DNA of 20,000 nt. It comes from Tricharina praecox (Eukaryota). Position numbers and translations under genes: made by a program. Positions 1 through 20,000 of this stretch are shown one piece after another (positions within the stretch are counted from its first letter, which is position 1; each line of letters opens with the position of its first letter). The stretch covers positions 1,175,375 to 1,195,374 of the forward strand of contig NW_026250413.1 in NCBI RefSeq assembly GCF_024521635.1. Direction: 5' to 3'. The notes beneath the pieces were generated by a model. That model was not told the origin of the DNA. It did no database searches and saw only the letters and a list, made by a program, of their open reading frames with translations.

Positions 1-937
1 ATATGACATTCCTTTCCGGCACAGGATTTCCCGCACTTCTATCCACGGAGTATGCGATATCTTCAACCTCAGCTCGGGAACTATCGGTCCACTGACTACC
101 TGTCGGCGACGAGAGGGAGAGACTGACGTCTAAAATTTTCTCTCTTGGAGTGCACGCCGACGTTTATTCCACTCTACCCTCTCGCATTAAACAACCCGAT
201 AGGCAGTCACGGTTTATCACTCTGCTTGGTATTTTTACTATCGGTGGAGTTCGACATCCTACGTATTCTTCGCACTCGGTGCCGGACGGACATCTTCACC
301 TCTTTGACGTCAAACACGTCCCAACGCCGTTCAGGACAATGCGTTTACAGGCTGGGAAGCGCATCTCAACCGTCCGAGATGGCCTGAAATCAGTAGTTAC
401 CCCTATTACCGCAATCGAACCGTCGGGACAAATCTGCTCACAACCGGTAGAGCCGTCCGACTGCATTCTTCACGTGACCTGCCATACCTCCAGGTCGTAA
501 TCCCTCGACGGAAACGAGCCGCGCAATTCTACGCGCACGTGAGGTGACCTAGGTAGGAACCACAGCAGTCAATGACGTTGTTGGAAGTAGAATTGTAGCG
601 CCGGCACGATCCTGTAGCTCTTTTAAAGGCATGTGAGTGTTTCAAGGGGAAAAAGGGCTCCCGAGTTGTCGCCCGGCCTGGGTGGAGCGGGCTGGAATCG
701 TGCGCATTACGTTCGATGTCATTGTGATTGCGGCCGCTGTTGTCTCGCACCAGGCTTATTCCTGTCGTAAATTACTAGCACCGAGGGACGAGGTGCCAGT
801 AACAACTTCAGTCATAAGTCTGGATTAAGTCCTTGCCCCAAAAAACTTTTTTTCGCGACACATCAAAAATGTTTTTCATGACAACCAAAAACAAAAATAA
901 CATCCGTCACGTGACCGCCCATCATCGACCCCATAAT

Positions 938-1595
938 AGCGAATTCAGCAAAGATGCCTTGGAGCGAATCCAGTACAGAGCCCTGGGAGCGAATGTAGTG
1001 GAGAGGCCATGGCAGGGAAAGCAGTAGGGGCCCTGGGAGCGAATGAAGTAGAGAGGCTATGGCAACGAATCCAGTACCGAGCCATGGCAGCGAGTCCGGT
1101 CAAGCGCTCTGGGAATGAATCCAGTAGAAAGATCTGGCAGCGAATCCAGCAGAGAGGCCTTGGGAGCGAATCCAGTACAGAACCCTTGCAGCGAATCCAG
1201 CAGAGATGCCTTGCAGTGAATCCAGTACAGAGGCAGAGAGGCCTTGGAGCGAATACAGTACAGCGCCATGGGGGCGAATGCAGTAGACAGGCCATGGCAG
1301 CGAATCCAGTACAGAGCCATGGCAGCGAATCCAGTACAGAGCTATGAGAGCGAATGCTGTAGAGCAGCTGGGAGCAAACTCAGCAGAGAGGCCATGGCAG
1401 CGAATCCAGCAGAGAGGCCATGGCCAGGAATGCAGTACAGAGCCCCGGGAGCGAATGCCATGGTGAGCTCTGGGAGCGAGTGCAGTGATGCAGCCCTGGG
1501 AGCTAATGCAGTGGTAAGGCCCTAGGAGCGACTCCAGGACTGAGCCGGGGGAGAGAAACCAGTACAGAGTAATGGTAGCGAATCCACCTGAGAGG
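938..1595 (+). repeat. Degenerate ~25-26 bp minisatellite, core GCGAATCCAGTACAGAG
   Basis: Recurring unit such as GCCATGGCAGCGAATCCAGTACAGA (adjacent near-perfect copies at ~1291-1345) with many variants. Translations give repeated WIRC / RIQYR / ANPVQ peptides. Confidence 0.9.
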
Positions 1596-1875
1596 ACTGG
1601 GGATTCTTGGCAAGCATCTGTAGGTGATTACAACGCCTGCCGACTATTGCCTGTTTCGCCGCGGAAAGTATGATAAATGTTTGGTAGCGTGGCCCATGAG
1701 TGTATACAGTCCACAGCCTGCCGGCGATCACAGTTTTGCCACGCCAAATGACAACCGCGTTGTTGCGGAAGGAACGTCAGTGGCACAAGTTTCTTTGGTA
1801 CCCAAATATCATTGCCAGCGACTCCATGTGTCTTAATCCATCATGGCTAGCGAACGGCGAAGGTTCGTTGTTACC

Positions 1876-1977
1876 TGGGCCTCACGACGGCATCCGCCCC
1901 CAAGGCGTCAGTAGTGGATTCACCGCTAGGACTCTCTAATGGATGCGCTTTAACGCCTCTCTGCTGGATTCGCTCCC
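1876..1977 (-). repeat. Inverted copies of the minisatellite unit
   Basis: 1955-1977 GCCTCTCTGCTGGATTCGCTCCC is the reverse complement of GGGAGCGAATCCAGCAGAGAGGC. The reverse complement of ~1876-1910 resembles ~1490-1522. Confidence 0.65.
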
Positions 1978-2190
1978 GGCTGCCACCCTATTTTGTTAAT
2001 GTGAGATGTGAAAATATTGATAGTATGGAAATGACAGTGTGTTATATGGACAGTGAAAACTTGGGTGCTGATGAAACTCGGCTCTTGTTGCGGAATGCAC
2101 ATCTTGGTTCTGCAATCGTCCCTCACTCACAGCGCTCCACTGCCTATCACTCGGCCACCTGCGACGCCTCAAAGTTTTGATGTGGTGACA

Positions 2191-2330
2191 TGTCACACCC
2201 CCATGGACTCTCCTGTAGTCACAGCCACAGGAGTTCGTTCAGAAGGGATCGGAAAACGTCATTAAATAGTCATAGCAGAGAGACAAGTTACGCAGAAGTG
2301 AGCAAACGTAATCCAGAGTCTAGATGTAAC
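2191..2330 (+). mobile_element. 5' fragment of an older LTR (D), distant relative of the B/C LTRs, interrupted by element A
   Basis: Starts TGTCACACCCC (the B LTR starts TGTGACACCCC). 2300-2324 GAGCAAACGTAATCCAGAGTCTAGA matches 18505-18529 at 23/25, at a similar distance from the LTR start. Confidence 0.65.
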
Positions 2331-2840
2331 TGTCACGGCTCGCGACGGCACGTTCCAAGAAGAGTCGGAACAGGGATCGGAAGGCAGCGCCGGGACAGTG
2401 CAAGGGGCTGCGCGGGCGGCAATGCAAGAATGAGCCGGAGGGATTGGGGCTGTGTGTTGGTAGCAGGGGTAGCGCGGCAGTGCAGGCTGTGACTCACTGG
2501 AGCGGGGTATCGGCGAGGAGAATTTCTCAGGGTCTAACACATGCCCACGGTCATAGTCAGGTTGCGGGAAGAAGTGGAGGATTTCCTATATAAACGGGCC
2601 GGCGCCCCTCTGTAATTAGTTCTTCACGCAACAACTTGTTAATTCAATCACTGTTACCTCTGTCCTTGCCTCGGCTGCCGTCTGCGCCGTAGTCCTTGTC
2701 CCTGTCTCTGTTCTCAGTTGCCGTCCGCACTGAGCCCTGCCTCACCTTGTCCTCTGAACCTGTCTTGTCTCTGCCGAACCTAGAACCCGATTCCGAGCCC
2801 GACTTCGCTACCTGGAGCCTTGCCCGACCATGCCGTTACA
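2331..2840 (+). repeat. 5' LTR of element A (510 bp)
   Basis: Termini TGTCACGGC...GCCGTTACA (imperfect inverted repeat). Homologous to the inverted solo LTR at 5242-5386/12761-13174. gag ATG follows at 2880. Confidence 0.93.
2587..2594 (+). promoter_or_regulatory. TATA box in LTR A
   Basis: TATATAAA about 33 nt upstream of the putative self-primer; conserved as the reverse complement TTTATATAG in the solo copy near 12862-12870. Confidence 0.65.
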
Positions 2841-2842
2841 CT

Positions 2843-2850
2843 TTGTTGCG
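2843..2850 (+). promoter_or_regulatory. Putative self-priming PBS of element A
   Basis: TTGTTGCG, 2 nt after the LTR end, is the reverse complement of CGCAACAA at 2627-2634 within the LTR. There is no TGG tRNA-type start. Confidence 0.65.
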
Positions 2851-2879
2851 CCGCCCATCTCTCCACCTAGCGAAGAACC

Positions 2880-4070
2880 ATGGCCACCAACACCCCAGCA
2901 CCAGACCCTCCCCAGCAGGAGGAAGTACCGGTGGCACCCCCCTACTATCGAGAAATTCCCGCCACCGTCTACGAGCAACTCGAGATCATCGTCAACCACG
3001 ACTCACCCGCCGACAATGCGACACTGTTGGGGTTATATAACCAGTTCCAAATCATAGCCCGCGCAATCACCCAGTCCCCCACAGCAGCACCCACCTGGCG
3101 AGTAGACGACCTCGAAGAACAACTTGCCAACTCCCGTCGTATCGCCAACCTTCTCGCCACACTAGAAACCCAACCCCAGGGCCGCGCCGAGCGCGTCCCG
3201 GAGCCAGCCATGTTTGATGGCACTCGAGAGAAGCTTGAAGGGTTTGTTGCCCAGCTTCAACTCAAACTGTACAGCGACCCTACCCGTTTCCCGTCCCCAG
3301 CACTCACAATGGCCTACACCTTCAACCGTCTCGAAGGCCGTGCCCAGGCCCAGATACTGCCGTACATCCAGAACAACGTGATCAGCTTGACCGGTGCCGA
3401 TGCCATGGTCACCATCCTCGAAAAGGCCTTCGGCGATCCCGACCCAGCGGCCACCGCACGCGCCGAACTCCACCGTCTCAAGCAAGGGAACAAGGACTTT
3501 ACGTCTTACTTTGCGGAGTTTCAAAGGCTTGTGTCCAAGCTGAACTGGGACGAGCATGCCAAACTCGATGCACTACGCGAAGGAGTCTCCATTTAGCTCC
3601 ACCGACAACTGGTGGGCCGCACTCAGGGACTCACCTACAACCAGTTCGTGGCTCTCTGCCAGAGCCTCGACTCCGAGCTACGGGCCCTCCAACTCCGTGA
3701 AGGCCGCCGCAACCCCCCGCGACGAAACAACAGCCCGCAACTCCCAGCTCCGCCCAGGAATCCGGCCCATAACAGTACACCACCAACAACCACTGCAACC
3801 GGAACAGCCCCAGGGGCTATGGACCTCAGCGCGAACAGTCGCAAGATCTCTGACCAAGAGCGAGCTGCACGTCTCCGCGAGGGACGTTGCCTGTACTGTG
3901 GAGGCAGTGGCCACATGGCCCGACACTGCCCCAACAAGAATCGGAACCCTTTCCGTGCCGCAGCTGCACAGCTGACGTTTGAGCAACCCGGAACCCCGAC
4001 CCCAGACCACCCGTACTACAATTGCAACCAGAATTGTGGCGACAACCAACCGCAGTCGGGAAAAGCCTAG
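2880..4070 (+). pseudogene. gag: gag of element A with one in-frame stop (TAG 3594-3596)
   Basis: ORFs 2880-3596 and 3612-4070 are in the same frame. Contains a retrotransposon-gag motif (PEPAMFDG...LKQG...YFAEFQRL), an AMDL motif and a CCHC knuckle CLYCGGSGHMARHC. Confidence 0.92.
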
Positions 4071-4103
4071 ACCAACAACCGCTTGATGGCACTGTTGTTG
4101 GTC
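4058..4103 (+). promoter_or_regulatory. -1 ribosomal frameshift signal of element A
   Basis: Slippery heptamer G GGA AAA (4058-4064) in the gag frame, with pol in the -1 frame. A 10-bp perfect stem GACCAACAAC (4070-4079) / GTTGTTGGTC (4094-4103) follows. Confidence 0.8.
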
Positions 4104-5241
4104 GTACCCAGGATAAGTCTGTTTCTCCGTTTTCTACTCATTTTCGTTTGTCCAATTTGTCAGTGTCTGGGATGGTAGTGGAGGAATCATCAATGGAAGG
4201 GAAACATCTTGTTGTGCTATGTAACCTTTCGTTTGGTGACAAAACCATTGCCACACATACGCTGATCGATTGTGGAGCAACCGGAATCGCCTTTGTAGAC
4301 AAAGACTTCACCCGCCATCACAACCTACCCCTCGTACCCCTAGAATCCCCGCGCGCCCTTGAGGTCATCGACGGCCGCCCCATCGAGTCCGGCGACATCA
4401 CACACGTTGCCACCACCACCCTGTCAATCCAAGAGCACCAAGAAGAACTCCCCATGTTCGTCACCAAACTGGGGCACAACCCAATCGTACTCGGAATTCC
4501 CTGGATGGACCTACACGACGTGGCCATCCGATTCAGCTCCCGCACCCTCACTTTTGGTTCCCAATATTGCACTGCAAACTGCAATACGGTACCTACAGTA
4601 GCTCACTGTATCACCACGAACCCACCAGAACTACCCTACGCTCTCGCACCAAACGTAGCTCTGGAAGAGCCAGCGGTAAGCGCGGGGGCCGGCGACATCA
4701 TGGCCCGGTGCATTACGTCTCCCCAGATCAAAGAACACCAGCAGGGTGCTAACCGGAGGGAACCCACGGTCATAATCTCAGCCCTCTGAATGAAGCCTTT
4801 CCAGCAGATGACAGAAAAGGAGAACCTCACCATCTTCGCCACGACCCTAACGGAGATCAATGAAGCTCTATCTGAAGAAAAACAGAGCCCAACCGCCCAC
4901 ATTCCCCCCGAATACCACGAATTTCTCCACCTCTTCTCTGAAAGGTTGGCGCAGAACCTACCACCCCATCGGCAATACGACCACAAGATCCCACTAAAGG
5001 AAGGATTTGTGCCCCCTTACGGACCCCTCGATTCCCTCTCGAAAATCGAGCTGGTCGCACTCAAGGAATGGCTTGACGACAATCTGAGCAAGGGATTCAT
5101 CCGTGCGTCCTCATCACCAGCGGCATCACCGATCCTGTTTGTCAAAAAATCAGACGGCTCCTTGCGACTGTGTGTGGACTATCGAGGCCTGAACGAAGGA
5201 ATCATCAAGAACCGCTACCCACTTCCCCTGCTCCAGGAAAC
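4058..5241 (+). pseudogene. pol: pol of element A, 5' segment (aspartic protease, start of RT); in-frame TGA at 4787-4789
   Basis: LIDCGATG protease active site; [21 protein letters not shown]...NRYPLP RT N-terminal motifs. Confidence 0.92.
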
Positions 5242-5386
5242 TGTAACGGCACGGACGGGCAAGGCTCCAGGTAGCGAAGTCGGGCTGGGGATCGGGTTCT
5301 GGGTTCGGTAGAGGCAAGACGGGTTCAGGGGACAAGGTGAGGCAGGACTCAGTGCAGACGGCAACTGAGAACAGAGGCAGGGACAA
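5242..5386 (-). mobile_element. A-family solo LTR (A'), U5 part, inverted relative to A and split by element B
   Basis: Similar to the reverse complement of ~2696-2840. Starts TGTAACGGC; left TSD GAAAC at 5237-5241. Confidence 0.93.
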
Positions 5387-6075
5387 TGTGAGACTGGGAC
5401 GGGTTTGTGTCGTCGGAGTCTATAGTAAAATCGAGGATAGAATAAAAGTCAGGGATTTCGATAATTCACAACGGAATAATCTTAAGGGTGTTTCTTCGAT
5501 GGTTTGTTCGGTGCGATGATTGTGTTTTGTTCGGTTGCCCGCTCGGTTCGACTTATAGTCGTCCCGATCCTCAGCACGTGATTCCTCTAGAGTGCGGCCT
5601 AACGTAGCTCCGTTGCTTCCTTTGCATCGGAGTTCCGCGGCCTAGCCTTGAGTCGTCGTCAGCTCTCTTCGGATAGTCTTCTCGACTAGGCAGGTGGTAA
5701 ACACCACGCGCCCAAGATAGATCGGGGTTTCCGAGCAATTATCTCCCTCATGCGCCGGCAGAGTTCTTCGCTCGAAGTTGTCTGCCCCCATCGGTCGATG
5801 TTCGATTCTCTCGTCATAACAGTTTTTTCCTGGATCGGAGTTCCTACTGCGGGGCCCTATGATCGGAGATCTCAAAGTCCTCTGGACTGTTATCCCGATC
5901 TCCCGCATCTCCGATCACTGTCTAGACTCTGGAATCCGTTTGCTCCCTCCTTCCTATCTTGTCTTTGATCGCTTCTAACTATCCTTTCGGCTCGCAACTC
6001 TATTCTAATCACCCGAACTATCTAATCACATCTCTTGCGACCGTCGTGTCCTCCGATACCTATCGGGGTGTCACA
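5387..6075 (-). repeat. 3' LTR of element B
   Basis: Direct repeat of 12067-12755; the only difference seen is 5853 G versus 12533 A. Confidence 0.97.
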
Positions 6076-6089
6076 CCATCTCCCCTTCC
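6076..6089 (-). promoter_or_regulatory. Polypurine tract of element B
   Basis: Minus strand reads GGAAGGGGAGATGG directly before the 3' LTR TGTGACA. Confidence 0.9.
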
Positions 6090-6217
6090 ACGAGGCTTCG
6101 GCCCGAAGCACCCAAGTCCTCGCCTTTATCCTAACTTGATAACTGTGGATGAAGTCCTCCAACCCCTTCATCCTACTACCTGCCCGAGTTCGAGAAAAAC
6201 CACATGGGAAAAAACTC

Positions 6218-9200
6218 TTACTCATCTGTGAGCCGGTAGTCCCTCGGCGCATCGGGATTTTTGCGATGAAACTCGCGTAGCTTTTCCCGACCGCCTACTG
6301 AGAAGTTGTCGAATGGCTCGTTCGTCCAGTCCCGTCGTTCGGGGTAGTTGAGCCATTTGACGAGGTAGAGCACTCGTCGACCTTTCTTCGAGCTGCCCAT
6401 AACCTCATCGACGTCGTATTCTTCGTTGCCTTCCACATCATCGGCCTCTCGTAAGATTTGAGAGGGATCCGGTGGTGCTCGGGTGCCGGCTCGGAACGGT
6501 TCAACGAGCGAGACGTGAAAGACATTATGAATCTTCCACTTCCTTGGCAGAGTGAGCTTGACAGCGAGCGGCGATACGATCTTCTCGATTTGGAAGGGAC
6601 CATGGTTCTTGTGGTCCAACTTCCGCGAGGGTCGGCGGGTTTGAATGTTCCGCCCATTGAGCATTACCAAGTCTCCTACTTGATAAGCCGGTGCCTCCTG
6701 ACGATGTTGATCTGCATACTTGCGCATTCGTTCGCGCGTTCGTTCGAGGGTCTTGATGTTTTCCTCGTGGACTGTATGCATCCAGTGAGCGTAGACCTTG
6801 CTGGCGGGGTTGAGAGAATTTGCCGCAGCAGGGTTTGTCGCCGACGGGTGGTATCCGAAATTCGCATAGAAGGGCGACATTCCGGTTGCCGATGTAACCG
6901 AGTTGTTGTAGGCAAACTCAGCCATCGGTAGGAGATTCACCCAATCGTTCTGTTCGTAGTTGACGAAGGAGCGGAGGTATGCTTCGATCGTCTGGTTGAG
7001 GCGTTTGGTTTGTCCATCCGTCTGTGGGTGGAACGCTGTTGACATCCGGGGCTTAATGCCTAGCAGCCGGATGAATTCTTTCCATGTACCCGAGGTAAAC
7101 CGTGAGTCTCGGTCCGACACTATGTCTGCTGGTAATCCGTGAAAGCGCCATATCTCGCGGGCAAAAATCTTCGCGAGATCCTCGGCTATCTTTCCATCCT
7201 TAGGTAGGGGGATGAAATGCGCCATCTTGGTGAAGCGGTCGACGACCACCCATAGCTGGTCGCATCCGTTGGATTCCGGTAGGTCGGTAATGAAGTCCAT
7301 GGCTATTGATTGCCATGGGGTGTATGGTAACTCGAGGGGATTGAGTAGTCCATACGGCTGGTGCCTTGTTGCTTTGTCCTTCTGACACTGCGCGCAACTC
7401 CGGACGAAGTCTATAATCTGCTCGTCCATCTTTGGCCACCAGAAATTGCGTCGGATAAGTTCGATAGTCTTGTCCTGGCCCATATGCCCCGCGACTTTCG
7501 TATCGTGTTCCGACTCGAGGATGTGTCTGACGAGTTCCTTATCGTCTGGTACCCATAGCCTTTCTTTCCTATACAGGCACCCCTCTTCCATCCTCAAAAT
7601 CCTGGCCTTTCGGCCCATCCTGCCGGAGTCCCTACTCTCGGCGGCCAGTTCCCAGGCCTTTCGGCCCTCCGACTCAGTGTCCTTCTGAGCCGCGTCCTCG
7701 TTCGTGTCCTTGATGCTGCTCAGAGCCTCCTGATACCCAGCATCTTCCTTTCCTGCCTTCCTGACCCAACCCAGAAATTCTTCATTCCACTTTGGCACGG
7801 GGATTGAATGTAGCCGAGTTGACGAAACCAGAAACACGGTGCTCTCGCCTCCGGTGCTGATTGATGAAACTCTCGAATCGTCGCCTGCAAAGTGTGATTT
7901 ATGCAGGACCGTCGTAATCGGCTGATCTTCACCCCCCCCTTTTTCAGGGCGGTACTCCGGGCGCCTGGATAATGCGTCAGGCTTGCCGTTCTGGCTGCCG
8001 GGCCGGTAGTAGATTTTGAAGTCGATGCCAGCGAGTTCTTGTGCCCATCTCGCCTGCCGTCGATTGAGTACTTTCGTGGTTGTGAAGTACTCAAGGTTCT
8101 GGTGGTCGCTGTACACCTGGATCTGGTGTTTTGCTCCCTCAAGGTATTGCCGCCAGCGTTTGAAAGAGTCTACTATCGCGAGTAGTTCCTTATCGTGAAT
8201 CTCAAAGTTGATTTCGGCTGGGGTAAACTTTCTTGAGTGGAACGCAACTGGGCGTAACTTCCCATCCTCTGTCCTTTGAGACAGGACCGCGCCCAACGCG
8301 AAGTCCGAAGCGTCGGATTCCACCACGACAGGTAATTCTGGGTTGAAGTGCCCGAGAATCGGTGCCGTGGTGAACCTAGACTTCAGCTCCTCGAAGGCCA
8401 GTTCCATCTCCGCTGTCCATCTCCAATCCTTCCCTTTTTCTTTTGTGCTCTCGGTCAAGGGTCTCGTGATTTTTGAGAAATCCTTGATGAAGCGCCTGTA
8501 AAAATTGGCGAACCCAAGAAAGGCTTGTACTTCCTTCAGGGACCGCGGCGCCTCCCACGAGAGCACAGATTCCACCTTGTCCTTAGCCATCTCAATTCCA
8601 TCTTGGGATATCACGTATCCTAGGAACTCGACTCTCCCTGTCGACCAGACACACTTCTCTGGTGAGATTGCCAACTTATTTTCTTCCAACCTCTTTAGTA
8701 CCTCGATGACTATCTTGTCATGCTCCTCGTGCGTCTTCGCATAGATGAGGAGGTCATCGATGTACGCGACCAGTCCCAGGTCCAACATATCCCGGAATAT
8801 GTGGTTAATCATGTCCTGAAACGTCGCTGGAGCGTTGGTCAGCCCAAACGGCATGACCAAAAACTCAAACAGTCCGTATCGACAGCGGAAAGCCGTCTTC
8901 CACTCGTCACCTTCTTTTATGCGGATAAGGTGATAGCCATTCTTCAGATCAATCTTGGTGAAGACTTTCGCACCCCTGACTCGGTCTTGCAACTCTGCCA
9001 TGATCGGGAGTGGGTAGCGATTGGCTACGGTAATCTTGTTGATACCGCGATAGTCGACACACAATCGGAGACCCCTGCCGTGCGCCTTTGGTACAAATAA
9101 TATCGGCGCCCCGGCTGGTGATTTGGATCTTCGAATCTTGCCTGTCTGGAGCATCTCCTTGAGCCACTCCCTGAGGGCCTCAAGTTCTTTCTCTGACAGG

Positions 9201-10027
9201 GCATAGATAGGACCCCATGGAGGAGTCTCTCCTTCCTTGAGATCGATTGCGTGGTCGTAGGACTTGTGGTCGGGAAGCTTATCGGCTGCTTCCTTGCTCA
9301 TGATGTTGGCATATCGTCTGAATTTCTCCGGAAGCAGATTCATGGGTGGATCTGATTCCGGCCCAGCTGAGACGTATCCAATAATGCGAGCCTCCGAATT
9401 GTGAATGACAGACGTGTCAAGTTCCATCGGAAAGCTGGTTGCTTGTTGCAAGGTGCATTGTTCCTTGCATCGGGTGCTGGTGAAGCGAATTTTCTGTGCT
9501 TCATTCTTCCACAACCCTGTCGGTTCATGCTTAGCCATCCACCAATACGGGAGGTAGGCATCGCAGTCGTCCAAGGGAGCCACTTCGAAGGTTTCGTTGG
9601 TGTAGTGCCTCCGGTGTTGAAGGAGCATCGGCATTGTATAATATTCCCCGGCTCCTTCCACTATGGTTCCGTGGAAGTCCTTGATTTCCACCGGCTTAGG
9701 TCGTTGAATGAGAGGCAACCCAAGTTCTCGTGCAAGGCTTCGTTTGATGATCGGAATGGCACATCCTGTGTCAAGGAGTACTCGGATCCGTCGTCGCTTG
9801 TGCTCAGACCAGAGGAGCATCATTTCTATGATTGGTCGTGGTCCGCTGACAGGTTTTGGGGGCTCACACCCTGAGGCGCTCGGCGCGGTTGGACTCGTAG
9901 AAATAGGTTGGTCCGTTCGTCTTCGCTTATCTCTGGATTCGCTGTCGATATCCTGAGGCCGTGGTCTCTTCGTTCCGCAAACATATACACTTGGCCGTCC
10001 AGTCTGCGGAGTGCTGGGGCCGCTCAA
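6218..10027 (-). CDS. pol: Pol polyprotein of element B (PR-RT-RNase H-IN-chromodomain), probably expressed as Gag-Pol by -1 frameshift
   Basis: Motifs LLDTG, LCVDYR, YIDD, ESDASD, SDHQNL, HHCC zinc finger, MDFI...SDRD...QT(K)R, GPF, and a C-terminal EYDVDEV...YLVKWLNY chromodomain. The listed start is a TTG overlapping the gag stop. Confidence 0.96.
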   Translation of the reverse strand: MSGPSTPQTGRPSVYVCGTKRPRPQDIDSESRDKRRRTDQPISTSPTAPSASGCEPPKPVSGPRPIIEMMLLWSEHKRRRIRVLLDTGCAIPIIKRSLARELGLPLIQRPKPVEIKDFHGTIVEGAGEYYTMPMLLQHRRHYTNETFEVAPLDDCDAYLPYWWMAKHEPTGLWKNEAQKIRFTSTRCKEQCTLQQATSFPMELDTSVIHNSEARIIGYVSAGPESDPPMNLLPEKFRRYANIMSKEAADKLPDHKSYDHAIDLKEGETPPWGPIYALSEKELEALREWLKEMLQTGKIRRSKSPAGAPILFVPKAHGRGLRLCVDYRGINKITVANRYPLPIMAELQDRVRGAKVFTKIDLKNGYHLIRIKEGDEWKTAFRCRYGLFEFLVMPFGLTNAPATFQDMINHIFRDMLDLGLVAYIDDLLIYAKTHEEHDKIVIEVLKRLEENKLAISPEKCVWSTGRVEFLGYVISQDGIEMAKDKVESVLSWEAPRSLKEVQAFLGFANFYRRFIKDFSKITRPLTESTKEKGKDWRWTAEMELAFEELKSRFTTAPILGHFNPELPVVVESDASDFALGAVLSQRTEDGKLRPVAFHSRKFTPAEINFEIHDKELLAIVDSFKRWRQYLEGAKHQIQVYSDHQNLEYFTTTKVLNRRQARWAQELAGIDFKIYYRPGSQNGKPDALSRRPEYRPEKGGGEDQPITTVLHKSHFAGDDSRVSSISTGGESTVFLVSSTRLHSIPVPKWNEEFLGWVRKAGKEDAGYQEALSSIKDTNEDAAQKDTESEGRKAWELAAESRDSGRMGRKARILRMEEGCLYRKERLWVPDDKELVRHILESEHDTKVAGHMGQDKTIELIRRNFWWPKMDEQIIDFVRSCAQCQKDKATRHQPYGLLNPLELPYTPWQSIAMDFITDLPESNGCDQLWVVVDRFTKMAHFIPLPKDGKIAEDLAKIFAREIWRFHGLPADIVSDRDSRFTSGTWKEFIRLLGIKPRMSTAFHPQTDGQTKRLNQTIEAYLRSFVNYEQNDWVNLLPMAEFAYNNSVTSATGMSPFYANFGYHPSATNPAAANSLNPASKVYAHWMHTVHEENIKTLERTRERMRKYADQHRQEAPAYQVGDLVMLNGRNIQTRRPSRKLDHKNHGPFQIEKIVSPLAVKLTLPRKWKIHNVFHVSLVEPFRAGTRAPPDPSQILREADDVEGNEEYDVDEVMGSSKKGRRVLYLVKWLNYPERRDWTNEPFDNFSVGGREKLREFHRKNPDAPRDYRLTDE

Positions 10028-10033
10028 AAATCC
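9974..10033 (-). promoter_or_regulatory. -1 frameshift signal of element B with predicted H-type pseudoknot
   Basis: G GAU UUU immediately before the gag UGA, then a 5-nt spacer. Stem 1 is GGCCCCAG / CUGG(AC)GGCC; stem 2 is loop UCCGCA pairing with downstream UGCGGA. Confidence 0.75.
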
Positions 10034-12027
10034 TCCGGCTCACTCTCATTCCTTTCCCAGAATGGAGGGGCCTCCGTCATTGCTTCATCCTCCACCACAA
10101 CCGCCGCAGCCTTGTGTTGCTTGGACCTCGGTCGAGTGGGTTCGGCATCCTGGGTGTCCCGCTTTCTCTTTGTCACGGATGACACCTTTGGACTTTCGGG
10201 GAGTTCGGTACCCGCGACTGTTTTTCTGGCGTAGCATTGGAAGGTTCGGTGGCCGTCTCGTCCGCAACGCCAACAGTCGCACTTGGATGCTTTGTGGGCA
10301 TCGATCTCCTTCTGGGGAACCCCTACCAGAGCCTCCTTTGCTCCTGCGTAGATGTCCCCTTCCCTTGTCCTTCCCTTCCTGACTCCTGTTGCTTCCTTGG
10401 CCTTTCGGCCCTCCGGGGACTCCCCGCTTTCCTTGCGGCCCCCGGGGTCTCTGCCCTTTCCTTGGCCCTGCCGGCCGTTGCCAGGTCCCTTCCGGTCGCC
10501 GCCGGAACCCTGGCTACCCGATCCCCCTTTCCTCATTGCCCTTGCCTTTTTCAGCGCGTCCCGTCGTTCCACATGGTTACCAGCCCTGAGCACCGTTTCC
10601 AGGAAGTCTTCATCGTCTTCGTAGGGTTCGGTGTGCTGGTTGAAGCACATATCGACGATGTCGGTAGTCATGGCCTGGTTGACTATGTCTTGTAGCGGTT
10701 CGCCGGTGGCGCGAGCGATCATGTTGAGCGATCGGAAGGAGGTCATGTAAGCCTGAATGTCTCCTTTGTATTCGAGGGCCCACATCCTTCTTAATGCGTT
10801 CGCTCCTTCCTGCGTGTCGCGGTACGCCTCCTTGAGTGCCTCTTGATACGCCTGCCAGGTATCTTCCAAGTGTAGCTGTCTCAGGCTTTTTCGACGGGCC
10901 TGATGCCATTCTGCCGCTGTCCCTTCCAGTCGGGATCCCACCCACGCTATCTTCTGCTGCTCGTTTGTCTCTGGGTGGAACTCAAGATATTCTTCAACTG
11001 AGTCCCACCATGGACGGAAGGCTGTTCTTTGCTTGCCATCGAACGGCTTGGGCTCTTTCATTTTAAGCTTGATGGCCCTCGGGTTCGATGCGGAGACGGC
11101 AGCAGCGATGATCCGAGCGAAGCGACTCTCTTGATCTTCGTCGTTTTCTCTTGGTAGCGGGGCGTTTCGGTGACGGGGCGGCGAACGACGCGGCAAGGGG
11201 ATGGAACCGTCATCATCCGATGGTTCCTCATCCGAGGGATCACCTCCAAGGTTAGTCACCGGACGTCTTGGGGGTGGAGGAGGAGGGGACATTCCTGCAC
11301 CTGCCGGAGTTTCCCTTGTTGCTGACCTTTCTGCCCGCGATCCTCCTCTTGGGGTGGTGTTTACCCACTCTGGGGCCTTTTCCTTCGCCTTCCCTGTCCT
11401 TACCTCTACAGCCTTCAATTTGTTCTCTGCTCGAGCGATTTTTTCCTTGATTCGCTGTTGCTCCTTGTAGAGGTATTCTGCCTTCTCTTCCTGTTTCCCT
11501 GCCCAAATTTCCACGTTGCGGTTGTACACCGCTTGCTCCCTGCGTTGTTCGACTTGCGCCGTTTCGAGGAACACAATGGCGTCTTGTAGCCGAGCGTTTG
11601 CGACGCTTTGCAACTCGCGGTTGTCTTCGTCTTTCTGGTTACGTTCTCGAATGACTGCCCATACGTCGCTGCTCAGGGCGTGCGTCGCGTTCGCTACCGT
11701 TGACAGCTCGGTTCGAAGCCATTCTGTATTCATTTCGGCATTGTGAGCGTAGAGGTTGTACACATACTTGACCCCATCGCAGAGTTGTTCGTAGTTCCTT
11801 CTGATTTCCTGCATTCGGGAGTCCTCTTCGTTGAACTTCTGATCGCATGCTTGGTAAAGCTGGCGCAGGTCTCTTTGTGCCGTTTGGTATTGGTGGTTCA
11901 TCAGCCTGAGCCAGGCTGCCGGGTTTCGTACTTCGATGGTTTCGGATGCTTGCGGGATGCTAACGAGCGCATTGCTCAGGGTCTGAGGAAGTTCGAGGCG
12001 GAGCATGTCGAGGTTTGAGGAGGACAT
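10024..12027 (-). CDS. gag: Gag of element B (667 aa)
   Basis: ATG 40 nt after the 5' LTR. Helical N-terminus, poly-Pro, KEPKPFDG capsid-like domain and CCHC knuckle CWRCGRDGHRTFQC. Confidence 0.94.
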   Translation of the reverse strand: MSSSNLDMLRLELPQTLSNALVSIPQASETIEVRNPAAWLRLMNHQYQTAQRDLRQLYQACDQKFNEEDSRMQEIRRNYEQLCDGVKYVYNLYAHNAEMNTEWLRTELSTVANATHALSSDVWAVIRERNQKDEDNRELQSVANARLQDAIVFLETAQVEQRREQAVYNRNVEIWAGKQEEKAEYLYKEQQRIKEKIARAENKLKAVEVRTGKAKEKAPEWVNTTPRGGSRAERSATRETPAGAGMSPPPPPPRRPVTNLGGDPSDEEPSDDDGSIPLPRRSPPRHRNAPLPRENDEDQESRFARIIAAAVSASNPRAIKLKMKEPKPFDGKQRTAFRPWWDSVEEYLEFHPETNEQQKIAWVGSRLEGTAAEWHQARRKSLRQLHLEDTWQAYQEALKEAYRDTQEGANALRRMWALEYKGDIQAYMTSFRSLNMIARATGEPLQDIVNQAMTTDIVDMCFNQHTEPYEDDEDFLETVLRAGNHVERRDALKKARAMRKGGSGSQGSGGDRKGPGNGRQGQGKGRDPGGRKESGESPEGRKAKEATGVRKGRTREGDIYAGAKEALVGVPQKEIDAHKASKCDCWRCGRDGHRTFQCYARKTVAGTELPESPKVSSVTKRKRDTQDAEPTRPRSKQHKAAAVVVEDEAMTEAPPFWERNESEPEDF

Positions 12028-12052
12028 TTTCGATAGAAATCGGTGACTGTAA

Positions 12053-12064
12053 CCTTAAGATTAT
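12053..12064 (-). promoter_or_regulatory. Self-priming PBS of element B
   Basis: Sense ATAATCTTAAGG, 2 nt after the 5' LTR, is perfectly complementary (12 nt) to sense CCTTAAGATTAT in the LTR at 12156-12167. Confidence 0.85.
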
Positions 12065-12066
12065 AG

Positions 12067-12755
12067 TGTGAGACTGGGACGGGTTTGTGTCGTCGGAGTC
12101 TATAGTAAAATCGAGGATAGAATAAAAGTCAGGGATTTCGATAATTCACAACGGAATAATCTTAAGGGTGTTTCTTCGATGGTTTGTTCGGTGCGATGAT
12201 TGTGTTTTGTTCGGTTGCCCGCTCGGTTCGACTTATAGTCGTCCCGATCCTCAGCACGTGATTCCTCTAGAGTGCGGCCTAACGTAGCTCCGTTGCTTCC
12301 TTTGCATCGGAGTTCCGCGGCCTAGCCTTGAGTCGTCGTCAGCTCTCTTCGGATAGTCTTCTCGACTAGGCAGGTGGTAAACACCACGCGCCCAAGATAG
12401 ATCGGGGTTTCCGAGCAATTATCTCCCTCATGCGCCGGCAGAGTTCTTCGCTCGAAGTTGTCTGCCCCCATCGGTCGATGTTCGATTCTCTCGTCATAAC
12501 AGTTTTTTCCTGGATCGGAGTTCCTACTGCGGAGCCCTATGATCGGAGATCTCAAAGTCCTCTGGACTGTTATCCCGATCTCCCGCATCTCCGATCACTG
12601 TCTAGACTCTGGAATCCGTTTGCTCCCTCCTTCCTATCTTGTCTTTGATCGCTTCTAACTATCCTTTCGGCTCGCAACTCTATTCTAATCACCCGAACTA
12701 TCTAATCACATCTCTTGCGACCGTCGTGTCCTCCGATACCTATCGGGGTGTCACA
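12067..12755 (-). repeat. 5' LTR of element B
   Basis: Direct repeat of 5387-6075, with TGTGA/TCACA termini. Confidence 0.97.
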
Positions 12756-12760
12756 GACAA

Positions 12761-13174
12761 GGACTACGGCGCAGACGGCAGCCGAGGCAAGGACAGAGGT
12801 AACAGTGATTGAATTAACAAGTTGATGCGTGAAGAACTAAATACAGAGGGGCAACGGCCCGTTTATATAGAAAATCCTCCACTTCTTCCCGCAACCTGAC
12901 AATGACCGTGGGCGTGTGCCAGACCCTGAGAAATCCACCTTGCCAGTACCCCACTTCCGTGACTCATACCCTGCGCAGCCGCACTACCCCTGCTTCCTGC
13001 ACACAGCCCCAATCTCCTGCGGCTCATTGCTGCGCTATCCCTGCTCCCTGCACACAGCCTCAAATCCTCTGCGACTCATCCTTGCACTGCCGGTGCACTG
13101 CCTCTGCACTGCCCCCCAACTCTCCCGGTCCTTGTGCCGACCCTCCCTTCGTCATTCCATCGCGAGCCGTGACA
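12761..13174 (-). mobile_element. A-family solo LTR (A'), U3/R part
   Basis: Continues 5242-5386 across the GACAA TSD. Ends CGCGAGCCGTGACA (reverse complement of the LTR A start); right TSD GAAAC at 13175-13179. Confidence 0.93.
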
Positions 13175-13179
13175 GAAAC

Positions 13180-15428
13180 CTTGATGCGACTGTCCGGTGC
13201 AAAGTATTTTACAACACTGGATATCCGCGGTGCTTACAACCTGGTACAAATGGCAGAAGGGGAGGAATGGAAAACGGCTTTCCGGACCCGCTACGGACTT
13301 TTCGAATCATTGGTAATGCCTTTCGGGCTAACCAACGCGCCAGCCGACTTCCAAGCCCTGATCAACGACATTTTACGACCGTTCCTGGACGGCTTCTGTA
13401 CCGCCTTCCTAGATGACGTCTTTATCTACAGCGAGTCACTGGAAGAACACCGAAAACAGGTCACCAAGGTGCTACGCGCCCTTTCATCGGCCGGACTGCA
13501 CTTGAAACCGGAGAAATGCCACTTCCACCAGACGGAGGTCAAATACCTGGGCCTGATCATAACCACTGAGGGTATTGAGATGGATCCTGCCAAAGTCTCT
13601 TGCGTACTCGAATGGGAAAAACCGACGACGGTCACGGATGTGCAGTGTTTTTTGGGCTTCGCGTACTTCTACCGACGCTTTATCCAGGACTACTCCAAGG
13701 TGGTATCTCCCCTGACGGCAATGACAAAAAAGGAAAATGGGAAGTACGTCCCCTTCGAATGGGGTATTGACCAACAGCAAGCCTTCGACACTCTCAAGAC
13801 TGCCTTCACTACCGCCCCGATACTCCGACATTTCGACTACGACCGAGAAATAGTGGTGGAAACTGATGCCTCGGATTACGTATCGGCCGGTATTCTCTCC
13901 CAGTACGACGACGATGGAATCTTGCACCCGGTTGCCTTCTATTCAAAGAAACACTCCCCGGCGGAATGCAATTACGAAATTTACGACAGAGAATTGTTGG
14001 CAATCATTCGGGCCTTTGAGGAATGTAGACCACACCTTGAAGGAGCCGCGCACCCGATCCAAGTCCTGAGCGGCCACAAGAACTTGGAATACTTCATGTC
14101 AACCAAGTTGCTCAACCGCCGGCAAGCACGATGGTCGGAATTCCTGTCCCGTTTCGACTTCAAAATCGTCTATTGACCTGGTAAAGCAGGAGGGAAACCG
14201 GATGCATTGACAAGGAGGTCAGGAGACCTCCCTAAGGAGGGGGATGAAAGACTGTTGGCAAACCAACAAGCAGTCCTCAAGCCCCAAAACCTGCCGGAAG
14301 AATTGAGATTGTCAGCAACCAACCCGTTGGAAGTACCCCGTCCCGCACTCTCTACCCTGATAACCGAAGCATATCAGGCAGATCCAGCACCGAACAAGAT
14401 CCTCCAACTGCTCAGAAACGGAACACGCCACTCGAAGGACATCTCGCTCGCCGACTGCAGCGAAGTCAACGGACAATTACATTACCGCGATTGCCTCTAC
14501 GTTCCTGAACACGACCCACTCAGACTTCGCCTGATCCAGGACCACCACGACCCGCCGGCTATGGGCCATCCCGGAAGAGCAAAAACCTTGGAACTCCTGG
14601 CCCCGAACTACTACTGGCCCCAGATGCGGAAGGACGTTGACTGATTCGTGAGGAACTGCCACACTTGCAGACGAACCAAAGCAACAAGACACGCCCCCTA
14701 CGGTGTGCTCCGCCCACTCCCAGTACCCGAGAAACACTGGCAACATATATCCGTCGACTTCGTAACCGGACTCCCTCCCTCAAAAGGATTCGATGCCATT
14801 TGCTTATTTGTGGACCGCCTCACCAAGCAACGACACCTGCTCCCCTGCAACACGACCATCACCTCCGAGGGACTCGCCGAACTGTTCTGCGATCGGATCT
14901 TCAGATACCACGGACTACCTGACACCATCGTATCGGACCGGGGCCCCCAGTTTGCCTCACGATTTTGGAAACATCTGTGCTCTTGCCTCAAGAACGACGC
15001 ACGGCTCGCCACGGCGTTCCACCCGCAGACAGATGGTCAAACAGAGAGGATGAATGCGGTAATGGAACAACACCTCCGGGCATACGTGAGCTACCTGCAG
15101 GACGACTGGGTCGGCTACCTGTTCTTAGCAGAGTTCGCTGGCAACAACCAAGCATCCGACACCACTACCCTGTCCCCGTTTTTTTCTAACCTAGGCTACC
15201 ACCTCCGTTGCGACTTCGAGCTTGACATCCGAACCGACACGAACGAAGAGCGACAGGCGCAGACAGCGGCAGAGCGACTCCAGCAGATCCACGACGTTGC
15301 CCGAAGTGAGATGCGCTACGCCCAAGCACGGCAGCAGGACAACATGGACCAGCACCGAACCCCCGCACCGGCCTTCCAGCCTGGACATATGGTATGGGTG
15401 GACGGCCGAAACTGGCGGACGGAGCGAC
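13180..15428 (+). pseudogene. pol: pol of element A, 3' segment (RT core, RNase H, integrase); TGA stops at 14174-14176 and 14642-14644; truncated before the GPY/F module
   Basis: Motifs [23 protein letters not shown] and VDF...SDRG...QTER. Three ORF-track pieces lie in one frame. Confidence 0.93.
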
Positions 15429-16165
15429 TGTGAGACTGGAACGATTTCGGTCGTCGGAGTCGATTGATAGAATGGGGTTTAGAATGAAAATAGATAGTAT
15501 TCTTTTCACAAGCGGAATAATCTTAAGGGGTAGTGTCGATGGTTTTCTGGTTGCTGATTCTGATGATGAATCTTTCGCCGTGTTGTCGGAAGTCTATATA
15601 GTTGGGTGATTTGGTCGGGTCACGTGCCAGCCGTTGCCGTAGCTTGTTGCCGGATGGAACCCTGGCGTGAAATCTCTGCACCTGGTGCGGAGACTTTCTC
15701 CACCATGTCATCAGAGTCGTCGTTAGCCTTCAGGAGAGTTTATACAAACTAGGCAGGTATGGCGCACCAATCCTTACCCGAGCATAGTCCGGTTTCAGCT
15801 ATCTTTTCGCTGGGCAACGGCTGCGCCTTTCGGCACGGCTCTTATTTGCTTAAGACGCGAGAAGAGGCGCAACACTCGCCATAGTGGTTTTTCTCCGATC
15901 AGAGTTTTTCTCTGCGCTTGTTCGCGATTCGCCTGCCTCAAGTCGAGCATGACTGTATCGGACTTTTCGTGCGTATCGCTGCGCCTCTGATCCCACCTAG
16001 ACTCTGGTTCCATTTGCTTCCTTCCTTCCTATCTCGTCTCCGACTAGCTACGACTAATCTAAAGGTTTTCCTCCTGCTCCCCGATCTATCTAACTATTTT
16101 TCCCGAACTTCCGTTGGTAAGAAGCCGAACCCTGAAGCCGGGCCGACTGCGACCAGGGTGTCACA
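15429..16165 (-). repeat. 3' LTR of element C (737 bp)
   Basis: TGTGAGACTGG...GGGTGTCACA termini like the B LTR; interior diverged but shares ATAATCTTAAGG and CTAGACTCTGG blocks. Confidence 0.9.
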
Positions 16166-16180
16166 CCATCTCCCCTCTCC
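16166..16180 (-). promoter_or_regulatory. Polypurine tract of element C
   Basis: Minus strand GGAGAGGGGAGATGG adjacent to the LTR. Confidence 0.88.
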
Positions 16181-16300
16181 GACGCTTTCGTCCCGAAGCG
16201 TGCTGAGTTCTATCTAGTCTATATACGGTGAATGCAGTCCTCCAACCCCTGCATCCTACTATCGCTCGGCTCAAGAGAAAAACCCAGTGGGAAAAAACTC

Positions 16301-18374
16301 TCAGTCTTCTGTGAGCCGATAGTCCCTCGGTGCGTCCGGATTCTTGCGGTGGAATTCCCGCAGTTTCTCCCGGCCACCTACTGAAAAGTTGTCGAAAGGC
16401 TCATGAGTCCAATCCCGTTTACTGGGATAGTTGAGCCATTTCACGAGGTAGAGTACGCGCCGTCCTTTCTTGGTGCTACCCATAACTTCCTCGACATCGT
16501 ATTCCTCGTTGCTCTCGACGTCATCCGCTTCACGGAGTATTTTCGACGGGCCGGGGGGATCTCGGTTGCCTGGTCGGTAGGGTTCGACAAGCGAGACATG
16601 GAAGACATTGTGTATCTTCCATTTCCGCGGTAGCGTGAGCTTGACGGCGAGGGGGGAAACGATCTTCTCGATTTGGAACGGACCATGATTTTTGTGGTCC
16701 AGTTTCCTCGAGGGGCGGCGGGTTTGTATATTCCGTCCGCTGAGCATTACCAGGTCTCCTACCTGATAAGCGGGGGCCTCTTGGCGACGTTGGTCGGCGT
16801 AGCGGCGCATGCGTTCCTGTGCTTGCTCAAGCGCCTTGATGGTCTCCTCGTGCACAATCTGCATCCAGTGCGCATAGACCGTGCTGTCGGGGTTGAGGGG
16901 GTTCGTCGCAGCAGGTCCGCTAGCTGTTGGGTGAAATCCGTATTTCGCGTAGAACGGCGAGAATCCAGTAGCCGTGGTGACCGAGTTGTTGTAGGCAAAC
17001 TCAGCCATGGGAAGGAGGCTAACCCAGTCGTCTTGGTCTTTGTTGACGAAGGAGCGGAGGTATGCTTCGATCGTCTGGTTGAGGCGTTCTGTTTGCCCGT
17101 CTGTTTGGGGGTGAAACGCCGTAGACATCCTTGCCTTGATGCCTAAAAGCTTCATAAATTCCTTCCATGTATCCGACGTGAAGCGGGAATCTCTGTCCGA
17201 TACAATATCCGTGGGTAGGCCGTGGAAGCGCCAGATTTCGCGGGCAAAGATTTTCGCGAGGTCGCTGGCTGTCTTGCCGTCCTTTCGTAGGGGAATGAAA
17301 TGCGCCATCTTGGTGAATCGGTCGATGACTACCCAGAGTTGGTCGCATTCCTCGGACTCGGGTAGATCAGTTATGAAGTCCATAGCGATGGATTGCCATG
17401 GAGCGTACGGCAGTTCGAGGGGGTTTAGGAGTCCATAGGGTTGGTGTCGCGCTGTCTTGTTTTTTTGACATTCAGGACAGCCACGCACGAAGTCGATGAT
17501 GGCTTCGTCCATTTTTGGCCACCAAAAGTTGCGTCGAATCAACTCAATCGTCTTGTCCTGGCCCATATGGCCGGCAACTTTGGTATCGTGCTCTGACTCC
17601 AGGATCTGCTGGATCAGGCTTTGGTTGTTCGGTATCCACAACTTCTCCTTCCGGTACACACATCCATCTTCCACCCTCAGTATCCCGGCCTTTCGGCTCA
17701 TCCGTTCAGAGTCTCTGCTCCGAACGGCATCCTCCTTGACCTTGCGGTCATTCGGCACGGAATTCCCACGTGCCGCTACCTCCTTACCCTTTCCGGTATT
17801 CGGCTCCAGTTCCTCAGAAGCCGCTTCACCAACGGTTTTGAGAGCTTTCTCCCACTCAGCGTCAGATCCTCCCTTCTGGCGCACCAATTCCAAAAACTCC
17901 AAAGACCATTTCCGTGTTGGGGTAGAGGTTAGCCGTACCGACGAGATCAGAAACGAGATACCGTGTCCAGCTGTGCTGATCGAAGAGACATTGTTCTTTC
18001 CTGCAAAGTGTTTTCCGTGCAGGATTGTCTTGATTGGTTGATCCTCACCCCCCCCTTTTTCAGGGCGGTATTCCGGGCGCCGGGAAAGAGCATCAGGTTT
18101 TCCATTCTGGTTTCCGGGTCGGTAGTAGATCTTGAAATTGATGCCGGCGAGCTCCTGTGCCCATCGTGCCTGGCGTCGATTGAGTACTTTTGTGGTTGTG
18201 AAGTACTCGAGGTTCTGGTGATCGCTAAAGACTTGCACCTGATGCTGTGCGCCTTCGAGGTATGGTCTCCAGTGCTTGAAAGCGTCGACAATGGCGAGTA
18301 GCTCTTTGTCGTGGATTTCGTAGTTGATTTCCGCGGGAGACAATTTCCTCGAATGGTAGGTGACAGGGTGCAGT
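16301..18374 (-). pseudogene. pol: pol of element C, 3' segment (RNase H C-part, integrase, chromodomain)
   Basis: Open frame with intact D-D-E (QTER), GPF and chromodomain. Joins the 19072-19850 segment as EEGRL|HPVTYHSRK after the solo LTR is removed. Confidence 0.93.
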
Positions 18375-19066
18375 TGTGACACCACGATAGGTATCGGAGG
18401 TCTCGACGGTTGTAAGAGATGTGATTAGATAGTTCGTGTGATTAGAATAGACTTGCGAGCCGAAAGGATAGTTAGAAGCGATCAAGGACAAGATAGGAAG
18501 GAGGGAGCAAACGGATTCCAGAGTCTAGACAGTGATCGGAGATGCGGGAGATCGGGATAACAGTCCAGAGCACTTTGAGATCTCCGTTCATAGGGCCCCG
18601 CAGTAGGAACTCCGATCCAGGGAAAAACTGTTATGACGAGAGAATCGAACATTGACCGATGGGGGCAGAGAACTTGGAGCGGAGAACTCTGCCGGCGCAT
18701 GAGGGACATATTTGCTCGGAAACTCCGATCTATCTTGGGCGCGTGGTGCTTACCACCTGCCTAGTCGAGAAGACTATCTGAAGAGAGCTGACGACGGCTC
18801 AAGGCTAGGCCGCGCAACTCCGATGCAAAGGAAGCAACGGAGCTACGTTAGGCCGCACTCTAGAGAAATCACGTGCTGAGGATCGGAACGACTATAAGTC
18901 GAACAGAGCGGGCAACCAAACCAAAAACTACAGTCATCGCACCGAACACACTATCGAAGAAACACCCTTAAGATTATTGCGCTGTGAATTATCGAAATCC
19001 CTGACTTTTATTCTACACTCGGTATCACCATAGACTCCGACGACACAAACTCGTTCCAGTCTCACA
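18375..19066 (+). mobile_element. B-family solo LTR (B', 692 bp) inserted antisense into pol of C
   Basis: Reverse complement of the B LTRs with scattered differences. TG..CA ends; TSD GCAGT at 18370-18374 / 19067-19071. Confidence 0.96.
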
Positions 19067-19071
19067 GCAGT

Positions 19072-19850
19072 CTTCCTTCTTCATCCTTCTGGGATAGGAC
19101 GGCACCGAGGGCAAAATCCGATGCGTCTGTTTCAACGATAACTGGTTCATTGGGTTGGAAGTGGGCCAGTATCGGAGCGGTAGTGAAGCGTTTCTTCAGA
19201 TCGTCAAAGGATTTTTGCATCTCGGGCGTCCATTGCCAATCCTTCTTATCGCCTTTCGTAGACTCCGTCAACGGGCGTGCGACCCTTGAGCAGTCCTTGA
19301 TAAGGCGGCGATAGAAGTTAGCGAAGCCCAGAAAGGATTGAACGTCTCGCAGGGACCGGGGTACTTCCCACTCGAGCACACTTCCCACTTTGTCTCCTGC
19401 CATCTTGATTCCTTCTCGGCCCACTATGTAGCCGAGAAATTCGACCTTATGCTTCCTCCACTCGCATTTTTCCGCTGATACGGCCAGTTTGTTCGCCGTC
19501 AGACATGGCAGGACCTCTTTGACTATTTCATCATGCTCCGCCCTGGTAGAGGCGTAGATGAGAAGGTCGTCAATATAGGCAACGAGGCCGAGATCAATCA
19601 TATCCCGGAAGATATGATGAATCATGTCCTGTAAGGTAGCAGGTGCGTTGGACAGTCCGAACGGCATAAGTAGAAATTCGTAGAGGCCATAACGTGTTCG
19701 GAATACTGTCTTCCACTCGTCCCCTTCCGTAATGCGTACCAGGTGATACCCATTCTTCAGGTCAATCTTGGTGAAGAACTGTGCTCCACGGATCCTGTTT
19801 TGTAGTTCAGACATGAGTGGGAGTGGGTATCGATTGGCGACAGTGACGCG
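19072..19850 (-). pseudogene. pol: pol of element C, RT core and RNase H N-part, cut at RVTVANRYPLP
   Basis: Motifs KIDLKNGYH, MPFGLSNAP, YIDD and ETDASD. The frame continues upstream of the listed Met to the telomere junction. Confidence 0.93.
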
Positions 19851-20000
19851 GGTTAGGGTTAGGGTTAGGGTTAGGGTTAGGGTTAGGGTTAGGGTTAGGG
19901 TTAGGGTTAGGGTTAGGGTTAGGGTTAGGGTTAGGGTTAGGGTTAGGGTTAGGGTTAGGGTTAGGGTTAGGGTTAGGGTTAGGGTTAGGGTTAGGGTTAG
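19851..20000 (+). repeat. Telomeric array (TTAGGG)n, 25 perfect units up to the window edge
   Basis: Uninterrupted GGTTAG repeats with the G-strand running 5'->3' toward the right end. Confidence 0.98.

Follow-up and report, generated by a model that had tools for sequence, protein, structure and literature searches.

Chromosome ends of the Tricharina praecox assembly join telomere repeats to nests of Gypsy retrotransposons and were probably healed there

Some retroelements are specialised for chromosome ends, including HeT-A and TART of Drosophila and Zepp of Chlorella, which are all of the non-LTR type. In Magnaporthe, seeds of 1-4 nt were found in 19 of 24 new telomeres at rDNA ends, and seeds of 1-7 nt in 17 of 23 truncated MoTeR elements (PMC7367193). 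Among 689 telomere junctions of Magnaporthe/Pyricularia oryzae, 48% were private to one strain (PMC8381367), and a helicase-bearing subtelomere is common to 11 of the 14 ends of strain 70-15 (PMC1635262). Neurospora crassa has short TTAGGG tracts and no common subtelomeric element, with a Pogo relic adjoining telomere VR and RIP-mutated repeats adjoining VIIL (PMC2596135). Of 31 AT-rich elements in Aspergillus flavus, nine sit immediately beside telomeres (PMC9910759). Following Cas9 centromere breaks in Cryptococcus neoformans, three of 32 ends were healed with repeats beside Tcn2, and a long seed was not required (10.1101/809848). The CNL1 arrays at Cryptococcus ends are of the non-LTR type (PMC12810828), and Helitron-capped chromosomes are reported in Paramecium (PMC13085455). 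For T. praecox itself, a HiFi assembly is reported (PMC12773724). A search of the open-licence literature, with subscription papers outside its scope, found no account of Tricharina or Pezizomycete chromosome ends and no genome with all ends healed inside unmutated LTR nests.

The window, which is the whole stretch of 20,000 nucleotides that was analysed, is the final 20 kb of contig C8 (positions 1175375-1195374 of 1,195,374) from the pyronemataceous ascomycete Tricharina praecox. A perfect (TTAGGG)25 telomere array occupies positions 19850..20000 on the plus strand and reaches the last base of the contig. It comprises 151 nt, or 25.2 copies of GGGTTA, with 100% matches, no indels and no variant units. 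With the window at the very end of C8, no assembled sequence lies beyond the array, and the adjoining pol sequence does not resume. The interstitial arrangement that the first-pass annotation named as a ground for abandoning its reading is therefore not found. The G strand of the array points outward, and from the contig end observed in the assembly we infer a physical end. It is highly probable that this is a real chromosome end, formed by distal loss inside a Gypsy element (element C) followed by telomerase capping, and that the same process acted at other ends. Taken alone, the C8 junction is very likely a new instance of known chromosome healing.

The array adjoins a minus-strand frame that matches RVT_1 (E 1e-28) from model position 60 onward and then RNase H, and it takes the place of the upstream part of the RVT_1 frame. 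Thus the abrupt start of perfect repeats within the pol of element C, reported earlier from the letters alone, is borne out. There are 10 other C-family matches that were compared, of which eight showed the junction anchor and two are partial copies without it. Past the anchor, seven of the eight intact copies continue GCGGTTGAG (read GACGCGGTTGAG) and one reads GCAGTTGAG (given also as GACGCAGTTGAG), whereas the window reads GACGCGGGTTAGGG across the junction. The array is therefore joined abruptly to non-telomeric DNA that carries on in intact copies. The paralogs that show the anchor also agree with the prediction that the next codon would be Asn and the original plus strand GCGGTT. At the C8 end, GCGG is followed by GTTAGGG, wherein the overlap in register with the repeat is GG (2 nt; 19850..19851, plus strand, by paralog comparison) and the added DNA begins with G, not T. 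The proposed GG(TT) seed is thus reduced to its first two bases, the TT being out of register; a one-base consensus error (the third G) would turn the overlap into GGTT.

Contigs from four of the 19 listed runs were compared with the C8 end. All of these are short and carry fixed differences from this strain, and the comparison covered the end apart from the repeat stretch at 19843-19873. One contig of run X3 passes 19840 by ~700 letters at ~96% identity and represents another copy or strain. In metagenome scans, there were no matches to the junction sequence and none to a word from the element B LTR.

The nest at the C8 end spans 17.7 kb. Its proximal edge is element D, a 140-nt stub of a B-related LTR (2191..2330, plus strand; 84% match to the B LTR over 44 nt). 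The 40 kb upstream of the window carry ordinary genes (GH43, and an aminotransferase ~25 kb upstream of the window) and no Gypsy match. At 99%, the aminotransferase matches a protein labelled Tricharina praecox, followed among named relatives by Wilcoxina and Trichophaea. Element A, a Gypsy element inserted into D in the plus orientation (2331..15428), retains its 5' LTR (2331-2840), gag and pol up to the integrase core, and lacks its 3' end and 3' LTR. Element C lies in the integrase of A on the minus strand. One part (15429..18374) comprises the rest of RNase H, the integrase, SH3, the chromodomain and the 3' LTR (~15429-16165), with the partner flank lost. The other part (19067..19851) holds the RT and the start of RNase H by domain matches, and lacks gag, protease, the RT N-terminus and the 5' LTR. 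This second stretch is 94-96% identical to seven near-full copies, and the break point falls ~3.7 kb into the 7.4-kb element, as measured on the complete copy in C61.

There are also three closed insertions in the nest, each with identical 5-nt duplications on both sides. These are a solo A-type LTR inside A that is split by B (5242..13174, minus strand; GAAAC), the full-length and recent chromodomain Gypsy element B (5387..12755, minus strand; GACAA; LTRs 99.86% identical), and a solo family-B LTR in the RNase H of C (18375..19066, plus strand; GCAGT). Because matched target duplications span each closed repeat, the path through the nest is anchored. B and C are Ty3/Gypsy chromoviruses, as indicated by their LTRs, 5-nt duplications, the order RT-RNase H-integrase, SH3 and the chromodomain. 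In element B, the gag and pol frames are open and the LTRs differ at one base; an LTR search gave 193 candidate places in the genome, and this family probably remains active. Next to the nest on its proximal side, window positions 938-1586 and 1901-1983 hold a degenerate 25-nt tandem repeat (~25 copies) with an inverted partial copy. The one frame overlapping this repeat that was scanned gave no Pfam match.

The three open hosts, D, A (left flank GTAAC) and C (left flank GCGAC), have lost their distal parts and partner duplications, as was noted at the outset, and the three closed insertions keep theirs. One break in C would take distal C, A and D together, and successive truncations would produce the same picture. 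The single terminal break proposed in the first-pass annotation is therefore one of two histories with identical anatomy, and the layers cannot be dated to tell them apart because the open elements have only one LTR.

The assembly surveyed for telomere arrays totals 38.4 Mb in 104 contigs. A 17-unit pattern gave 76 matches in 12 arrays and a 5-unit pattern gave 220, which equals 76 plus 12x12, and thus there is no further run of at least five units in the assembly. Each of the 12 arrays ends its contig, is 122-159 nt long, and has its G strand outward. All 12 are joined to Gypsy sequence, at 12 different sites, in three families and in both orientations (five terminal elements outward, seven inward). 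This answers in the affirmative the earlier question of whether other ends also stop within Gypsy sequence, with C14 contributing only a ~60-nt LTR fragment, and it lends no support to the view of healing as a rare accident. The array adjoins a gag or pol match at seven ends (C6, C8, C17, C28, C29, C38 and C39). C33 and C94 stop within the internal part of elements from an A-related family, C99 ends 30 nt beyond a solo LTR in C-family RNase H, and C72 and C14 end in A-type LTR sequence.

There are nine full nests anchored to unique DNA, measuring 3.6, 3.7, 3.9, 5.0, 7.2, 7.8, 10.5, 17.7 and 22.9 kb, and several nests have three or four open layers. C14 has the LTR fragment and a variant unit with no nest, and C6 and C99 are small contigs that consist wholly of nest. 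Two array contigs are small (1.5 and 4.6 kb) and are not tied to a chromosome. Genome Gypsy density rests on samples, and Gypsy cover was zero in all 20 interior 10-kb samples, taken at fixed positions on seven large contigs. Interior Gypsy clusters do exist, for example at C61 1.22-1.37 Mb, C10 0.20-0.25 Mb and C8 0.85-0.87 Mb, and these may be centromeres.

All 12 arrays lie on right-hand contig ends, which would occur with P = 5e-4 if orientation were random. Left-hand telomeres were found neither by the pattern search nor in the 20 left ends that were read; with a broader library, two of these 20 ends are wholly Gypsy and one is about half Gypsy. Loss of a contig's first read, as happens with some assemblers, would explain such a distribution. 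The right-only arrays indicate that the assembly treats its ends unevenly, and an assembler bias probably hides a share of the ends, perhaps half. Contigs without a telomere also often stop in Gypsy nests (four of seven right ends, chosen partly for nearby hits). The right ends of C83, C21, C26 and C42 and the left ends of C17 and C27 stop in nests and carry no telomere repeats. The right end of C83, where the proximal repeat of true ends is present, may be a chromosome end with an unassembled array.

An overlap of 1-3 nt with the repeat register is present at all 11 readable junctions. The overlap is GG (2) at C8, C6 and C17, AG (2) at C28, TT (2) at C38, TT or T (2 or 1) at C29, GGT (3) at C33, GGG (3) at C72, T (1) at C14, A (1) at C39 and G (1) at C99. 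The parents used for these readings are the closest paralogs rather than true ancestors, and they are ~96-99% alike at nine ends and ~88% at C14; the C72 parent is represented by two copies with an identical 23-nt flank. For C94, which is unreadable, no second copy with the same flank was found, so the 11-end test omits it and the 12-end test gives it an overlap of zero. When a random site and a random register were drawn on the real element sequences, the probability of an overlap of at least 1 nt was 0.44, which gives P = 1e-4 for 11 of 11 and P = 8e-4 for 11 of 12. For the summed overlap, P lies between 2e-4 and 5e-3 across the alternative readings. Observed overlaps average 1.9 nt (1.5 at the lowest reading), where 1.86 nt is expected if breaks occur anywhere and the best register is used, and 0.66 nt is expected for blind joining. 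The consistent overlaps, and a mean near the best-register model, thus argue that the ends were primed in register. Judged from these sequences, break sites appear to have no need for telomere-like sequence.

Several junctions exhibit additional features. At C6, C8, C17 and C99, a parental G run is followed by added DNA whose first base is also G, making three or four G in succession; at C6, three parental G are kept, of which two are in register. The extra G may represent the preferred alignment of the enzyme or homopolymer errors. Beyond the C29 junction (L049), the parental sequence is telomere-like (TTCGGGTTTGAG or TCTGGGTTTGAG), and immediately upstream of the junction the C29 end has a short run of A that is absent from the paralogs. 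At C14 (L046:9700-9912), ~60 nt of A-type LTR without an LTR end lie between low-complexity DNA and the array, which opens with one variant unit (TTAT). This end may be a captured fragment or an end that was healed twice.

A TERT gene is present on C17, where PF12009 (the RNA-binding domain) scores over the cut-off and RT motifs are visible by eye in adjoining frames. The de novo healing by telomerase that was proposed for C8 is thus supported by a terminal array of the right polarity, a 2-nt seed, the presence of TERT and the same signature at other ends. Overlap alone does not distinguish telomerase from microhomology joining. A broken end might instead have acquired an existing telomere tract by copying or capture (template switch, break-induced replication or end joining), with no telomerase priming, and the 1-3 nt overlaps fit this route too, as does the patched look of C14, with its LTR fragment lacking an LTR end and then its variant unit. 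However, no subtelomeric DNA was carried along, no junction is common to two ends, TERT is present, and telomere relics of at least 10 nt are absent from the nests and flanks of the 12 end regions, save for the variant start of the C14 array. We therefore consider microhomology capture to be unlikely.

The assembly itself offers two further explanations. The junctions might be real and yet sub-clonal, with the assembler misled by the nest into choosing a culture-born truncation. For Magnaporthe, two reports mention de novo telomeres that arose in culture (PMC1635262, as unpublished data; PMC8381367), and the two very small contigs with telomeres could represent alternative ends, but this explanation must hold for all 12 arrays when no longer conventional end is assembled anywhere, and it is quite improbable. 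Slightly harder still to credit is a chimera, formed in assembly or library, that joined telomeric reads to repeats. The right-only bias does reveal end artefacts in this assembly, and the ends do sit in repeats. Against this stand twelve independent joins that are all terminal, of correct polarity and of similar length, with in-register overlap beyond chance, and the C8 nest path that is anchored by matched duplications. Least credible, and largely refuted, is a telomere-targeting mode like that of MoTeR or HeT-A/TART, in which the retroelements attach to the telomere or insert into it. Elements are present at every assembled end, and ~8 of 10 anchored nests have an inward-pointing LTR at their proximal edge or beside it. 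Nevertheless, the elements are of the LTR type with an integrase rather than non-LTR, they also form interior clusters, their junctions fall mid-element in both orientations, and no telomere repeats are left on the proximal side. A related candidate, insertion into an old telomere, was rejected because the 12 end regions hold no relic of at least 10 nt apart from the C14 array start, and because the pattern of an LTR start plus repeat occurred at none of 146 loci.

A conventional shared subtelomere was likewise rejected for the assembled ends, since the repeat proximal to the nests of C17, C94, C72, C28 and C29 is also found at interior places. The sharing between tips is Gypsy paralogy with different breakpoints, and there is no common block directly next to the arrays. 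Two nests (C17, L047:5159-6106; C94:1266008-1266955) are immediately flanked on the proximal side by a 948-nt block of non-Gypsy DNA that is 98% identical between them, and weaker copies (70-80%) lie proximal to the nests of C72, C28, C29 and C83 and beside some interior clusters. The block may derive from an old repeat of subtelomeres or heterochromatin, or it may reflect sequence exchange among ends. A weak pattern is also evident at the proximal edges, where ~8 of 10 anchored nests have an LTR at or next to the edge with its 3' end toward the chromosome interior, six of them A-type. RIP of the elements was rejected as well. They are 52-57% GC with TpA/ApT of 0.61-0.72, and among the mutated contexts CpA does not rank first. 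There being no RIP signature, the junctions and seeds can be resolved to the single base.

The best reading is that terminal loss in Gypsy nests and healing by telomerase are the normal end structure in the Tricharina praecox assembly. Chromodomain integrases favour heterochromatin, and targeting of this kind would fill the nests, wherein chromodomain Gypsy elements pile up over 3.6-23 kb at the tips so that terminal losses fall within them. At C8, distal DNA would have been lost inside element C, via a break or via erosion after a capping failure, and telomerase would then have annealed to the final GG and extended it with TTAGGG repeats. Each loss would be healed in register on whatever 1-3 bases stand at the new end. 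If the cycle is ongoing, the nest would be a working subtelomere that is gene-free, refilled by insertion and trimmed by truncation, and such Gypsy piles may act as a disposable buffer at chromosome ends.

A single healed end is nothing unusual, but a genome whose assembled ends were each healed separately in readable, unmutated LTR nests would provide a natural set of telomerase priming sites, and this set suggests that no special seed sequence is required for healing. The long-standing idea of the subtelomere as a disposable buffer would become measurable through junction turnover, insertion versus truncation rates and TERT dependence. The nests may also provide a RIP-free model for the origin of AT-rich telomere-adjacent DNA in other ascomycetes. 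A bolder and doubtful possibility is that a self-renewing Gypsy ratchet replaces the classical subtelomere. Perhaps elements insert into telomeric heterochromatin, integration or LTR recombination causes breaks, healing proceeds in register at almost any base, and length reflects the balance of insertion and truncation. If this were true, parasites would shield the terminal genes, junctions would turn over between isolates, and the RIP-blurred telomere-adjacent DNA of Neurospora and Aspergillus might be the fossil form of the same cycle.

Tricharina resembles Magnaporthe/Pyricularia oryzae in the addition of TTAGGG to truncated ends on short in-register seeds. The truncated Magnaporthe elements are telomere-inserting non-LTR MoTeRs or rDNA, whereas Tricharina has LTR nests, no interstitial repeats and no shared tip sequence. 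As in Neurospora crassa, there are short TTAGGG tracts, repeats directly at the telomere and no common subtelomeric element. However, the Neurospora buffers are described as ~2 kb of AT-rich, RIP-mutated DNA whose origin is unreadable, in contrast to elements of 52-57% GC without a RIP signature. Cryptococcus neoformans likewise acquires new telomere repeats directly beside retroelements after a break, but its breaks were engineered at centromeres, whereas the Tricharina junctions are natural, occur at all assembled ends, and at C8 are separate from the interior Gypsy cluster. Retroelements accumulate at the tips as they do with CNL1, HeT-A/TART and Zepp, although here they are ordinary chromodomain Ty3/Gypsy elements and the normal short repeat cap is kept. 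Thus, short-seed healing itself is already known, and the novelty lies in the unmutated LTR nests that stand in place of a subtelomere at 12 of 12 ends.
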